64,000 nt of DNA, from positions 512,001 to 576,000 of the forward strand of contig CAVUVW010000013.1 in NCBI GenBank assembly GCA_963745035.1. The letters are read 5' to 3'. The notes beneath the pieces were generated by a model. That model saw only the letters and a list, made by a program, of their open reading frames with translations. It was not told the origin of the DNA and made no database searches. Made by a program: the position numbers and the translations under genes. Shown piece after piece: positions 1 to 64,000 of this stretch (position 1 is its first letter; the number at the start of each line of letters is the position of its first letter). The DNA is from an uncultured delta proteobacterium. Lineage in GTDB: Bacteria; Desulfobacterota; Binatia; UBA9968.

Positions 1-132
1 CCAAGTTGCGACTCAATGAGTGAGACAAAATAAAAGAAGCGGAAGCGGCCGGCGGGTAAAGAACATCCTTGGGCATGTTTTACACGCCCAAGGATGGATG
101 GGACGCGACCTGATGAATACTGCTAGAAGCGC

Positions 133-1092
133 CTACGCTGCTGAACGCGACCGCGCCGCCTCGACCAGCGGGCGATATTTTTCATTGAGCTTCATCCAGT
201 GCTCAGCGCGTCCTTTCGCTTCGGCGAGCTTGGCTTCGGGGAAGGTAACAAAAGGTACGCGTGTGGGACCTACTTTGCAGTAATCGGCGAATTCCTGGGG
301 ACGCTTGTTGCCCGAGCCGGGAACCGGCTTGCCGGCGCCGATGCCGCCGAGATCCGCGATCACCTGGATAGCTTTTTGATTGTCACCCTGGCGTACTTGC
401 TCCAACAGATAAAGAATCGGCCACGGACCCATCCAGACTTCCGTTGACCAGCAACCCGCGGCGCCCATTTCATAGTAAGGATACAACTGCGTCTGGTTGA
501 CAAAAACACTGATTTTTCCGCGCACGATCTTTTGTAAATTCATGAATGCCTGCGTTGTGCGGTGACTGTCTTTCATGCCGATGATGTTGGGTTTCTTCAC
601 CAATTCGGTAAAAGCCGCGACCGGAATCGTGAACTTGTGATTGTCCGGGTTGTGATAGACCACGATATTCAGGTTGGAATAGAGGTCCGCTATGTCATGA
701 TAGAATTTGATCGCGTCTTGCACGTGCAGGGTTTCATAGTACGGCACGCCGAGTAACACGCCGTCTGCGCCAAGGTCCTTAACGAAATTCATCTTCTGAA
801 TCACTTCACGCGGATTGGGACTGGTAACGCCGATAAACAGGGGAACTCGTTTCTTAACCGCGTCGACGGTGGCGACCGCCAGGGTTTTGAACTCGTCAAA
901 AAGGAGGCTATAGCATTCGCCGTAGGTCCCGGTGGTGGCGATGTTGTGAAGTCCGTCCTTGATAATTTTGTCGACGCCATCTTTAAGATTATCGACCGCA
1001 ATGGTCTGCGTGGCTTTGATATCGGCAGCGTCGGGAGTGGCAAAGGCCGGCATCATTCCTAAAACCCCTTTCAGCTCGTTGGCTGTAATCAT
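133..1092 (-). CDS. DHDPS/NAL-family aldolase, NahE-like (hydroxybenzylidenepyruvate hydratase-aldolase type)
   Basis: 319 aa; GTYGEC motif, Schiff-base GMKDS, YHNP; N-terminus resembles the NahE subgroup; GGAGG RBS upstream. Confidence 0.8.
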   Translation of the reverse strand: MITANELKGVLGMMPAFATPDAADIKATQTIAVDNLKDGVDKIIKDGLHNIATTGTYGECYSLLFDEFKTLAVATVDAVKKRVPLFIGVTSPNPREVIQKMNFVKDLGADGVLLGVPYYETLHVQDAIKFYHDIADLYSNLNIVVYHNPDNHKFTIPVAAFTELVKKPNIIGMKDSHRTTQAFMNLQKIVRGKISVFVNQTQLYPYYEMGAAGCWSTEVWMGPWPILYLLEQVRQGDNQKAIQVIADLGGIGAGKPVPGSGNKRPQEFADYCKVGPTRVPFVTFPEAKLAEAKGRAEHWMKLNEKYRPLVEAARSRSAA

Positions 1093-1637
1093 CGTCTTCC
1101 TCCGTGTCGGTATTTAGTTGGCGATTTTGGCGCGTTTCAACGTGCGATCATTCACTATTGCCTTGTTAACAGGTCATCGAAGGGGTTGTCAATTAGTCAA
1201 TCGGCAGCGGAGATTCCTACGTTTTAAGTAGGCTTTGGGAGACAATCCTTCACCCATGTGCCTTGCTTGGAGCCTCGCCGGTGCTATCGTCGCCGGGTCA
1301 CCAATGATATCTGCGGAGATCACGGGCCGAGAACTTTAGTCGCAATCCGATATAAAACTGCAGTGCAGCCTACTTTTAGGCACGCAAGTCGACTCGTCGT
1401 TGCGACTCCTGTTTTACCAGAAAAAGAGAACCTTACAGCCGGTCAGAACCCACGCGCGTAAATGAGGTGTCAGTTGTCATGAGTTTGTCAGATTTGACTT
1501 AAGTACGTCTCTGTTGTTGTGTATGCTTACCCGAAAAGTTCAAGAATAGGCAATTTTTACATTAGGTATAGAAATTGCCTCTGTAGCGCCCTTGAGGGGC
1601 TTGAGGTCGCATACGGCGGCATATTGGGAGAAGGGAG

Positions 1638-2276
1638 ATGAGTATTTTAAAACTCGTCGTTAATTCCATCGGCTACGTTTTTAGAGCCGACATCGCCGAG
1701 GGTCGACGGCGCATTCAGAGCCTGAAAACGCAAATCGAAACACTGAACGAACAGTTACGTTCTGCAGAAGCGATGAGCATTGCCGTCGGTATCGAGCTAA
1801 ACGACCCAGGTCCATTTCGGATGCCGTTGCTAACCCAGCTAAAGTCACTCATCACGGAAACGGACGATGGGGTCGTTGCCGAATTTGAATCGCACGATGG
1901 AAAGGCAATCTTTGTTACCCTTCAACCTTTAATTGCAGCACAGGTCGTAAACGATTATCTGTCGGCCGCTACGAACGCAGCACTCCATCCATCGACAGCC
2001 ATCGAATTTCCGAGTTTTGCCGGGGTCTTCCGACTGCCGATCTTCTCTTGCTACGGCGGTCATTTTAATGCCGGCCCCGATATACGGGTTTTAATCTTTT
2101 CATCCGAAGACGATCGGAGGGTGTTTCTGCCAGTTTCGGTTGAGACATATGAAAAAATGATTCGTCAGTTTGAAGCGGCTCTGGCGATCAACCCGGAGAC
2201 AGAGAGTGAAACTGAAATCTCTGTAGTACTCGCCCTGCCAAATCCGGTACGTGATCCCGATCCGGTAACAAGCTAA
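1638..2276 (+). CDS. hypothetical protein
   Basis: 212-aa ORF with AGGGAG RBS; no recognisable motif. Confidence 0.5.
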   Translation: MSILKLVVNSIGYVFRADIAEGRRRIQSLKTQIETLNEQLRSAEAMSIAVGIELNDPGPFRMPLLTQLKSLITETDDGVVAEFESHDGKAIFVTLQPLIAAQVVNDYLSAATNAALHPSTAIEFPSFAGVFRLPIFSCYGGHFNAGPDIRVLIFSSEDDRRVFLPVSVETYEKMIRQFEAALAINPETESETEISVVLALPNPVRDPDPVTS

Positions 2277-2485
2277 CGTGTGAGTATAGCCCAGCCACTC
2301 AGTTTTTTCTATTTTTTCCTCGGCTATGCAGTCGCGTGTGAAAGCTGCGGGAAGCTCAAGTTCCAACCAACCCAATCCGCAGTTTGTATACCGATCCTGC
2401 CATGATCGGCTAATCATTTGAACAGCTCTTTTCAGGTAACCGCTGTTGATATACCTTATATCGCCAGAGAGGTTGAGCTGCCCAG

Positions 2486-2998
2486 ATGCCAGAGCCGCTC
2501 TCAAACGCGCAGTCTCTTAGGATCATCGGTCAGAATCTAGAAGCAAATTCTATCGACTCGTTCGAATTGGCAAAGTGGGGCGACGACTATGTCGTATGGC
2601 TGGAGGTCACAGACGCCAGGATAAGACCTTTAGGAGAGGAAGGATTTTTTTCCAGAGTCACCCACAGAATTTTGCGACGCCACGACTCGACTGTCGACCT
2701 CCCGCCGCGTCAGCGCCTATACTTCACATCCTCAGAGATCGTTTCCGCGGATACTGAGCGGCGGTTGGGCCGGCAGTCGTCGGTTGGCCCGGCCGATCAG
2801 CTAGGCATTTCCTTTGTCTTGCGTGTGCTGGGTGACTATTTGGATCGAAAACGAGTCAACCAATTTACTATTTCAAGGTCCAAAAACTCGATCGTGATAG
2901 ACTACAATCAGAAACAGGAAAATTTCACATCACAAAATGTGTACGACCTTGCAATAGCAATGTACCTGAGAAGAGCTGCCCGCAATCATCGAAAGTAA
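2486..2998 (+). CDS. hypothetical protein with weak internal two-fold repeat
   Basis: 170 aa; LRIIGQNLE and LRVLGDYLD segments resemble each other. Confidence 0.6.
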   Translation: MPEPLSNAQSLRIIGQNLEANSIDSFELAKWGDDYVVWLEVTDARIRPLGEEGFFSRVTHRILRRHDSTVDLPPRQRLYFTSSEIVSADTERRLGRQSSVGPADQLGISFVLRVLGDYLDRKRVNQFTISRSKNSIVIDYNQKQENFTSQNVYDLAIAMYLRRAARNHRK

Positions 2999-3061
2999 TT
3001 GCCTAAAGCTTCCCCTTTGCTTTCCGGCGGGCTGCGTTCCGCTCGGCTCATTGTCTGCCGA

Positions 3062-3787
3062 CTAAACCCCCAGGACCAGTCTGACGGGATTGATCTTTTC
3101 GTTAATTCCGAAGGTAAGTGGCTTTTTCACCAGATCCGGATTGTAGTACGTGCCAAACAGTCTGTCCCAGATAGTCAACAGCGAGGCCATATTGGAGCGG
3201 TAATGCTGCGGGTCATCGCTGTGATGGATTTGGTGATAGCGCGGAGTGACGACGAACCACTCCAGCCAGCTCAATTTCCACGCGACATTCATATGCATCC
3301 AGTTATTACGGAACGTGTGCTCCGCCAGGATAAGTTGAAAGATCCAGATGGGCGCCCCTCGCAGTAGCGGCCGCGCGAGAATAAATGTCAAATTGAATAA
3401 GATGATGTGCGGAATCGCCGTCCGGACTCCCGCGAGCCAGTACATGTATTTCGGGTAATGGTGCCATTTGTGTGTGCGCCAGAAATAATTTGTATGCATC
3501 AAGCGGTGCACCCAGTAAAGGCCAAAGTCCTCGACAATAAAAAAGAGCACGAGTTTGAGTGCCAGTGGCGTTCCCACCAGTGCTGTCGGCACATAATTGG
3601 GCACGGGAATCCGATCGGTAAATACCACCACCACAGCGAAAAGAACGTTATACACCCCAAGCGCTGTCAGATCTCTCAACAAGACCGTCCGGTAAGCGAT
3701 TTTGCGGCCGGGAAACAGCCACTCGGCGGCAAAGGCTAAAAAGCCGAGCAGCCAAAAAACTGCAAAGGAGTAAAGAATTTGGTTCAT
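3062..3787 (-). CDS. sterol desaturase / fatty acid hydroxylase family membrane protein
   Basis: His boxes HRLMH, HKWHH, HQIHH; WDRLFGT; hydrophobic segments. Confidence 0.9.
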   Translation of the reverse strand: MNQILYSFAVFWLLGFLAFAAEWLFPGRKIAYRTVLLRDLTALGVYNVLFAVVVVFTDRIPVPNYVPTALVGTPLALKLVLFFIVEDFGLYWVHRLMHTNYFWRTHKWHHYPKYMYWLAGVRTAIPHIILFNLTFILARPLLRGAPIWIFQLILAEHTFRNNWMHMNVAWKLSWLEWFVVTPRYHQIHHSDDPQHYRSNMASLLTIWDRLFGTYYNPDLVKKPLTFGINEKINPVRLVLGV

Positions 3788-4076
3788 CGATCACGGTCTC
3801 GGGATTGCCTATTAACGGTCAGGCCATGTAGCCCGGCTTGCTTGCGCTGCAGAGCAGCCGATGGTTCGACATCGGTGTTGATTAAATAGGGCACGACGAC
3901 AATCGTCCTGATCAAAAACGAGCGCAATCTACTCCGGGTACTGGAAGTTGTCAAATTACCCGGCGGCGACCGCGTCTAGCGCGCGCGAGGCCACGTCGTT
4001 AATCCCGGCCGAGTTGGCGTGGAAAGACATGGAACGATTGAAGTGAAGACAGCACCCGGCTCATTATTGAAAAAAA

Positions 4077-4121
4077 TGGAGCCACCCGGCGGATTCAAAC
4101 CGCCGACCTACTGATTACGAA
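4077..4121 (-). repeat. 3' half of tRNA-Thr(CGT), att-like direct repeat, copy A
   Basis: Minus strand TTCGTAATCAGTAGGTCGGCGGTTTGAATCCGCCGGGTGGCTCCA gives anticodon loop, T arm, acceptor 3' strand and CCA; 5' half absent. Confidence 0.85.
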
Positions 4122-4559
4122 AAACACTCAGCCGACCGACAACATCACTCAATCTGAGAAACCTCAAAGAAAACAAGGCTCGTAGCTCCTCACCGCGCCC
4201 GTTCTTATGGTTCAGTGTAGTTCGCATGGAAACATCATGGAAACAAGTCGATGCCAGCTTTCTCAAATGAGCGCCCCGAGAGACTGAACTCGCGATGGTT
4301 CGTGTTCTGACGGCTCAAGGACTGTCATTGTCTCGTCCCGCTCTATAAACAACTGGAAACCCCAGCATTCGTCGCGCAGCAATGGGAAACTGTTTCATCA
4401 CCAAATGCTTGTATGTGCAGGGTAGTGCGATTACCGTAATTGCCTCATCGACCTGCACACGCAAGTTGCTTGGAACGAATCATACGACCTCGTTCGCCGC
4501 TGTGGAGCTTTACCGGCTGCTAAGGTATCGCGACTCGACTCAGGGAATTGGTCCAGTTC

Positions 4560-4760
4560 GCGTTTGGATCTGCGCGTCTGCGTCGGTGGGCACAATCGTA
4601 TCTTGACCGTTTACAGAGAACGCATTGCGCGGGTAGTGCATGATTGAGCCATAGTCATACTTGCCCACATCATCGCCATCTGTGATGTGTTGACGAAAGT
4701 TATACTCTTCCCCGAGGAATGATGTTTTCCTTTATGATTGTTACGAAAGCGTCCCCCGGT
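4560..4760 (-). pseudogene. astacin (M12A) metallopeptidase C-terminal fragment
   Basis: Manual translation DAFVTIIKENIIP/GEEYNFRQHITDGDDVGKYDYGSIMHYPRNAFSVNGQDTIVP contains the SIMHY Met-turn; frameshifted, HExxH part missing; ends approximate. Confidence 0.75.
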
Positions 4761-4989
4761 CTAATCGTCCTTTGCCAATAGACAACGCGCTAACGCGGAA
4801 GAGGACCGGAATGACGTCGCGCTCCTCCGGTGAGAGCCCTTCGAGAAATGATTGGAATTGCTCCAGTTTGTCGTCCTTGGCCCTGGCCATGGTATCCTCC
4901 GAGGCGGTTTCAGGAGGCGAAGTCCGCCTTCATAAATCAGTTAATCTAGCGGCAAGTTTTCAGTTTTCACAATGTGTTCTTATGCTGGT

Positions 4990-6307
4990 TCATTTGTCCC
5001 TGAGATAGTTCACTTTGCCCATCAGTTTCTCTGTCTCGGGTAAGTCTTCTTGCGGTTCCTCGACCTGTCGCAACAATTCGGCGTTTCCTTTCCAAAGAGT
5101 GCTATTCTCTGGGGGTTGACCGTACAGGTCTGGGTGCAAGTGGTAGCCGCGCTCATTCGAAGGCTTATCCTCTTCTACTGCTAAGGGGTTTCTTTTTGCC
5201 CGAGCGTCCCGACGAATACCGGTCACTTGCCAGGAGACCTTCATCCTGCCGTGCCGCCTGCAATCTTGAAGCGACTGTTTGAAATCTCTTGAGAGACGTG
5301 GAGGTTGGGGCAGGCCCTCCAATCGAGGTAAGCTGGTGCCGGAAGTCGCTTTGAGCGCTTCCACCCAACTTGGAACTTCCACGGTACGCTCACCGTTGTC
5401 GTCAGAGCTACAAATCCGTCATAGACATTCTTCATCTCGGAGGATTCGACGAACGAATGGGAAAGATACTTGTTTGATGGATCGAGCGGGTGATCGATCT
5501 TAAAGCCCCCGCCGGCCTTGAATATGGCCCCGGTGACGGAAACACTTCCTTCAAAATATCCAGCAAACCGATCGTCCGCGCTGGCGTGAAGGGCGATTAC
5601 CTCTGCCCCGCTACCCTCCGGCCCCTGCTCGCCCTTGCAACTATCCCGGCATTAAAAGAACTACTGTTACGCGCGAAACTACGCACGCCAACGTTAATCG
5701 TTGGCCCAGCGTGAGTGGCGGCGGCAATGCCTTCTGCACCAACACTCAGAAAATCGCTACCGCTAAAGCCCTCTCCACGCACGCCCGCACCCATTCCAGT
5801 CGTCCTACCAAGCACCCCGAAACGGTGCCTCGTGATATCGGGCGTGACGGCCACCCCAAACACACCCACCACGCCGGTCCCAAATACGCCGGCGCTGGTG
5901 TTGCCTTGACCAAGCACACCGATGGGAAAAACGCCGCCTTCTCCCCAGGCCGCCCTATGACGCCCCTGCCCGCTTTTGCTTGTATCAATCACTCCATCGC
6001 CGTTTTCGCTGTTTCCAACGACGCCCACGCCATCTACACTCCCAGCATTGATACCGTTTCCCGTCCCGCTCTGCGCACGAACGCCATTGGAGCTCACGCT
6101 GGTTGCGGTGAGCCCGGATCCTGAGGTGCTAGTCGCGACCGCGCCGGGACCGTCTATGCTCTCAGCTTGGACGCCAATACCGAATCCTGCAGGAGCGTGC
6201 GCACGGATGGCCGTCCCGTCGGCTCCCTGGTTTGTGATGGACAATGCAGCTTGCTCTGGTGCCGACACCGAACTCTCGCATGGAATAGGAAGTCCACATT
6301 CCGCCAT
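4990..6307 (-). pseudogene. Gly-rich repeat (beta-helix/fibre-like) surface protein, multiply frameshifted
   Basis: GVxG/GVxA repeats followed by FKIDHPLDPSNKYLSHSFVESSEMKNVYDG and VSWQVTGIRRD...GYHLHPDLYG, spread over several frames. Confidence 0.7.
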
Positions 6308-6532
6308 AACGTTTTCCCCTGGTCTGAGATTGATCGGTAGTTGAGTTCTTGACGCGAGCTGATGTATAAGGGAATCCGCTAAGAACGGGAGGCCGTTACA
6401 ATCAGTTAAGAAGACCGAAAGCCGGTGGAAAATCGTGGAGAAGTGCCCCGACAAATCCACGGCTTCTCTCGATTTGAAAGCCAAGCGCCGGTAAGTTTCA
6501 CAGATTATTTCGGAGCGCAGACACAACGCAAT

Positions 6533-8113
6533 ATGTCGCCTGATTGTCATCTAAGTTTTGTCGTCACTACGCGCAATGACAACCATGGGGGCGACATGCT
6601 TCGCCGCTTTCAAATCTTCGCCGAGACCCTCTTGCAACAAGCCAATAGGCACTCGCTGAAGGGAGAACTCATTGTGGTCGAATGGAATCCGCCAACGGGA
6701 CCACGACTTCATGAGGTTCTAAAGCTTCGGGTCAAGTCGGACTGTTTTGCTATCAGATTCATAGAAGTCCCTCCGGAAGTGCATCGAGCGATCCGCAACG
6801 CGGATGTGATTCCGCTCTTTCAGATGATCGGAAAAAATGTGGGCATCCGCCGTGCGCGGGGAGAATTTGTTCTGGCTACCAACCCCGATCTCCTGTTTTC
6901 CGACAGTGTCATTGCATTTATGGCTTCCGATAAGCTCTTACCCGATGTGATGTATCGTATTGACCGGCATGACGTTCCCGCCGAAGTTCCCGACAACGTG
7001 TCAGTAGACCGACAGCTTGCCTGGTGCGCCGCCAACGTGCTGAGAATCCATGGTCGGCGTGGGAGTTTCCCCCCTCCGCGTCACCTGCTTTCGAGATTTC
7101 GGGCACGGATTAGAAAGCTGCCGAAGAAAGTTAACGAGCGTGTATCCCTGTGGGGCCGCGCCTTTCGGTACCGCCTCTCGTCTTTGAGATGGGTGAGCCT
7201 CAGAGAGCGGGCTTCAGCCTTGGTATCGCTTTGGTATCAGCTTTGGTATCTAAGGCTGGTAAAATTAAAACTAGGCGCGTCAGCCTCTTTGTCCCTTTGG
7301 TATCACCTCTGGTATCTGAGGATCGCGAAACTAAAAAAATTATTGGGGCAGCTGCCCACTATACTCCATGACCCTAGGCGGGTACTTTGGATTGTACGTC
7401 AGAGTGGGCCCACTCTGCTCAAGAAGCTACTGACCGAGCTCCCTGCGAAGCTTTTCGGCTTGGTTCGACATTGGCTGTGGGGACTTACTTACCCCTTGCG
7501 CTACCTTGCAAACCTGATCTCGACGCCTATCAAAAGGTTAGTGGCTCGATTTCATCCTTTTCTTATTCTTTACAGTCCGAGACTCTTAATCCGACGCGTG
7601 CTCTGGGGAGCTTTGCGACTTACTGATCCTTTACCGAAGGTTCATACCAATGGCTGTGGAGACTTCACATTGATGTCGAGAACCCAATGGTCAGAACTCC
7701 GCGGCTACCCTGAGCTGCCGCTATGGTCAATGCATATCGACTCTCTTCTCTGTTATATGGCGGTCGCCTCCAGGATCCAAGAATATACGTTACGTTCCCC
7801 GGCCAGGATCTATCATATGGAACACTACAATTCTTGGGCGGTGATGACTCCCGATGAGAAACTGAGAACGTTCACGAAGAAACCCTGGATCGACTTCGGT
7901 TTGCTTTCTGACCTCTGGGAAAATATGTACAGGACCACCCGGCCAATCCAATTCAACAGAGAGGACTGGGGGCTTGCTGACTGGGTCCTGGATGAGGTGA
8001 TTATCCAGTCCGGTGAGAAGCAATACCTTAAACAAAGCCCTGCGGTTACATCTAAGGGAGAACTCACATGGGATTCAATGGATCATCATCTATCGAGGCT
8101 ATCTCTGTCTTAG
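6533..8113 (+). CDS. GT-A-like putative glycosyltransferase with a large basic/hydrophobic insertion
   Basis: SFVVTTRNDNHGG, IVVEWNPP, KNVGIRRARGEFVLATNPD; start placed at ATG 6533. Confidence 0.7.
   Translation: MSPDCHLSFVVTTRNDNHGGDMLRRFQIFAETLLQQANRHSLKGELIVVEWNPPTGPRLHEVLKLRVKSDCFAIRFIEVPPEVHRAIRNADVIPLFQMIGKNVGIRRARGEFVLATNPDLLFSDSVIAFMASDKLLPDVMYRIDRHDVPAEVPDNVSVDRQLAWCAANVLRIHGRRGSFPPPRHLLSRFRARIRKLPKKVNERVSLWGRAFRYRLSSLRWVSLRERASALVSLWYQLWYLRLVKLKLGASASLSLWYHLWYLRIAKLKKLLGQLPTILHDPRRVLWIVRQSGPTLLKKLLTELPAKLFGLVRHWLWGLTYPLRYLANLISTPIKRLVARFHPFLILYSPRLLIRRVLWGALRLTDPLPKVHTNGCGDFTLMSRTQWSELRGYPELPLWSMHIDSLLCYMAVASRIQEYTLRSPARIYHMEHYNSWAVMTPDEKLRTFTKKPWIDFGLLSDLWENMYRTTRPIQFNREDWGLADWVLDEVIIQSGEKQYLKQSPAVTSKGELTWDSMDHHLSRLSLS
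7211..7342 (+). repeat. imperfect 66-bp intragenic tandem duplication
   Basis: Encodes ASALVSLWYQLWYLRLVKLKLG and ASASLSLWYHLWYLRIAKLKKL; nested TGGTATC repeats. Confidence 0.8.
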
Positions 8114-9477
8114 GTATAGGCAAGCTCGGCGCCGTCGTAGCGGGTTGCCTTGCCAGCCGGGGGTTTCTTGTGATCGGTGTCGATGTCAACCGGCACTCTG
8201 TCGATAGCTTTAACCGCGGCGTGCCGCCGATCCAAGAACCGGGAGTCGAGGATCTCTACCGTTCATGCCAAGGACTCCTCACAGCAACAACGGACACGGC
8301 CTCGGCCGTAGAAAGGTCGGAGGCCACGCTTATCTGCGTTCCTACACCGAGCGATGCCGACGGTGGCTACTCCCTCCGTTACGTCCTCGAAGCGTGTAAG
8401 GCCGTTGGGGATGCGCTTCGAAACAAAAACGCTTACCACCTTGTGGTGCTGAAGAGCACCGTGCTGCCCGGTTCCTGCGACCGCGATATTATTCCGACAC
8501 TGGAAGCCCGGAGCGGAAAGCGATGCGGGAGTGATTTCGGTTTTTGCTATAACCCGGAATTCATTGCTCTTGGAAGTGTCATCCATAACATCTTTAATCC
8601 TGATCTTGTCCTGATCGGTGAATCCAATCAGACAGCTGGGGATTGGCTGGTGCAGATTTTTGCGCGCCTGCTCAGCACCAAACGACAGACGGCTCGCATG
8701 AACCTTGTGAATGCAGAGTTGGCCAAACTGGCAGTCAACTCCTATGTGACCATGAAAATTACCTTTGCCAATCTTTTGGCCCGCCTCTGTGAACAGCTCC
8801 GGGGAGGCGATGTGGATATCGTAACCGGAGCCTTGGGTTTGGATAGCCGCATCGGCGCCAAGTATCTCAAGGGAGGCCTTGGGTATGGTGGTCCATGCTT
8901 TCCTAGAGACAACGAGGCGATGCTATGTCTGGCCGACCGGCTCGGCGTCTCGTTTCCCCTCGCCATGGCGACTGACCAAGCCAACCGCGAAATTGCTGGA
9001 CACGTCGCGGACGTCGTTGCTTCAAAGGTGCCAATAGGCTCGCGCGTGGGGATCTTGGGTTTGAGCTATAAGGCTAACACGCCAGTAATCGAGGAGTCCC
9101 AGGGCGTTCTCATCACGAAAATTCTGCTGGAGCGCGGCTTCGAGATCGTAGCGTATGACCCGGTCGCCATAGAGCCGGCACGCAAGGTATTCGGAAAAAA
9201 CATCGAATATGCCGCATCAGCGCAGACTTGTATCCTGGAGGCCGACGCAGTTTTGATCACCACGCCGTGGGATGAGTTCAAGCACATCAAGTATTCATGT
9301 TTAAATGGCTCCAAGGACCCGATTGTGATCGACTGCTGGGGAATGCTAGACGGAGAAGTACCTGAATCGCCGCGCGTGATTCGATTGGGCAAAAGCCAAT
9401 TCATCGAGCCTGACATCAGAAATTCTGGCGAGAATCATTACCCAAAGGAGACTCCAATACGTGAATTGGAAAGGTAA
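8068..9477 (+). CDS. UDP-glucose/GDP-mannose dehydrogenase family protein
   Basis: GIGKLG Rossmann motif, CVPTP, KSTVLPG, YNPEF, GYGGPCFPRD, GLSYK. Confidence 0.95.
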   Translation: MGFNGSSSIEAISVLGIGKLGAVVAGCLASRGFLVIGVDVNRHSVDSFNRGVPPIQEPGVEDLYRSCQGLLTATTDTASAVERSEATLICVPTPSDADGGYSLRYVLEACKAVGDALRNKNAYHLVVLKSTVLPGSCDRDIIPTLEARSGKRCGSDFGFCYNPEFIALGSVIHNIFNPDLVLIGESNQTAGDWLVQIFARLLSTKRQTARMNLVNAELAKLAVNSYVTMKITFANLLARLCEQLRGGDVDIVTGALGLDSRIGAKYLKGGLGYGGPCFPRDNEAMLCLADRLGVSFPLAMATDQANREIAGHVADVVASKVPIGSRVGILGLSYKANTPVIEESQGVLITKILLERGFEIVAYDPVAIEPARKVFGKNIEYAASAQTCILEADAVLITTPWDEFKHIKYSCLNGSKDPIVIDCWGMLDGEVPESPRVIRLGKSQFIEPDIRNSGENHYPKETPIRELER

Positions 9478-10477
9478 ACACGTTCTCGTCACCGGCGGGG
9501 CTTCATTCATTGGCTCCAGCCTCGTCGATGCGCTCGTGTCACGAGGAGCCATTGTTCGCGTGGTCGATGACCTAAGCACGGGGAGGTATGAATATATCTC
9601 CCGGCTGGTGGAGTCGGGCAGCGTGGAATTCATCAAGGGCGACCTCCTAGACGCAGAAATCGCGACGCGCTCGGTCAAAGGTATTGAATATTTGTTTCAT
9701 CTGGCCGCTATCCACGGCGGCCGCGGCTATGTCGACCTGCACAATGTCGAGTGTTCGATGAATCTCATTCTGGACGGTCAACTTTTCCGCGAGGCTGTGA
9801 AGGCGCATGTCGAAAAAATCATTTTTGCGTCTTCTGGATGTGTTTACCCAAATCACCTTCAGAGCGACCCTGCAAAGGAGGTTTATTTAACGGAAGACCT
9901 TGTCGGCCCGCCCTACGACGCTGACAACATGTATGGCTGGGCGAAGCTCATGGGCGAGCTGACCCTCCGGCACTTCGTCAAACAAGGTCTACTCAAGGCA
10001 GCATCGTGTCGCTACTTTACCGTTTACGGTCCGCGGGGAAAGGAAGACCACGCCGTCATCGCTATGATCGCTCGCGCCTTCATCCAGCAGAACCCGTTTG
10101 AGGTATGGGGAACCGGGGAACAGATCCGCAATTGGACCTACATCGATGACATTGTTGAGGGAACGATGTTAGCCGCCGAGGGCATTGACGACGGAACGGC
10201 GGTAAATCTAGGGACGATGGAGCGTATTCGCGTCGCTGATGCCGCTGCAATGATTCTCCGCCGCATGGGGGTGGAAGTGCCGCTTAAATTCTTGCCGCAT
10301 ATGCCCACGGGTCCTTACAACCGGGTCGCGGCCAATCGCTTGGCCAAAGAGCTCATTGGCTGGGAACCCCGAATTCCGTTTCGCGAAGGCATCGTGAAAA
10401 CAATCGATTGGTATGTGAATAACCGAAATCCCGATGAAGTGCGCAGCCAATTGCAATCCATGCTCACCGAGCGTTAA
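9461..10477 (+). CDS. NAD-dependent nucleotide-sugar epimerase/dehydratase (GDP-mannose epimerase-like)
   Basis: TGGASFIGS, HLAA, YGWAK catalytic YxxxK, VYGP. Confidence 0.9.
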   Translation: MNWKGKHVLVTGGASFIGSSLVDALVSRGAIVRVVDDLSTGRYEYISRLVESGSVEFIKGDLLDAEIATRSVKGIEYLFHLAAIHGGRGYVDLHNVECSMNLILDGQLFREAVKAHVEKIIFASSGCVYPNHLQSDPAKEVYLTEDLVGPPYDADNMYGWAKLMGELTLRHFVKQGLLKAASCRYFTVYGPRGKEDHAVIAMIARAFIQQNPFEVWGTGEQIRNWTYIDDIVEGTMLAAEGIDDGTAVNLGTMERIRVADAAAMILRRMGVEVPLKFLPHMPTGPYNRVAANRLAKELIGWEPRIPFREGIVKTIDWYVNNRNPDEVRSQLQSMLTER

Positions 10478-10504
10478 ATCACTTTCTCGCCAAACGGGCG
10501 CAAG

Positions 10505-11341
10505 ATGAGCTACTTCCGAGATGTCCCAATTGCGCAGGTGCGAGATTTCTGGAACCGCCGTCCGTGTAACATCCGCCATTCCTCAAGACCGATCGGCGAG
10601 CGGGAGTATTTCGATGAAGTGGAGGCTAGAAAGTACTTTGTCGAGCCCCACATCCCTGGGTTCGCTGCATTCTCCCAATGGTCCGGCAAACGTGTCCTCG
10701 AGGTGGGTTGCGGGATCGGCACGGACACCATAAATTTTGCGCGGGCCGGCGCCCAAGTTACGGCGATCGACCTCTCGGAACGATCCCTTGAAATTGCCAG
10801 AAACCGCGCGGCGGTTTATAAGCTCACCAACATTAATTTCGTTCACGCCAACGTGGAGGAGTTGGCAGCAATCCTACCTGCAACAACACGCTACGACCTT
10901 GTGTACTCGTTTGGAGTCCTTCACCATACCCCAAATCCAAACACAGCGCTCAGGCAGATGGTGTCCTTTCTCGCGCCTGGGGGAACGCTAAAATTAATGG
11001 TTTATCATCGCTACTCCTGGAAGGCATTCGTTGTCGTAATGAGCTATGGCCGTGGAGCTTTCTGGAATCTGGATCGAATTATCGCGCAGCATTCGGAGGC
11101 CCAGGAAGGTTGTCCGGTAACCTATGCCTATACGGAGCGACAGCTCCAGGCGTTGATCGAAGGTGCAGGGTGTCGTATTCAAGAACTCTTCGTGGACCAC
11201 ATCTTTCCCTGGCGAATACCGGCTTACGTTCAGTACCGATATGAAAAGGTCTGGTATTTTAGAATTGTTCCGCTAACTGTTTTCCGTTGGCTCGAAACTC
11301 ACTTCGGCTGGCATTTGTGCGCGACGGCTGTCAAGCCATGA
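10505..11341 (+). CDS. class I SAM-dependent methyltransferase
   Basis: VLEVGCGIG motif I, YSFGVLHHTP. Confidence 0.9.
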   Translation: MSYFRDVPIAQVRDFWNRRPCNIRHSSRPIGEREYFDEVEARKYFVEPHIPGFAAFSQWSGKRVLEVGCGIGTDTINFARAGAQVTAIDLSERSLEIARNRAAVYKLTNINFVHANVEELAAILPATTRYDLVYSFGVLHHTPNPNTALRQMVSFLAPGGTLKLMVYHRYSWKAFVVVMSYGRGAFWNLDRIIAQHSEAQEGCPVTYAYTERQLQALIEGAGCRIQELFVDHIFPWRIPAYVQYRYEKVWYFRIVPLTVFRWLETHFGWHLCATAVKP

Positions 11342-12315
11342 CTGTCTCCTTAACCCTTTTCACTACCTGTAAGCCCTTCGTAGGGAAGGTTGCCCGCCGC
11401 CAACGTAACGCCCTTCGCAGTTGGGCCCTCGGACCGCGTTGCGATGTCGTTGTTTTCGGTGACGAACCTGGGGTTCGGGAGATTTGTGAAGAGTTCGGCT
11501 TTTGTCAGATTCCAACCGTTGATCGGACCGCTCTCGGAACGCCGCTGGTCAGCCATCTCTTTGAAGCGGTGGAAAATGCCACCCGTGCCGACTTTCTCGC
11601 CTTCGTCAATGCCGACATCATGCTGACAAGCGATCTCATAGCGGCATTCGAAGCTGTGCAAAATCGGTTCGAACGTTTTCTGATGATAGCGCGGCGCTGG
11701 AACGTGGAGTTAGCGGACGATTGGGACTTTATGTCTCCTTCGTGGGAAGCCAAGCTGCGCGCGTATGTTCGTGAGCACGGCACCATCGAACCCTCTTACG
11801 GGGGGGTAGATCTTTTCGTTTACCGTCGTGGCTTGTGGAAACATCTGCAACCCTTTGCGATCGGGCGCACACGGTGGGACAGCGGTCTCATCTATGAAGC
11901 GCGCAAGCTGGGTGCTCCTGTGATCGAAACGACCAGGGTCGTCACTGCGGTCCACCCAAACCATGGCTACTCTCACGATCCGCAAGACACCTCCGGCTTT
12001 TTTAAAGGCCCCGAGGCTCTTCGCAATCAGTCTCTCCTCGGCGGGGACGAGTTCATTTTTACCTCCCTCAACGCGACACATGTTCTCACCGAGTCTGGCA
12101 TTCGTCCGAATCGGGTTTGGTTTCCCCCTTATTTGCTGCGACAGATTGCGACCCTGCCGGCCCTTCATCCAAGGCTTCGCCCGCTCGCCCCAGTAGTTAG
12201 ATTCCTAGCGCCCTGGTGGAGGAGACTTCGCCCACGGAAGAAAAACCGGCGGAGCCGGTCGCTACGCGCTATCCCCACAGTGCGCCAACAAACGTCGACC
12301 GACTCCAAAAACTAA
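11338..12315 (+). CDS. putative glycosyltransferase (GT-A-like)
   Basis: ATGA overlap with the upstream gene; FVNADI DxD-like motif; operon context. Confidence 0.7.
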   Translation: MTVSLTLFTTCKPFVGKVARRQRNALRSWALGPRCDVVVFGDEPGVREICEEFGFCQIPTVDRTALGTPLVSHLFEAVENATRADFLAFVNADIMLTSDLIAAFEAVQNRFERFLMIARRWNVELADDWDFMSPSWEAKLRAYVREHGTIEPSYGGVDLFVYRRGLWKHLQPFAIGRTRWDSGLIYEARKLGAPVIETTRVVTAVHPNHGYSHDPQDTSGFFKGPEALRNQSLLGGDEFIFTSLNATHVLTESGIRPNRVWFPPYLLRQIATLPALHPRLRPLAPVVRFLAPWWRRLRPRKKNRRSRSLRAIPTVRQQTSTDSKN

Positions 12316-13089
12316 TGATGATTTATCCAAATTTCTACCAAACTTGGGATGTCATTTCTGTCTTGCTCAGTAAGGAAGTCAAACTTCGCTACCGTGGAAC
12401 GGCTCTCGGCATTCTCTGGTCCCTAGCCAATCCTCTGGCCTTTACCGCCGTCCTTTATATCGCGTTCAGACGCGTTCTCCAGGTCAATATTGAGAACTAT
12501 CCTCTCTTTATCCTTTCAGCACTTTTCCCATGGCAGTGGCTTTCAAATTCGGTAGGTAGCGCGTCGATGCTTTTTATCTCGAATGGCGCGCTTATCAAAA
12601 GGCTACCGTTTAACAAAGCCACGCTCGCGGTTGCCCTGGTGCTGAACGATATGATCCACTTCTGCATAACGATCCCACTTTTCACAGTGTTTCTCATTCA
12701 TCTCGCGTGACCACGGTCCTTCTCTAAATTGGCTGGTGGGTATACCCATTCTCCTAGTCACTCAGACGTTACTGACATTGGCGATCGTCATTGTCCTCGC
12801 GACCTTAAACGCCCTTTTGCGCGATCTCGACCAACTGGTTCGGGTGTTTCTCCTGCTTTTGTTTTACGTCACTCCAGTGCTGTATCCAGCGTCAATGGTG
12901 CCGAAAAATCTCGAATGGCTTCTGTTCGCCAATCCATTCTCTCCTTTAATGATCTCGTGGCGTGCGTTAATGATGGACAATGACCTAAGCCCGTATATTG
13001 TTGTGGCCGTTGGCCACGCATGCCTAGCTCTCCTTATCGCCATTCCAGTCTTCAGGAGAACAGAGTGGAAGCTGGCAGAGCTCGTATGA
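12315..13089 (+). CDS. wzm: ABC-2 polysaccharide exporter permease (one +1 frameshift near 12700)
   Basis: LRYRGTALGILWSLANPL, FYVTPVLYP, ANPFSP; split over two ORFs; total length 3n+1. Confidence 0.85.
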
Positions 13090-13865
13090 GGCAAGTCCTA
13101 ATTCTTGAGAAAGTTACTAAAGAGTTCCGGACCTATCACCACTACCATGCTGGCCTGAAAGCACTTGTATTAGATCCTCGTCAGATAATGCGGCACCGTC
13201 AGAGAGACAGGTTCTTAGCTATCAACGAAGTCTCCTTTGCCGTCTACAGTGGAGAAACGTTCGGCATCCTGGGTCGAAATGGAGCAGGGAAAAGTACTTT
13301 GCTGAGTATGATTGCCGGTGTCTTGCGGCCGACTTTCGGCAAAATCTCAGTCCATGGGCGTATATCGCCCCTGCTCGAACTGGGCGTTGGTTTTACGCAA
13401 GAGCTTACCGGCGTCGAAAACATTCTCATTAATGGAGTTTTGCTGGGACTTCGCAGAAAAGAAATCGAAGCTAAGTTGGCTGAGATCATCAGTTTCTCTG
13501 GGCTAGGTTCGTTCATCGATCAACCGCTCAAGACGTATTCCTCCGGAATGCAGATTCGCCTCGGGTTCGCTATCGCGATCCATGTGCAGCCCGATATCCT
13601 GCTTATCGACGAAGTGCTGGCAGTGGGGGACGCAGAATTTCAAGAAAAATGCTTTACCCGCATAGCGGATCTTCAAAGGGCAGGCGTAACCATCGTATTG
13701 GTTTCGCACAATTTGAACACCGTAGAAACGCTCTGCGATCGTGCGGTGTGGATCGACAAAGGCCGGATCGTTACGCTCGGTTCTCCGCAGGAGGTTGTTG
13801 CGCGCTATCAATCCGAAATCGCCCACCTCGTAGCAACTCAAAAATCAGCGAGTGCATCGGTGTAA
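13086..13865 (+). CDS. wzt: ABC polysaccharide exporter ATP-binding protein lacking a C-terminal carbohydrate-binding domain
   Basis: GRNGAGKST Walker A, YSSGM signature, LLIDEVLAVGD. Confidence 0.93.
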   Translation: MRQVLILEKVTKEFRTYHHYHAGLKALVLDPRQIMRHRQRDRFLAINEVSFAVYSGETFGILGRNGAGKSTLLSMIAGVLRPTFGKISVHGRISPLLELGVGFTQELTGVENILINGVLLGLRRKEIEAKLAEIISFSGLGSFIDQPLKTYSSGMQIRLGFAIAIHVQPDILLIDEVLAVGDAEFQEKCFTRIADLQRAGVTIVLVSHNLNTVETLCDRAVWIDKGRIVTLGSPQEVVARYQSEIAHLVATQKSASASV

Positions 13866-13903
13866 TTGACGCCACTGTGGTCTAAATCTGAAGTCGGCAA
13901 GAC

Positions 13904-16135
13904 GTGAGAATCGCGTTCCTCAATCCTTGGAAAAATGCTGCCGAGAATCAAGCCTTTCGGTCTCTGCAGATTGCCGCGGGGCGCGTCGGACATGAGTTGC
14001 TACATTGTCGTAACAGTGGCGACGTCGATGCCTGCGCTCCTGATTTTGTACTCGCTTCCGCCTCGACACAGCCCAAGTTAAGCGATTGTCCCCACTATGG
14101 TGTGATCCATGAGCCGAGGGATCGATTCCTTGAGAACCGGGCGTACTTTCAAAATCTGCTTTCCTATGATGGCTATTTTACCATTGCTGATTCTTTGCAG
14201 CGTTTCCTCCGTGATATTTGCTATCGCGTGGGTCGGTCACAGGAGATCGGCTTTTACTATAATACCTGTCAGCGTCAGCAGCGCTCAGCCGACCTCGCTT
14301 CTTTGCTCCGCCACAGAAAATTGTTGCTCACCTATTTTGGCACGAACTGGGACCACCGCCGCAAGAACTTCTTTCGGAGGTTGAGCGAAGTGGACGACGT
14401 CCAGATCTGCGGTCCAACCCATTCCTGGCCAGAGATCCACAGCAAATCCTATGGTGGCGCTTTGGATTTCGACGGGGATGGGGTCCAAGCGCGCTATGCA
14501 GCCAATGGCCTCGGCTTATGTCTTCTCTCGGAGCTCCACTGCCGCGACGATGTTATCTCGAATCGGATCTTCGAAATCATCTCCGTCGGCGCCATTGCCA
14601 TCTGCTGTGACATACCCTGGATCCGGAAGTATTTTGGCGATAGCGTATATTACATTGACCAAAATCTTCCCGACAAAGCCCTCGTCCGGGCGATTCTCCG
14701 CTGCTGGAACGAAATCTATAGCCACCCAGAAACTGCGTTGGACAAGGCCCGCAGGGCGCGCGAAATCTTCGAAGAGCGGTTCGCCGCTGAACTGCTGATC
14801 GATAACGCGGTCAAATACCACGAACGTCTCAGCGCCAACCGCCACGCCATCCTTACTCAGAGGAAAGCCTCCTATGAACCGTTCGTTTCCGTCATCATCC
14901 GCTGTGGCGGCCGTCCTGTCGACCTGATCAGACGGGCTCTGTTTTCTTTATCGCAACAGACATACGGTCAGTTCGAGGTGATCTTCGTACGCTACAAAGA
15001 CATCGATCTGAGTCCCTTGCTCTCTCAACCACATGCCAATATTCGTTCGATGAAAGTCATAGATTGTTTGGGGGCGGGCCGCAGCACTGCATTATGGACT
15101 GGACTGTCCGCCGTCACTGCTGACTACTTCGCTGTGCTTGACGATGACGACTGGCTTTTTTCCAATCACTTTGAAAAGCTCTTTGGGTCTTTCGTAAAGG
15201 TGCCAAAAAACCCTTTTCTCGCTTACTCGGGCTCCATCTCGCACTATGCCGAGCCCAAGCCCGTCGCTGGTGGTCATGAAGATCATAGGGCTCTCTTATA
15301 TTTTGAGAAAAACACTCCGGATCTCAGCTCCGTCTACTCCATGTTTGCCTCTAACTGCTTCGTCGCTTCGCGCGATCTGCTGAGTCCCGCGCTGCTCTGT
15401 GATCCCCACATGTCCACCGCCGAGGACAGCTTTCTAATTCTTTCCTTAGTCGAACAATGCCAACCGCACTTTTCCTATGCGGTTACCAGTATTCATGAGC
15501 GTGGCCGTTCCGATCAGTCAGATTTCCGTCAGCACCCTACCCGGTTCGACGATGAGTTGACGCTTCGCATACGCCTCGGCGGTAAGCAGATAGCTGCTCG
15601 CTCGGTAATCGATTTATGGGAGGAGTTATCTGTTTTCTGGAAGAATCGGCATAGGAAAGAGGCCGTGGTGGAGACCCTGGATCGCATTATCTATCGCGTT
15701 CTCGATTGCCCGATTTCCATCGAACCGGAAAAGGACCGCGAATGCGTCAGCACGGGTTTTAATCTCCAGGAGAGCAAGTTGTCCGTTGGCTCTCATGCCA
15801 TCGACCCATCTGTCGGTTCGGCTTGGGTTCAATGTCCGGAAGAGCCCTGGGCCTACGGAGCTGAACTCTGTTTGCGTCTCCCACACTCCACTGAGCTAGG
15901 ACATCTGCTCATCGCTGAGATTATCGTGGAATGTGGCGAGATCGGTATCGGTCTCCTCAACGTGTCTGAACGGGACTTCCTGATGAGAAAGAATCTCCAG
16001 CCAGGCTCCCGTATACAGGAAGTGCATATTCCGATTGCGGACCTGCTTAACGTAGGTAGATTCATCCTGCAGAACTGGCAGAATCCAGGTCCAGCCACGG
16101 CCCAGATCCTGTCGCTGAGGATCTGTAGTGAGTAG
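13904..16135 (+). CDS. multidomain glycosyltransferase (GT-B/CgeB-like + GT2 + C-terminal beta domain)
   Basis: SNRIFE motif, VSVIIRCGGRP, AVLDDDD. Confidence 0.8.
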   Translation: MRIAFLNPWKNAAENQAFRSLQIAAGRVGHELLHCRNSGDVDACAPDFVLASASTQPKLSDCPHYGVIHEPRDRFLENRAYFQNLLSYDGYFTIADSLQRFLRDICYRVGRSQEIGFYYNTCQRQQRSADLASLLRHRKLLLTYFGTNWDHRRKNFFRRLSEVDDVQICGPTHSWPEIHSKSYGGALDFDGDGVQARYAANGLGLCLLSELHCRDDVISNRIFEIISVGAIAICCDIPWIRKYFGDSVYYIDQNLPDKALVRAILRCWNEIYSHPETALDKARRAREIFEERFAAELLIDNAVKYHERLSANRHAILTQRKASYEPFVSVIIRCGGRPVDLIRRALFSLSQQTYGQFEVIFVRYKDIDLSPLLSQPHANIRSMKVIDCLGAGRSTALWTGLSAVTADYFAVLDDDDWLFSNHFEKLFGSFVKVPKNPFLAYSGSISHYAEPKPVAGGHEDHRALLYFEKNTPDLSSVYSMFASNCFVASRDLLSPALLCDPHMSTAEDSFLILSLVEQCQPHFSYAVTSIHERGRSDQSDFRQHPTRFDDELTLRIRLGGKQIAARSVIDLWEELSVFWKNRHRKEAVVETLDRIIYRVLDCPISIEPEKDRECVSTGFNLQESKLSVGSHAIDPSVGSAWVQCPEEPWAYGAELCLRLPHSTELGHLLIAEIIVECGEIGIGLLNVSERDFLMRKNLQPGSRIQEVHIPIADLLNVGRFILQNWQNPGPATAQILSLRICSE

Positions 16136-16276
16136 CGCTCCGCGAGCGTCGTTTCAAAAGCTGTACAACAGCATAGACGAAACCTAGCTGAGAAATCACA
16201 GACAACCGCGAAAGAATTATCAAGAGCCGAGACTTGGATAACGATGCGTAAACAATATAAGCAGCACACACGGGAT

Positions 16277-17695
16277 CTAAAGTTGCCCTCGAAAGGCATG
16301 CGGACGGAGACGGCTAATAACTGAGTCGTAAAGCCGTCGTCGCCAAGTTTTCTCGGGTGCAAGCAAATCACGCATACTCCGCCAGGCGCTGAGTAAGCGC
16401 CAGCCTGCTGAGTTCTCTACCGACTGCCAGTGCTTCTGCCATCCTTCCAGCTGCTGGCGGAGCCCAGTAATCTCGTGCTTTTGCGCCTCGACAGTTTGCT
16501 GTACCACATTCACCTGGCGTTCGCGGTCCTTTAGTTCGACGACGGTTTGCTCTAGCGCACTCACCTGGCGTTCACGGTGGTTTAGGTGGACGACGAGTTC
16601 GGAGATTTTCCGGCCTGGCTGTTCGCGTAGCCCAGTAATCTCGTGCTTTTGCGCCTCGATGGTTTGCTTTAGCGTACTCACCTCGAGTTTCTGGTCTTCT
16701 AGTTTGTTCTCGAAGGCGCTCGCTTCGCGTCGGGCGTTGTCAAGCTCGATCTTGAGCTTGCGCTCCTCCTCTTGCAGTGTGCCGTATCTGAAATCACTCG
16801 ACCTTATGGCCCACTGGAGCCACGTCAGCTCCGCCGAAATAGGTTGAACGGCTGACAGGCGGGGGTTGAGCCAGGTTTGCACGCCGTTCCCAAAATGCAT
16901 CTCACCCCACTCCGTCAGCTCAGTTCTGCCGACTCCGTAATCATTTCTCTTGTACCACCCGTGCTCCCAGAACAGCGCCCGCAGCCCCTGCTCGATGTCT
17001 GGCGTATGGGTGCCGATATGAACTCGCTTGACTTTCTGGTTCAACTCCTCGATTGCACTCTGGAGCACCACCAACTCCGCCTCTTCAACATCCAGGTCGA
17101 TCAGATCCACAAGATCAAGGGCGCCAAGAATTCGGCTCAAAGTGATCGTCTTCACCTCACGACAGGGAACTCCTTGGCTGTCCAAAAACGGGTTAGACAT
17201 CCTTTGCCCCCACCATTCGTCGGCCTTGCCGACATAGAAGCGGACCGTGCGTTCCTGGCCGTCCACAGCAGCTTCGATCAGCTCATGCTGTGCTGGATCA
17301 AGACCGTTGTCGTTGAAATGTTGCTTTAGCCATTCGAAATGTGTTGGCTCCGCTTCGACGCCAATAAGTTTAATTGGCAAGTCGCCGTGACACTGCCGGA
17401 CGGCAGCCGCGCCCTTCACAAGCCAACGGCCGAAACCGGCACCGAGGTCGACCATGGTGAACTGGTTCCGAGCGCCGCTCACGGACTCGAGCAGATCGAC
17501 CCACTCGAAGTATTCTTCGGCCGGCTGGGGATAGTCCGTCTCGAGGTACCCAGGATCAGGGAACCTCTCGCCTACGGCAGCCATCAGGCCCTCGACAAAT
17601 GCGTTCCGTGTCATCACCCCCAGAAAATCCATGTGACAGCCGGGTGGAACGAAACCCTTGAAGCGCTCGAAACGGCCGAAGATAGGATGATGCAT
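16277..17695 (-). CDS. FkbM-family methyltransferase with C-terminal coiled coil
   Basis: VDLGAGFG, VEAEP, IDLDVE, IGTH; heptad-rich tail ending in SAGWRLL. Confidence 0.8.
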   Translation of the reverse strand: MHHPIFGRFERFKGFVPPGCHMDFLGVMTRNAFVEGLMAAVGERFPDPGYLETDYPQPAEEYFEWVDLLESVSGARNQFTMVDLGAGFGRWLVKGAAAVRQCHGDLPIKLIGVEAEPTHFEWLKQHFNDNGLDPAQHELIEAAVDGQERTVRFYVGKADEWWGQRMSNPFLDSQGVPCREVKTITLSRILGALDLVDLIDLDVEEAELVVLQSAIEELNQKVKRVHIGTHTPDIEQGLRALFWEHGWYKRNDYGVGRTELTEWGEMHFGNGVQTWLNPRLSAVQPISAELTWLQWAIRSSDFRYGTLQEEERKLKIELDNARREASAFENKLEDQKLEVSTLKQTIEAQKHEITGLREQPGRKISELVVHLNHRERQVSALEQTVVELKDRERQVNVVQQTVEAQKHEITGLRQQLEGWQKHWQSVENSAGWRLLSAWRSMRDLLAPEKTWRRRLYDSVISRLRPHAFRGQL

Positions 17696-17758
17696 GCGTC
17701 TGCTCCGCCCCGTCTGCCTGGGCCAGACAGGCTCGAGGGCGGCTGGTCTAGTTAAATT

Positions 17759-19154
17759 TTAGCCAACACCCCGCCAGACCGGCTCCTCGACCAGTATCCG
17801 CTGGCATAGCTTGCCGAAGCTGTACTTAGTCTCAATTTGGTACTGGATGTAACGAGAGACGTCGTGTCGTCGGCGGCCATCGCTGAGATACAGATCCACC
17901 AACCCGTTCAGCTCATCGATGGTTCGGTACATCACCTGGTTGCCAACGTCACCAAGCGCGCGGTGGAAGTCCTCTTTGTAATCAAAGAGGATCAGACCAC
18001 CGCAGGCGAGACAGCCCATGATCTTTGGGGAAATTCCCGAGTTGTAGCCCAGGTTGACGATGTCCACGATGACATCGCTATTGGTAAACAGAAGCGGTAG
18101 CTCCGTGAAGTAATCGAGGCTCTTGCGCAGCCGAATATTATAGTGGCTGCGTAGAGTATCGGCGCTCTTCGGCTCGATGAAGTTGCCGAAGAAATCGTAT
18201 TCGCGAGTGAGGCCGCCCAGTACCGCCAGGCGCGCACGGGTGTTGCCAACGACTTCGATCTCGTCGTGGACAAAACGCCAAAAAAACGTGCAGTCCGGCC
18301 CAAGCCGGAGCTGCTCGCGGACGGGGCGGTCCAGCCGGTCAATCTCCGCCATCAGCAGATCCCAAAGCGAATCGGTGAGCCGTTCTTGCTTACGGGCGAG
18401 CACGCGCTCCTCAATCTCCGTCAAGACAGGCTCGTCTCGGAACGGAAGCTCTTGGCTGGCCTGGAGGTAGACGTTGCCGGCGAAGGCGACCCTAGCGCGA
18501 AACGCGCTCCGATCGACCACGCGGTATCCATGTTTGACGAAGTTCGGGTAGGCCGGTTGGAGAAACATCTTGATCTTGTCTCGGGAGAGGACGCCCAGCC
18601 GATCAAACGCCATCATGTGGCCGCTATCGGGCGAGTAGTGGTGGTACAGGGGATGATTCAAAGCCTCGCGGAGCCTCTGGATCGATCCCGGAGATAGACT
18701 GGGCCGGCTTTTCAGGCAAGGGGTGGAGACACCACCTCGGCCACTGGAGCAGGCCGTGGTCCCAGAGCATAATGACGGGGATCTGTAGGATGTCTCCGAA
18801 GATGTTTCCCTGGCCGCTGCAGCACAGCAGGGCGTACGTGGCATTCGGCAGCGACATTGCCACATCCGGGCGAAACGACCGGAGCTCCTGGGTGATTGCT
18901 TTTATATAGTCCCGGTTCGGAAATATGAAGCCGCGAGTGTCCAGCTCGAAAACAGCGGCGCCCAGCGCCCGCAATTCTTCGGCCATTTCCGTGGCGAAAT
19001 CGAAGTCCACGCCACCGAACCAGGAAAGAGGCGGACGGGTTGTGACAATGCGTAGTCCCGCCAAGGGCAGATTCAATGCTCGGAAAGGGGCTTTGCTCGG
19101 TGTGTTGGCGAATCCGCCGTCTGAAACCGGCCGATCGTTGCCATTGCTGTTCAT
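17759..19154 (-). CDS. CgeB-like glycosyltransferase (one +1 frameshift near 18690)
   Basis: ORFs 18624-19154 and 17759-18865 join; SPKIMGCLACGG C-terminal GT-B motif; total length 3n+1. Confidence 0.65.
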
Positions 19155-22100
19155 TTGGTCAGGCTCACATCTTTGTCTTCGGGCTGTGACTGGGACGTCT
19201 CAGTGCGAGACCGGCCTAGCAGTGCCGCCCACCCACGAGCCACCAAGTCGAGCAGCCCGCGTCCTCCGATCACGGCTCTTGTCAGCCGGATACCCAGCGG
19301 CCTGGTATCGCCGGACCAACCCATGGAGGCAGGGGTCCGAGGAGTTGCGACCCGAATTACCAGGCTGAGGGATCCATCCAGGGGGATCACTTCAGGCGGC
19401 AGCTCCACGGTTCGTTGGTGCGGTGTACGATCCGGTCCCATGGTCCATTTCGCCAGCATTTTACCATCGGCCATAACCTCGACTGGAAGAGTGGGTGCCG
19501 TGAGATCCACCATGATGTCCGAGACAAACACTGAGAGCGACGTCGGTCCGTCGGGGCGAGGGTCCAGTCGCAAGGTGAGTGTGGCCTCGGTGCCTAACGT
19601 CCAGCAGCCGTACTCATCGCGTGCGCTCCATCCCGCCTCAAGGTACGGGGCGGCGTTGCCCTTGTCGGTGAAGTCGATGACCTGGCCCATCTGATAGACG
19701 GGGGCCACCAGAGGCTCGATACGGAAGCCGGTCAGCCGAAAGCCTAGTGGCCGGCTGTCGCCCGACCAGTTGAGCTGCTTCGGTGTCCTAGGTGTCCGGA
19801 TGTGAAAGGAGATGCTCAAGGGCTGCCGCCGCTTCAGGACTTCAGGCTTCACTTTGACCTTTCGTTCATGAGTGTCTCGATAGCCGAGCACCCATTTGTC
19901 GACATTCTCATCGTTGAACAACACATCCACGTCGAGATTGGGGAATTGCTCGCTGACCATTGCATCCGAAATGGTGAATACGGCGCTCACCACCTTGTCC
20001 GGCGCCAGCTCCCCGAGGTACATGATTAGGCTGGCCTCAGGGCCTAAAGTCCACGTTCCATAGTTGTCCGGCGTGCCCCAGCAGCTATCCGTGTGAAACG
20101 CTCCGCGCCCCTCGGCTGTAAAGTCGATGGGAGAACCGAGATGATAGTGGGCGTCCTCGATCCCGTGGAGACTTAAATTGTGGATCTTAATACTGAGTTC
20201 ACGCGGGTCCTCGCCGATCATCTCCTCTCCCCGATGCCGCGCAACGGCCGCGTACGACTGAGGATTCTCGATCTTGAACACGAGACGGGTGAGCGGCTTG
20301 CCTGCGAGAAGCCGCTGCGGAAGGATCAACCGGGAAGTGTAGCAGCTGTAGCGAGATGCGGACAGCCATTTTGCTATGTGCTCGTTCTCGAACCACACGT
20401 TCACAGAAATCGGCACCTCCTCGGGACCGAGGAACGTCTCCGTGACATAAACGTAGGCGATTAGATCGGTCTCCACCGCTGGGTCGATCGACAGCAAGAC
20501 CACGGCCTCCGGCCCGTCGATCCAGGTTCCTGTGTGGTCGACGACGCCCCAGCCGCCGTCCTTGTACCGGCTCGAGCTGGCCAGCGATGTAAAGTCAATC
20601 GAGTCTCCGGGAGCGAGCGGTGGGACCGACCCGTCCTGGAGGTCGTACCCGAAGAAGGATTGCATCGTCTCCTCGGTGAGCTTCCAGCGGTGCGACCGAT
20701 ACAAGCGCTCGTCGCCAACCCGCGCGCGTCCTTTGCGCACGCGGGTGTTGTAGGGTGTCTTGGTGGTGAGCAGAAACTGCGACACGAATTGATCGAACGG
20801 ATGATGGTTCGGATTGACCACGAGGAAGTCCGGCAGAGACGAGCTTGGCGTCGATCGAGATACCGTGTGACATTCCTCGGCGCAGGATGCCAAACATCGA
20901 GCGATTGCGCCCAAGCGATAGCGCTGCTCCGGTGGCCAGTCCGTGACCCGGACGACGTTCGATGACGGGAGGCGCGCGGCGTCGAGGCCGAAGTCAAAGA
21001 TCAGGACGTCGTGATTGGTGATGAGTGAGCGGATAAAGGACGGGTCTTCCGGTCCGTATTCAATAGTAGCCGCCATCCCGTCGGCCAGTTCTGGAAGCGG
21101 TGGACACATCAGGTCGGGCACCCAACCCAGGGGGCGGATAAACCCGAGGTCGCGGAAACAGGTGGCGAGCAAGGTCAGCAGCCGAGGATTGTTGCCAATG
21201 TAGAGAAGCCGCACGTCGCGCGGGTAAACGGTGAGGTTGGCCGCGACGTATGGAAGGACGTGCTCGGGCTGATAGAAGAGGTAGTTCCGCAGCTCGTTGG
21301 AGTCGGAGTGGTAGTCGTGATCCTGCGGCATCCCTAGCGTGCGCTGGACCACGGGCACGAACCGGGCTGGTGGTCCGTTACCGAAATCGATCTCCTCGAT
21401 AGCATCCTCAGGAAGACCCCAAGCGTCTGACTGGTGTTGGGCATAGGGATTCTCGATGTTATACACGAACTCGTGGGGATCGCTCTCGATCCGAAAGTCA
21501 AGTCGATGGGCCAAGGTGGGCGTCCGGGTGTGATCGCAGTGGTATCCCTTGAGACGGTCCGCCAGGCTCCCGGTAACCCCATACAGAAGAAACAGCCGCT
21601 TGCACATGTTGGAGTCCACGTGCCAGCCGTGGATCAACCGCTCATCGAATCCGAAGATGTCGAAAAGGGTCTGTCGCGGAAGGAACTGGGCGTCCCCGGG
21701 ATTGTCGAATCGCATGTACGGGTGCGCGAGCGTGACCTCGTTCAGGTGGAGCGCAGCCCCGAGTTCATTGCAGGCGCGGATGATCGCGGCTGGATCCGTT
21801 CGGGGGAACGATTCCCAGACTGGCTCCGGTAGCTCGAACCGGGGAAGAATATAGTGGCCATCCGCAAGATCACTTACGGTACTCGTGAGATCGTACTCCC
21901 TGTTTCTCGGAACGAAGATCATGTCCGTGTTGGTGGAGAGGATCCAACGGTTTTGGGGGTTCGACCGGCGGACCCCGATGTTGCGGCAGATCGCCTCGAG
22001 TGCGGCGAGATGGGTACGGGTGCCGTAGAGGCGATGGTGAACTTCGGGACGGACACGCAAGACCCGCAAGACCCGCCGGGCACGGGGCGTCAGGGTGTCG

Positions 22101-22273
22101 TAGATCGCTTCGATGAACGTGGGCACATCATTCGGTGTGTTGTAGTCGATGAAGACGATCTCGTCGTGCTCGCCGGACAACATTTCAGCGATGCAGTTTA
22201 GGCTGATGGCCGCGCGTTTGGTGAGGTTATAGCCGTACGAATCGTTACGTCCGTAAAGAATAACAGAGAGCAT
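19151..22273 (-). CDS. large putative glycosyltransferase with three tandem C-terminal beta-sandwich repeats
   Basis: SVILYGRNDSYG and STNTD N-terminus as in the 6533 gene; three IDFT...W...G.W..G.EA repeats. Confidence 0.75.
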   Translation of the reverse strand: MLSVILYGRNDSYGYNLTKRAAISLNCIAEMLSGEHDEIVFIDYNTPNDVPTFIEAIYDTLTPRARRVLRVLRVRPEVHHRLYGTRTHLAALEAICRNIGVRRSNPQNRWILSTNTDMIFVPRNREYDLTSTVSDLADGHYILPRFELPEPVWESFPRTDPAAIIRACNELGAALHLNEVTLAHPYMRFDNPGDAQFLPRQTLFDIFGFDERLIHGWHVDSNMCKRLFLLYGVTGSLADRLKGYHCDHTRTPTLAHRLDFRIESDPHEFVYNIENPYAQHQSDAWGLPEDAIEEIDFGNGPPARFVPVVQRTLGMPQDHDYHSDSNELRNYLFYQPEHVLPYVAANLTVYPRDVRLLYIGNNPRLLTLLATCFRDLGFIRPLGWVPDLMCPPLPELADGMAATIEYGPEDPSFIRSLITNHDVLIFDFGLDAARLPSSNVVRVTDWPPEQRYRLGAIARCLASCAEECHTVSRSTPSSSLPDFLVVNPNHHPFDQFVSQFLLTTKTPYNTRVRKGRARVGDERLYRSHRWKLTEETMQSFFGYDLQDGSVPPLAPGDSIDFTSLASSSRYKDGGWGVVDHTGTWIDGPEAVVLLSIDPAVETDLIAYVYVTETFLGPEEVPISVNVWFENEHIAKWLSASRYSCYTSRLILPQRLLAGKPLTRLVFKIENPQSYAAVARHRGEEMIGEDPRELSIKIHNLSLHGIEDAHYHLGSPIDFTAEGRGAFHTDSCWGTPDNYGTWTLGPEASLIMYLGELAPDKVVSAVFTISDAMVSEQFPNLDVDVLFNDENVDKWVLGYRDTHERKVKVKPEVLKRRQPLSISFHIRTPRTPKQLNWSGDSRPLGFRLTGFRIEPLVAPVYQMGQVIDFTDKGNAAPYLEAGWSARDEYGCWTLGTEATLTLRLDPRPDGPTSLSVFVSDIMVDLTAPTLPVEVMADGKMLAKWTMGPDRTPHQRTVELPPEVIPLDGSLSLVIRVATPRTPASMGWSGDTRPLGIRLTRAVIGGRGLLDLVARGWAALLGRSRTETSQSQPEDKDVSLTK

Positions 22274-22405
22274 AGGCGGTGTAGCTCGCTACGGTTAGAT
22301 CATGGTAGACAAAGACAGTATCCAATGACGATGTATTGTGTCAACTCAATGGGATCCGCGGTGAGGAGATGATTTGCACGGGCTTGAGCTGCGGCGCGCG
22401 CCACT

Positions 22406-23779
22406 TCATTCAGCTGACTCGTTCATTCCCAAACCCACACATCGTTTCAGACGGAACCAGATCCGGCGTAGCTTCCAAAACTTGCTGCTCTCCATGGACG
22501 TGATTTTTGCCAAAGCTTGCCTCGCCTCCTCCTGCGCCGTTCCCAGGCTCTGCCGGGTCTGTACGAGCTGTGTCGAGGTGGCGGCGTGATCGTCCCGGGC
22601 TTGCCTCGCCTCCTCTAGCGCCATGCGCAGGGTCTGCCGAGTCTGTTCGAGCTCTGCCTGTGCGACTTGCTCCCGCGCTGCGTAATCGTCACGCTCGCGC
22701 TGAAGTTCAGCGGCGGCGGCTCGCAAGCGACCATGCTCTGTGAATGTGGAGTTTTGAGCGAAAAAAATCGGATCATGGGATTCGAATCGCCGAAGATACT
22801 CACGGTAGGTGAGTGGACGCTCGATGGGACCTTGGGCTTGGGCCGCAAGCAAGTCCAAGATGCGCTCGACGTCACAGGAGTCGCTCAGCCTCTCTCTGAA
22901 CCGGAGAGTGATCTCAGCCGCGCAGTCCGGCAGGTTGAAAGCCGCAAAAATGCAGATCAGTTTGAGCAACTTCGCCAACGGCAGTCGCGCCGCGAATTCA
23001 TCCTGCTCGTGCCTGCCAAGGTCCCGGATGTAAAGGGCGTCCCCTAAAAGGGGGCGACCGAACTCAGTCTCAGCGGGGAAGTTCGACACGTACGGAGATG
23101 GTAAGGAGGCAAGCGAGTACCGCCGGACGGTCGTGCCAAACAACTCGAATCCACGTGCTTTCATGAATCTGTCAACGTTGTGAAAGCTGTAGTCGGTGTC
23201 CGCGGCCGAACCGAAGTAGTTCACTTCGATCCCAACGCCAAGTACGCCCAGTGTCTCGAAGGCCAAATCGAACGAGTTCAGAATCTCGAAGTCGGGCCCA
23301 TCGACGTCGATTTTCAGAAAATCGACGCTGTGGATCCCGCTGTCAGTGAGGTATGCCGGCGCCACGATCACTTCCTTGGAGAGCTTCGTCTCCGGCGCCA
23401 ATGCCGCCACGCCCATCTGCGGCGGCAATGTTTGCCCGCGAGATCTCATTAGCTCAAGCGACTTCACAACGCTCAGTCGAAACCACGGGCTACGTTCCAA
23501 GGGGTCTCGGCCCGCCTTTCGTAAAGCAAAGGGATGATCTGCGGGCAGGCCGGCGAACGCAGCCACATACTGGACTCCTGGATGTGTTTCTGAGCTTCGG
23601 AGCCGGTCGACCTCAGCAACATTTGGGTCGATTGCTAGCGTTCGCAACCGGGGCCCAAAACTTCTCCAGACCTCGTCGATCCCTCCGCTACAACCGATGT
23701 CGATCAGCATAAACTCGCTTAGCAAAGGTATCTGAGACAGGTAGCTGATTACCGGTACGTAGTTGGCAGTTCCTTCCAT
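22406..23779 (-). CDS. FkbM-family methyltransferase with C-terminal coiled coil
   Basis: IDIGCSGG, VDFLKIDVDG, GIEV; heptad tail ending in ESSKFWKLR. Confidence 0.85.
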   Translation of the reverse strand: MEGTANYVPVISYLSQIPLLSEFMLIDIGCSGGIDEVWRSFGPRLRTLAIDPNVAEVDRLRSSETHPGVQYVAAFAGLPADHPFALRKAGRDPLERSPWFRLSVVKSLELMRSRGQTLPPQMGVAALAPETKLSKEVIVAPAYLTDSGIHSVDFLKIDVDGPDFEILNSFDLAFETLGVLGVGIEVNYFGSAADTDYSFHNVDRFMKARGFELFGTTVRRYSLASLPSPYVSNFPAETEFGRPLLGDALYIRDLGRHEQDEFAARLPLAKLLKLICIFAAFNLPDCAAEITLRFRERLSDSCDVERILDLLAAQAQGPIERPLTYREYLRRFESHDPIFFAQNSTFTEHGRLRAAAAELQRERDDYAAREQVAQAELEQTRQTLRMALEEARQARDDHAATSTQLVQTRQSLGTAQEEARQALAKITSMESSKFWKLRRIWFRLKRCVGLGMNESAE

Positions 23780-23856
23780 CGCTCACTTCGGCTCGATGCC
23801 GAGTTTGAATACCACACCGCGAAGTTTCGTCACCAGTTCGTTACAATAATTTGTAT

Positions 23857-25788
23857 TTAGGAGCGAAAGGCTCCGTAAGGACACGAATCGCACACAGGCA
23901 AATGTTGGTCTGTGGTCAGTGTACGCCGGACTAGTTTAAACCCGTCTGCGTTGTAAGCCTCGAGCACCGGCTTATCCTTCAAGTTTGACCGCCTCTCACC
24001 GGGCACAGTCTCCATATAGCAGCAAATCGAGAGGTCAAGCGAGTGCTGGAACACGCTCAAGGTGGTATAGACCATAGGACAGTAGATTCGGCTTGGCTTG
24101 TATAGCCCAGGGGTTCTAGTTTTTTCTGAGTCAATGCCGGACGCCTGCGTCGCCGGGGTTTTCTCGGCGTCGAGTGTTGTGCTCGGCGCCTCCGGCGGCT
24201 GCACCGCTTCTGTAACCGCCAGATTTTCCTCTGCGGACTCGCCTTCTGCTGGCTCCGCGACGCCCGTCGAAACCCGCAGTCGTCCATAGCGATAGATTGC
24301 GCTTACCGGCGTATCTTTCGCACCTTGTCGAATTACGACGTCAATTAACCGGTCCTCTGCCAAGGCAAACTGCATCCGAGTGGTTTCAGACTGGAGTTCC
24401 TGTTGAACGACGAATTCATTTTTTTCAATATCCAGTATTCCCCCGTACAGTTGACCGGAAGAGATCTCGACCCGCAAGTCCAATATGTATTCGCCCGCGG
24501 GCAGTTCAAGGCGAGGGGTGCGAAGAAGGTAAGCCCAGCGACATGATTGCGGAGTGCCACGAAAACGCACCCCCTCGCTCTCACTTCCGGTAACCTCGGC
24601 GTACTTTTCATGGGGCACAAGAACCACTTGCCGGTTGTTCACCCGGACACAAAGCGCTTCCAACTTCGGGTTACTGTAGGTCGTCGGGACCGAACCAGCT
24701 TGGAAAACTGCCGCGCTCTGCTCATCTGTCGAAAGCTGGAGCGGGTAGGAGCGAAGCGATGGACTGACGGGCAAGAGCCACTGATCGGGGCTAGCGATGA
24801 TACGAAAACCCATCCTGCGATACAACACGATCGCCTTCGTCGCCTTCTCCACTAGTTCTCGTGCATTTGGCAGACGACCACACCAAACGTCGAGGTACTG
24901 ATCGGTTCGACCGAAACCCCAGTCTGGGCTCGTGAGTGGCAGGAGCGCATTAAGCTGGAAGTTCTCGACCCCCTTTTTTACGAAGAGATCAAGAAACTGC
25001 GGGACTTCCGCCAAGGAGTGACGAGTAACCACCATTGACACCTTGAGGAGACCAGGTGACGTCTCGGGAAGATTACGCCAGTCCGGATCAGCCAATATGT
25101 TTTCAATATTGGCCACTACTCGATCAAATGTGCCTGGTTTAGAGCCCATGGCGATCTGGTGAGTTTGGTCCGTGGCCGCGTTGACCGACACCTGGATATG
25201 GCTGATTCGCAATGACTTCAACAACTCCCAGCGATGGCCGGACAGCAACCAGCCGTTGGTAATAATCTCCAAGTGCGCGACCGGGTTCAGGTGCTTTTTA
25301 ATCTCCGTGGCGATTTCCTCGAATTGCGGATGGGCCAAAGGCTCGCCGAGACCCTGCAAGCTAATGCAAACGGCATAGCGAAGCGCGTCAGCAAAATGTT
25401 CCAACTCATGCACGGCGAACGCTTTCGGACTGGGCACTAGAGGCGAGCTGCAGAAGGTACATATCGCGTTGCATACCTCCGTCATAGGAATCGTGATGTT
25501 CCAAGGGTAGGAGGTAAGCTCCTCCACACCGTGCTCGTACTCCCAGAGATTCACCACGTAGTTGGCCCAAACGTCCGCACCCTCTACCGGTTGGCCTAGA
25601 TAGTATGCGCGCAGCGCCTCTCGGTCGTATCGCCGAATATGTTCCATAAACGCTGTGCGCTCGTAAACTAAAGGATTAGGGGACAGCTGCTCTATGGAGC
25701 GTACTCTGTCCAGCGACACCGAGGAAAGTTTCAAGAGCATCCCAGGATCGATTCGGAATAGTCTTCGCCACATTGACCTCATATCCAC
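23857..25788 (-). CDS. radical SAM / SPASM-twitch domain protein
   Basis: CNAICTFC (CxxxCxxC), GLGEP, ITNG; C-terminal CP...ICC...CDSC. Confidence 0.9.
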   Translation of the reverse strand: MDMRSMWRRLFRIDPGMLLKLSSVSLDRVRSIEQLSPNPLVYERTAFMEHIRRYDREALRAYYLGQPVEGADVWANYVVNLWEYEHGVEELTSYPWNITIPMTEVCNAICTFCSSPLVPSPKAFAVHELEHFADALRYAVCISLQGLGEPLAHPQFEEIATEIKKHLNPVAHLEIITNGWLLSGHRWELLKSLRISHIQVSVNAATDQTHQIAMGSKPGTFDRVVANIENILADPDWRNLPETSPGLLKVSMVVTRHSLAEVPQFLDLFVKKGVENFQLNALLPLTSPDWGFGRTDQYLDVWCGRLPNARELVEKATKAIVLYRRMGFRIIASPDQWLLPVSPSLRSYPLQLSTDEQSAAVFQAGSVPTTYSNPKLEALCVRVNNRQVVLVPHEKYAEVTGSESEGVRFRGTPQSCRWAYLLRTPRLELPAGEYILDLRVEISSGQLYGGILDIEKNEFVVQQELQSETTRMQFALAEDRLIDVVIRQGAKDTPVSAIYRYGRLRVSTGVAEPAEGESAEENLAVTEAVQPPEAPSTTLDAEKTPATQASGIDSEKTRTPGLYKPSRIYCPMVYTTLSVFQHSLDLSICCYMETVPGERRSNLKDKPVLEAYNADGFKLVRRTLTTDQHLPVCDSCPYGAFRS

Positions 25789-26029
25789 CTCAGTTCACGT
25801 TTGGCCTCTCCGGATGAATGGCAAGCCAATAAGCAACAGTGAAGACCAAGAGGCCGCTCGTTCTTATAGGATTTTTATAAATTCCGTTCCGGTTTCCATT
25901 TATTGCATATCCAAACAGCCCTTGTATACTCTGTCGACAATTTTTAAGACGTTTCCTTTTTCTTTTCACAAATCCGTACAACGGCTACTTATGAGTGAAA
26001 CGGTGAGAATCTGATGGATCTTGCTACAG

Positions 26030-26401
26030 CCCCGTGGAACAAGAGACAAAGCCATAGGTCGGGCTAAAGAACGGCTGGCAACTCTTTAGGGTGTTGTTGA
26101 TTCGCCAGGCGATCTGGATTCGGGAACATACATCCAGTTATATGCTTTTTGTTTAGAGTTTGCCCGTGATCTTGAAATCGGTCGTCGGTATAACAACTCT
26201 ATCTGCGTTTTTATGCAGGCGGCGAATGACCTCGGAAACACTAAGGTCCTGAGTATTGACTATGGCCGGGATTGGAGTAACCGGACAGTTTCACGGCTAA
26301 AGAAAACAGTGTCGCGAAAATGGTTGACCTACTACCGGTGGGGCGTCCCAGTAGAAAAAGATTGGTTTTCGGAAATGAATAACTCCGAATGTTTAACTTA
26401 A
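26030..26401 (+). pseudogene. degraded methyltransferase-like fragment
   Basis: Manual translation LEIGRRYNNSICVFMQAANDLGNTKVLSID resembles SAM motif I; frame broken upstream. Confidence 0.35.
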
Positions 26402-26422
26402 AGAAAGTCCGCTTTTAACAGT

Positions 26423-27692
26423 ATGCGTTCGAAACTTCGCAAATTCGCTTTTTATTTGATTCTCGTAGTTTTTGCTTTTGTTGCGACGCTCTTTGTCGGC
26501 GAGCTTGGTGTCACGGTTTATCATATCGTCCGTGACGGCAAGTATATTTCCCCGGGGGATCGGCTCGCGGCCGAGAAGAACGCTTACGTCGAGGAGGCTC
26601 GAGCGCAGACAAGCAAAGGCTGCGGCTATGGAGATAGCCTTATCGTCCATCCCTATCTGGCTTACGTGCAGACGGCTCTGGGACCGTGTGGTTTCCGTTA
26701 TGCCAACAGCAAGAGTTTACTCGGTAAAGAGTTTCCCGACAGGCCACGGCCTAGAACCGGTATCATACTTCTCACCGGTGGCTCTGTTGCTGCGCAGTTC
26801 GTCGGGTATGACCGAAAAATAGAGAGTCCACTCGAACGTATTCTTAACGCGGAGTTCACCGGTGATCGTTTCGACCGGTTCATCGTTCTTAACGGCGGAC
26901 GCGGAGCATGGAAACAACCCAACCAGTACATTTTATTTGGACTTTACGCGGACATTCTTGCTGGTGTCATCACGCTCGACGGCTTCAATGAGCACTATAT
27001 GATCAACTCTCGGCGGAGATTCGAAGAGCCTGCCAATCTCTATCTCCAACTCGTTCAACGCCTAGATCCTCGTGTGACCGCAGCTCCGCTCACCATGGCC
27101 GCGCTCAAGCTGGACGCCGACCTTTACCGATTCGCTTCCAGTCATGCCATTTTCCACGTGTCGAATCTCGCCTATTTCGTGGTTGATGCTGTACGCAGGA
27201 GGCTACGCCACTACGCCTCTCACACACCAAAGCTCTCGATCCCTGCTGAAGACGACTGGGTCAAGACCTCGTATGCACAGATGTTCGCCTTGCACGATGA
27301 AATGACGCCAGAGGAAAGCAAAATCTGGTCGCTCGCGGCAATATGAAAAGTACATTCGCCTGATGCATGGGGGAGCCGAAGCTCTCGGTATTAAGAGCCT
27401 CTTTCTCCTTCAACCGATCCCTGGTTCGGGAAAGCCGCTCACCGAGCGGGAAAGGAAATTCACTCAGGGCACTGATCGGAAAGTGTACAAAGAAATGACC
27501 GACCATATGGTGGGTTTGCGCGAGCAGTTTGGGATTCCGGTCTATAGCTTGCTCGACGTGTTTCAAGACACGAAAGAAGAGATCTACAAAGACCACGCTC
27601 ATGTCAATCAACTAGGTGATGAGATCATGGCCAGGCGAGTCGCAGATTTGATTGCAGAGGTTTGGGGCTGGCCACGCAAGCGGGTGCAATAA
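26423..27692 (+). CDS. membrane-anchored SGNH/GDSL hydrolase-like protein (one +1 frameshift near 27340)
   Basis: N-terminal TM helix, LTGGSVA, LDGFNE, DHAH; split ORFs total 3n+1. Confidence 0.75.
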
Positions 27693-27900
27693 CTTGCCAG
27701 AGCAGAGCCGCACCTCAACGTTAAAATGACAGGGTGAACGCGCCCGCTACGAGCTGCCGGCTTTAGCCAGCGGCACTCTTTCACGGCTCCCTCTGAGCGG
27801 CCACATACGCCTCCGGATCAATATAAACTGAATATTTCAGGTGACCTCAAAAAGATGTCGCGCAAATTTTTCACGAACCCGTATGAACGTCTTGAATCTG

Positions 27901-28227
27901 GCAAAGTAATGGCAAAGCGGAAAAAATTTCCGTGAATTCTCAATTAGTTACACGTGCTAAGAGAATCACCAATCCTCGTGTCGGGTGGGGTCGACAGGCC
28001 GTATCTGTAATCGCCACGTCCGCGACTGCTCGCGCCGACTGCCTACTGAAGAGACAACAAAGAAACTACTGCAACGAGGGATTTCCCATCGTCCCGGATC
28101 GTCACTCGGGAAGCCCAGAGCAAACCAGTACAGAATCAATGCACCCGACACGAGGATTCGCAATTCTCGTAGCACCTATAACTAGTAGAAAACAAAGAGA
28201 GATTTCTTAACTTTGCCATTACTTTGC
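27901..28227. repeat. 17-bp inverted repeat GCAAAGTAATGGCAAAG / CTTTGCCATTACTTTGC
   Basis: 27901-27917 is the exact reverse complement of 28211-28227; each arm contains GCAAAG twice; adjacent to tRNA fragment B. Confidence 0.7.
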
Positions 28228-28274
28228 TGATCAAAATTCCCGCTCAAAATCGAATAGATTTCACTTGAAAAGAA

Positions 28275-28320
28275 TGGAGCCACCCGCCGGAGTCGAACCG
28301 GCGACCTACTGATTACGAAT
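28275..28320 (-). repeat. 3' half of tRNA-Thr(CGT), att-like direct repeat, copy B
   Basis: Minus strand ATTCGTAATCAGTAGGTCGCCGGTTCGACTCCGGCGGGTGGCTCCA; 5' half absent. Confidence 0.88.
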
Positions 28321-29288
28321 GCGGTCAGGAAAAAAAAGCCGTAATTTTGCCCCGATAAAGCCACCAGGACCTAGCCTGAACAAGCCCGGTTTTCTCAGCC
28401 GGACGTGACGGTTTCGGATGCCCGGGCCAGCTTCGCCGCCCTGCCGGTGAAAGCCGTCCGAGACGATCCCCGACCTACTGATTGACCGTTAGTGTGACAC
28501 AGCCCCACCGATGTGAAGTCTCGGGACTGGGTGAGTGAGATTTAGAGCCTTAAATCGAAACCTGCGGCGGCAACAGGAGCGGTTTTTATCGGAATCGCTG
28601 GACTGGCGTCAGAGCTGACAGGGGCTGACAGGAGTGAGAGCGGATCGACAACGTCTCGCAACGGGCCGTCCGGCGTGCAGAGCTGGAGACAATCATGAGA
28701 ACACTGCCAGGGCTGGCTAGCCGCCCATGACAGCTCTGGCTCGTTTGCCAGATCAGCCCGGCGACCGCTGGATCTGGCAGTAGCGGATCGCGCCGAGGTC
28801 GAGCAACATTCACGCAGACGTATGGGTTTCAGGAATACACAGCCTGAATTCCTGGTCCGTGAAACTCAGGTCAGCACTCTCTCCAGACTCTAAACTCTCG
28901 GTGCTATCAGAAACTCCCTGGTCCATCGAACCTCTTCCAGCCAAAAAAGCCGTAAACGTCGCCGGTAGATCGACCGGTGCTGATCTGGAAGAGTGTGTCG
29001 GCAGTGAGCGACGGAAGTTCCGGTCACGCTTGGATGTGCTTTAAGTCGATTGTTGGACGCAATGGAGGCCGGTTCAATGCAGGTCTGAATCGATGGGCTA
29101 CTTGTGAGACGTTCAGACCTGAAAAGCTGAAAGTAGCTGAGAGGACGTGCAACGCTGCATGGCCAAGACAGCTTTGGCAGCATGGCAAGCTTTCAGACCG
29201 ATTTGAGCAATGACGAGGCGCTGATTAGCCAGTCGCGTCAGATCGATTCCCGCCCCTTTCAGCACCGGGGAACTGCACACGAAAAAAT

Positions 29289-29606
29289 TCATCTTCTTCT
29301 CTTCTTGGTGACTCCCTCGGTTCCCTTTAGCCAAGCAATAAAACGATCTTCACCGTCGTCAAGCAACTCATCGGTGTAGTCGTCCCATGTCTTCGGGTCT
29401 TTACCAAGGGGTTTGTAAAACCTATCTAATGCTGGGAGTCGCCTCATGCCGGTCGATTCGAGGACCCAGTTTTTACGACCAAGACTAATCTCCCATGCGC
29501 CGTGGCGGTATCCCTTGCGGTGAAAAACCATCCGACCACCGAGACGTTTAACAATGCTCCGTAGATTGCCGTAGTCTTCTTTTTCTTTCATGGCTTCCTG
29601 TATCAC
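29289..29606 (-). CDS. hypothetical protein
   Basis: 105-aa ORF with protein-like composition. Confidence 0.45.
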   Translation of the reverse strand: MIQEAMKEKEDYGNLRSIVKRLGGRMVFHRKGYRHGAWEISLGRKNWVLESTGMRRLPALDRFYKPLGKDPKTWDDYTDELLDDGEDRFIAWLKGTEGVTKKRRR

Positions 29607-29615
29607 GAGTACAGT

Positions 29616-30567
29616 TCATGCTGCGCCGACCTGCGGAAGAACGTCCGTCGCAAACCGTTTTAGCTGTAGTTTCTGATCCGGGCTACCAAAGCGGACTATA
29701 ATGCTCTGTGCGCCAGCCGCAATGAAAGCTCTTGAGCCAAGCTGCACAGTCTTCCGCCGATCCTGCACAGAGTCCGTTGCGAGTCGCCATGACCTCATAC
29801 GGAACGCCATAGTAGCTTTCGATAAACGTTCGCAGGTCACTTCGCGCTTGGCCGGTATCACTGTTGATATTAATCGTCGTATACAAACAGCGATGTAGGT
29901 CTTGTGTGTTTCGTCCGATCTCTAGGCCCAAAGTTTGGAGATGCTCCCAATCCGTTGCAAATGACTGAGGCGACGAGGAAATCGGCAACCAACCGTCAGC
30001 CAACCTAAGAACGCGGCGAAGAGCATTATCGCCGCTCCCTGCGATCCAGAGCGGAACCCCAGATTTCCGCACAGGCCGAAGTCCCAATTTCACGGACCGG
30101 GTCTGAAAGTAACGCCCTTCAAAGGTTACCTCCGCTTCAGACCACAGTCGTCGCATGAGCGTAATAGTTTCCTCAAATAGTCCAATCCGATGATTGATAG
30201 CTACGCCACAAGAGGCGAATTCGTGCGCGACGCTAGGATTATTGGCACCGATGCCCACCCCGAGAATAAGCCGCCCATTAGCAATGAGATCCACATTCGC
30301 AACCTCATTCGCCAAAAGCACTGGATGCCGGAGCATCGGGAGAAGGACGGCGGTGCCGAGTTCTACGCGCTTGGTGCGGGCCGCAACGGCGGCAAGTGTG
30401 CTCAAAGGCTCAAATCTGGGCCGGGCGAGAATGCTATCCCCGACCCACACGGATTCAAATCCCAGCTCTTCTGCATATTCTGCGAGATCAATGATCTGAG
30501 AAAAACGCGGAACTTTAGCTGTCATGACAACTTCGCGGGTTGGAAGCAGAAATCCAAAAGCTGTCAT
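29616..30567 (-). CDS. LLM-class flavin-dependent oxidoreductase (one +1 frameshift near 29730)
   Basis: AEELGFESVWVGD, LGTAVL, GRLILGVGIG; C-terminus QLKRFATDVLP in the adjacent frame. Confidence 0.88.
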
Positions 30568-30615
30568 TGCTTTCCTCCTTCAGCGGTCAGAATGGAAACG
30601 AAAAACAAGCGTCTT

Positions 30616-31413
30616 CTATTTGGGCACCAACGCACCCTTGAGATTCGCCCGCTCAATCGCTTGCTGAATGAAGCCGCTCTTTTTCATTTCTTCGATGAAT
30701 TGGTTCGCGTAGGCAGCGCCCGCTGGTTTATCCTTTGGGTAGCCGATCGAAAACACTGTGATCATGTAGCTTCCTGGCACAATACGCCATCCCGGCAGTT
30801 CGGCTTGTGTGAGTGACAGTAGGTGAGTGAGATTACTGTAGGCGTCTGCCTCACCGTTCTTGAGCATTTCGACTACACGGTTCGCAGAACCAATCGCGAT
30901 CGGCACCCCAATGAGTTTGGCATTCTTGAGTGTTTGGCTGAGTTTCGCCTCCGCTACGCCCTTATCAGGCACAATGATTCGAAATCCCGGAACATCGGTA
31001 TCCTGCAATCCGCGAATCGGAGAGTTTTCTGGCACCAGAAAGCTTGTTTCATACTCGATGTAGGTCGGCCCAAAGTCTATTTGTGTCGCGAGTGGTTGTA
31101 AGGCAACCAAGAATGTTACATCGGCCCCGCCATTCTTTACTTGATCAACAGCGCCAGTGTTCGAGTTCACTGTTACGAACTCGACCTGTACGTTGAGCCG
31201 TTTGCCCAGTCCTCGACTGAGATCGACGACTACTCCCTTGAAATCTCCTGTCTCTTTATCGCGGACGGCGATGTGGGGTAGCGGCAAGAGAGCAACTCTA
31301 AGCTTGCCTGTAGGCGCAAGATCAGCCCGAGCCTGTGAGGGAACGTCTTGAGCCGCAACTCCAGGACCAGAGGACGCCACTGCGAAAACGATAAAGCGGG
31401 ATAGCCATTTCAT
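30616..31413 (-). CDS. ABC substrate-binding protein (family 3-like)
   Basis: Signal peptide, LAPTGKLRV, FIEEMKKSGFI. Confidence 0.8.
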   Translation of the reverse strand: MKWLSRFIVFAVASSGPGVAAQDVPSQARADLAPTGKLRVALLPLPHIAVRDKETGDFKGVVVDLSRGLGKRLNVQVEFVTVNSNTGAVDQVKNGGADVTFLVALQPLATQIDFGPTYIEYETSFLVPENSPIRGLQDTDVPGFRIIVPDKGVAEAKLSQTLKNAKLIGVPIAIGSANRVVEMLKNGEADAYSNLTHLLSLTQAELPGWRIVPGSYMITVFSIGYPKDKPAGAAYANQFIEEMKKSGFIQQAIERANLKGALVPK

Positions 31414-31477
31414 AGACTTCTCCTTCGCGCCTTCGCCATTGCGTGTGGCCGGACGTTGGACGCCGATAGCGGCTTCT

Positions 31478-32482
31478 CTAGCTTGGCTTTTGAGCCGTTA
31501 TAAGACCATTCCCATCTTTGAGAAGAAAATTCGAACGTTGGATGTTCACCAATCCAGCGTCGGCCAACCAGCCACGGTGCTCGCTTTCCGTGAATGATTC
31601 GCCCTCATCGAATAGGTTCAAGAACAGGAGATTGAATCCCACGGCTTCCACTGGCGAAGTTCGCGAGTCATCAAGGACCTGACCGACAATGTAGATCTTA
31701 CCGCCAGGATTCAGTGCAGCGGCGGTGTTGCGAACCGCTTTCCGGGCATTATCTGCCGAAAGCACCTGGAGAAAATTCCGTAGAACTGCTGCATCATAGG
31801 TTCCAGGTAATGACTCGTTCACCACGTCCATGGCGATCACTTCAACTCGATCCGTCAAGCCTTGCTCTGCTACGATCTTTTTTGCGATTGGCACAACTGT
31901 GGGCAAGTCAGTTCCAACCGCTTTGATGTGAGGGCAAGCTTTTGCGAGCGTGATGGCGAATCCGCCACCTCCACAGCCCACGTCTAAAACAGTCCTGACA
32001 GAAGAAAAATCTACCATGTCCAATAAGGCGCGGGCGGCTCGAACTGTGCCTGGATTGATATTTCGAAGAAAGCGTTCCAATTCCTCTGGTGGAGAATTGG
32101 AGAAGTCCAGCTTCGCCTTTGGCTCCCCGCTGCGAATCGATTCAGCGGTTTTTAAAAGAACAGCAAAACTATTTGCAATCGCCCCATGTCTATCCCCGAT
32201 ATACGAAGGCTCGCCTTTAACAAGAAACTGATTGGCTTCAGGGGTGTTCGAGAACTGTCCGTCCCGTTCAGTTAAAAGTCCGGCTACAACAAGGGCGTAG
32301 AGAAGTGGGCGTAATCGAGTAGAACCTACTCCCATTGCGGCGGCGAGTTGCTCGGCGGTCATCGAACCCGCCTTTAGAGGCGTGAACACATCTAGCTGAA
32401 TACCAGCCAGCATCGCGAACGCTGCATCGGCACCGACTCGTAGTTTGTTGAAGGTGTCTGGTTTAGACGTGGCGTTCGTCAT
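31478..32482 (-). CDS. O-methyltransferase (dimerisation + Methyltransf_2 domains)
   Basis: LDVGCGGG, DLPTV, N-terminal winged dimerisation domain with FSNT. Confidence 0.88.
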   Translation of the reverse strand: MTNATSKPDTFNKLRVGADAAFAMLAGIQLDVFTPLKAGSMTAEQLAAAMGVGSTRLRPLLYALVVAGLLTERDGQFSNTPEANQFLVKGEPSYIGDRHGAIANSFAVLLKTAESIRSGEPKAKLDFSNSPPEELERFLRNINPGTVRAARALLDMVDFSSVRTVLDVGCGGGGFAITLAKACPHIKAVGTDLPTVVPIAKKIVAEQGLTDRVEVIAMDVVNESLPGTYDAAVLRNFLQVLSADNARKAVRNTAAALNPGGKIYIVGQVLDDSRTSPVEAVGFNLLFLNLFDEGESFTESEHRGWLADAGLVNIQRSNFLLKDGNGLITAQKPS

Positions 32483-32598
32483 GGGTTACCTCCGGCAGTC
32501 GACGGGCGACTTGACTACAATTCGGTGAAATCTGTCAAGCCTGAGAATAGCGGACAATCGCGGTCCACCGCAGCATTGAGCGCAGGTCGGAATACTCA

Positions 32599-32628
32599 TT
32601 GACACTGGAGTAGGGATGGAAATAGGCT
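32599..32628 (+). promoter_or_regulatory. putative sigma70 promoter
   Basis: TTGACA-N18-TAGGCT upstream of the 32773 gene. Confidence 0.4.
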
Positions 32629-32772
32629 CCTGCTCGAAAAGATTGGCGAATGAATCAACGCTCGTGATAGGAACCCACTTTCCCGGTCCAACGGCAGGTC
32701 ACGTAATCAGGGATGGCGAAGTTTCGCGATTCGAGACTTCTATTCAAGTGATGAGGCAGGTGGGGAGGCATT

Positions 32773-33879
32773 ATGCCACTGGTTGAGCAAAACAAAATCA
32801 AACGCTCCGGGATCGGACTACGCGCTTTTGATCGAGACCGGGCGTTTCCGGGATTTACGCTGTTCGCGCCGTTGACGGCGAATGGCACGGTTTACCTGAT
32901 TGATCTGGATGGTACGGTCGTTCACACGTGGCAGATGCCTTATCCCCCAGGCATGTACGGATACCTCACCGATCGCGGGACACTTTTCTATAACGGAAAA
33001 ACATTCGACGCTTCGACACACCTGATCGATAAGCGTGGGAAAGGCGGTTCGGCACTGGAAGCCGACTGGAACGGTCGCGTTCTTTGGGAATTGCGCCATC
33101 CAGACCATCATCATGACGGATTGCGGTTAAGAAATGGCAACGTCCTTTTGATCTGTGTCGGACCACTGCCACGCGAACTCATCCCTAAAATTCAGGGCGG
33201 ATTGCCGGGTACAGACCATAACGGCCAGATATCTGCGGATTATCTCATCGAAATGACTACCAGCGGACAGTCCGTTTGGGAGTGGCGAAGCTGGGAACAC
33301 CTTGACCCTGAAACGGACCGCATCACAGCAGTCCAAGATCCTCGTGCCGAGTGGACACATGCAAATGGATTTGCTGAGCTACCGGACGGCAACATCGTTC
33401 TAAGTTTTCGCCACATTTCTACTGTGATCATCATCGATCGAAAGACAGGAAAAATCGTTTGGAAGCTTGGAGCACCGCCGTTATCAGGGCAGCATGCTCC
33501 AACGCCACTGCCTAATGGAAATCTCTTGCTCTTCGACAACGGTCCACACCGCTTGGATCATTCCATGTCGTTCTCGCGTGTAATCGAAGTCGAATTAGCG
33601 ACAAAGCAATTAGTTTGGAAGTACCAGGAACAGCGCGAATATGAGTTTTTCAGCCCTCGTATGTCAAACGCACAGCGATTACCGAACGGCAACACTTTGA
33701 TCTGCGAGGCAGATTTCGGTCGTCTTTTCGAAGTGACGGCTCAGAGTGAATTGGTCTGGGAGTATGTCAACCCATATTTCAATGAAGGTCCAAACGGGCT
33801 TAATAATCGCGTGTTCCGTGCGTACCGCTATAGCGCGGAGGATATCGATAGAGCTAGAGCAACGGCAAACGTTCTGTGA
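32773..33879 (+). CDS. aryl-sulfate sulfotransferase (ASST) family beta-propeller protein
   Basis: HHHD, WTHAN, GQHA, FDNG, AQRLPNGNTLI, VFRAYRY. Confidence 0.88.
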   Translation: MPLVEQNKIKRSGIGLRAFDRDRAFPGFTLFAPLTANGTVYLIDLDGTVVHTWQMPYPPGMYGYLTDRGTLFYNGKTFDASTHLIDKRGKGGSALEADWNGRVLWELRHPDHHHDGLRLRNGNVLLICVGPLPRELIPKIQGGLPGTDHNGQISADYLIEMTTSGQSVWEWRSWEHLDPETDRITAVQDPRAEWTHANGFAELPDGNIVLSFRHISTVIIIDRKTGKIVWKLGAPPLSGQHAPTPLPNGNLLLFDNGPHRLDHSMSFSRVIEVELATKQLVWKYQEQREYEFFSPRMSNAQRLPNGNTLICEADFGRLFEVTAQSELVWEYVNPYFNEGPNGLNNRVFRAYRYSAEDIDRARATANVL

Positions 33880-33991
33880 AGTCTGAGCAGCCGATTTCGC
33901 AGATTAGAGCGAGAAGCTTTCACGCGAGCACATAAGTCTCGGCGTTCATGAATCGTTCCACCTAAAAGTTTCTTGCAAGAGGGAGGGATCG

Positions 33992-34978
33992 ATGAGACAA
34001 ATGTTTGCCGTTTTCTCCTTAATGCTCGCGTTTGCATGCCCTCGTACAGTCATCGGCGAGCCAAGCATAAAAGATCTCGCAGTCCGAACAGAATTATACC
34101 CCATAGAAACGCTCACTGTATCAGTCCGCCAGTTTTTGACCGGAGACAAAAATGGTAGGCCCTCAACAATCGCTGGTCAGTTGCGATTTCCCCAAGGCTT
34201 CGTTGGTCAGTTGCCAGCCGTTATTCTTCAGCATGGATCAGCCGGTTCCAATGCCCGCGACGAGTTTTGGGCAAAAACTTTCAACGAAATGGGGATCGCG
34301 TCATTCCTCGTCGATAGTTTTTCTGGGCGGGGGCTGAGCCGTACTTCTACGAACCTCGCGCAGCTCACCCCGTATAATCTAATGCTCGATGCTTATCGTG
34401 CCTTCGATGTACTGGCGACCAAACCGCGCATCGATCCGGCCCGTATCGCGATTATGGGATTCTCCCTGGGCGGCGTTTCCGCACTTTACACGAGTTTAAA
34501 ACGGTTTCAGCAGATGTGGAATCCTCGGGCGGCGTTCGCTGCCCACATTCCATTCTATCCCGCATGCGCCACAACTTTCATCGACGACACCGAGGTACTT
34601 ACCGCGCCTATACGACAATTCCATGGGGCGTCGGATGATTACACTCCGGTGGTTCCGTGCCGCGTGTATTTCGAGCGCCTCCGAGCTGCCGGACGCGATG
34701 CTGTACTAACGGAGTACCTCGAAGCGCATCACAGCTTTGACAATCCCCTCGGCAATAAGACACCAACGATATCGAAGGGTGCGCAAAGCTTTCGCGCATG
34801 CAAGCTTAAAGAAGAGCCGCTTGGCACGATCATCAATGCCGAATCCGGTGAGCGGTTCACATGGAAGGACCCCTGCGTGCAAAGGGATGCTCACACCGGC
34901 TACAATGACGCTGCGGCAAATGCGGCACGTGTAGCGGTAAAGGATTTACTCCGATCGGTATTCAAGTTGGAACTATGA
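33992..34978 (+). CDS. dienelactone hydrolase family alpha/beta hydrolase, exported
   Basis: Signal peptide, HGSAG, GFSLGG nucleophile elbow, HGASDD, AHHSFD. Confidence 0.88.
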   Translation: MRQMFAVFSLMLAFACPRTVIGEPSIKDLAVRTELYPIETLTVSVRQFLTGDKNGRPSTIAGQLRFPQGFVGQLPAVILQHGSAGSNARDEFWAKTFNEMGIASFLVDSFSGRGLSRTSTNLAQLTPYNLMLDAYRAFDVLATKPRIDPARIAIMGFSLGGVSALYTSLKRFQQMWNPRAAFAAHIPFYPACATTFIDDTEVLTAPIRQFHGASDDYTPVVPCRVYFERLRAAGRDAVLTEYLEAHHSFDNPLGNKTPTISKGAQSFRACKLKEEPLGTIINAESGERFTWKDPCVQRDAHTGYNDAAANAARVAVKDLLRSVFKLEL

Positions 34979-35038
34979 ATCGTCTTCCCTAGTAATCAGG
35001 ACGAAGTAAACCCGCAGCGACAGTCGGTGCTCTAACGA

Positions 35039-35266
35039 ATGGGGAAAGAAATGGCGCAAAACCAACCGCAGGAATACAAGCACGGTGGACTCGTTTTTGA
35101 GTATTACACGTTAACCGTGGCGGGAACGAATACCTGGGTAGCAGATGGTTATCTTAAATCAGATCCGAATGTAACGATACGGACCCAAGCATTGGACACC
35201 GAGAGAGAAGCCCGCCTTGCATTCATAGATATGGCGACGGAGATTGCTCGCAGCAAGAATCAATAG
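35039..35266 (+). CDS. hypothetical protein
   Basis: 75-aa ORF. Confidence 0.35.
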   Translation: MGKEMAQNQPQEYKHGGLVFEYYTLTVAGTNTWVADGYLKSDPNVTIRTQALDTEREARLAFIDMATEIARSKNQ

Positions 35267-35344
35267 AAACCAAGTCGTTCATTCTTTCACGCCTGACCGA
35301 GCTGAGATCGAGGGCTTGTTAGCAAAATCCTGAGATAAATACCT

Positions 35345-35527
35345 GAGGGAGGCGACCCACACATAGTGATGGGCCATAAAGACTCGGTGATCACCCGGCA
35401 GACTTATGCGAAATTTCTAAAGAACGAATCTACCTACAATCCAGACGTGATCTTCGAGAAGTCGCCTGTTCTAGTGCCGAACGTTCCGCTCGTCGAGCTG
35501 GAGCCGGTGTCGGAGCTGTTGAACTGA
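35345..35527 (+). pseudogene. possible tyrosine recombinase/integrase C-terminal remnant
   Basis: Manual translation EGGDPHIVMGHKDSVITRQTYAKFL matches the box II pattern (GH...T...Y); in-frame stop immediately upstream. Confidence 0.45.
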
Positions 35528-35681
35528 CCTGGAGTTAAGCTGGTAAGTAAAGTTTGCGCGATTTTAAGTATGCAATGGAAAGGAGACCAAAGAAGAACTG
35601 AGAAATTAAGCGGTTAGGTGCTGGACCGGATTACAGCTACATGATTCCTCCTCATCGTTCGCATGATGCGATACTGCGCTT

Positions 35682-36779
35682 TTATATTTTCATCCCAAAT
35701 AGGCGGGCAGCGTTGCCGCCGAGAATTTTTTCCTTGTCCCCTTCGGAAATCCCTTTCATCGCTTTGATCGGCGCGACGGTGTTGGGCCACGTCGAAATCG
35801 CGTCGCCGTGATCGAAGTCGCTGCCGATGATGATGTTGTGCTTCGGCCACATCTCGACGATGTGCGGCAGGTAATCTTCCCAGGCGATCGCCGCGACATA
35901 GATTTGATCGAAGTAAGCGCTGGGCTCTTTCTTCAACCGGTCGCGCTTGCGGAAAAAGTCGTTGACCGAAGTCGTCCCCGGCGATTCGCCGAGGGTGTGG
36001 TGATTGAGCGTGCGCATGAGCCACGGCACCCAGCCGACGCCGCCTTCGAACACGGCGATGCGCAAGGTTGGAAAGCGGTCGAAGACTCCGCTCATGATCA
36101 GGCGCGCAGCGCTGACCATGTAGGTCAGCGGAAAGCCCAGAGCAGTGGCGAGCATCTTGAAGCCGTCGTAGCGCTCGCTGCCGACCAGCCACGGGTGGCA
36201 ATCCTGCGCTTCGAACACGCGCGTGCCCGGGTGGACGAGAATCGGAACGTCGAGCTTGCAGACCTCTTCGTAGAACGGCCAGAGCACTTCGGCGTCGAGA
36301 TCGCAGTTCTCGTGCCCGCCCATGAGCTTCACGCCCTTGAACCCGAGCTCCGTGACCGCCCTTCTCAATTCGCCGATCGCTTCGCCGACGTCGGGAAGAT
36401 AAACCCAGGCGATGCCGATGAAGCGCTCTCTGCCGGCGATGTCCTCCGCCACGGTGTCGTTGTACGCGCGGGCCATCTCGACGCCGAGATCGTGATCGAC
36501 TTCATAGATCAGAGGCCGGTTGTCGGCGATGACGACCTGGTAGTCGAAACCTTCCCGCTCCATGACTTCGTGGTGCATGTCTAGGTTCCAGCGGGTCTCG
36601 CTGAACGAGTGAATTTTCTTGCCGTCGCGATAATAGGTCGCGGCGTCGCCGGGAAAAGTCTCGCCGTAGCGAACCATCGCGCCGGCGCCCTTTTGAAATT
36701 CGAGATGGCCGCGGCCGGAATGCTTTACGCGATCGAGGAAGCGCACGGGCCAGTAATGGGTGTCGCCGTCGATGTACAT
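35682..36779 (-). CDS. amidohydrolase family 2 protein
   Basis: IDGDTH, VHP, FEGGVGW, GSDFDH, ILGGNAARL. Confidence 0.92.
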   Translation of the reverse strand: MYIDGDTHYWPVRFLDRVKHSGRGHLEFQKGAGAMVRYGETFPGDAATYYRDGKKIHSFSETRWNLDMHHEVMEREGFDYQVVIADNRPLIYEVDHDLGVEMARAYNDTVAEDIAGRERFIGIAWVYLPDVGEAIGELRRAVTELGFKGVKLMGGHENCDLDAEVLWPFYEEVCKLDVPILVHPGTRVFEAQDCHPWLVGSERYDGFKMLATALGFPLTYMVSAARLIMSGVFDRFPTLRIAVFEGGVGWVPWLMRTLNHHTLGESPGTTSVNDFFRKRDRLKKEPSAYFDQIYVAAIAWEDYLPHIVEMWPKHNIIIGSDFDHGDAISTWPNTVAPIKAMKGISEGDKEKILGGNAARLFGMKI

Positions 36780-36896
36780 GGGAGACCTCGCGGTAACAAA
36801 AGATGATGCGCGATCTTATGCCGCGACCCGCGCGAGGTCAACGAGGTTTGACGCCGCCGAATCGAACCGCTACAGTGCGGGCACTTCCTCCGATCG

Positions 36897-38177
36897 TTGC
36901 AAGGACTCCGTTCACGAGTGTCAGCGCCGTCAGACAATCAACCCGCCGAGCCGCACGGCGCGCCGGTCATCCGCCCCTGGTCCTCACTGCTGATTCGCGA
37001 TTACCGCCTCATCTTCATCACGATTCTCTGCGGCAACACGGCCAACCACATGCGCAACGTGGCGAGCCTGTATCAGGTCTACCAGCTATCCGGCTCCTCG
37101 ATTCAGCTCGGCTTCACCGGCTTTTTCCAAGCGATGCCGTTCATTTTTTTCGGTCTTTTCGGCGGTGTTCTGGCAGACACGCTGAATCGCAAGAAACTCA
37201 TTTACATTACCCACTCGCTCAATATGTTGCCCGGCTTGGCTTTGGGCATCCTGACCGTCACCGGCGCGATACAAGTCTGGCACATCAACGTGTTGAGCGT
37301 ATTGGCCGGAGCTCTTCAGGTCCTCGGCGGCCCGGCGCGCCAAGCCATCATCCCAAGCCTCGTGCCGTCGTCGCATCTCCTCAACGCGGTCACCATGACG
37401 AGCCTCATGATGCAGGGCACGCAGCTCACGGCACCGGTCATCGCGGGATTTCTCATCGACTTTTACGGCGTCGAAGTTTCCTATTTCACCGACGCCGCAT
37501 TGCTCGCGCCCTCCGTTGCCGCCGTCTTACTCATCCGCGCCTCCGGACAGCCCCAGGGCCAGCGACGCACGATCGGCTGGCGCAGCCTGATCGAAGGCTT
37601 CGAATTTCTCTGGCATACACGCATCATTCTCTCGCTGTTCATCCTGGATTTCTTCGCGGTGCTGTTCGGCTTCTACCGGCCGATATTGCCCATCTTCGCC
37701 GACACCATCTACGGCGTCGGGGCCCGCGGCCTGGGCATGCTCTATGCGGCGCCGGCCATCGGCGCCATGATCGGCTCGGCGCTGGTTCTGGCAGCCGGGC
37801 ACATAGAACGCCAGGGCGCTCTTTCGGTTCTTGCCACCCTGGCGTTCGCCCTTAGCTTGGGATTTCTCGGCCTGGCTCCATGGTTTTGGATGGGACTCAT
37901 CGCCCTCGCCTGTCTCGGCATCAGCGACGCGACCAGCGTCGCGATTCGCCGCACCGCCGTGCAAGTCCTGGCACCGGACAACATGCGCGGGCGAGCGACC
38001 AGTTTTCTGACTGTGTTTGCGCAAACTACGAATGGTCTCGGCGCGGTTATCGCCGGGGCAGGCGCCGCGCTCCTCGGCGCGCCCAACGCCGCGTTGGTCG
38101 GCTGCCTTCTCTGCACCGTCACGATCATCGCAACCTGCTGGGCGATTCCCCAGCTCTGGCACTACCGGTCGGATTGA
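36897..38177 (+). CDS. MFS transporter
   Basis: About 12 TM segments, GVLADTLNRK motif A, MRGR. Confidence 0.92.
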   Translation: MQGLRSRVSAPSDNQPAEPHGAPVIRPWSSLLIRDYRLIFITILCGNTANHMRNVASLYQVYQLSGSSIQLGFTGFFQAMPFIFFGLFGGVLADTLNRKKLIYITHSLNMLPGLALGILTVTGAIQVWHINVLSVLAGALQVLGGPARQAIIPSLVPSSHLLNAVTMTSLMMQGTQLTAPVIAGFLIDFYGVEVSYFTDAALLAPSVAAVLLIRASGQPQGQRRTIGWRSLIEGFEFLWHTRIILSLFILDFFAVLFGFYRPILPIFADTIYGVGARGLGMLYAAPAIGAMIGSALVLAAGHIERQGALSVLATLAFALSLGFLGLAPWFWMGLIALACLGISDATSVAIRRTAVQVLAPDNMRGRATSFLTVFAQTTNGLGAVIAGAGAALLGAPNAALVGCLLCTVTIIATCWAIPQLWHYRSD

Positions 38178-38269
38178 ATAGTTCCGCGCTTAAACGTGCA
38201 GTTTACGTGTCTTTCTCAACCGAAACTCCAAATCCAACCAGTATGAGTTTCTTCCCAACAAGCCGCGCC

Positions 38270-39271
38270 TTAGCGTGCGAGCCCCAGGCGATCAAACGTT
38301 CCGTCCTTCTCCATCTCCTCGAGAAAGCGTCGGTCAATCAACTGCTCGGCTTTAATTTGCTTGGCGCGCGGATCGGTCTTGGCGATTTCGTCGAGGGTTG
38401 TCTGAATGGCGAGGGCTTTGATGTCGAGGCGCGGTTCCAGAACTTTGAGCTCGGCGGTGTATGCCGTCTCGAAGATTTTGCGGTCGGTGAGGCCGATTTT
38501 TTTCGCCATCAAACGAAACGCCAGATCGCGATCGGTTCTCATGATTTTGTAGGACTCGGCCATCATGCGCATAAATTGACTGATGACCTTCGGACGCTTG
38601 GCGATCACCGAGCGCAAAGTAACGAACCCTGTCGCGACGTATGGAGGCTTGATCTCGCGTCCGTCAATGACGTAGTTGAATCCCTGAAACGCCGCGCGTG
38701 TGTCCTGTGGCGTGGTGATCGAGGCGGCGTCGACCGCCCCCGTCGCGAGTGCCAGATAGGTCTCGGGGGCGCCTCCAGTTTGAATCAGATTTGCGTCCTT
38801 GAGCGGATCGAGACCTTTCAGGCGCATCGCCAATTGCGTGAAGTAGTGCGAGTTCCCGCCGATGCGGCCGACGCCGATGCGCTTGCCTTTGAGGTCCTCG
38901 GGACGCTTGATCTCGCCCTTGGCCATGATGCTGTGGGTAAGGACGTTTTTCACCGAGCCGATGAAAACGAAATCCGTGTTGCCGCTCAAATAGGCGCGGA
39001 TCGGTCCCTCGCCGCCCGCCAAAGCTACCGAACCATTGCCGCCGCTCATCGCCGCGGTGACGATACCGGACGAGGCGATGTAGACTAGCTGAAAATCCAG
39101 ATCGTATTTCGAATACAGGCGGGCTTCTTCGGCAAACCAAGGCACGGCCATGGCGATGCTCGGCGCCGATTGAAGACCGACGAGCTTTTCCGCGGCGATT
39201 GCAGCGCGGCCGATGAATAGCGCAAAGAGCAGGCTGAAACAGAAGCGCAAACAGGTAGAAACTGCCGGCAT
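38270..39271 (-). CDS. NMT1/THI5/SsuA-like ABC substrate-binding protein
   Basis: Signal peptide, IKRPEDLKGKRIG. Confidence 0.88.
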   Translation of the reverse strand: MPAVSTCLRFCFSLLFALFIGRAAIAAEKLVGLQSAPSIAMAVPWFAEEARLYSKYDLDFQLVYIASSGIVTAAMSGGNGSVALAGGEGPIRAYLSGNTDFVFIGSVKNVLTHSIMAKGEIKRPEDLKGKRIGVGRIGGNSHYFTQLAMRLKGLDPLKDANLIQTGGAPETYLALATGAVDAASITTPQDTRAAFQGFNYVIDGREIKPPYVATGFVTLRSVIAKRPKVISQFMRMMAESYKIMRTDRDLAFRLMAKKIGLTDRKIFETAYTAELKVLEPRLDIKALAIQTTLDEIAKTDPRAKQIKAEQLIDRRFLEEMEKDGTFDRLGLAR

Positions 39272-39407
39272 AGAACCTCCAACCGCGTCCGCCAGCCCTA
39301 CCAAGATTCATCGAGGCAAGTCAACTTTTGACATTTCGTCCCGGTCCGCGGCTTCGCGCCGGCCTCGAACAGAGAAGTTACTCGCTCGACGACCGGGTCC
39401 AAGCGGC

Positions 39408-40562
39408 TTAACCCGGCCGCCCGTCGATTCTCGGTTGCGCGAGAATGGGAGCATAAACGCCGACAAAAATCACAAATGCCGCGACCCACAGGAAGCCGCT
39501 TGCCACAATGAGCTGGGGAAACCATTGCGGGTGCAAAATCGGCAGCAGACCGCGCGCTACTGCTGCAAGGTTAACCATGCCGAATGCGATGGCCATGGCG
39601 GACCCGATCGTTAGGGCTCTGGCCGTATGGCCCAAAGAGACCCGCGCCATCATGCCGATGGTCAGTACGCCGATACCGCCCACTGTAAATGCATGGATGG
39701 TAAATTGCGGCGGAACAAAGCCGGCCGGCATCCCGGCTTTCAAGGCAAAGCCAATGACAATCCAGGCATAGCCGAGATGCAGCACCCAAAGCAGCGGAAC
39801 GCGCCAATAGCGATGCGTATACCAACCCGCGAGGCGAACGCCGTTGGCGCAAGCGGCAAGGGCAGCAAAGCTTGCAGACCAGGCTGAATCCGGGAAAAAA
39901 AACTCCGCTAGCAAAAATATCAAAACGCTGAGCGGCGAAAGCCACTCGATGATCGGCCAGCGCTTCATCGTCACACCGGTTAGAGCACGTTCCGTGAAAA
40001 ACGGGATCACTCTCCCGCCCATGATCACGATCAATAGAACAATGAGATCGAGCCCGAGAAAGATGCCTTTACGCGCGAGATTCGTCGCCAGTCCCAAGAG
40101 CTCGGCATGAACCAAGCAATTCGCCGCCCACAAGCAGGCTAAAAGAGGCAAAAACATCAAGTTGCGATTTGCGCCGGCGCGCACCAGCGGCACACCGATA
40201 CCGACAGACAGGGCCGGCAAGAACGCAAGGTCGATGAAAGCAACGAACCAGGTCGGAACAATGTCGGAAAAAAATGGCAAGATTCTGCCGAGAAGCCATA
40301 ATACGGCCAAGGCGGCTAAATAGCCGCCGGTAGGTGTCGCCCTCTCCGTCCAATTGCGCACCGCGGTCAGAAGAAATCCGGCGACCACCGCGAGCGTGTA
40401 GCCGAAAACCATCTCATGGCTATGCCAGCCGATCTGCCCGTAGTAGGTGTTGAAAACAAACCCACCGACAAAAGCCGGCACCCATAGCGTCACCAAGGCC
40501 ACGGCGAAAAGTCCCGCCAAGAGAAAAAACGGCCGAAAACCGAGCGCAAACAAGACCGGCAT
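39408..40562 (-). CDS. nnrS: NnrS family membrane protein
   Basis: GFRPFFL, WHSHEM, GFLLTAVRNWT, GGRVIPFFT, RVSLGHT. Confidence 0.95.
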   Translation of the reverse strand: MPVLFALGFRPFFLLAGLFAVALVTLWVPAFVGGFVFNTYYGQIGWHSHEMVFGYTLAVVAGFLLTAVRNWTERATPTGGYLAALAVLWLLGRILPFFSDIVPTWFVAFIDLAFLPALSVGIGVPLVRAGANRNLMFLPLLACLWAANCLVHAELLGLATNLARKGIFLGLDLIVLLIVIMGGRVIPFFTERALTGVTMKRWPIIEWLSPLSVLIFLLAEFFFPDSAWSASFAALAACANGVRLAGWYTHRYWRVPLLWVLHLGYAWIVIGFALKAGMPAGFVPPQFTIHAFTVGGIGVLTIGMMARVSLGHTARALTIGSAMAIAFGMVNLAAVARGLLPILHPQWFPQLIVASGFLWVAAFVIFVGVYAPILAQPRIDGRPG

Positions 40563-40621
40563 TTTTTTTAGTCTGGGTTACGCGAGCTCAAATTTGTCGA
40601 CAAAGCGGGAGCCCGCGCGTG

Positions 40622-41608
40622 TCAACGTTTCTGCAACTGTTTGATGAAGCCCGACGCCTCCATCTCTTGAACGAAACTTGCATCGACGAAACTCTTCGGA
40701 TCTGCCGCGGCGGCTTTGGGAGTGCGCGGCGCCATGTCATCGAGCAGGGTCTTGATACCGATCGGATCCGGATACGGCGCATCCAACAGAACCCCCATAT
40801 GATTTCTATAAGTGCGCTCCAGACCTTCGGCATCGCTGAATCGCGTGTACTTCCCGATGATCGCCTTGGTCGCTTCCTTGTCGTGCTTGATAAAGTGAAT
40901 CGCTTCAGTGATGCCGCGGACGAATCGCGCGACCATCGGCCTCTTGCTCTTGATGATCGCCTCCCGGGTGACCACGCCGTTGCCATGGAGCGGGATCTTC
41001 AGATTGGCCATGCTGACCAGATTGCGCAGGCCGAGTCTCTCCGCCTCTCTCACGAAGGGCTCGCTCATGATCGTGAACTGCGAGATTCCCCTGGAAATGG
41101 ACGCGAGCCGTTCGGGATTGCCGCCCGCGGGCACGATCTTCACGTCCTTTTCCGGATCGATGCCCAGACGGCGCAGCGACAGCCGCAACCCCATTTCCGA
41201 AATGCTGCCGAAACGGTTGACCGAACCGATCTTGCCGCGCAGCTGCTCGGTGGTCGTGATGTTCGCCGCGCTGACGATGTGATCGATGAAGGTCGGGATG
41301 ATCGACAGGATCATCACCGTATCGGCGCCGCCGAGGCGCGGATTGACCACATTGGGCGCGGAAGTGACGACGATATCGAGGTCCCCAGCCACCAGGGCTT
41401 GCATCGCCGGCGGCCCGGCGCCGAAAAATATCGATTCGACGGCGAGCCCCTGCTTGGCCAGGAAACCTTTGTCTTGCGCCACCCAGAGCGGCGTATGCGA
41501 CGACGTCATCGCCGCCCAGCCCACCCGCACCCGTTCTTGGGCGAGAACGGTCGACGCCCCGCATGAAAGCCATACGATGGTTAGCGCGGCCACAAGAACC
41601 TTGAACAT
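40622..41608 (-). CDS. NMT1/THI5/SsuA-like ABC substrate-binding protein
   Basis: Signal peptide, LRGKIG, LGIDPEKDV. Confidence 0.88.
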   Translation of the reverse strand: MFKVLVAALTIVWLSCGASTVLAQERVRVGWAAMTSSHTPLWVAQDKGFLAKQGLAVESIFFGAGPPAMQALVAGDLDIVVTSAPNVVNPRLGGADTVMILSIIPTFIDHIVSAANITTTEQLRGKIGSVNRFGSISEMGLRLSLRRLGIDPEKDVKIVPAGGNPERLASISRGISQFTIMSEPFVREAERLGLRNLVSMANLKIPLHGNGVVTREAIIKSKRPMVARFVRGITEAIHFIKHDKEATKAIIGKYTRFSDAEGLERTYRNHMGVLLDAPYPDPIGIKTLLDDMAPRTPKAAAADPKSFVDASFVQEMEASGFIKQLQKR

Positions 41609-41642
41609 TGATCCTCCTACACCGACTTAATGCGACGAGCGT

Positions 41643-42681
41643 TTATCTTGTCGTCCCTAGTTTTTGAAAAAACCCCGCCTTCTCCAGCGCCAGAACGAAA
41701 GAGTTGTCGTAGAAATCGTTCGGATTGGCTTTCGCCGCCTGGGGATAATCCTTCTCGTCCAGGTAGCTGAACCAGACCTGCAGCTGTTCCCGGCGAACGG
41801 TCAGATTCGTGACCAAATAGGGCGCGTAAAACTCATAGGTGTCGTCGAGAACCTTGCCGTCGTCTGTCTTCGTAAATCTGCCGACGGCGCGCTTGGCCGA
41901 TCGCCGGATCGCTTATTGTCCGCGCTACGCCTTCGGCGACGCCTTTCAGGAAGGCCGACACGGTGTTGGGGTTGCTGCTGATGAATTTTTCGGTGAACCC
42001 ATACGCCAGCGGCAAACCCGGAACATTCAGCTTGGCGATATCGACGAGCATGTTCAGCCCGGCATCCTTCGCTTTCAAGGTCGTCGGCGCCGACATCGCG
42101 CCGGCTGACGCTTTGCCGCTGGAAATCGCCGCCAAGATCGCCGGCACGCTTTGCATGTAGAGCAGTTTGTAATCCGTGTCGAAATTCAGCCCATGCCTCT
42201 TGAGCGCTTCTCGGGTGGCGATTTCCAACACGGAACGGGGCGTCGTGCCGGCAAGCATCTTGCCCTTGAGCTGCTGCACGCCGGTGATCTCCTTGGCTGA
42301 CCACAATTGAAACACCAGCTGCGACATCGAGCTGCCGACGAGCTTGATGCGAGCTCCCTGGAGGCTCGCATTCACCAGATCGCCGGCCGCAACCGAGACA
42401 TCCGCAGAGCCCGATACAACCGATTGCACGGACAGCTGCGGATTGAGTTGCTGAAGCTTGACATCGAGGCCGTACTTTTTGAAAAAGCCTGCTTCGTCGG
42501 CGACGAAGACGGGCGTAAACACACCGCTCGCCTGCGGATAAGCGAGCACGAGCTCGACTTTCTCGGGCTTGCCGCCGATATCCGCGGCCGCTCCAACATC
42601 AGCCGCGCCCGAGAGCGCAAGTACAGTGAGCGCCACAACGCGGAGCCCGGCTCGTTGAGCTCGTCTTGCACGTCTATCCAT
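41643..42681 (-). CDS. NMT1/THI5/SsuA-like ABC substrate-binding protein (one +1 frameshift near 41897)
   Basis: AGFFKKYGLDV, LKGK; C-terminus ...ANPNDFYDNSFVLALEKAGFF in the adjacent frame; total length 3n+1. Confidence 0.8.
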
Positions 42682-42727
42682 CCAACACTCCATTTCGTTC
42701 TGCATCACTCCGTCACTCCAGCACTCT

Positions 42728-43264
42728 TCACTTAACGATCGCGTAACAGTGAGAGTCACGCGGTTCCGGACTGATATTCGGATGAACCGACCACCGCCGC
42801 AAAGTACCTTCGAGCTGCATCCCCGCCTTTTCCATGACTCGCGCCGACGCGAGGTTATCGACATCGCACACCGCCCAGATCCGGTAGATGTCCTTCTGCT
42901 TCAACGCCCAGTCAATCAGCTCCTTGAGCGCCTCGGTCATGTAGCCCCGTCCCCAGTAGGCGCGTGCGAGCACGTAGCCCAGCTCCCATTTCTCTTCGCT
43001 CGATCGCGCGATGATCATGCCGATCGCATGCTTGTCCTCGCGCCGCTCGATCGCCCAGTGAAATGCTTTGCCGACGTCCCATGCGAGCAAACACATTCTC
43101 ACGTACTCGCGCGTCTCTTCGATATCGCGGTGCGCGCGCCAACTCACGTATTTGGTGACTTCGGGATCTTGCGCGTACTGGCGAAAGATCGCGTCGGCGT
43201 CGGCCAACTTTACTTTTCTCAGTCGTAGACGATCGGTCTTGAGTGTTTTAGGTGGGTTGATCAA
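42728..43264 (-). CDS. GNAT N-acetyltransferase (RimJ/RimL family)
   Basis: LKTDRLRLR, YWGRGYMTEA, NLASARVMEKAGM. Confidence 0.92.
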   Translation of the reverse strand: MINPPKTLKTDRLRLRKVKLADADAIFRQYAQDPEVTKYVSWRAHRDIEETREYVRMCLLAWDVGKAFHWAIERREDKHAIGMIIARSSEEKWELGYVLARAYWGRGYMTEALKELIDWALKQKDIYRIWAVCDVDNLASARVMEKAGMQLEGTLRRWSVHPNISPEPRDSHCYAIVK

Positions 43265-43336
43265 TCCGTCCGAATCCAGCGAGACTTGATCGCTGATTTA
43301 TAAGGTCACGCCGAAAAATATTCAAGGGAGAGAAAA

Positions 43337-43428
43337 AGGCAGTGAGGCTTAGGCAAGAGGCGAGAGGCAGATCAGGAAGTCAGGTTTGAACGGAGCAAGC
43401 GGTTGAACGGCTGGAGCGTTTGGAACGG
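43337..43428. repeat. degenerate short tandem repeats (AGGCNNG heptamers, GGNTTGAAC nonamers)
   Basis: aggcagtgaggcttaggcaagaggcgagaggcag followed by ggtttgaacggagcaagcggttgaacggctggagcgtttggaac. Confidence 0.6.
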
Positions 43429-43440
43429 TACTCTTCTGAT

Positions 43441-44469
43441 CTATTGTGGCGTGATGATCTGCTTCAGCTTGCCTAGAAGCGCCGGCGGAGTTTTGAGAAT
43501 GCCGTGAACGGTCTTTTCCAGCTCTTCACCCGTGAGCGGGCTGATGTCGAGATTGGCTTTTTCGGCGTCAGCGAGAAATGACGGATCGCTCATCGTCGCC
43601 GTGAACGCCCGGCGCAAGATCTGCACGCTGCTCTTCGGCGTGCCGGGAGTCATCACGAAGGGCCGAGCGATTGCGGCCACATCGTGCGCGCCGATTTGCA
43701 AAAGCTGGCGTGACTCGTCGTTTTTCGCATAGGTGACAGCGAGCGGAACCTTCGGCAGGTCGGGATGCGGCTTCGCCAGCACCTGGAGAATGATCGCGAA
43801 CTCGCCGCTGTCGATTTGCTTTTTCCACAACGAGCGAAAACTTTCCCAGCCGGTGCATAGCCCGTTAAGCTCGTTGCGCTCGATGGCCAAACGCATCTCG
43901 CCGGTGCTCTTGTAGCCGAGCACAAGCTGCATGGGCGCTCCGATGGTCGCCGCGAGTAGCCGTGACGTATCATGTCCGCCGGTGCCCGGCGCCGTCCCTC
44001 CAAGTCGCGGCGGCGTCTTGGCGGCCAGCCATTTTTCAGGACTGTCGATGCCGCCGGCTTTGGGAAAGCCGCAGACGATCTCGACTTTGGCAACCGCCCC
44101 GATGTATTCGAACCGCGCCGAGTCGAAACTGATTTCCTTTTGCCCCATCGCTTGGAGCGGGAAAAGCGAGCCGCTGAAGTGGCCCAAAGTAAGACCATCC
44201 GGCTTGGCGACCTTGTAGAGATAATTCGCCGAGGCGAGACTGCCTGCGCCCGGCATGTTCTCGACCACGAATGCCGGATTGCCAGGAATATGCTTGCCGA
44301 TGTATCGCGCTACCGCCCGTGCATAAAAATCGTAGCCGCCGCCGGGCGCGTAGCCGACGATGAGGCGAATCGTTTTGCCGCTATAGAAATCGTGATTGTT
44401 CGCCTGCGCGGCCGGCGTTACGGCAGTGAAAACGATCATTGCCCAAATGACAATCAGCGCTGGCTTCAT
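43441..44469 (-). CDS. tripartite tricarboxylate transporter substrate-binding protein (Bug/TctC)
   Basis: IVGYAPGGGYD, VENMPGAG, KPDGLT. Confidence 0.92.
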   Translation of the reverse strand: MKPALIVIWAMIVFTAVTPAAQANNHDFYSGKTIRLIVGYAPGGGYDFYARAVARYIGKHIPGNPAFVVENMPGAGSLASANYLYKVAKPDGLTLGHFSGSLFPLQAMGQKEISFDSARFEYIGAVAKVEIVCGFPKAGGIDSPEKWLAAKTPPRLGGTAPGTGGHDTSRLLAATIGAPMQLVLGYKSTGEMRLAIERNELNGLCTGWESFRSLWKKQIDSGEFAIILQVLAKPHPDLPKVPLAVTYAKNDESRQLLQIGAHDVAAIARPFVMTPGTPKSSVQILRRAFTATMSDPSFLADAEKANLDISPLTGEELEKTVHGILKTPPALLGKLKQIITPQ

Positions 44470-44508
44470 CAAGGATTCATATCCGCGCACATCCGACCAA
44501 CCCTTTCT

Positions 44509-44877
44509 AACCACAAAGTGATCCATGAGCTTCGCTCGCCCGCAGACAATCAAAAATAGAAAGTCCCCAGGGCACGATTTTCCCTCCACTCGTCATTCCC
44601 GCGCACGCGGGAATCCAGGTTTGTTTTCGCCGAATTAGCCTGGATACCCGCTTTCGCGGGTATGACGGAACCCACCGCTACCCCGCCAGTTGCTACCATT
44701 CCGCACCCGTACTTCGTGACTTCCGTCGAAAATAACAGGTAGAGAAAGATTTCTCACTTCGTTCGAAATGACAGATGCGTATGCCTAATTGTCATTTCGA
44801 ACGGATGCGAGAAATCTTCTCCGATGTTTTTTCATTATCTGTGGGCGAGCATAAGCTCATGAATCACTTCCGTGGTT
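44509..44877. repeat. nested composite inverted-repeat element
   Basis: Outer IR 44509-44556/44828-44877 encloses REP-like pairs at 44591-44667 and 44745-44818. Confidence 0.85.
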
Positions 44878-44884
44878 GGCGTTT

Positions 44885-45868
44885 TCATCGGCCGCCCAGT
44901 TCCTTCAGCGCCTCCCGCAGATAACTTTGATCGGCGTACTTGGTGGCCTTTGGCACCGGCCCTTTTGACTGCGTTTGCTCCCAGTAAATCTGCGTGACGA
45001 TTTGTAGCCCGTCCACATTAATATCGCCGTCGGGATGCCACGTGCGCGTGGAGCTGTAGAATTCCCAGCCGCGCCGCGCATGCTCGGGCTTGAGCCGCAT
45101 TTCTTTGGCCAGGAAATCGACAGCGGCCTCTTTGTTCTGGTGCATCCAGCGCATGGTTTGCGCCATGGCTTTCATCACGCGCACGACCACGGATCGATTC
45201 TTTTCCGCCCAGGAGCGTTTGGTCGAGAGCGCGGCGAGCTGGTAGTTCGGGATCACGTCGACGAAGCGGCCGATCTCGTTGAAGCCCTGCTCCTCCGCGG
45301 CGTAATTGACCGGCAAAGACAGCGCCGCCGCGTCGATCTGCCCCGCAACCAATGCCGCATAGGTCTGCGGCGTGCCGCCGATCACGAGCAGCTTGTAATC
45401 GCGCGGATACTCGAGCCCCTTGGCTTTGAGCACCTGGCGCAGCGCGAATGTTACCCCTGAGGTAAGACTGATGGCGCCGAAAGTCGCGCCGCGCAGATCC
45501 GCGTAGGTTTTGAACTTCTTCGCAGCCATGATCGACTGGCTAAGGCCGTTGATGATGCCGCCGATAATAACGAGATCGAGCCCTTTCTCCACCGCGGCGA
45601 TCGGCGCGTCGGAAGCGCTGCCGGCGATTTCCAAAGAGCCGCCGGCTAGAGCTTGAACTCCGACATCCGAGGCTCGAATCACCAGCAGTTCGACATCAAG
45701 TCCCTGCCGGTCAAAAAACCCCATCTTCGAAGCGACCCAAAGCGGACCATAGCCCAGTGTTTTAGTAGCGGAACTGATCCGCAGCTTGACTCGTTCCTGA
45801 GCGAGTCCGTAAGCTGGCTGGAGCACAAAAACCGTTAAGAGTACGACGGAAAGTTTTCTCACCATCAT
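44885..45868 (-). CDS. NMT1/THI5/SsuA-like ABC substrate-binding protein
   Basis: Signal peptide, KTYADLRG, GLEYPRDYKLL; close paralog of 55325-56326. Confidence 0.88.
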   Translation of the reverse strand: MMVRKLSVVLLTVFVLQPAYGLAQERVKLRISSATKTLGYGPLWVASKMGFFDRQGLDVELLVIRASDVGVQALAGGSLEIAGSASDAPIAAVEKGLDLVIIGGIINGLSQSIMAAKKFKTYADLRGATFGAISLTSGVTFALRQVLKAKGLEYPRDYKLLVIGGTPQTYAALVAGQIDAAALSLPVNYAAEEQGFNEIGRFVDVIPNYQLAALSTKRSWAEKNRSVVVRVMKAMAQTMRWMHQNKEAAVDFLAKEMRLKPEHARRGWEFYSSTRTWHPDGDINVDGLQIVTQIYWEQTQSKGPVPKATKYADQSYLREALKELGGR

Positions 45869-45906
45869 ACGTTTGTCCTTCCGTGGACTGCGCAGAATCT
45901 TAGCTT

Positions 45907-47121
45907 CTACGTGAGAATTTCTTCTTGGCGCCAGCCATCGATCGTCGCTTGATCATAGCCAAGCAGCTCGCGCAGGATGGAATCGTTGTCGGCGCCGAAG
46001 CGATTGGGCAAGCGCAGCGGTTCCTCGACAGTGCCGCGAAAGGTGATGCCGGCGCGCGGAATTTCGAACGGTCCGATCAGCGAGTCGGCGAAGGAGGCGA
46101 AGTAATCGCGATGACGCAGTTGCGGGTCTTTCAATAAATCCGCGCCGGTCTGCACTACGCCCGCTGGCACGCCTGCCGCCTGTAGTTTGGTCATGACTTC
46201 TTCGGCGGGCCGTGCACGGGTCCACTCTTGAACAATCGCGTCGAGCTCTCGCCGGTGCGCAAGCCGCGATTGAAGGTCCATGAAGCGCGCATCGCTCGGC
46301 AATTCTGCGCGGCCGATGACGCGGCAGAAAGCGCGCCACTCCGCATCGTTACGCACAGAGATCGCGCACCAGCGATCTTCACCTTGGCATGGATAGCAGC
46401 CATGCGGCGCCGCGAGCGCGTAGTGATTTCCTTTCGGCTGCGGATCGTCGCCGTTGACGGATGTCTCGAGGTAGGTCGCGCCAAGGGTGTAAGCGGTTCC
46501 CTCGATCTGCGCCAAGTCGATGGTCGCGCCTTTACCCGTGCGCCGGCTATTCAACAGCGCCGCAACGAGGACCGTCGGTCCCATGACGAAGCCCAGATGA
46601 TCGGGATAGACGCCTTGGCTGCCGATCGGCCGATCCTGCTCGGGATGATTCCAAAGATAGGTCATGCCGGAAAAAGCCGTGAGATTGAATCCCCAGGTAC
46701 CGTAACCGCTTTTCGGCCCTTCGGAGCCGAACCCGGGGAGCTTTACAATCACAAGCTTAGGATTAAATTTTCTAAGCTCGTCGTCGCCTAAACTGAGCTT
46801 ATCCAGCACCCTCGGGCGGAAATTTTGCAGAATTGCATCCGATTTACTCGCAAGCTCCCGGACGAGCTTGGCGCCGGTCGGATGTTTCAGGTTGACGGCG
46901 AAGGAGCGCACCCCGAGGTTGCACTCGATGAATCGCGGCGCCGCGTCGATGTCTTTGTGCTGGCCGTAATGGCGAAACGTATCGAGCCCGCCCTTTTTCG
47001 ACTCGATCTTGATCACTTCCGCACCGTAGCCGGCGAGCAATCGACCGGCATACGGGCCGGCATAGCCGGTGGTGAATGCGAGAATGCGGACGCCTTTTAG
47101 AATTTGACTAGGGGTTTCCAT
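45907..47121 (-). CDS. family III (CaiB/BaiF) CoA-transferase
   Basis: YAGPYAGRLLAGYGAEVIKIE, NFRP, GVYPDH with the putative catalytic Asp. Confidence 0.92.
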   Translation of the reverse strand: METPSQILKGVRILAFTTGYAGPYAGRLLAGYGAEVIKIESKKGGLDTFRHYGQHKDIDAAPRFIECNLGVRSFAVNLKHPTGAKLVRELASKSDAILQNFRPRVLDKLSLGDDELRKFNPKLVIVKLPGFGSEGPKSGYGTWGFNLTAFSGMTYLWNHPEQDRPIGSQGVYPDHLGFVMGPTVLVAALLNSRRTGKGATIDLAQIEGTAYTLGATYLETSVNGDDPQPKGNHYALAAPHGCYPCQGEDRWCAISVRNDAEWRAFCRVIGRAELPSDARFMDLQSRLAHRRELDAIVQEWTRARPAEEVMTKLQAAGVPAGVVQTGADLLKDPQLRHRDYFASFADSLIGPFEIPRAGITFRGTVEEPLRLPNRFGADNDSILRELLGYDQATIDGWRQEEILT

Positions 47122-47132
47122 GGACTCGAATC

Positions 47133-47246
47133 AATTGAGAATTGATAATGGATAATTGAAAACTTTCGGATGAAGCACCTGATTTCTTAAGTCAGCTTCC
47201 ATCTAGTTTTTCATTATCCATTTTCAATTATCAATTATGAATTTTC
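47133..47246. repeat. inverted pair of AT-rich heptamer arrays
   Basis: aattgag aattgat aatggat aattgaa ... ttttcat tatccat tttcaat tatcaat tatgaat. Confidence 0.75.
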
Positions 47247-48428
47247 TAAATCACTTTTTCCGCCGCCAGCACTGCCATCTCATTCGGACTCAATCCTAGC
47301 TCGCCGCATAGACACTTCGTTGTTGTGTTGTCCCAGCAGCGGCGACGGCGACGGTGCCGCACGTCGACCATCCACCATGAACGGAGTGCCGGGTTGCGCG
47401 AATGAACCGAGCACCGGATGATTCACGTTGGCGAAAAAACCCCGCGCCTGGATGTGCGGGTCCTTCATGAAATCCGACGGCGAATTGACCGGCAATCCGG
47501 GGATGCCGTGTTTCTGCATCAATTCCGCCAGATCTTCTTTGAGAAATCTTGACGTAAAGGCCGTCACCTGCGCGTTGATGTAATCGGCGTGCTGCCGGCG
47601 CAGGTTGCTGTTGATCCACTTGGGATCGTCGAGCGCCGGGTCATGATCCGGCCAGACTTTCAGCAGAAGCGGCCAGTGGGTCTGGGTGACAAAGAGAGAA
47701 ATCCAACCGTTCTTGCACTGGAACAGATTGGCCGGCGCATTGTGCTGGTGCTGGCTGCCGGCGCGCTTCATCACACGGCCTTCGGCCGAATAGTTGAACG
47801 CCACGTGCTCGTGCAGCGCCATGCTCGCTTGCACCGAGGCGTCGATCCATGCGCCGATCCCGCGGGTCTCGCGCTGCCAGAGGGCGAGCATGACGCCGTA
47901 CGACGCAAACAAGCTCGCATAGTAAAACGACTGAGTCTCGGGCGGATTGCACGGCGTCATTTTTGGATCGCCGCTGATGTAGAGTAGGCCGCCCATCGCG
48001 TTGCCGATTAAATCCGTAGTTTTGTAATTCGCGTACGGACCATCCTGTCCAAAGCCGCTGACCGACACCAGAATCAACTTGCTCCGTTTTTCGATAAGCG
48101 TCTCGTAACCGATCCCGACTTCGGCGAGGTACCCTGGAGGGAAATCTTCCACGACGATATCCGCACGAGCGACCAGTTCGAGCAATAGCTTCTTACCGCT
48201 CGCTTTCGTAATGTCCAGCGTGACGCTCCGCTTGCCGGCATTGAGATACGCGAAGCGCAAACTTCCCTCCCGATGCGCATGACCTTTGGCGAACGGCGGC
48301 TCACTCCGCGCAAGGTCGCCGCCCGGCGGCTCGACCTTGATCACGTCCATGCCGAAGTCGCCGAGCAGCTTGCCGCAAAGCGCGCCGACGGAAGACGTGA
48401 GGTCGAGGACTCGGTAGCCGGCGAGCAA
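47246..48428 (-). CDS. family III CoA-transferase, second subunit (one +1 frameshift near 47312)
   Basis: RVLDL, DVIKVEPPGGD, NAGKRSVTLD; C-terminus ...GELGLSPNEMAVLAAEKVI in the adjacent frame. Confidence 0.88.
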
Positions 48429-48472
48429 GTTGTAGATTGTGCAGTATCGGTCATAGTGCGCTTCGTTATAGC

Positions 48473-48546
48473 TCGAGGTATCGACGATCGAGGATAGAAT
48501 GATCGCACGAATCGCGATCGCTCAATCCTCTATCCTCTATCACTCG
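48473..48546. repeat. inverted pair of ATCCTCN-type heptamer arrays
   Basis: tcgaggta tcgacga tcgagga tagaatga ... caatcctc tatcctc tatcactc. Confidence 0.55.
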
Positions 48547-48554
48547 ACGCTAAG

Positions 48555-49718
48555 TCACCCTTTGTGATTCTTGATGATGTGCTGCGCCAAACGCCAGCGG
48601 AGAACTTCCGGCGTGCCCTCGGTTATCCGGATGCTGCGCACCTGGCGGTACCACCATTCGAGCGGCAGCTCGCGCATCAGGCCCAACCCGCCGTGCACCT
48701 GAATCGAGCGGTCGACCACACGGCTGGCCATCTCGGCGCATTGTATTTTTGTCATATACGAAAGCTGGCGCACGTCTTCGCCGCGATCGTGCCGCCAGGC
48801 GCACTCGTAGACCATCAAGCGGCAGCCGTGAAGCTCCATCGCCGAGTCTGCGATCATGAACTGGATCGCTTGGCGGTCCGCCAGCGGCCGGCCGAAAGTC
48901 GTGCGGACTTTCGAATACTCGATCATCATGTCCAAAGCACGCGAGGCAATGCCAACCGGCCGCGCACCGTGGCCGCGAATGCGACCTTCCTGAATCCAAC
49001 CTTGCGCGATGGAAAAGCCCTCGCCCTCCTTGCCGATCCGATCCGCCACGGGCACCCGAACGTTCTCGAAATGAATCTGTCCCGGCGTGTCGCCCATCAT
49101 CGTCGGCCATAGCCGCTCCAATGTGACTCCGGGCGCCTTCATGTCGACAATGATGCAGCTCACGCCGCCGCGCGCGCCTTTTTCGGGATCGGTGACTGCG
49201 ATGACCTGCGCGTAGTCCGCGTTCTTCGCCGCGGTGATGAACCGCTTCGTGCCGTTGATCACGTAATGATCGCCGTCGCGCACCGCGCGGGTTTTCATCC
49301 CGGAAGGATCGCTGCCGGCATCCGGCTCGGTTTGCGCAAAGCAAATTCTTTTCTCGCCACGAATGACCGGGAGGAGAAAGCGGGGTTTCTGTTCTTCGTT
49401 GCAATGAAAAAGCACCGGCCGGACTTCCGGCCCGAAGATCGGCGCATAGCGAAACGGAATCGCCACCGTGCGCGCCACCTCTTCCATGATCACGCACCGG
49501 CTCATCAGATCGAGACCCGCCCCGCCGTACTCTTGGGGCACATCGAGCAGCCAAAGGCCGATCGCCTTGGCTTTCTCTTGCAGCGGCTTGATGTACTGCT
49601 CGGGCATATCCTCCCCTTCGGGGCGGCACTCGCGCTCGAGCGGGATCAGCTCGCGGTCGACGAATTTTCGAACCGTTTCTTTTAGAAGCTGTAGCTCCTC
49701 GGGAAGATTGAAATCCAC
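48555..49718 (-). CDS. acyl-CoA dehydrogenase
   Basis: PQEYGGAG, FAQTEPDAGSD, INGTKRFIT, QVHGGLG, RITEGTPE; GTG start at 49718 with GGAG RBS. Confidence 0.95.
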   Translation of the reverse strand: MDFNLPEELQLLKETVRKFVDRELIPLERECRPEGEDMPEQYIKPLQEKAKAIGLWLLDVPQEYGGAGLDLMSRCVIMEEVARTVAIPFRYAPIFGPEVRPVLFHCNEEQKPRFLLPVIRGEKRICFAQTEPDAGSDPSGMKTRAVRDGDHYVINGTKRFITAAKNADYAQVIAVTDPEKGARGGVSCIIVDMKAPGVTLERLWPTMMGDTPGQIHFENVRVPVADRIGKEGEGFSIAQGWIQEGRIRGHGARPVGIASRALDMMIEYSKVRTTFGRPLADRQAIQFMIADSAMELHGCRLMVYECAWRHDRGEDVRQLSYMTKIQCAEMASRVVDRSIQVHGGLGLMRELPLEWWYRQVRSIRITEGTPEVLRWRLAQHIIKNHKG

Positions 49719-49729
49719 CGCTACTCCAT

Positions 49730-49760
49730 TTTGGATTTTTGGATTGCGGATTTTGGATTG
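49730..49760. repeat. TTTTGGA heptamer tandem repeat
   Basis: ttttgga tttttgga ttgcgga ttttgga ttg. Confidence 0.65.
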
Positions 49761-49822
49761 ACGATAAACATCAACCCAAAACCCGAACCCGTTTCGAACG
49801 TTGAACTTTTGGACCCCGAGCC

Positions 49823-50662
49823 TTATTTCGCGTCGCGGTTGTATTCGCCGAGGCCGGGACGGTAGGTTTTCTTGTCGAGGAACTGCTCCATGCCGGTTTC
49901 GCGGCCCTTTTCCGGATCGGTGAGACGGAGCGCCGTGCCTTTCGCGCCCATGTAATCTTCGGCTTGGCCGTAGTCCATCGTACGGCAATATTTGTAGACT
50001 TCCTTCGCCGCGCGCAGCACTGCCGGATTTTTCTTCATCAGTTTCTGCGCCAGACCGATCGTCTCCTCGCGCAACTTCTCTTTCGGCACGGCGTAGTTGA
50101 TGAGCTTCATTTCCGCGGCCTTTTTGCCATCGAACGGATCGCCGGTCATGATGTACCACATGGCGTCGCGGTAACACATCGCATCGGCCAACACGCGGCT
50201 CACCAAACCGCCGGGGAAAATACCCCAGTTCACTTCACTCAATCCGAAAGTAGCGTCCTCCGCGGCAATCGCAAAATCACAGGCGATGAGCGGCGTGAAA
50301 GCGCCGCCGAAACAGAAGCCATTGACCATCGCGATCGTCGGCTTGGGAAAATAGAAAAGCCGCCGCCAGCGCCATTCCTGCGACGCCCAGCTCGCCTTGC
50401 GCCGCTCGAGCGGGTTATTGTCCGTGCCGCGGAAATATTCCCTCAGGTCCTGACCCGCGCACCAGCTCGGTCCGGCGCCTGTGATCACCAGCACTTTGGT
50501 GTCTTTATCGACTTCCAATTCGGTCAGTGCTTCGAGCATGTCGTAGTGGAGCTGCGGATTCATCGCGTTGCGCTTTTCGGGGCGGTTGAGAATGCACCAG
50601 GTGATTCCATCTTCCTTTTCGACTTTGACGGTCTTGTAATCTTTCCATAGAGTTGCTGCCAC
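49823..50662 (-). CDS. ech: p-hydroxycinnamoyl-CoA hydratase-lyase (crotonase family)
   Basis: LNRPEKRNAM, AGQDLREYFR, W.WRRL, GLSEVNWGI, QFLDKKTYRPGL. Confidence 0.85.
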   Translation of the reverse strand: MAATLWKDYKTVKVEKEDGITWCILNRPEKRNAMNPQLHYDMLEALTELEVDKDTKVLVITGAGPSWCAGQDLREYFRGTDNNPLERRKASWASQEWRWRRLFYFPKPTIAMVNGFCFGGAFTPLIACDFAIAAEDATFGLSEVNWGIFPGGLVSRVLADAMCYRDAMWYIMTGDPFDGKKAAEMKLINYAVPKEKLREETIGLAQKLMKKNPAVLRAAKEVYKYCRTMDYGQAEDYMGAKGTALRLTDPEKGRETGMEQFLDKKTYRPGLGEYNRDAK

Positions 50663-50693
50663 GATCCTATACCTCCTTGGGAAATTTGAGTTG

Positions 50694-50723
50694 ACCTTAG
50701 TTGAGCCAAGAACCCGTTGTCAA
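50694..50723 (-). promoter_or_regulatory. putative sigma70 promoter of the hydratase-lyase operon
   Basis: Minus strand TTGACA-N18-TAAGGT about 30 bp upstream of the start; AAGGAGG RBS follows. Confidence 0.45.
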
Positions 50724-50891
50724 GCGAAGCTGCCGCACGGTGATGCGGTCGGACATTCGCGCCGCAGCAATCGATCGAAAAGTGGAGCGCGTCCGCGGCG
50801 AAGCCAGGCCTCAGGCGTGGCGCAGCGGCTCCCGGGAATGATCGCGTATCAATATAATATGGAAGGAAATCGAGAAGCGGCGCTCACGATG

Positions 50892-53612
50892 CTAAAGGTC
50901 GGGCTTCATGCCCCATTTCGAGTATCGCAGCCAGCGCTCCAACTGATCGGCGGGAAGCGGCTTGCTCATGAAATAGCCCTGCGCTTCGTCGCACCCCAAG
51001 GCCCCAAGCATATTCCACGTCTCCTGGTCCTCTACGCCCTCGGCGGTAACCGACAGCGCGAGGTTGTGGCCGAGCTCGATCGTCGAGCGCACGATCGTGG
51101 CGGTGTCCGCGTCGCTCATGAGCCTGGAAACGAAGAGTTTATCGATTTTGATCTCGCTTACGGGCAGGTGCTTGAGGTACGCTAGCGAGGAGTATCCGGT
51201 GCCGAAGTCGTCAATGGAAAATCGAAAACCGTGCCGGCTTAGAAACATCAAGACGTTTCGCGCCTTCGCCGGATCGGCCATCAGAGCGCTTTCGGTGATC
51301 TCCATGGTGATCGCGTCGGCGTGGGCGCCGTCTCCGTTCAGCATGGCGAGCACGTGGTTGGGGAACGACGGCTCGAGCAAGTTGCGCACCGACAGATTGA
51401 GTGAAACACTGAATCGATAACCGGCGCGCCTCCAGACGGCCGCTTGCCGAACGGCATTTTTGACTACCCACTCGGTGAGGCGCTGGATCGCGCCGGTCTT
51501 TTCCGCCAGGGGAATGAATTGATCGGGCGCGATCATGCCGCGCTCCGGATGCTGCCAACGCAGCAACGCCTCCACGCCGACGATCTGGTTGGTCTTGAAA
51601 CTCACCTTGGGCTGATAAAACAGCGCAAGCTCGTCATGATCGATGGCGGAGCTGAGCTCTCCCATCAGGGTCAGCCGATGCGGCTCGTATTGATCGATGG
51701 CGGAGGTGTATGCGGAGTATCCGGTGGCCGACCGCTTGGCGGCGCGCATCGCCATATCGGCGCGGCGCAGCAGGTCCTCGGCATTGCGCGCGTTTTCAGG
51801 AGCCAAGGCGATGCCGATGCTGGCGTGCACATCCAGCGGCAGATCGTCAATCGTAAACGGCGGTTCGAGCGCGCTGATGATCGAACGCGCTTGGTCCACC
51901 GCGTGCAGCGACATACCGTACCCGAGAAACAACAACGCAAACTCGTCGGCGTGCAACCGCGCCAGCATGTCGGCGCCGCTTACCGCGTCGCCAAGCCGCC
52001 GGGCGAATTGCCGCAGCAGCTTATCCCCTTTCTGGTAGCTCAGGGCGTTGTTGATCTCCTCGAAACCGTCGATGTTGACCCGCAGGAGCGCCATGGAGGC
52101 CGGACCTTCCTGGCGATCGAAAAGCTCGCGCACTCGCTCGATCAAACGCGATCGGTTCGGCAGCCCGGTGAGCGGGTCGTTGCTGGCGAGATACTTGAGT
52201 TCGGAGATCGTCTGCCAGAGAGCGACGGCTTGGCTGATCTGGCCATTGATGAGCTTGGAGAAATGAATCCACTCCGGGTAAAGCCCCCGCGTGTCCGAAA
52301 ACAACACGATCACGCCGAGCGCACGCGCGTCGAAGATCAGCGGCGCTATCAGCACCGAGCGCACCGAAGCCCTGCTCAGCAGAGATTGAAAACGCTCTTC
52401 ACCCGCGGGCGAGCTGAAAACCACCGGCTCGGCGCCGGCCATGGTTTCATGCAAGAGCTCTGCGGCGCCGTAGAAATTCGCCAAGGCAACCGTGTCCGCT
52501 TCCGAGAAGCCAATTTGGCTCGATAACTTCAAGCCGGCGCTTGGGTCCAGAAGGTACAACGCGCCGCGTGAGAAGCCGATAACCGCCAGATAGTGCGCAA
52601 GAATTTCGGACAAGAGACTTTCGATGTTTTGCCCGGAGCGCAGGAAATTCTGCGCCGCGCTCGCGAGCACGGAAATTTGCGCGCTCTGCGCCGCGCAGCG
52701 CCGCGCCAGATCGACGCTCAGTCTCGCCTGGCGGTTGAGCTGGCGCATCAAGCTCTCTTTGTGTCCGGCCTCGAATGTTTCTTCATTGGGCGCGGGCGCC
52801 GGCGCAGGCTGATTCAAACTGGCAAGCAGGATCTCCACCGCATCTTTGCAATCCGGCGTGCGCGCCACCAACGCGTTCGCGCCGATATCCGCCGCCAGTT
52901 GCTTGTCGGCGGCGTCGTCGTAGCTGTTGGTCAACAACACCACCGGGATTCTCTTCAGCCGCTCGTGCTTGCGAATCGCCAGGCAAAGCTCGAAGCCGTC
53001 GATCCGCGGCATCAGCACGTCGGAAATCACCGCGTCGGGAAACGTGGTTTCCGCCTTGGCGAGCGCTTCGGCGCCGTCTTTGGCGGTGGCCACGCCGAAG
53101 CCGAGATTGGCGAGATACGTCGCCAGCAGTTTGAGCTGCTTCGCGTCGTCGTCCACCGCGAGCACCACGCGTCCCTGCCCCGGCATGCTGATCGATGTTT
53201 TGCTGGCGGCCAGATGCGCCCGCACCGTGGTGACAAGAAACGAAGGTTCCACGGGCTTGAACAGATAATCGGCGAAATTCGCCTGCGGCAGCTTTGCTTC
53301 GTCGCCTTTGGAGATCAATCCAACGAGCGCCAGAATGGGAATTTTTTCCGCGCCGTCCACCGCGCGTAAACGGCCGACAAGATCGAAGCCGTCGATATCG
53401 GGAAGCAGGATGTCCTGCAAAATCAGATCGGGGAGCTCGCGCGACACGCTGGCAATCGCCGAGCGGCCATCCGCCGCTTCGGCAACGATGAATCCGTCGG
53501 CCTCGAGCGCCACCCGCGTAAGCTTGCGCGAAATCGGGTTGTCTTCGACCACCAGAACTTTCATCGGAGCCGCAAAGCCTTTCGCCGGGTCGGGCGCTTT
53601 ATATTGGGTCAT
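50892..53612 (-). CDS. REC-REC-GAF-degenerate GGDEF-EAL protein (likely c-di-GMP phosphodiesterase)
   Basis: Two receiver domains, DPLTGLPNR, ARLHADEF (degenerate), VEALLRW, IDDFGTGYSSL. Confidence 0.92.
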   Translation of the reverse strand: MTQYKAPDPAKGFAAPMKVLVVEDNPISRKLTRVALEADGFIVAEAADGRSAIASVSRELPDLILQDILLPDIDGFDLVGRLRAVDGAEKIPILALVGLISKGDEAKLPQANFADYLFKPVEPSFLVTTVRAHLAASKTSISMPGQGRVVLAVDDDAKQLKLLATYLANLGFGVATAKDGAEALAKAETTFPDAVISDVLMPRIDGFELCLAIRKHERLKRIPVVLLTNSYDDAADKQLAADIGANALVARTPDCKDAVEILLASLNQPAPAPAPNEETFEAGHKESLMRQLNRQARLSVDLARRCAAQSAQISVLASAAQNFLRSGQNIESLLSEILAHYLAVIGFSRGALYLLDPSAGLKLSSQIGFSEADTVALANFYGAAELLHETMAGAEPVVFSSPAGEERFQSLLSRASVRSVLIAPLIFDARALGVIVLFSDTRGLYPEWIHFSKLINGQISQAVALWQTISELKYLASNDPLTGLPNRSRLIERVRELFDRQEGPASMALLRVNIDGFEEINNALSYQKGDKLLRQFARRLGDAVSGADMLARLHADEFALLFLGYGMSLHAVDQARSIISALEPPFTIDDLPLDVHASIGIALAPENARNAEDLLRRADMAMRAAKRSATGYSAYTSAIDQYEPHRLTLMGELSSAIDHDELALFYQPKVSFKTNQIVGVEALLRWQHPERGMIAPDQFIPLAEKTGAIQRLTEWVVKNAVRQAAVWRRAGYRFSVSLNLSVRNLLEPSFPNHVLAMLNGDGAHADAITMEITESALMADPAKARNVLMFLSRHGFRFSIDDFGTGYSSLAYLKHLPVSEIKIDKLFVSRLMSDADTATIVRSTIELGHNLALSVTAEGVEDQETWNMLGALGCDEAQGYFMSKPLPADQLERWLRYSKWGMKPDL

Positions 53613-53909
53613 AGAGCTTGCCGTCACAATTCGAGATAGCCCTGGATGACTCCCGGCAGGGTTCGCGTGTCGATCGGCTTGGCGATATAACAATCGCGTG
53701 TCCGGCAACATGCCGGGCGCAAAAAGCGTCGGATGGCGCAAGACTTCTCGACACGACAGCCGTCAGAAAGAAAAAATTCTCCAAAGCGTTGGTCGATCGT
53801 TTCTGTGCAAAAATCGTCGAGTTCTGTTCACGCGCGGAAGCGAAACCTCCGTCCTCATGCTCGTGCCCGTCTGCGACCTTAGGCGGGTAACCTAGCTAGA
53901 TTTCAGCCC

Positions 53910-53932
53910 TTAACAGTCAATCTGACTGTCAA
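53910..53932. promoter_or_regulatory. near-perfect palindrome, candidate operator overlapping a minus-strand TTGACA
   Basis: TTAACAGTCA-ATC-TGACTGTCAA. Confidence 0.5.
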
Positions 53933-54274
53933 AAGCGGCGGCACGGTTGTTTTCTCCGATGCCGCGGCGTGCCTTTACCTATTTGTGGAGCGAATTTGAG
54001 CACTTTTCATGCCATAGCGGTCATCGAACGTCGTTGTGCTGCGCAGGACGGAAAACTGCGCTCGCGGAAACAAATTCGCAACAAATATTGCCAACCGCAA
54101 CCAAATCCTTGCCATTGTCCGTCAACAATGACCGGAAAATGTCAAAACTCCACGAGAATAAATTGCTGGTCTGGTATAGACGTCTACGACAAAAAGGATT
54201 TGGCCCCGCGGCGCAGTCACTCCCGACTGTGGATTTCGGCTTTAACGCGAGTCAACGCAATCGCGCGCCGAGCA

Positions 54275-55276
54275 TTATCGTTCGTAGAGTTTTTTAACGA
54301 AGCCGCTCTGTTCGATCTCACGCAGCAAGCTGTCATCGACAAACGCTTTCGGATCTGCGGTCTTGGCTTTCGGATTGTCTTTCTCGATAAAGCCGAGCAC
54401 GGTTTCGACGCCGCGCAGCGAAGGATACGGCGTGTTCTCGTAATACTTTGTGACCAATAGATCGAGCGAGCGATCCAGGTTTCGTTCCTGCTCGGGACCG
54501 ATGCGAAGCTTCTTCTTGACGATGTCTAAACTCTCCTGCTTGTTGTGCTTGACGAAAGCAATTCCTTCGACGTAACCCCTGAGAAATCGCAGCACCTTGT
54601 CACGATTGTTCTTGATATATTGGCGCGTCGTCGCAACCATCGTATGCAGGTAGTAAATGTCGGTATCGGCCATATCGAGCAACACTCGGTAACCGCGGTC
54701 TTCGGCAACGAACATCGAAGGAATCGTTACCACAGCGCCTTCGATACCCCCTTTGTCTAGGCTCGCCAGCATGCTCGGCGACGAGCCGAGTTGCATGACC
54801 TGCACATCGTTGACGCTCATCTTCCAGCGCTGCAGCATCATCAACAACACGGAATGGGACACCGCGCCGATGCGAGTGACGCCGACTCGTTTGCCCTTTA
54901 GATCCGCTGGAGTCTTTATATCGGGCTTGGTAATCAAGCGCTGTAGTCCCTTATTGACGACACTGGCGACCATCACGGTATCGCCGCCGCGCAGCGAAGC
55001 CGCGACCAAGACATCGCCCGCTGAGTTTACCATCTGTACGTCGTTGGCTATCAGCGCGCTGATGCCGGCGGTGCCACCTTGGCCAGTGACGATTACTTCG
55101 ATATCGATACCGTGCTTGCGAAACAGCCCCTTTGTTTCAGCGACCCACACTGCGCTGTGCAAGCCGCTCACTGAACTCAATCCCATGCGCATCTTGTCTT
55201 GCGCGCCCGCAGAAGCGGCCAGACATGCCGCGCTCAACAAGGAAATCAAAGCAGCCAAGCCAACTGATTTACCCAT
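54275..55276 (-). CDS. NMT1/THI5/SsuA-like ABC substrate-binding protein
   Basis: Signal peptide, IKTPADLKGKRVGVTR. Confidence 0.9.
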   Translation of the reverse strand: MGKSVGLAALISLLSAACLAASAGAQDKMRMGLSSVSGLHSAVWVAETKGLFRKHGIDIEVIVTGQGGTAGISALIANDVQMVNSAGDVLVAASLRGGDTVMVASVVNKGLQRLITKPDIKTPADLKGKRVGVTRIGAVSHSVLLMMLQRWKMSVNDVQVMQLGSSPSMLASLDKGGIEGAVVTIPSMFVAEDRGYRVLLDMADTDIYYLHTMVATTRQYIKNNRDKVLRFLRGYVEGIAFVKHNKQESLDIVKKKLRIGPEQERNLDRSLDLLVTKYYENTPYPSLRGVETVLGFIEKDNPKAKTADPKAFVDDSLLREIEQSGFVKKLYER

Positions 55277-55324
55277 GCTTACTCCTGTTTCTCTATCTCG
55301 CCCCTCAAGCCTTCGCCTCGGCCC

Positions 55325-56326
55325 TCACCGCTTGCCCATTTCCGCGAGTGCCTGTTTGAGATAGCCGGGATCGATGTATTTCGAGGGCTGGGGCAGAGGT
55401 TCCTTGAGAACACCCTGATCGGCCGTGAGATTGATGATCGTACGCACGCCTTCGACGTTGAGATCTGCGTTGCGGTCCCAAATACGGTTTTTCCAGTTGT
55501 AATCGTAGGCATAGCGGCAGTGATCCATACTGATCGACATTTCCTTGGTCAGGTATTCGCACGCCGGATCTCGGTTATTTTCCATCCAGCGCATGGTCGC
55601 GACCATCGCTTTCATGAAACGCACTACCAGCGGACGATTTTTTTCAGCCCACGATCGTTTGATGATGTAAACGTTGAACTGAAAGTTGGGCTGATCGTCG
55701 GCGAAGTAACCGATGACGTTGAAGCCCTGTTTTTTGGCGACGAGATCGAGAGGCACGCCGACGGGAGCCGCCGCGATTTGACCCGAAGTCAGAGCTTGGA
55801 ACCGATCGGGCGCGCTGCCGATGTTCAATAGCTTATAGTCTCGCGGATATTCAAGGCCGTGGACTTTCATGACGAGGCGCAAGGCAAACCCGGTGCCGGA
55901 AGTAAGCGTCTGCGATCCTATGGTCGTGCCGCGCAGATCAGCGTAGGTCTTGTATTGCTTGGCGCCGATCATGCTCAGTCCAAGTCCATTGATCAGTCCA
56001 CCGATCATGGTGATATCCGCGCCGCGCTCGTAGGCGTTGATGAGCGTGTCGACGGTAGCGCTTGCGACGTAGATAGAATCGGCCGTCAGTGCCTGAATGG
56101 TCAACGGCGAGCCGCGCATGGTGACGATCGGCACTTCCAGCCCCTCGCGCTCGAAAAATCCCATCTTCGCCGCGACCCAGAGCGGCCCATAACTCAGCGT
56201 CTTCGAGGACTCGCCGATGGGAAACCGAATCTTCTCCTGTGCGGCAGCAGGCGTCGCAAACGCCACCGCGAGCAGAAGACTCGCCACAGCCCGCGCGATC
56301 CACAATCCTCCATCCTCGATCCTCAT
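55325..56326 (-). CDS. NMT1/THI5/SsuA-like ABC substrate-binding protein
   Basis: YGPLWVAAKMGFF, GLEYPRDYKLL; N-terminal MRIEDGGLW derives from an ATCCTCN repeat, so the start is uncertain. Confidence 0.88.
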   Translation of the reverse strand: MRIEDGGLWIARAVASLLLAVAFATPAAAQEKIRFPIGESSKTLSYGPLWVAAKMGFFEREGLEVPIVTMRGSPLTIQALTADSIYVASATVDTLINAYERGADITMIGGLINGLGLSMIGAKQYKTYADLRGTTIGSQTLTSGTGFALRLVMKVHGLEYPRDYKLLNIGSAPDRFQALTSGQIAAAPVGVPLDLVAKKQGFNVIGYFADDQPNFQFNVYIIKRSWAEKNRPLVVRFMKAMVATMRWMENNRDPACEYLTKEMSISMDHCRYAYDYNWKNRIWDRNADLNVEGVRTIINLTADQGVLKEPLPQPSKYIDPGYLKQALAEMGKR

Positions 56327-56351
56327 GACCAGAAGTCCCTTCCTACTTACG

Positions 56352-56386
56352 CACTACTCCATCACTCCAACACTCCATTTCTCCAA
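56352..56386. repeat. CANYACTC octamer tandem repeat
   Basis: cactactc catcactc caacactc catttctc; same family at 42683-42726. Confidence 0.7.
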
Positions 56387-56390
56387 TTGT

Positions 56391-57474
56391 TTACCCAATC
56401 CCCTTGATCACGCACAGCGTATTGCGTCCGGTCCACATCGGCAGAAATACCGAATGGCGGTGCTTGCCGCCGACAACGATGACCATGATGTCCTCGGCCT
56501 TCGTGGAAAGATGAACCACGCCGTCAGGCGTGACGTTCGGCGACTCGCGCAGCAATTCGTCGTCGTTCTTGTGACCTTTGCGCCGCGCCGGTATTTCAGA
56601 AAATTTGAGCGACGCATGTTCCCAGAGATAATCTTTCACCTGCTTTTTCGTGATGCCGTCGCGCGCCATGATCTCCGCGTCCTCGACGCCGAGAGCGATG
56701 AGCGGGGTGCCGCCGCCGAAGCTGCCGACGTCGAGGTGGCTCACGCCATGGTGCATGCGGATGACTTCGGCGAGAGAAGAAAGCGCCTGCTCGCCGCGAC
56801 TGCCGGCGGTGTGGATCGGCAGAAAGCCGTTGATGCCGAAGACCGTCACCGCGTTGTCCTCCGGCTTGAAACCGAACTCCACGTGATACGGCTCCCAGGG
56901 GCTCTTTTCCTGATTTTCGCCGAAGCACATCGTGTACTTGCCCGGCCAGCCCAAAGGTCGATCGATCGGTGTCGCCCGGATAACCGCCGCCGACGGTAAT
57001 CAAAATCAAGCGCATCGCGCGTCCGATCGTCGCGTTCGAGCGAAAGCCTGGACCGAAAACGCCGGCGTCACAATTGACGTTGAGTTGTTTTCTGATCGGC
57101 CCATTCAGCAACAGGGCCGGACCAACATAGCCGGTAGTCGCCTGCACGCCGTAGAGATTGAACCGCGGCTCGCAGATCGCTTCGACGGCAGCGATCACGA
57201 CCGGCAAATATTCCGGCAAGCAGCCGGCCATCACCGCGTTGACGGCGATCTTCTCGATCGAACACGGCGCCCACTTGGGCGGGATCGGTCCGATGATCTC
57301 CTGCGGATCGCGGTTCGTCCCGGACAGCATGCGCTCGACCCGCTCCGGCGTCGGCGGCACGATCGGCAACCCATCGCTCAGCTTTTGGTTGCAAAACCAA
57401 TCATTGACCGCTTCCCAGCTGTCTTCGACTTCGATGAGGTTTGAGGTGAGGTTCACGTATGAAAGCTCCGACAT
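56391..57474 (-). CDS. conserved protein of unknown function partnering UGSC selenoprotein 1 (one +1 frameshift near 56953)
   Basis: SDGLPIVPPT, EKIAVNAVMAGC.PEY, QATTG, NATIGRA; paralog of 60771-61814, which restores TLGWPGKY. Confidence 0.85.
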
Positions 57475-57477
57475 TGT

Positions 57478-57894
57478 TCACGCCCTGATTTGTGTTCGAC
57501 GCTTTGCCTTTCCGCTGTTCCGCTTCCTTCCCCCTTGCGGGGAAGGATTGAGGTAGGGGGTGTTTTGCAGACTATTCGAAATAACTTCCATAACTCCATC
57601 AATGTTTTGGATCACATCATTGTTCCAAAACCTCAACACAATGAATCCCTGATTACGCAACCACGCATCACGACCAGCATCGTAGCTCTCCCGTTCTGCA
57701 TGCTGTCCGCCGTCGAGCTCAATGATCAACCTTTTTTCCAAACATACAAAATCGACGATATAACTGCCCAATGGCTGCTGGCGGCGAAACTTGTAACCAT
57801 TGACTTGCCAGAAACGGAGTTTTTGCCAAAGCAACTGCTCGACGTCAGTGGGATTCCTCCGCAAACGTCTGGCTCTCAAGCGGGCTGGATCCAT
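57478..57894 (-). CDS. DUF559 / Vsr-like PD-(D/E)xK endonuclease
   Basis: ARRLRRNPTDVEQLLW, KFRRQQPLGSYIVDF, IIELDGGQH, VLRFWNNDV. Confidence 0.92.
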   Translation of the reverse strand: MDPARLRARRLRRNPTDVEQLLWQKLRFWQVNGYKFRRQQPLGSYIVDFVCLEKRLIIELDGGQHAERESYDAGRDAWLRNQGFIVLRFWNNDVIQNIDGVMEVISNSLQNTPYLNPSPQGGRKRNSGKAKRRTQIRA

Positions 57895-57939
57895 ACCCCC
57901 TATCCTTACCTTTCCCCGCAAGGGGGAAAGGAATCGGAA
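57518..57939. mobile_element. candidate DUF559 cassette bounded by inverted palindromic repeats
   Basis: 57518-57561 and 57895-57939 are imperfect inverted repeats sharing TTCCCCCTTGCGGGGAA...TAGGGGGT; the cassette is absent from the paralogous module. Confidence 0.65.
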
Positions 57940-58028
57940 GCAAACGGCTTCGGGTCAATCTCAGGTTTCAGAAGACCATTCCCTTGTATCGATTACTGTT
58001 TGTTCATTTAAAGCTCACCCAGCCTGAC

Positions 58029-58566
58029 CTACTGCCCCAACACCAACGTTCTCCCCACCAAATCCACCGCCCCTTCCGCATCCGCGCGATGCTCACCGGG
58101 GCGGGCGCCGCCGCTTGGGTGATGCGGTATCTCCACCAACGGCAGGTTCGCCCTGGCCGAAAAATTTGGCCTCCGTGCGCGCCAGCTCCATGAAAATCGA
58201 CTGGCATAAGGTCACCGTCGGCTTTCCCCTTTTCTGCAGCTCGATGGCGTCGTGGACACTCCACGACGTGCACGACCCTCAAGCGCCCAGACCGGTGATG
58301 ACGGCATCGCACCGGCTAAGCATTTCCTCCATGATGGGCTTCGGCGCGCCCTGCATATGGGTTGGCTTCGTTCTAAAGACAACTTCCTTCGTTTGATATT
58401 TTTCGCCCATGAGCTTTGCCAGTTCTTGAAACATCGTCGTCGAATTCGCCTGGCCGTTATCGATGATGCCCACGGTTTTCCCTTCGAGCGTTTCCAGACC
58501 CGGCACAAGCGGTCGGTCTTTCGGGTTCACTGTTGCTCTGGGATCGAGAAATTTGATAGTCGCCAT
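58029..58566 (-). CDS. UGSC-family selenoprotein 1 (Sec at TGA 58279-58281; one +1 frameshift near 58152)
   Basis: ...VITGLGA-TGA-GSCTSWSVHDAIELQKRGKPTVTLC; homology to copy 2 continues through the TGA. Confidence 0.85.
58241..58278 (-). promoter_or_regulatory. putative bacterial SECIS element
   Basis: CGTCGTGG-AGTGT-CCACGACG stem-loop with the loop 18 nt after the UGA. Confidence 0.75.
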
Positions 58567-58679
58567 GCAAAACACCTTTCGGTCGTCTGGACTTTACTGG
58601 CTCGAGCGAATGTATATCGAAAGCCCGGCGAGTCTCAAGGCTGATTTGCCGACAGCATTAACACGACAAAAGAGTCCGG

Positions 58680-59675
58680 CTACCTGTACAATCCGTCGAT
58701 GTATCCGGATTTGTCGAGCTCTTCGATGAATCGCGTGTCGACAAAATCCTTAGGATTGGCGTTCTTCGCGGCGGGTACGCGCTTCGCCAAGTCGTCGAAG
58801 ATCGTCTTGAAGCCCTCCAGCGTTGGATAGGGCTTGACCTGGACGAAGCTATTGAGCAGCTGATAAGTATCGTCGATCTCTTTTTCGTCTTTGATCTGCA
58901 TGCGCCTCGACAGCGCGCGCTTGGCAACGGCCGGATTGGTGCGCATGAGATGAATGCCTTCGATCACCGACTTCACTACGCGCCGTGTGATATCGGGGTT
59001 CTTCGCAATAAACCTTTGCGTCGTATTGAGGCCGGTTTGTTGCACCGGAATATTCATCTCTTGCATGTTCACCAAAACGCGCATGCCGGAAGCGACGGCC
59101 TTCACATAATAGGGCGGCTGAATGATCGCGCCGTCGATGATTCGGCCCGTAGATAGCGAAGCCAGTAGAACCGGCACGTCGCCGACCTGCACGTAGGAAA
59201 CGTCTTTGTCCGGATCCAGGCCGAGCTTGCCAACCAAGAGCCGCGACATCGAATCCGTAACCGTGCCGAAGCGCGTGATACCAAGTCTTTTGCCCTTGAG
59301 ATCCGCGACAGTCTTGATCTCCGGACGCACGACAAGTCGATACAAAGGCTTGTTGAGGAAACTCGCGACCATCACGACGTCGACGCCCTGCAACCGTGCA
59401 GACGAGAGCAGACTGCCGGAGTACACGCACATATCGATTTCACCGGCGATCATCGCCGTCTGTCCGAGAGTGGTTTGCAAATAAAGAATCTGCGGGTCGA
59501 CGCCGTTTTTCTGAAAGAGCCTGCCCTCGTCGGTCACCCACAACATCGCGTTGCTCACCGTTGCCCCGGAGTAACCGATGCGAACCTTGTCGGCTGCCGA
59601 GGCGAACTGCCGAGGGGAGAGGACCAATGTCACTACGGCAACGATGAATAGAAGATGAAATCGAAAATTGCTCAT
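58680..59675 (-). CDS. NMT1/THI5/SsuA-like ABC substrate-binding protein
   Basis: Signal peptide, IKTVADLKGKRLGITRFG; tandem paralog of the next gene. Confidence 0.9.
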   Translation of the reverse strand: MSNFRFHLLFIVAVVTLVLSPRQFASAADKVRIGYSGATVSNAMLWVTDEGRLFQKNGVDPQILYLQTTLGQTAMIAGEIDMCVYSGSLLSSARLQGVDVVMVASFLNKPLYRLVVRPEIKTVADLKGKRLGITRFGTVTDSMSRLLVGKLGLDPDKDVSYVQVGDVPVLLASLSTGRIIDGAIIQPPYYVKAVASGMRVLVNMQEMNIPVQQTGLNTTQRFIAKNPDITRRVVKSVIEGIHLMRTNPAVAKRALSRRMQIKDEKEIDDTYQLLNSFVQVKPYPTLEGFKTIFDDLAKRVPAAKNANPKDFVDTRFIEELDKSGYIDGLYR

Positions 59676-59681
59676 GGGGAC

Positions 59682-60662
59682 CTAGCGAATTGAATCGATG
59701 TATCCAGATTTGTCCAGTTCTTCGACAAACCGGAGATCGGCAAAGTCTTTCGGATCGGCATTTTTTGCCGCAGGCATACGCTTGGACAGGTCATTCAAGA
59801 TCGCTTTGAAGCCTTCCAAGCTGGGATAGGGTTTGATTTGCGTGAAGCCGCGGAGTTGCTGATAGGTTTCTTCCAAATCCTTCGGATCTTTAAGGCGCAT
59901 GCGGAGAGAGAGCGCGCGTTTCGTGGTCTCCGGATCTCTGCGCACAACCGCGGCGCCTTCCACCACCGCTTTGACTACGCGTTTAACGATGTCCGGCCGG
60001 GCGGCGACGTACTTTCTCGTCGTGATCAAACCGGCATGTTGGTAGGGGATCACCGTTTCCTCCAGGTTCATCATGATGCGACCGCCATTCTCGACCGCCC
60101 TTTTATGATCCGGCGGATCGAAGATCGCGCCATCCACGGATTTCGCCATCAGCGCCGCGACACGGGTCGGCGTATCGCCGATCTGCAGGATTGTAACATC
60201 CGTGTCAGGATTCAGTCCGAGCTTCGACACCATCAAACGCGTGCCGAAATCCGACGCCGTGCCGAAGCGTGACACACCCAATCGTTTGCCTTTCAAATCT
60301 GCCGCTGTCTTGATGTCCGGGCGCACGACTAAGCGCGAGACTAGATAATTTAGGAAACCAGCGATCATCGTCACATCGGCGCCCTGAAGCCGGGTGGGCG
60401 TCATCAATAGACCTGTATAAACGGCGAACTGCGTTTCCCCGGCGATCAACGCGGTCTGGCCGAGCGACGCGGCCAGGTAAAGCACCTCGGCGTCGATACC
60501 GTTCTTGTCGAAAAGTTTCGCTTCCTTGGTCACCCAAAGGAGCGCGTTGCTTGTCGTCGTGCCGGAATAACTGATGCGCAGTTTGTCGGCGGCGGACAAG
60601 TTGCTAGCCCACACCAGACCAAGGAAGCAATACAGGATGATGAGTGATGATCGTCGGCGCAC
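59682..60662 (-). CDS. NMT1/THI5/SsuA-like ABC substrate-binding protein
   Basis: Signal peptide, IKTAADLKGKRLGVSRFG. Confidence 0.9.
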   Translation of the reverse strand: MRRRSSLIILYCFLGLVWASNLSAADKLRISYSGTTTSNALLWVTKEAKLFDKNGIDAEVLYLAASLGQTALIAGETQFAVYTGLLMTPTRLQGADVTMIAGFLNYLVSRLVVRPDIKTAADLKGKRLGVSRFGTASDFGTRLMVSKLGLNPDTDVTILQIGDTPTRVAALMAKSVDGAIFDPPDHKRAVENGGRIMMNLEETVIPYQHAGLITTRKYVAARPDIVKRVVKAVVEGAAVVRRDPETTKRALSLRMRLKDPKDLEETYQQLRGFTQIKPYPSLEGFKAILNDLSKRMPAAKNADPKDFADLRFVEELDKSGYIDSIR

Positions 60663-60663
60663 G

Positions 60664-60699
60664 CCCTCACCCTTCCCTCTCCCGCAAGCGGGCGAGGGT
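60664..60699. repeat. solo REP-like palindrome resembling the DUF559-flanking family
   Basis: CCCTCACCCTTCCCTCTCCCGCAAGCGGGCGAGGGT. Confidence 0.75.
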
Positions 60700-60731
60700 A
60701 AGAATAAGTGAAGAATGTCTTCGATCCGAAA

Positions 60732-60768
60732 CGATTTGAACGATTTGAACGGCTTGAACGTTTTGAAC
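60732..60768. repeat. nonamer tandem repeat CGNTTTGAA x4
   Basis: cgatttgaa cgatttgaa cggcttgaa cgttttgaa. Confidence 0.75.
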
Positions 60769-60770
60769 TC

Positions 60771-61814
60771 TTAGTCCCGAATTAGTTTCGTGACCGATCT
60801 CGTCGAACCGCCTTCCGGCGTGCTCTGTCCCCAGACGTGAATGTATTGCGACTGCGAGCCGTCGCCGCCGGCGACGACCACGAGAATATCTTCCGGTTTA
60901 TCGGTCACCGGGATCACGCTGTCGCGGGTGAGTTTCAGATCGCTGCGCCGTTTGACCCGCTGGTCAAAAGTTTCGTCCGGAAGATCCTTCATGCGATAGG
61001 CTGCGCGCTCCCATATAAATTTCTGAACATCTTTTTTGCTGAATCCGTCGTCCGCGATGATCTTGGCATGCTCCGGGCAAATCACCATGATGGCCTCGGG
61101 GCCGGAGGGTCCATCCATCTTCTGGGCGAAATTGATGAGCACGCCCTCCGCCTTGCTGCTGTCAAGATCCGAAGCTCGGATGGAAGCGTCCGCGCTGATC
61201 GCCGTCACCGTGCTTTGCTCCTTCTTGAAGCCGCGCTCCACGTGCAGCGGCTCCCACGGGCTCGCTTCCTCGTTCTCGCCGACACAGATCGAATATTTTC
61301 CCGGCCAGCCGAGTGTGGCCTTGCACGTCGTACCGGGATACGAGCCGCCGATATTGCGCTTCACCAGTTGCACGAAGCGGCCGATCGTCGCATTGGCGCG
61401 CCACCCTTCGCCCAAAGCGTTAGACCCGCCATTGATGTCGATGGTCTTTCGGATCGGACCGTTGACGATGATCATCACCGCCGGCCCGCCGGTGGTTGCT
61501 TGCAATGCATAAAGATTAAGCTTGGGATCGGTGATCGCCTCCACCGCGGCGATCAGCACCGGCATGTATTCGGGCTTGCAGCCCGCCATCACACCGTTGA
61601 TGGCGATTTTCTCGACAGTTGCCTGCGCCCAGCGCGGCGGCACCGCGCCGATAACATCCTGCGGATCGCGCTTGGTGGCGGCGAGCATCTGGCCGACCCG
61701 CTCTTCGGTCGGTGGAATGATCGGCAAGCCGTCGGACCAGCCCTTTTCTTCAAAGAAAGTCTGCGCCGCCCAGATATCGTCCGGTATCTCGAATCGCTCC
61801 GCTTGGAGTGCCAT
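60771..61814 (-). CDS. conserved protein of unknown function partnering UGSC selenoprotein 2
   Basis: SDGLPIIPPT, EKIAINGVMAGCKPEY, QATTG, ANATIGR, ENEEASPWEPLH. Confidence 0.9.
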   Translation of the reverse strand: MALQAERFEIPDDIWAAQTFFEEKGWSDGLPIIPPTEERVGQMLAATKRDPQDVIGAVPPRWAQATVEKIAINGVMAGCKPEYMPVLIAAVEAITDPKLNLYALQATTGGPAVMIIVNGPIRKTIDINGGSNALGEGWRANATIGRFVQLVKRNIGGSYPGTTCKATLGWPGKYSICVGENEEASPWEPLHVERGFKKEQSTVTAISADASIRASDLDSSKAEGVLINFAQKMDGPSGPEAIMVICPEHAKIIADDGFSKKDVQKFIWERAAYRMKDLPDETFDQRVKRRSDLKLTRDSVIPVTDKPEDILVVVAGGDGSQSQYIHVWGQSTPEGGSTRSVTKLIRD

Positions 61815-61831
61815 GTTTCCGTCCTCGAGGC

Positions 61832-61869
61832 AAAAAAAATCCCCGCCGAACGTTCTCGTCCGGCGGGGA
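61832..61869 (-). terminator. intrinsic terminator-like hairpin between selenoprotein 2 and its partner
   Basis: Minus strand TCCCCGCCGGACGAGAACGTTCGGCGGGGA followed by T8. Confidence 0.75.
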
Positions 61870-61880
61870 AGACGTAAATA

Positions 61881-62435
61881 TTACGTTCCAGTAGCTGCCC
61901 GGCGCGCTTGCGGCTCGAGCAGGATATCAACGAGCTTGGCAAACGCCGCGTCCGCGCGCTTGTTGACATCCTCCACCTTCACCGTGCCGATCGGATGCTG
62001 CACGACCAGCACCGGATGATCCGGCGCGCCGAAAGCCTCCTTCTCGGACTTTGCCAGCGCGTCAAAGGCGTGGGTGATCAACGTCACCGCAAAGCGGCCG
62101 CGCTTTTGTAATTCGATCGAGTCGTGGACACTCCACGACGTGCACGAGCCTCAATCTCCCAGGCCGCTCAGGACGAAATCCGCCTGGGCCGCCAACTCGT
62201 CCAGATATTCCTTCGGCGCGCCTTGCTGCGCCGTCAGCTTGCGCCGCGAAATCACTTTGGCGACGCCGTACTCTTTTTTGAGCAGGTCCGCGAAACGCTC
62301 CGCCAGCTTATCCGCATTGGGCTTGCTGTTATCGAGCAGGCCGACCACTTTACCGTGCAGATCCTGGAAGCGCGGCACAGCGGCGACCTTGGCGGCCGAT
62401 GTCTGCGCCTTTCCCTCCGGACTGAGAACAATCAT
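61881..62435 (-). CDS. UGSC-family selenoprotein 2 (Sec at TGA 62151-62153), 184 aa
   Basis: ORFs 62151-62435 and 61881-62087 are in one frame: ...VLSGLGD-TGA-GSCTSWSVHDSIELQKRGRFAVTLITHAF... Confidence 0.92.
62113..62150 (-). promoter_or_regulatory. putative bacterial SECIS element
   Basis: GTCGTGG-AGTGT-CCACGAC hairpin; 27 nt identical to copy 1. Confidence 0.75.
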
Positions 62436-62510
62436 TCATGCCTCCTTAAACTTGAAGCCAAACAAACCTATCCCCTTTCCACCACGTCTCCTTCGAAAAT
62501 AGGAGTGAAG

Positions 62511-62585
62511 AAAGATCTCTCACTTCGTTCGAGATGACAGAGACTTGTACCGCATTGTCATTTCGAGCGGATGCGAGAAATCTTT
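62511..62585. repeat. REP-like inverted pair, same family as 44745-44818
   Basis: AAAGATCTCTCACTTCGTTCGAGATGACA...TGTCATTTCGAGCGGATGCGAGAAATCTTT. Confidence 0.85.
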
Positions 62586-62594
62586 CCTTGGCGG

Positions 62595-62632
62595 CCCTCA
62601 CCCATTCCTTCTCCCGCAGAGCGGGCGAAGGG
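62595..62632. repeat. solo REP-like palindrome resembling the DUF559-flanking family
   Basis: CCCTCACCCATTCCTTCTCCCGCAGAGCGGGCGAAGGG, immediately after the amidohydrolase stop. Confidence 0.7.
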
Positions 62633-63721
62633 CTACAACCCGTAAAATGCCTTCGGGTTGTCATAAAGAATCTTCTGCACGGCCGCCTGGGGAATGTCCC
62701 CTTTGTCCGCTCGCGCTTGAAGTTCCTTGCGAAATTCGAGCTCCATCGATGGATCGCGATGCGTGTAGTCCGATCCCACCATCAGATTATTTTCGCCGAC
62801 GGTTTTGATGATATACGGAAGGTCTTCGTCGACCTGGCACGTGATATAGATGCGGTTCTCCTCGAACACATTCTGAGGCAGCTCGATCAGCGGGACACCG
62901 AGCACGCTGGTGCTCTCGCGTCCCTGCTGGCGCAACTGCTGGCGCCGCAGATCGTAGGCCACGAACGGCGCCCACATGGAACCCGCCTCGATACAGCCGA
63001 AGCGAAGCTTGGGAAACTTTGCCGGAACCTTGTGCAGAATAAGCCCGAGCACACCGTTGATCGCCGCGCCCTTCGTGCGCATGAATTGGCCGTGCGAAAA
63101 CTCCCGCGCGGGTGAGAAGTCCGGCACACCCGAACCGGTGTGGATACAGATCGGCAAATCGAGTTTCTCGGCTTCGGCATAGAAAGGTTCAAAGTACGGA
63201 TCGGCCGGATATTTGCCCGCCTCGCGATCGCCCTTCTTCAATACACCGCAGGCGCCATGATCTTTGGCCCAGCGTATTTCCGCCAGGGCGTCCTCCATAC
63301 TTTGCAGCGGCGGCATGCAAACCCAGCGCAGCCGTCCGCCCGATTCGGCGCAGCGGTCGCCCAGCCAGCGGTTGTAACTGCGCCGCATGGCCGCGTTGAT
63401 CTCCGGCTTTTCCGTCGCTTCCATCAGGAAGAGCGTGGGATAAATCACTTGTATGTCCGTGCCCAACTCATCCATGTGCTTCAGGCGCGCCTTGACATCG
63501 AGCAGCTCGCGCGTTTCCACGGTCGTGCCTGAATCCTTGTCGCTGCGAACAAAGCGAATCTGACGTTTGCCGTCGATCACCCAGTAGCGCGCCGGCGGCA
63601 GCTTCGGATCAGGATTGGACGGAAAAGCAGTCGACGGCTTAAAAGGCGCGTCGGCGTCCGGCATATACTCCCAGGTGGCGTCGGTTTCATCGATATGTGT
63701 GTCTGCGTCGATAATTCCCAC
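62633..63721 (-). CDS. amidohydrolase family 2 protein
   Basis: IDADTH, IHTG, IEAG..W, GSDYTH, ILYDNPKAFY. Confidence 0.92.
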   Translation of the reverse strand: MGIIDADTHIDETDATWEYMPDADAPFKPSTAFPSNPDPKLPPARYWVIDGKRQIRFVRSDKDSGTTVETRELLDVKARLKHMDELGTDIQVIYPTLFLMEATEKPEINAAMRRSYNRWLGDRCAESGGRLRWVCMPPLQSMEDALAEIRWAKDHGACGVLKKGDREAGKYPADPYFEPFYAEAEKLDLPICIHTGSGVPDFSPAREFSHGQFMRTKGAAINGVLGLILHKVPAKFPKLRFGCIEAGSMWAPFVAYDLRRQQLRQQGRESTSVLGVPLIELPQNVFEENRIYITCQVDEDLPYIIKTVGENNLMVGSDYTHRDPSMELEFRKELQARADKGDIPQAAVQKILYDNPKAFYGL

Positions 63722-64000
63722 TGCAATTTCTCCTTAATATGATCTTCATTCGCGGCGCATCTTCCTGTTTCTTAATACAAACCCGCGGTGCGGTCAAAAC
63801 CTCGAGCCGGCACAGACGGTGAATTCAGCAGGAACGATGTAAATGGACGTCAACGCATCGTCGCACGAGTTCGATCTTCGGCATCATCGAAATCGGCGAG
63901 ATACACCCGGCGCAGAACTGCCGTTTGGAGACGACGCGCCCGTTGCGGTTGCTAATCGCCGCCCTGCAGCGGTTTTCCGGAAAGCTCGGTCAGCGTCGCG

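Follow-up and report, generated by a model that had tools for sequence, protein, structure and literature searches.

The UGSC-family selenoprotein and the unnamed partner protein encoded beside it in this soil bacterium probably form a selenium-dependent redox enzyme. We favor, with reasonable but not high confidence, a reading in which each of the two modules described here is a two-part selenol/thiol oxidoreductase, the parts of which are fused in many relatives, and in which both modules are probably intact. All features of the gene cluster are on the minus strand of the window, that is, the whole stretch of 64,000 nucleotides that was analyzed. From the head of the cluster they are as follows.

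62633..63721, minus strand: Amidohydro_2 family gene, cluster head (PF04909, 86.6 bits)
61881..62435, minus strand: UGSC-2 selenoprotein gene (184 aa; predicted Sec U95; motif GD-U-GSC; PF24696 and NF041046)
62121..62139, minus strand: SECIS-like hairpin of UGSC-2 (putative, from fold and covariation)
60771..61814, minus strand: partner-2 gene of the unnamed family (347 aa; no Pfam or NCBIfam match)
59682..60662, minus strand: NMT1/SsuA-like periplasmic binding-protein gene (PF09084, 78.2 bits; TIGR01728, 92.9 bits, below the cut-off of 163.5)
58680..59675, minus strand: NMT1/SsuA-like periplasmic binding-protein gene (PF09084, 69.6 bits)
58029..58566, minus strand: UGSC-1 selenoprotein gene (PF24696, 126.6 bits; predicted Sec TGA at 58279-58281; frame shifted near 58150)
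58249..58267, minus strand: SECIS-like hairpin of UGSC-1 (putative, from fold and covariation)
57478..57921, minus strand: DUF559 (Vsr-like endonuclease) gene between UGSC-1 and partner-1 (PF04480, 147 bits)
56391..57474, minus strand: partner-1 gene (frame shifted near 56949 in the assembly)
55325..56326, minus strand: NMT1/SsuA-like binding-protein gene (PF09084, 69.3 bits)
54275..55276, minus strand: NMT1/SsuA-like binding-protein gene (PF09084, 87.9 bits)

Two NMT1/SsuA-like genes lie 3' of each module; these pairs and the heading amidohydrolase, both proposed in the initial annotation of this DNA, were borne out by the PF09084 and PF04909 matches. A TPP-enzyme gene is located directly upstream of the Amidohydro_2 gene, past the window end (L032:952-2610), and this gene order is repeated in the Binatia locus L043.

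Translation of both UGSC genes showed an open reading frame that ends at TGA and nevertheless continues in frame as UGSCTSWSVHD, as the initial annotation had described. The UGSC-2 frame stops at the TGA at 62151-62153 and remains open for 89 further codons as U-GSCTSWSVHDSIELQKRG... up to the stop codon at 61881-61883. The UGSC-1 frame (58279-58575) stops at the TGA at 58279-58281 and continues as U-GSCTSWSVHDAIELQKRG; its start is probably ATG 58566 rather than GTG 58575, because the orthologues start with MA(T/K)LKMLDP. Both genes are members of the UGSC family (PF24696 / NF041046), a recognized family, as had been claimed. UGSC-2 scored 161.6 bits with PF24696 (cut-off 25) and 134.1 bits with NF041046 (cut-off 125). 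The corresponding scores of UGSC-1 were 126.6 and 97.8 bits, the latter falling below the cut-off because a frameshift removes the C-terminal third. The family was published in 2008 together with proteins in which UGSC is fused to a conserved domain termed 'Unknown_1' (Zhang and Gladyshev, PMC2398784), which would correspond to our partner family; the pairing is thus less hidden than initially supposed. A 2026 review (PMC13188914) still gives UGSC without a function.

Decoding of the TGA as Sec is plausible from several sequence features. All four UGSC matches in the genome contain exactly one TGA each at an identical profile position, so the codon is not there by chance. Among 72 UGSC domains from 79 related loci, TGA occupies the U column in 68 and Cys in one, and the motif reads uGSC in 57, uGGC in five, and uGAC in four. 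In homologues, the U95 and U99 columns hold C or, where gene callers have taken TGA for Trp, W, and the Cys variants (CGSC, CGNC, and CASC) line up with the U of UGSC, in line with the initial reading; some fused UGSC domains (P0134, P0186, and P0256) have neither U nor C. The genome also encodes the Sec machinery, with selA (592 bits), selB (347 bits), selD (385 bits), and tRNA-Sec (76.7 bits) all above their cut-offs. The selD gene itself carries one TGA. Starting 12 unpaired nucleotides after the TGA of UGSC-2, a hairpin with an 8-bp stem (GTCGTGGA / TCCACGAC) and a GTG loop is predicted. Across 69 sequences, 86.4% of the cells in the post-TGA hairpin are paired versus 77.1% in shuffles, none of 500 shuffles reaching the former value, and pair 21-27 alternates between GC (36 sequences) and CG (30).

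Copy 1 contains two frameshifts and the DUF559 gene, which the initial annotation missed. In UGSC-1 the frame shifts near 58150, following ...FFGQGE, and from there reads LPLVEIPHHPSGG... as far as 58029. This break is due to one extra base in the assembly, and the orthologues P0294-P0296 are intact. Partner-1 likewise changes frame near 56949 (between TFG and WPGKY) through one extra base. The base at 58150 is absent from the contigs of runs X5 and X6, and that at 56949 from those of X1, X6, and X10, while the X5 contigs are one base shorter at 56952 or 56953. At both sites the extra base is missing in contigs of near-identical strains from four studies, all from other samples than the source assembly. 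These comparisons indicate that the frameshifts are most likely assembly errors and that, in nature, neither window module is likely to be broken, though copy 1 may carry a real frameshift specific to this strain.

The presence of two frame breaks and one inserted gene inside 2.2 kb might also be taken to mean that module 1 (56391-58566) is a decaying pseudogene, with two real frameshifts and a DUF559 insertion, leaving one working module in the window. We consider such decay improbable. In addition to the strain comparison, the DUF559 gene sits between UGSC-1 and partner-1 and breaks neither, the two frames are otherwise open and conserved, and other genes of the assembly are also split, namely two of the four GRDB genes and the partner of the second C13 module. 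The DUF559 gene is bracketed by inverted repeats of ~44 nt (57518-57561 and 57895-57939, 82% alike); the insertion is single copy in the genome, and the gene is also found in contigs of other strains (records 21 and 30).

Each UGSC gene is followed by a paralogous protein of ~350 residues, in agreement with the initial annotation, and the motifs it named are present in both partners: DGLPIVPPT in partner-1, DGLPIIPPT in partner-2, and QATTG and NATIGR in each. Identity between them amounts to 51% for residues 7-176 and 38% for residues 163-329. A paralogue identity of ~45% supports at best weakly the initial proposal that the copies differ in specificity. The family comprises 5605 clusters at 50% identity; partner-2 shows the motifs DGLPxxPPT, NAVMAGC, QxTT, NGP, RANATIGRA, C-x-x-ENE, and PW. 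The window partners gave no match to Pfam-A or NCBIfam, none of 66 members matched Pfam, and the search against PDB sequences found nothing better than E 0.35. The AF2 model of partner-2 (pLDDT 95.2) had no match at Z >= 5 among 48161 solved chains in VIA-align (best Z 4.1), and its best Foldseek match, 7xky_A, had an E of 4.9e-4 but a TM of 0.23-0.26. The family would thus merit its own Pfam entry and an experimental structure. Among 91 partner domains, C79 (in NAVMAGC), N141, R146, E180, and W187 are each conserved in 90, and C177, which precedes ENE, in 80. In the model, C79 is placed at a helix start, in the turn between two helices. The C11 paralogue retains Sec (U-S-T-C) and has Ala and Phe at the positions of C79 and C177, respectively, indicating that the partner cysteines are not essential in every member. 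Tandem double-partner proteins also exist in the family.

The linkage and fusion of UGSC and partner genes are conserved. All four UGSC genes of the genome adjoin a partner, two of them (on C11 and C13) as single-ORF fusions. In the 79 loci, which span many phyla, 300 nt or less separate 65 of the 91 partner domains from a UGSC domain of the same strand (29 partner-then-UGSC, 23 UGSC-then-partner, and 13 fused), extending to other genomes the linkage seen initially in the window. Nine further domains have UGSC within 1500 nt, while 14 of the 91, among them those of all five Poribacteria loci, have no UGSC within that distance despite lying inside their locus. UGSC pieces (E up to 1e-3) were detected in 43 of 66 long partner representatives, 37 of them above the Pfam cut-off. 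Fusions are known in both orders, and for one natural Cys fusion AF2 gave a model with a pLDDT of 93.5 and a pTM of 0.93. Other fusions join the partner to redox domains, namely AhpC-TSA/Redoxin in P0225 and in P0237 (which has a CATC motif) and FeThRed_B in P0259 and, along with a UGSC half, in P0251. Such fusions, replacing or beside UGSC, suggest a redoxin-like role for UGSC. The initial idea of a redox-type enzyme fits these swaps.

The neighborhoods did not support the initial proposal that the modules act on imported small molecules. Near the module, NMT1-type binding proteins occur in five and Amidohydro_2 in three of the 79 loci, no family occurs in more than seven, and no consistent pathway emerged. 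The neighbors include the carboxylate-handling families TctC, MmgE/PrpD, and CoA-transferase III. Widely varying contexts are common for stress and detoxification genes, and several orphan prokaryotic selenoproteins may bind metals according to the 2026 review (PMC13188914). The pair might accordingly be no enzyme at all and instead bind, carry, or detoxify a soft metal or metalloid, or handle selenium or sulfur, with U-x-x-C and the conserved partner Cys as possible chelating ligands. We give this function little credence: no recurrent metal-resistance or metal-transport gene was found near the module in the 79 loci, the four paralogues of one genome and the tandem double-partner proteins better fit an enzyme family with diversified substrates, and the fusions to FTR-B and redoxin domains imply electron flow.

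For the favored two-part oxidoreductase, we propose the following mechanism. The UGSC protein would be a small flavodoxin-like alpha/beta domain with U-G-S-C at a helix start directly after a beta strand, and the partner would be the substrate-holding catalytic subunit, with its near-invariant C79, its frequent C177, and its Arg, Asn, Glu, and Trp residues that vary little or not at all. The selenolate may attack an intermediate bound to the partner, which could be an adduct or disulfide of Cys79 or else the substrate in its bound form. The Cys of UxxC would then resolve the intermediate to give an Se-S bond, which could be re-reduced by a thioredoxin-type or ferredoxin-dependent reductase. 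Three elements of this scheme are inferred: that the unfused proteins touch, which way the electrons pass, and what C79 and C177 do.

Structural searches bear on the fold assumed above. For the UGSC domain within a larger model, Foldseek found an azoreductase (E 2e-4), and over model residues 36-190 VIA-align found flavodoxin-like or Rossmann-like chains at Z 8.5-10.6. The matches listed for the domain, searched as part of that model, include no thioredoxin-fold chain. The fold was termed 'likely Trx-like' in PMC2398784.

The likeness to GrdB named in the initial annotation was recovered in profile-profile comparison, which showed homology between the Sec-bearing half of UGSC and the Sec segment of GrdB-family proteins. 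With seven GRDB read-through proteins, hhalign gave a probability of 96.1% (E 2.9e-9, 79 columns, U on U), and with single sequences 77% and 23%. The GRDB-family genes of the host genome and phylum read ...TST-U-GTCTRCGATMAKEIERAGIPV. None of 18 UGSC sequences matched PF07355 even at E up to 10; this model spans residues 8-353 of a 436-aa GRDB protein, stopping just before U354, and UGSC has only ~95 residues ahead of Sec.

This homology would also suit a strict glycine/proline-reductase-type mechanism, in which an electrophile of the partner, for example a pyruvoyl group formed by self-cleavage at G78-C79, binds an amine, and the Sec of UGSC attacks the alpha-carbon, reductively cleaving a C-N or other C-X bond beside a carboxylate. 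G78-C79 is invariant in partner alignment A1, maturation of PrdA is described as a cysteinolysis (PMC11229817), the GRDB genes of the host genome are paired with PF09338 GrdE/PrdA-like genes in parallel to the UGSC and partner layout, and the carboxylate-handling neighbors are also compatible with it. We nevertheless regard it as rather unlikely. The partner resembles neither the PF09338 protein of the host genome (hhalign probability 0.2%) nor the GRDB N-terminal domain (0.3%), C79 is predicted in an interhelix turn rather than in a loop typical of self-cleavage, Sec coexists with Ala in place of C79 in the C11 paralogue, and the CxxC redoxin and FTR-B fusions point to disulfide-relay chemistry.

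A broader form of our two-part oxidoreductase, which we put forward only tentatively, is that UGSC and partner are a pared-down relative of the glycine/proline reductases of clostridia. They would then represent a very widespread, unrecognized selenoenzyme class of aerobic soil, freshwater, and marine bacteria, combining a GrdB-type Sec module with a catalytic subunit of a fold unseen in solved structures and reductively cleaving C-X bonds in small carboxylates or sulfonates, the many paralogues differing in specificity. If true, this would provide a function for one of the most abundant orphan selenoprotein families in aquatic metagenomes. UGSC is now tied to a nameless partner family of thousands of members, to the Sec module of GrdB-family reductases, and to thioredoxin-type and ferredoxin-dependent redox domains, turning its 'unknown function' into a testable proposal of a two-part selenol/thiol reductase. 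Caution is needed in annotation, as gene callers truncate UGSC genes at TGA or take TGA as Trp, and split Sec fusions into pieces resembling 420-460-aa proteins.

In comparison with known systems, the window UGSC proteins themselves show no difference from the UGSC family as described in PMC2398784, sharing the U-G-S-C motif, a length of ~180 aa, and Sec forms far commoner than Cys forms. Redoxin-dependent Cys enzymes (for example thioredoxin-fold CxxC proteins and the ferredoxin:thioredoxin reductase [FTR] catalytic subunit PF02943) contribute the same domain types that are fused to the partner in some relatives; they differ in that UGSC uses Sec and, judging from the listed matches of the model, probably has no thioredoxin fold, and the partner is not a member of any known client family. 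With GrdB/PrdB, the selenoprotein B of glycine/sarcosine/betaine and D-proline reductases, UGSC shares U-G-(S/T)-C after a hydrophobic strand, then ...E-L-(E/Q)-K-x-G-x-P..., an H-P-x-G turn, and a C-terminal helix downstream of Sec, as well as a two-gene layout with the Sec protein next to a larger subunit. In contrast to GrdB/PrdB, UGSC is devoid of the ~350-aa N-terminal GRDB domain (PF07355), its partner is unrelated to the pyruvoyl protein GrdE/PrdA (PF09338), and its hosts, judged from record titles, are mostly aerobic soil and water lineages.

The two UGSC-family selenoprotein genes of the window (UGSC-1 and UGSC-2) and the adjoining genes of an unnamed ~350-aa family (partner-1 and partner-2) belong to a single minus-strand cluster spanning 54275–63721, with family assignments taken from Pfam/NCBIfam scans.

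Genes of the cluster, in gene order
62633–63721, minus strand, Amidohydro_2 gene, first in gene order
61881–62435, minus strand, UGSC-2, TGA at 62151–62153
60771–61814, minus strand, partner-2, directly after UGSC-2
within 58680–60662, minus strand, two NMT1/SsuA-like binding-protein genes, between partner-2 and UGSC-1
58029–58566, minus strand, UGSC-1, TGA at 58279–58281
57478–57921, minus strand, DUF559 gene, between UGSC-1 and partner-1
56391–57474, minus strand, partner-1, after the DUF559 gene
within 54275–56326, minus strand, two further NMT1/SsuA-like binding-protein genes, after partner-1

Translation bore out the initial annotation for both UGSC ORFs, which stop at TGA and resume in the same frame as U-GSCTSWSVHD-x-IELQKRG, and the partner motifs that it had named (DGLPxxPPT, QATTG, and NATIGR) were found in both partners. 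Partner-1 and partner-2 share 51% identity over residues 7–176 and 38% over residues 163–329. In the closest relative, locus L043 (a Binatia MAG contig, 4320–8257), the order is UGSC, partner, UGSC, partner, and then one binding-protein gene; the modules adjoin directly, without the two binding-protein genes that part them in the window.

The in-frame TGA codons are probably read as selenocysteine (Sec). The assembly (7.4 Mb, 28 contigs, completeness 92.6%, contamination 5.8%) contains the Sec machinery on which this reading depends, namely selA (592 bits), selB (347), selD (385), and tRNA-Sec (76.7), all above their cut-offs and all on contig C17; the selD gene itself holds one TGA. When read through, UGSC-2 matched PF24696 with 161.6 bits and NF041046 with 134.1 bits (curated cut-off, 125), and each of the four UGSC hits in the genome contains exactly one TGA. 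A scan of species-representative genomes gave at least 613 confirmed stretches, of which 79 loci were kept for counts. Their record titles name Binatia, Methylomirabilota/Rokubacteria, Poribacteria, Chloroflexota, Acidobacteriota, Alpha-, Beta-, and Gammaproteobacteria, actinomycete MAGs, and one Bacillaceae isolate. At the aligned U column, 68 of 72 UGSC domains from these loci have TGA, and the rest have Cys, Gly, Ser, and a gap (one each). The proposed search for Cys forms was also fruitful, as genuine CGSC, CGNC, CASC, and CGAS forms align to U. Many database entries, on short contigs, show W at this position, which we infer to be TGA rendered as Trp by the gene caller.

Folding placed an 8-bp hairpin with the loop GTG or GTA after 11 unpaired bases past the TGA codon (alignment columns 15–33, numbered from the T of TGA). 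Among 69 distinct sequences, 86.4% of the cells pair vs 77.1% in shuffles, and none of 500 shuffles reached the observed value; pairing was at most 48% in a control in which the partner column was slid. At the pair 21–27, 36 sequences have GC and 30 have CG. In the protein, this swap changes Trp to Cys on one arm and is compensated on the other by a synonymous Val codon, which points to selection on RNA structure. The alternative that the TGAs are true stops followed by a separate downstream ORF was rejected in view of the family match, which is unbroken across the TGA, the fused and Cys forms, and the covarying hairpin.

The linkage of UGSC to the partner, which the initial annotation expected to be conserved, was recovered across the 79 loci. 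For 65 of their 91 partner domains, a UGSC domain lies on the same strand within 300 nt, in the order partner-then-UGSC (29), UGSC-then-partner (23), or fused without a stop in the linker (13). For a further nine, UGSC is 301–1500 nt away; three are at contig ends, and 14 are inside the locus yet without UGSC within 1500 nt, including those of all five Poribacteria loci. In the latter (L046, L047, L049, L051, and L057), the partner keeps every conserved residue and has a shortened C-terminal region; the redox partner of these proteins, if any, must be encoded elsewhere. All four UGSC genes of the own genome adjoin a partner. Two of them are single-ORF fusions, a copy on contig C11 and one at C13:712–714 kb; the C11 copy has the motif U-S-T-C, and both partner cysteines are absent. 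UGSC pieces were detected at E ≤ 1e-3 in 43 of 66 long representatives of the partner family, 37 of the 43 being above the Pfam cut-off. Several long representatives are plainly Sec fusions cut at TGA: P0130, P0133, and P0135 start right after U, and P0128 and P0136 stop right before it. The culturable Robertmurraya sp. 2P01SA (locus L077) likewise carries a fused Sec form. The model of a natural Cys fusion, P0174 (pLDDT 93.5, pTM 0.93), suggests that the UGSC and partner domains may pack in a fixed arrangement.

The own genome also has four genes of the GRDB family (PF07355; GrdB/PrdB selenoprotein B), each adjoining a PF09338 GrdE/PrdA-like gene where checked. Two such loci are as follows.

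Loci with GRDB and PF09338 genes
L035, G000:C13:700986–705023
L036, G000:C11:121180–125235

Two of the GRDB genes were read through; each has an in-frame TGA and reads ...TST-U-GT(C/S)(T/S)RSGA...ELEKAG(I/L)P... across it. The GrdB segment that the initial annotation cited is present as a string in a relative of the phylum, U-GTCTRCGATMAKEIERAGIPV. The profile comparison that it proposed gave a clear match: the alignment of 16 UGSC sequences (A4) and that of seven read-through GRDB sequences (A5) matched with 96.1% probability (E 2.9e-9) over 79 columns, with Sec on Sec. Against single GRDB sequences, the probabilities were 77% and 23%. None of 18 UGSC sequences matched PF07355, which is explained by the fact that this model ends one residue short of Sec. 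The GRDB family is present in only five of 151 sampled genomes of the phylum, and glycine/betaine-reductase-type genes are unexpected in an apparent Binatia-class soil bacterium.

The partner family is very large. The threshold of E 1e-3 was passed by 7997 of 8000 scored candidates, and 50%-identity representatives gave 5605 hits at E ≤ 1e-3, 3767 at 1e-10, and 1400 at 1e-30. Neither window copy had a Pfam or NCBIfam match, nor did any of 66 aligned members. The 120 candidates listed were likewise without a Pfam domain, and the source names given for them all read 'hypothetical protein'. The AF2 model of the partner is confident (pLDDT 95.2, pTM 0.93). All Foldseek matches in the PDB were of low TM (best 7xky_A, E 4.9e-4, TM 0.23–0.26); class I fumarate hydratase (TM 0.23–0.28) and cyanuric acid hydrolase/barbiturase were considered as fold relatives and dropped on account of their TM values. 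An independent VIA-align search found no chain with Z ≥ 5 among 48161 (best Z 4.1), the typical best Z for models without a clear match being 7–8, and a search of PDB chains with the partner sequence was also negative (best E 0.35). In the ESM Atlas, all hits belonged to the family itself, and no Pfam family was common among them; the automatic names 'thioredoxin family' and 'thiol-disulfide oxidoreductase' were set aside as an echo of fused forms. Among the 91 partner domains, D28, G29, N141, R146, E180, W187, and C79 are each conserved in 90, L30 in 89, and C177 in 80; C79 lies between helices 67–77 and 81–94 of the AF2 model. Six proteins of 709–741 aa (P0125, P0126, P0143, P0173, P0236, and P0271) match the partner in at least two stretches and showed no Pfam match or UGSC domain; the two that were read, P0125 and P0143, consist of the partner domain duplicated in tandem.

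Other redox domains occur in fusion with the partner. An N-terminal AhpC-TSA/Redoxin domain precedes it in P0225 (CPTT motif) and P0237 (CATC motif), and an N-terminal ferredoxin:thioredoxin-reductase catalytic domain (PF02943) in P0259; a single chain, P0251, unites a UGSC half with the partner and FeThRed_B. These fusion types indicate that redox modules are interchangeable around a constant partner, which argues, from domain composition, that the partner may be the catalytic, substrate-holding part and UGSC the selenol/thiol redox centre. In the proline reductase-type system, the Sec of PrdB is reported to attack the PrdA-bound substrate, and PrdC to regenerate the complex (PMC11229817). 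By analogy with PrdB/PrdA, the selenolate of UGSC would attack a partner-bound intermediate, such as a Cys79 adduct; C98 would then resolve the intermediate to give a Se–S bond, which a thioredoxin-type or FTR-type system could re-reduce. In a strictly GrdB-like route, Sec would attack the substrate directly, and the evidence is compatible with both.

The survey for a shared pathway covered 452 clustered neighbour ORFs, of which 146 (L043–L068) were Pfam-scanned and 306 judged by clustering alone, with cluster names taken from the scanned members. No conserved third gene was found beside the module, the commonest neighbour clusters occurring in at most seven of the 79 loci.

Neighbour clusters, number of the 79 loci
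TPP enzymes, 7
TctC, 7
CoA-transferase III, 7
MmgE/PrpD, 6
SDR, 6
One cluster without a family name, 6
NMT1, 5
Amidohydro_2, 3

The four NMT1/SsuA-like binding-protein genes all score under the SsuA and taurine cut-offs, and the cluster genes scanned (54275–63721) include no ABC permease or ATPase. The combination of a TPP enzyme, Amidohydro_2, and SsuA-like binding proteins is syntenic with L043, and this context points only weakly to small acids or sulfonates. The link to sulfonate metabolism, drawn from the SsuA-like binding proteins and the TPP enzyme, is a lead only, based on sub-threshold TIGR01728 scores and synteny in close relatives.

Copy 1 of the module (56391–58566) carries two changes of frame. 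UGSC-1 changes frame near 58150, after ...FFGQGE, where the orthologues P0294–P0296 continue as LPLVEIPHHPSGG... and the same stretch of UGSC-1 sits in a different frame; partner-1 does so near 56949, at TFG / WPGKY. For comparison, contigs were taken from the runs X1, X5, X6, and X10, each of a different study and all of samples other than the source; RNA runs matched only small portions of the stretch. At 56949, X1, X6, and X10 lack one base at full depth, and X5, with partial depth, lacks one at 56952 or 56953. X5 and X6 also lack one base at 58150, with full depth, X1 and X10 having no coverage there. Frame breaks also affect other genes of the assembly, namely the partner in the second C13 module, two GRDB genes out of four (in two and three pieces), and selB, whose two matches fall in different frames.

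Frame-split genes of the same assembly
C13:712349–713279, third UGSC–partner module
C27:167171–168227, GRDB gene
C15:302335–303377, GRDB gene
C17:316680–318567, apparently selB

Split genes in this number suggest that indel errors are frequent in the assembly. Programmed frameshifting was rejected, since the break sites differ between the paralogues and are missing from the contigs of other strains. A strain-specific lesion could still account for the frameshifts, since the compared contigs derive from other samples. We read them as indel errors because the extra bases are absent from those contigs and other genes are split as well; copy 1 is thus probably broken in the assembly but not in nature. 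The DUF559 (Vsr-like endonuclease) gene interrupts neither UGSC-1 nor partner-1 and is also present in contigs of other, near-identical strains, where one base is missing at position 57732 inside it. At the DNA level, the own genome has one copy of it, flanked by ~44-nt inverted repeats (57518–57561 and 57895–57939, 82% alike), and gene and repeats together resemble a small inserted element.

In earlier reports, UGSC is a selenoprotein of unknown function, with Hyphomonas neptunium among its carriers (PMC1976440, 2007), and one of the major GOS selenoprotein families, with a fusion to 'Unknown_1' recorded (PMC2398784, 2008), and it is still listed without function (PMC9312934, 2022; PMC13188914, 2026). 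The fusion partner was probably already glimpsed in 2008, as 'Unknown_1'. In the passages retrieved from the open full-text literature, there was no link between UGSC and GrdB/PrdB and no description of the partner family. The observation of the initial annotation was confirmed, for a selenoprotein family that was already known. The present analysis adds the module, of two genes or fused, that many phyla conserve; a partner family that is large, nameless, and without a structural relative that has been solved; the Sec module's homology between UGSC and GrdB-family proteins; the exchange of redox domains beside the partner; the SECIS-like hairpin with its covariation; and the reading of the copy 1 defects as probable assembly errors.

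A sequence search of PDB chains gave no match for UGSC (best E 0.34). In the model of the P0174 fusion, which has Cys in place of Sec, this residue follows strand 99–105 and opens helix 108–123. Searched within the fusion, the UGSC domain matched generic flavodoxin-like/Rossmann-like alpha/beta folds (Z 8.5–10.6 over residues 36–190), and Foldseek returned azoreductase; the thioredoxin fold suggested for UGSC in 2008 was not among the matches listed. UGSC and GRDB proteins have the Sec module in common, but UGSC lacks the ~350-aa N-terminal domain of GRDB and its PF09338 partner, and is therefore not a member of the GRDB family.
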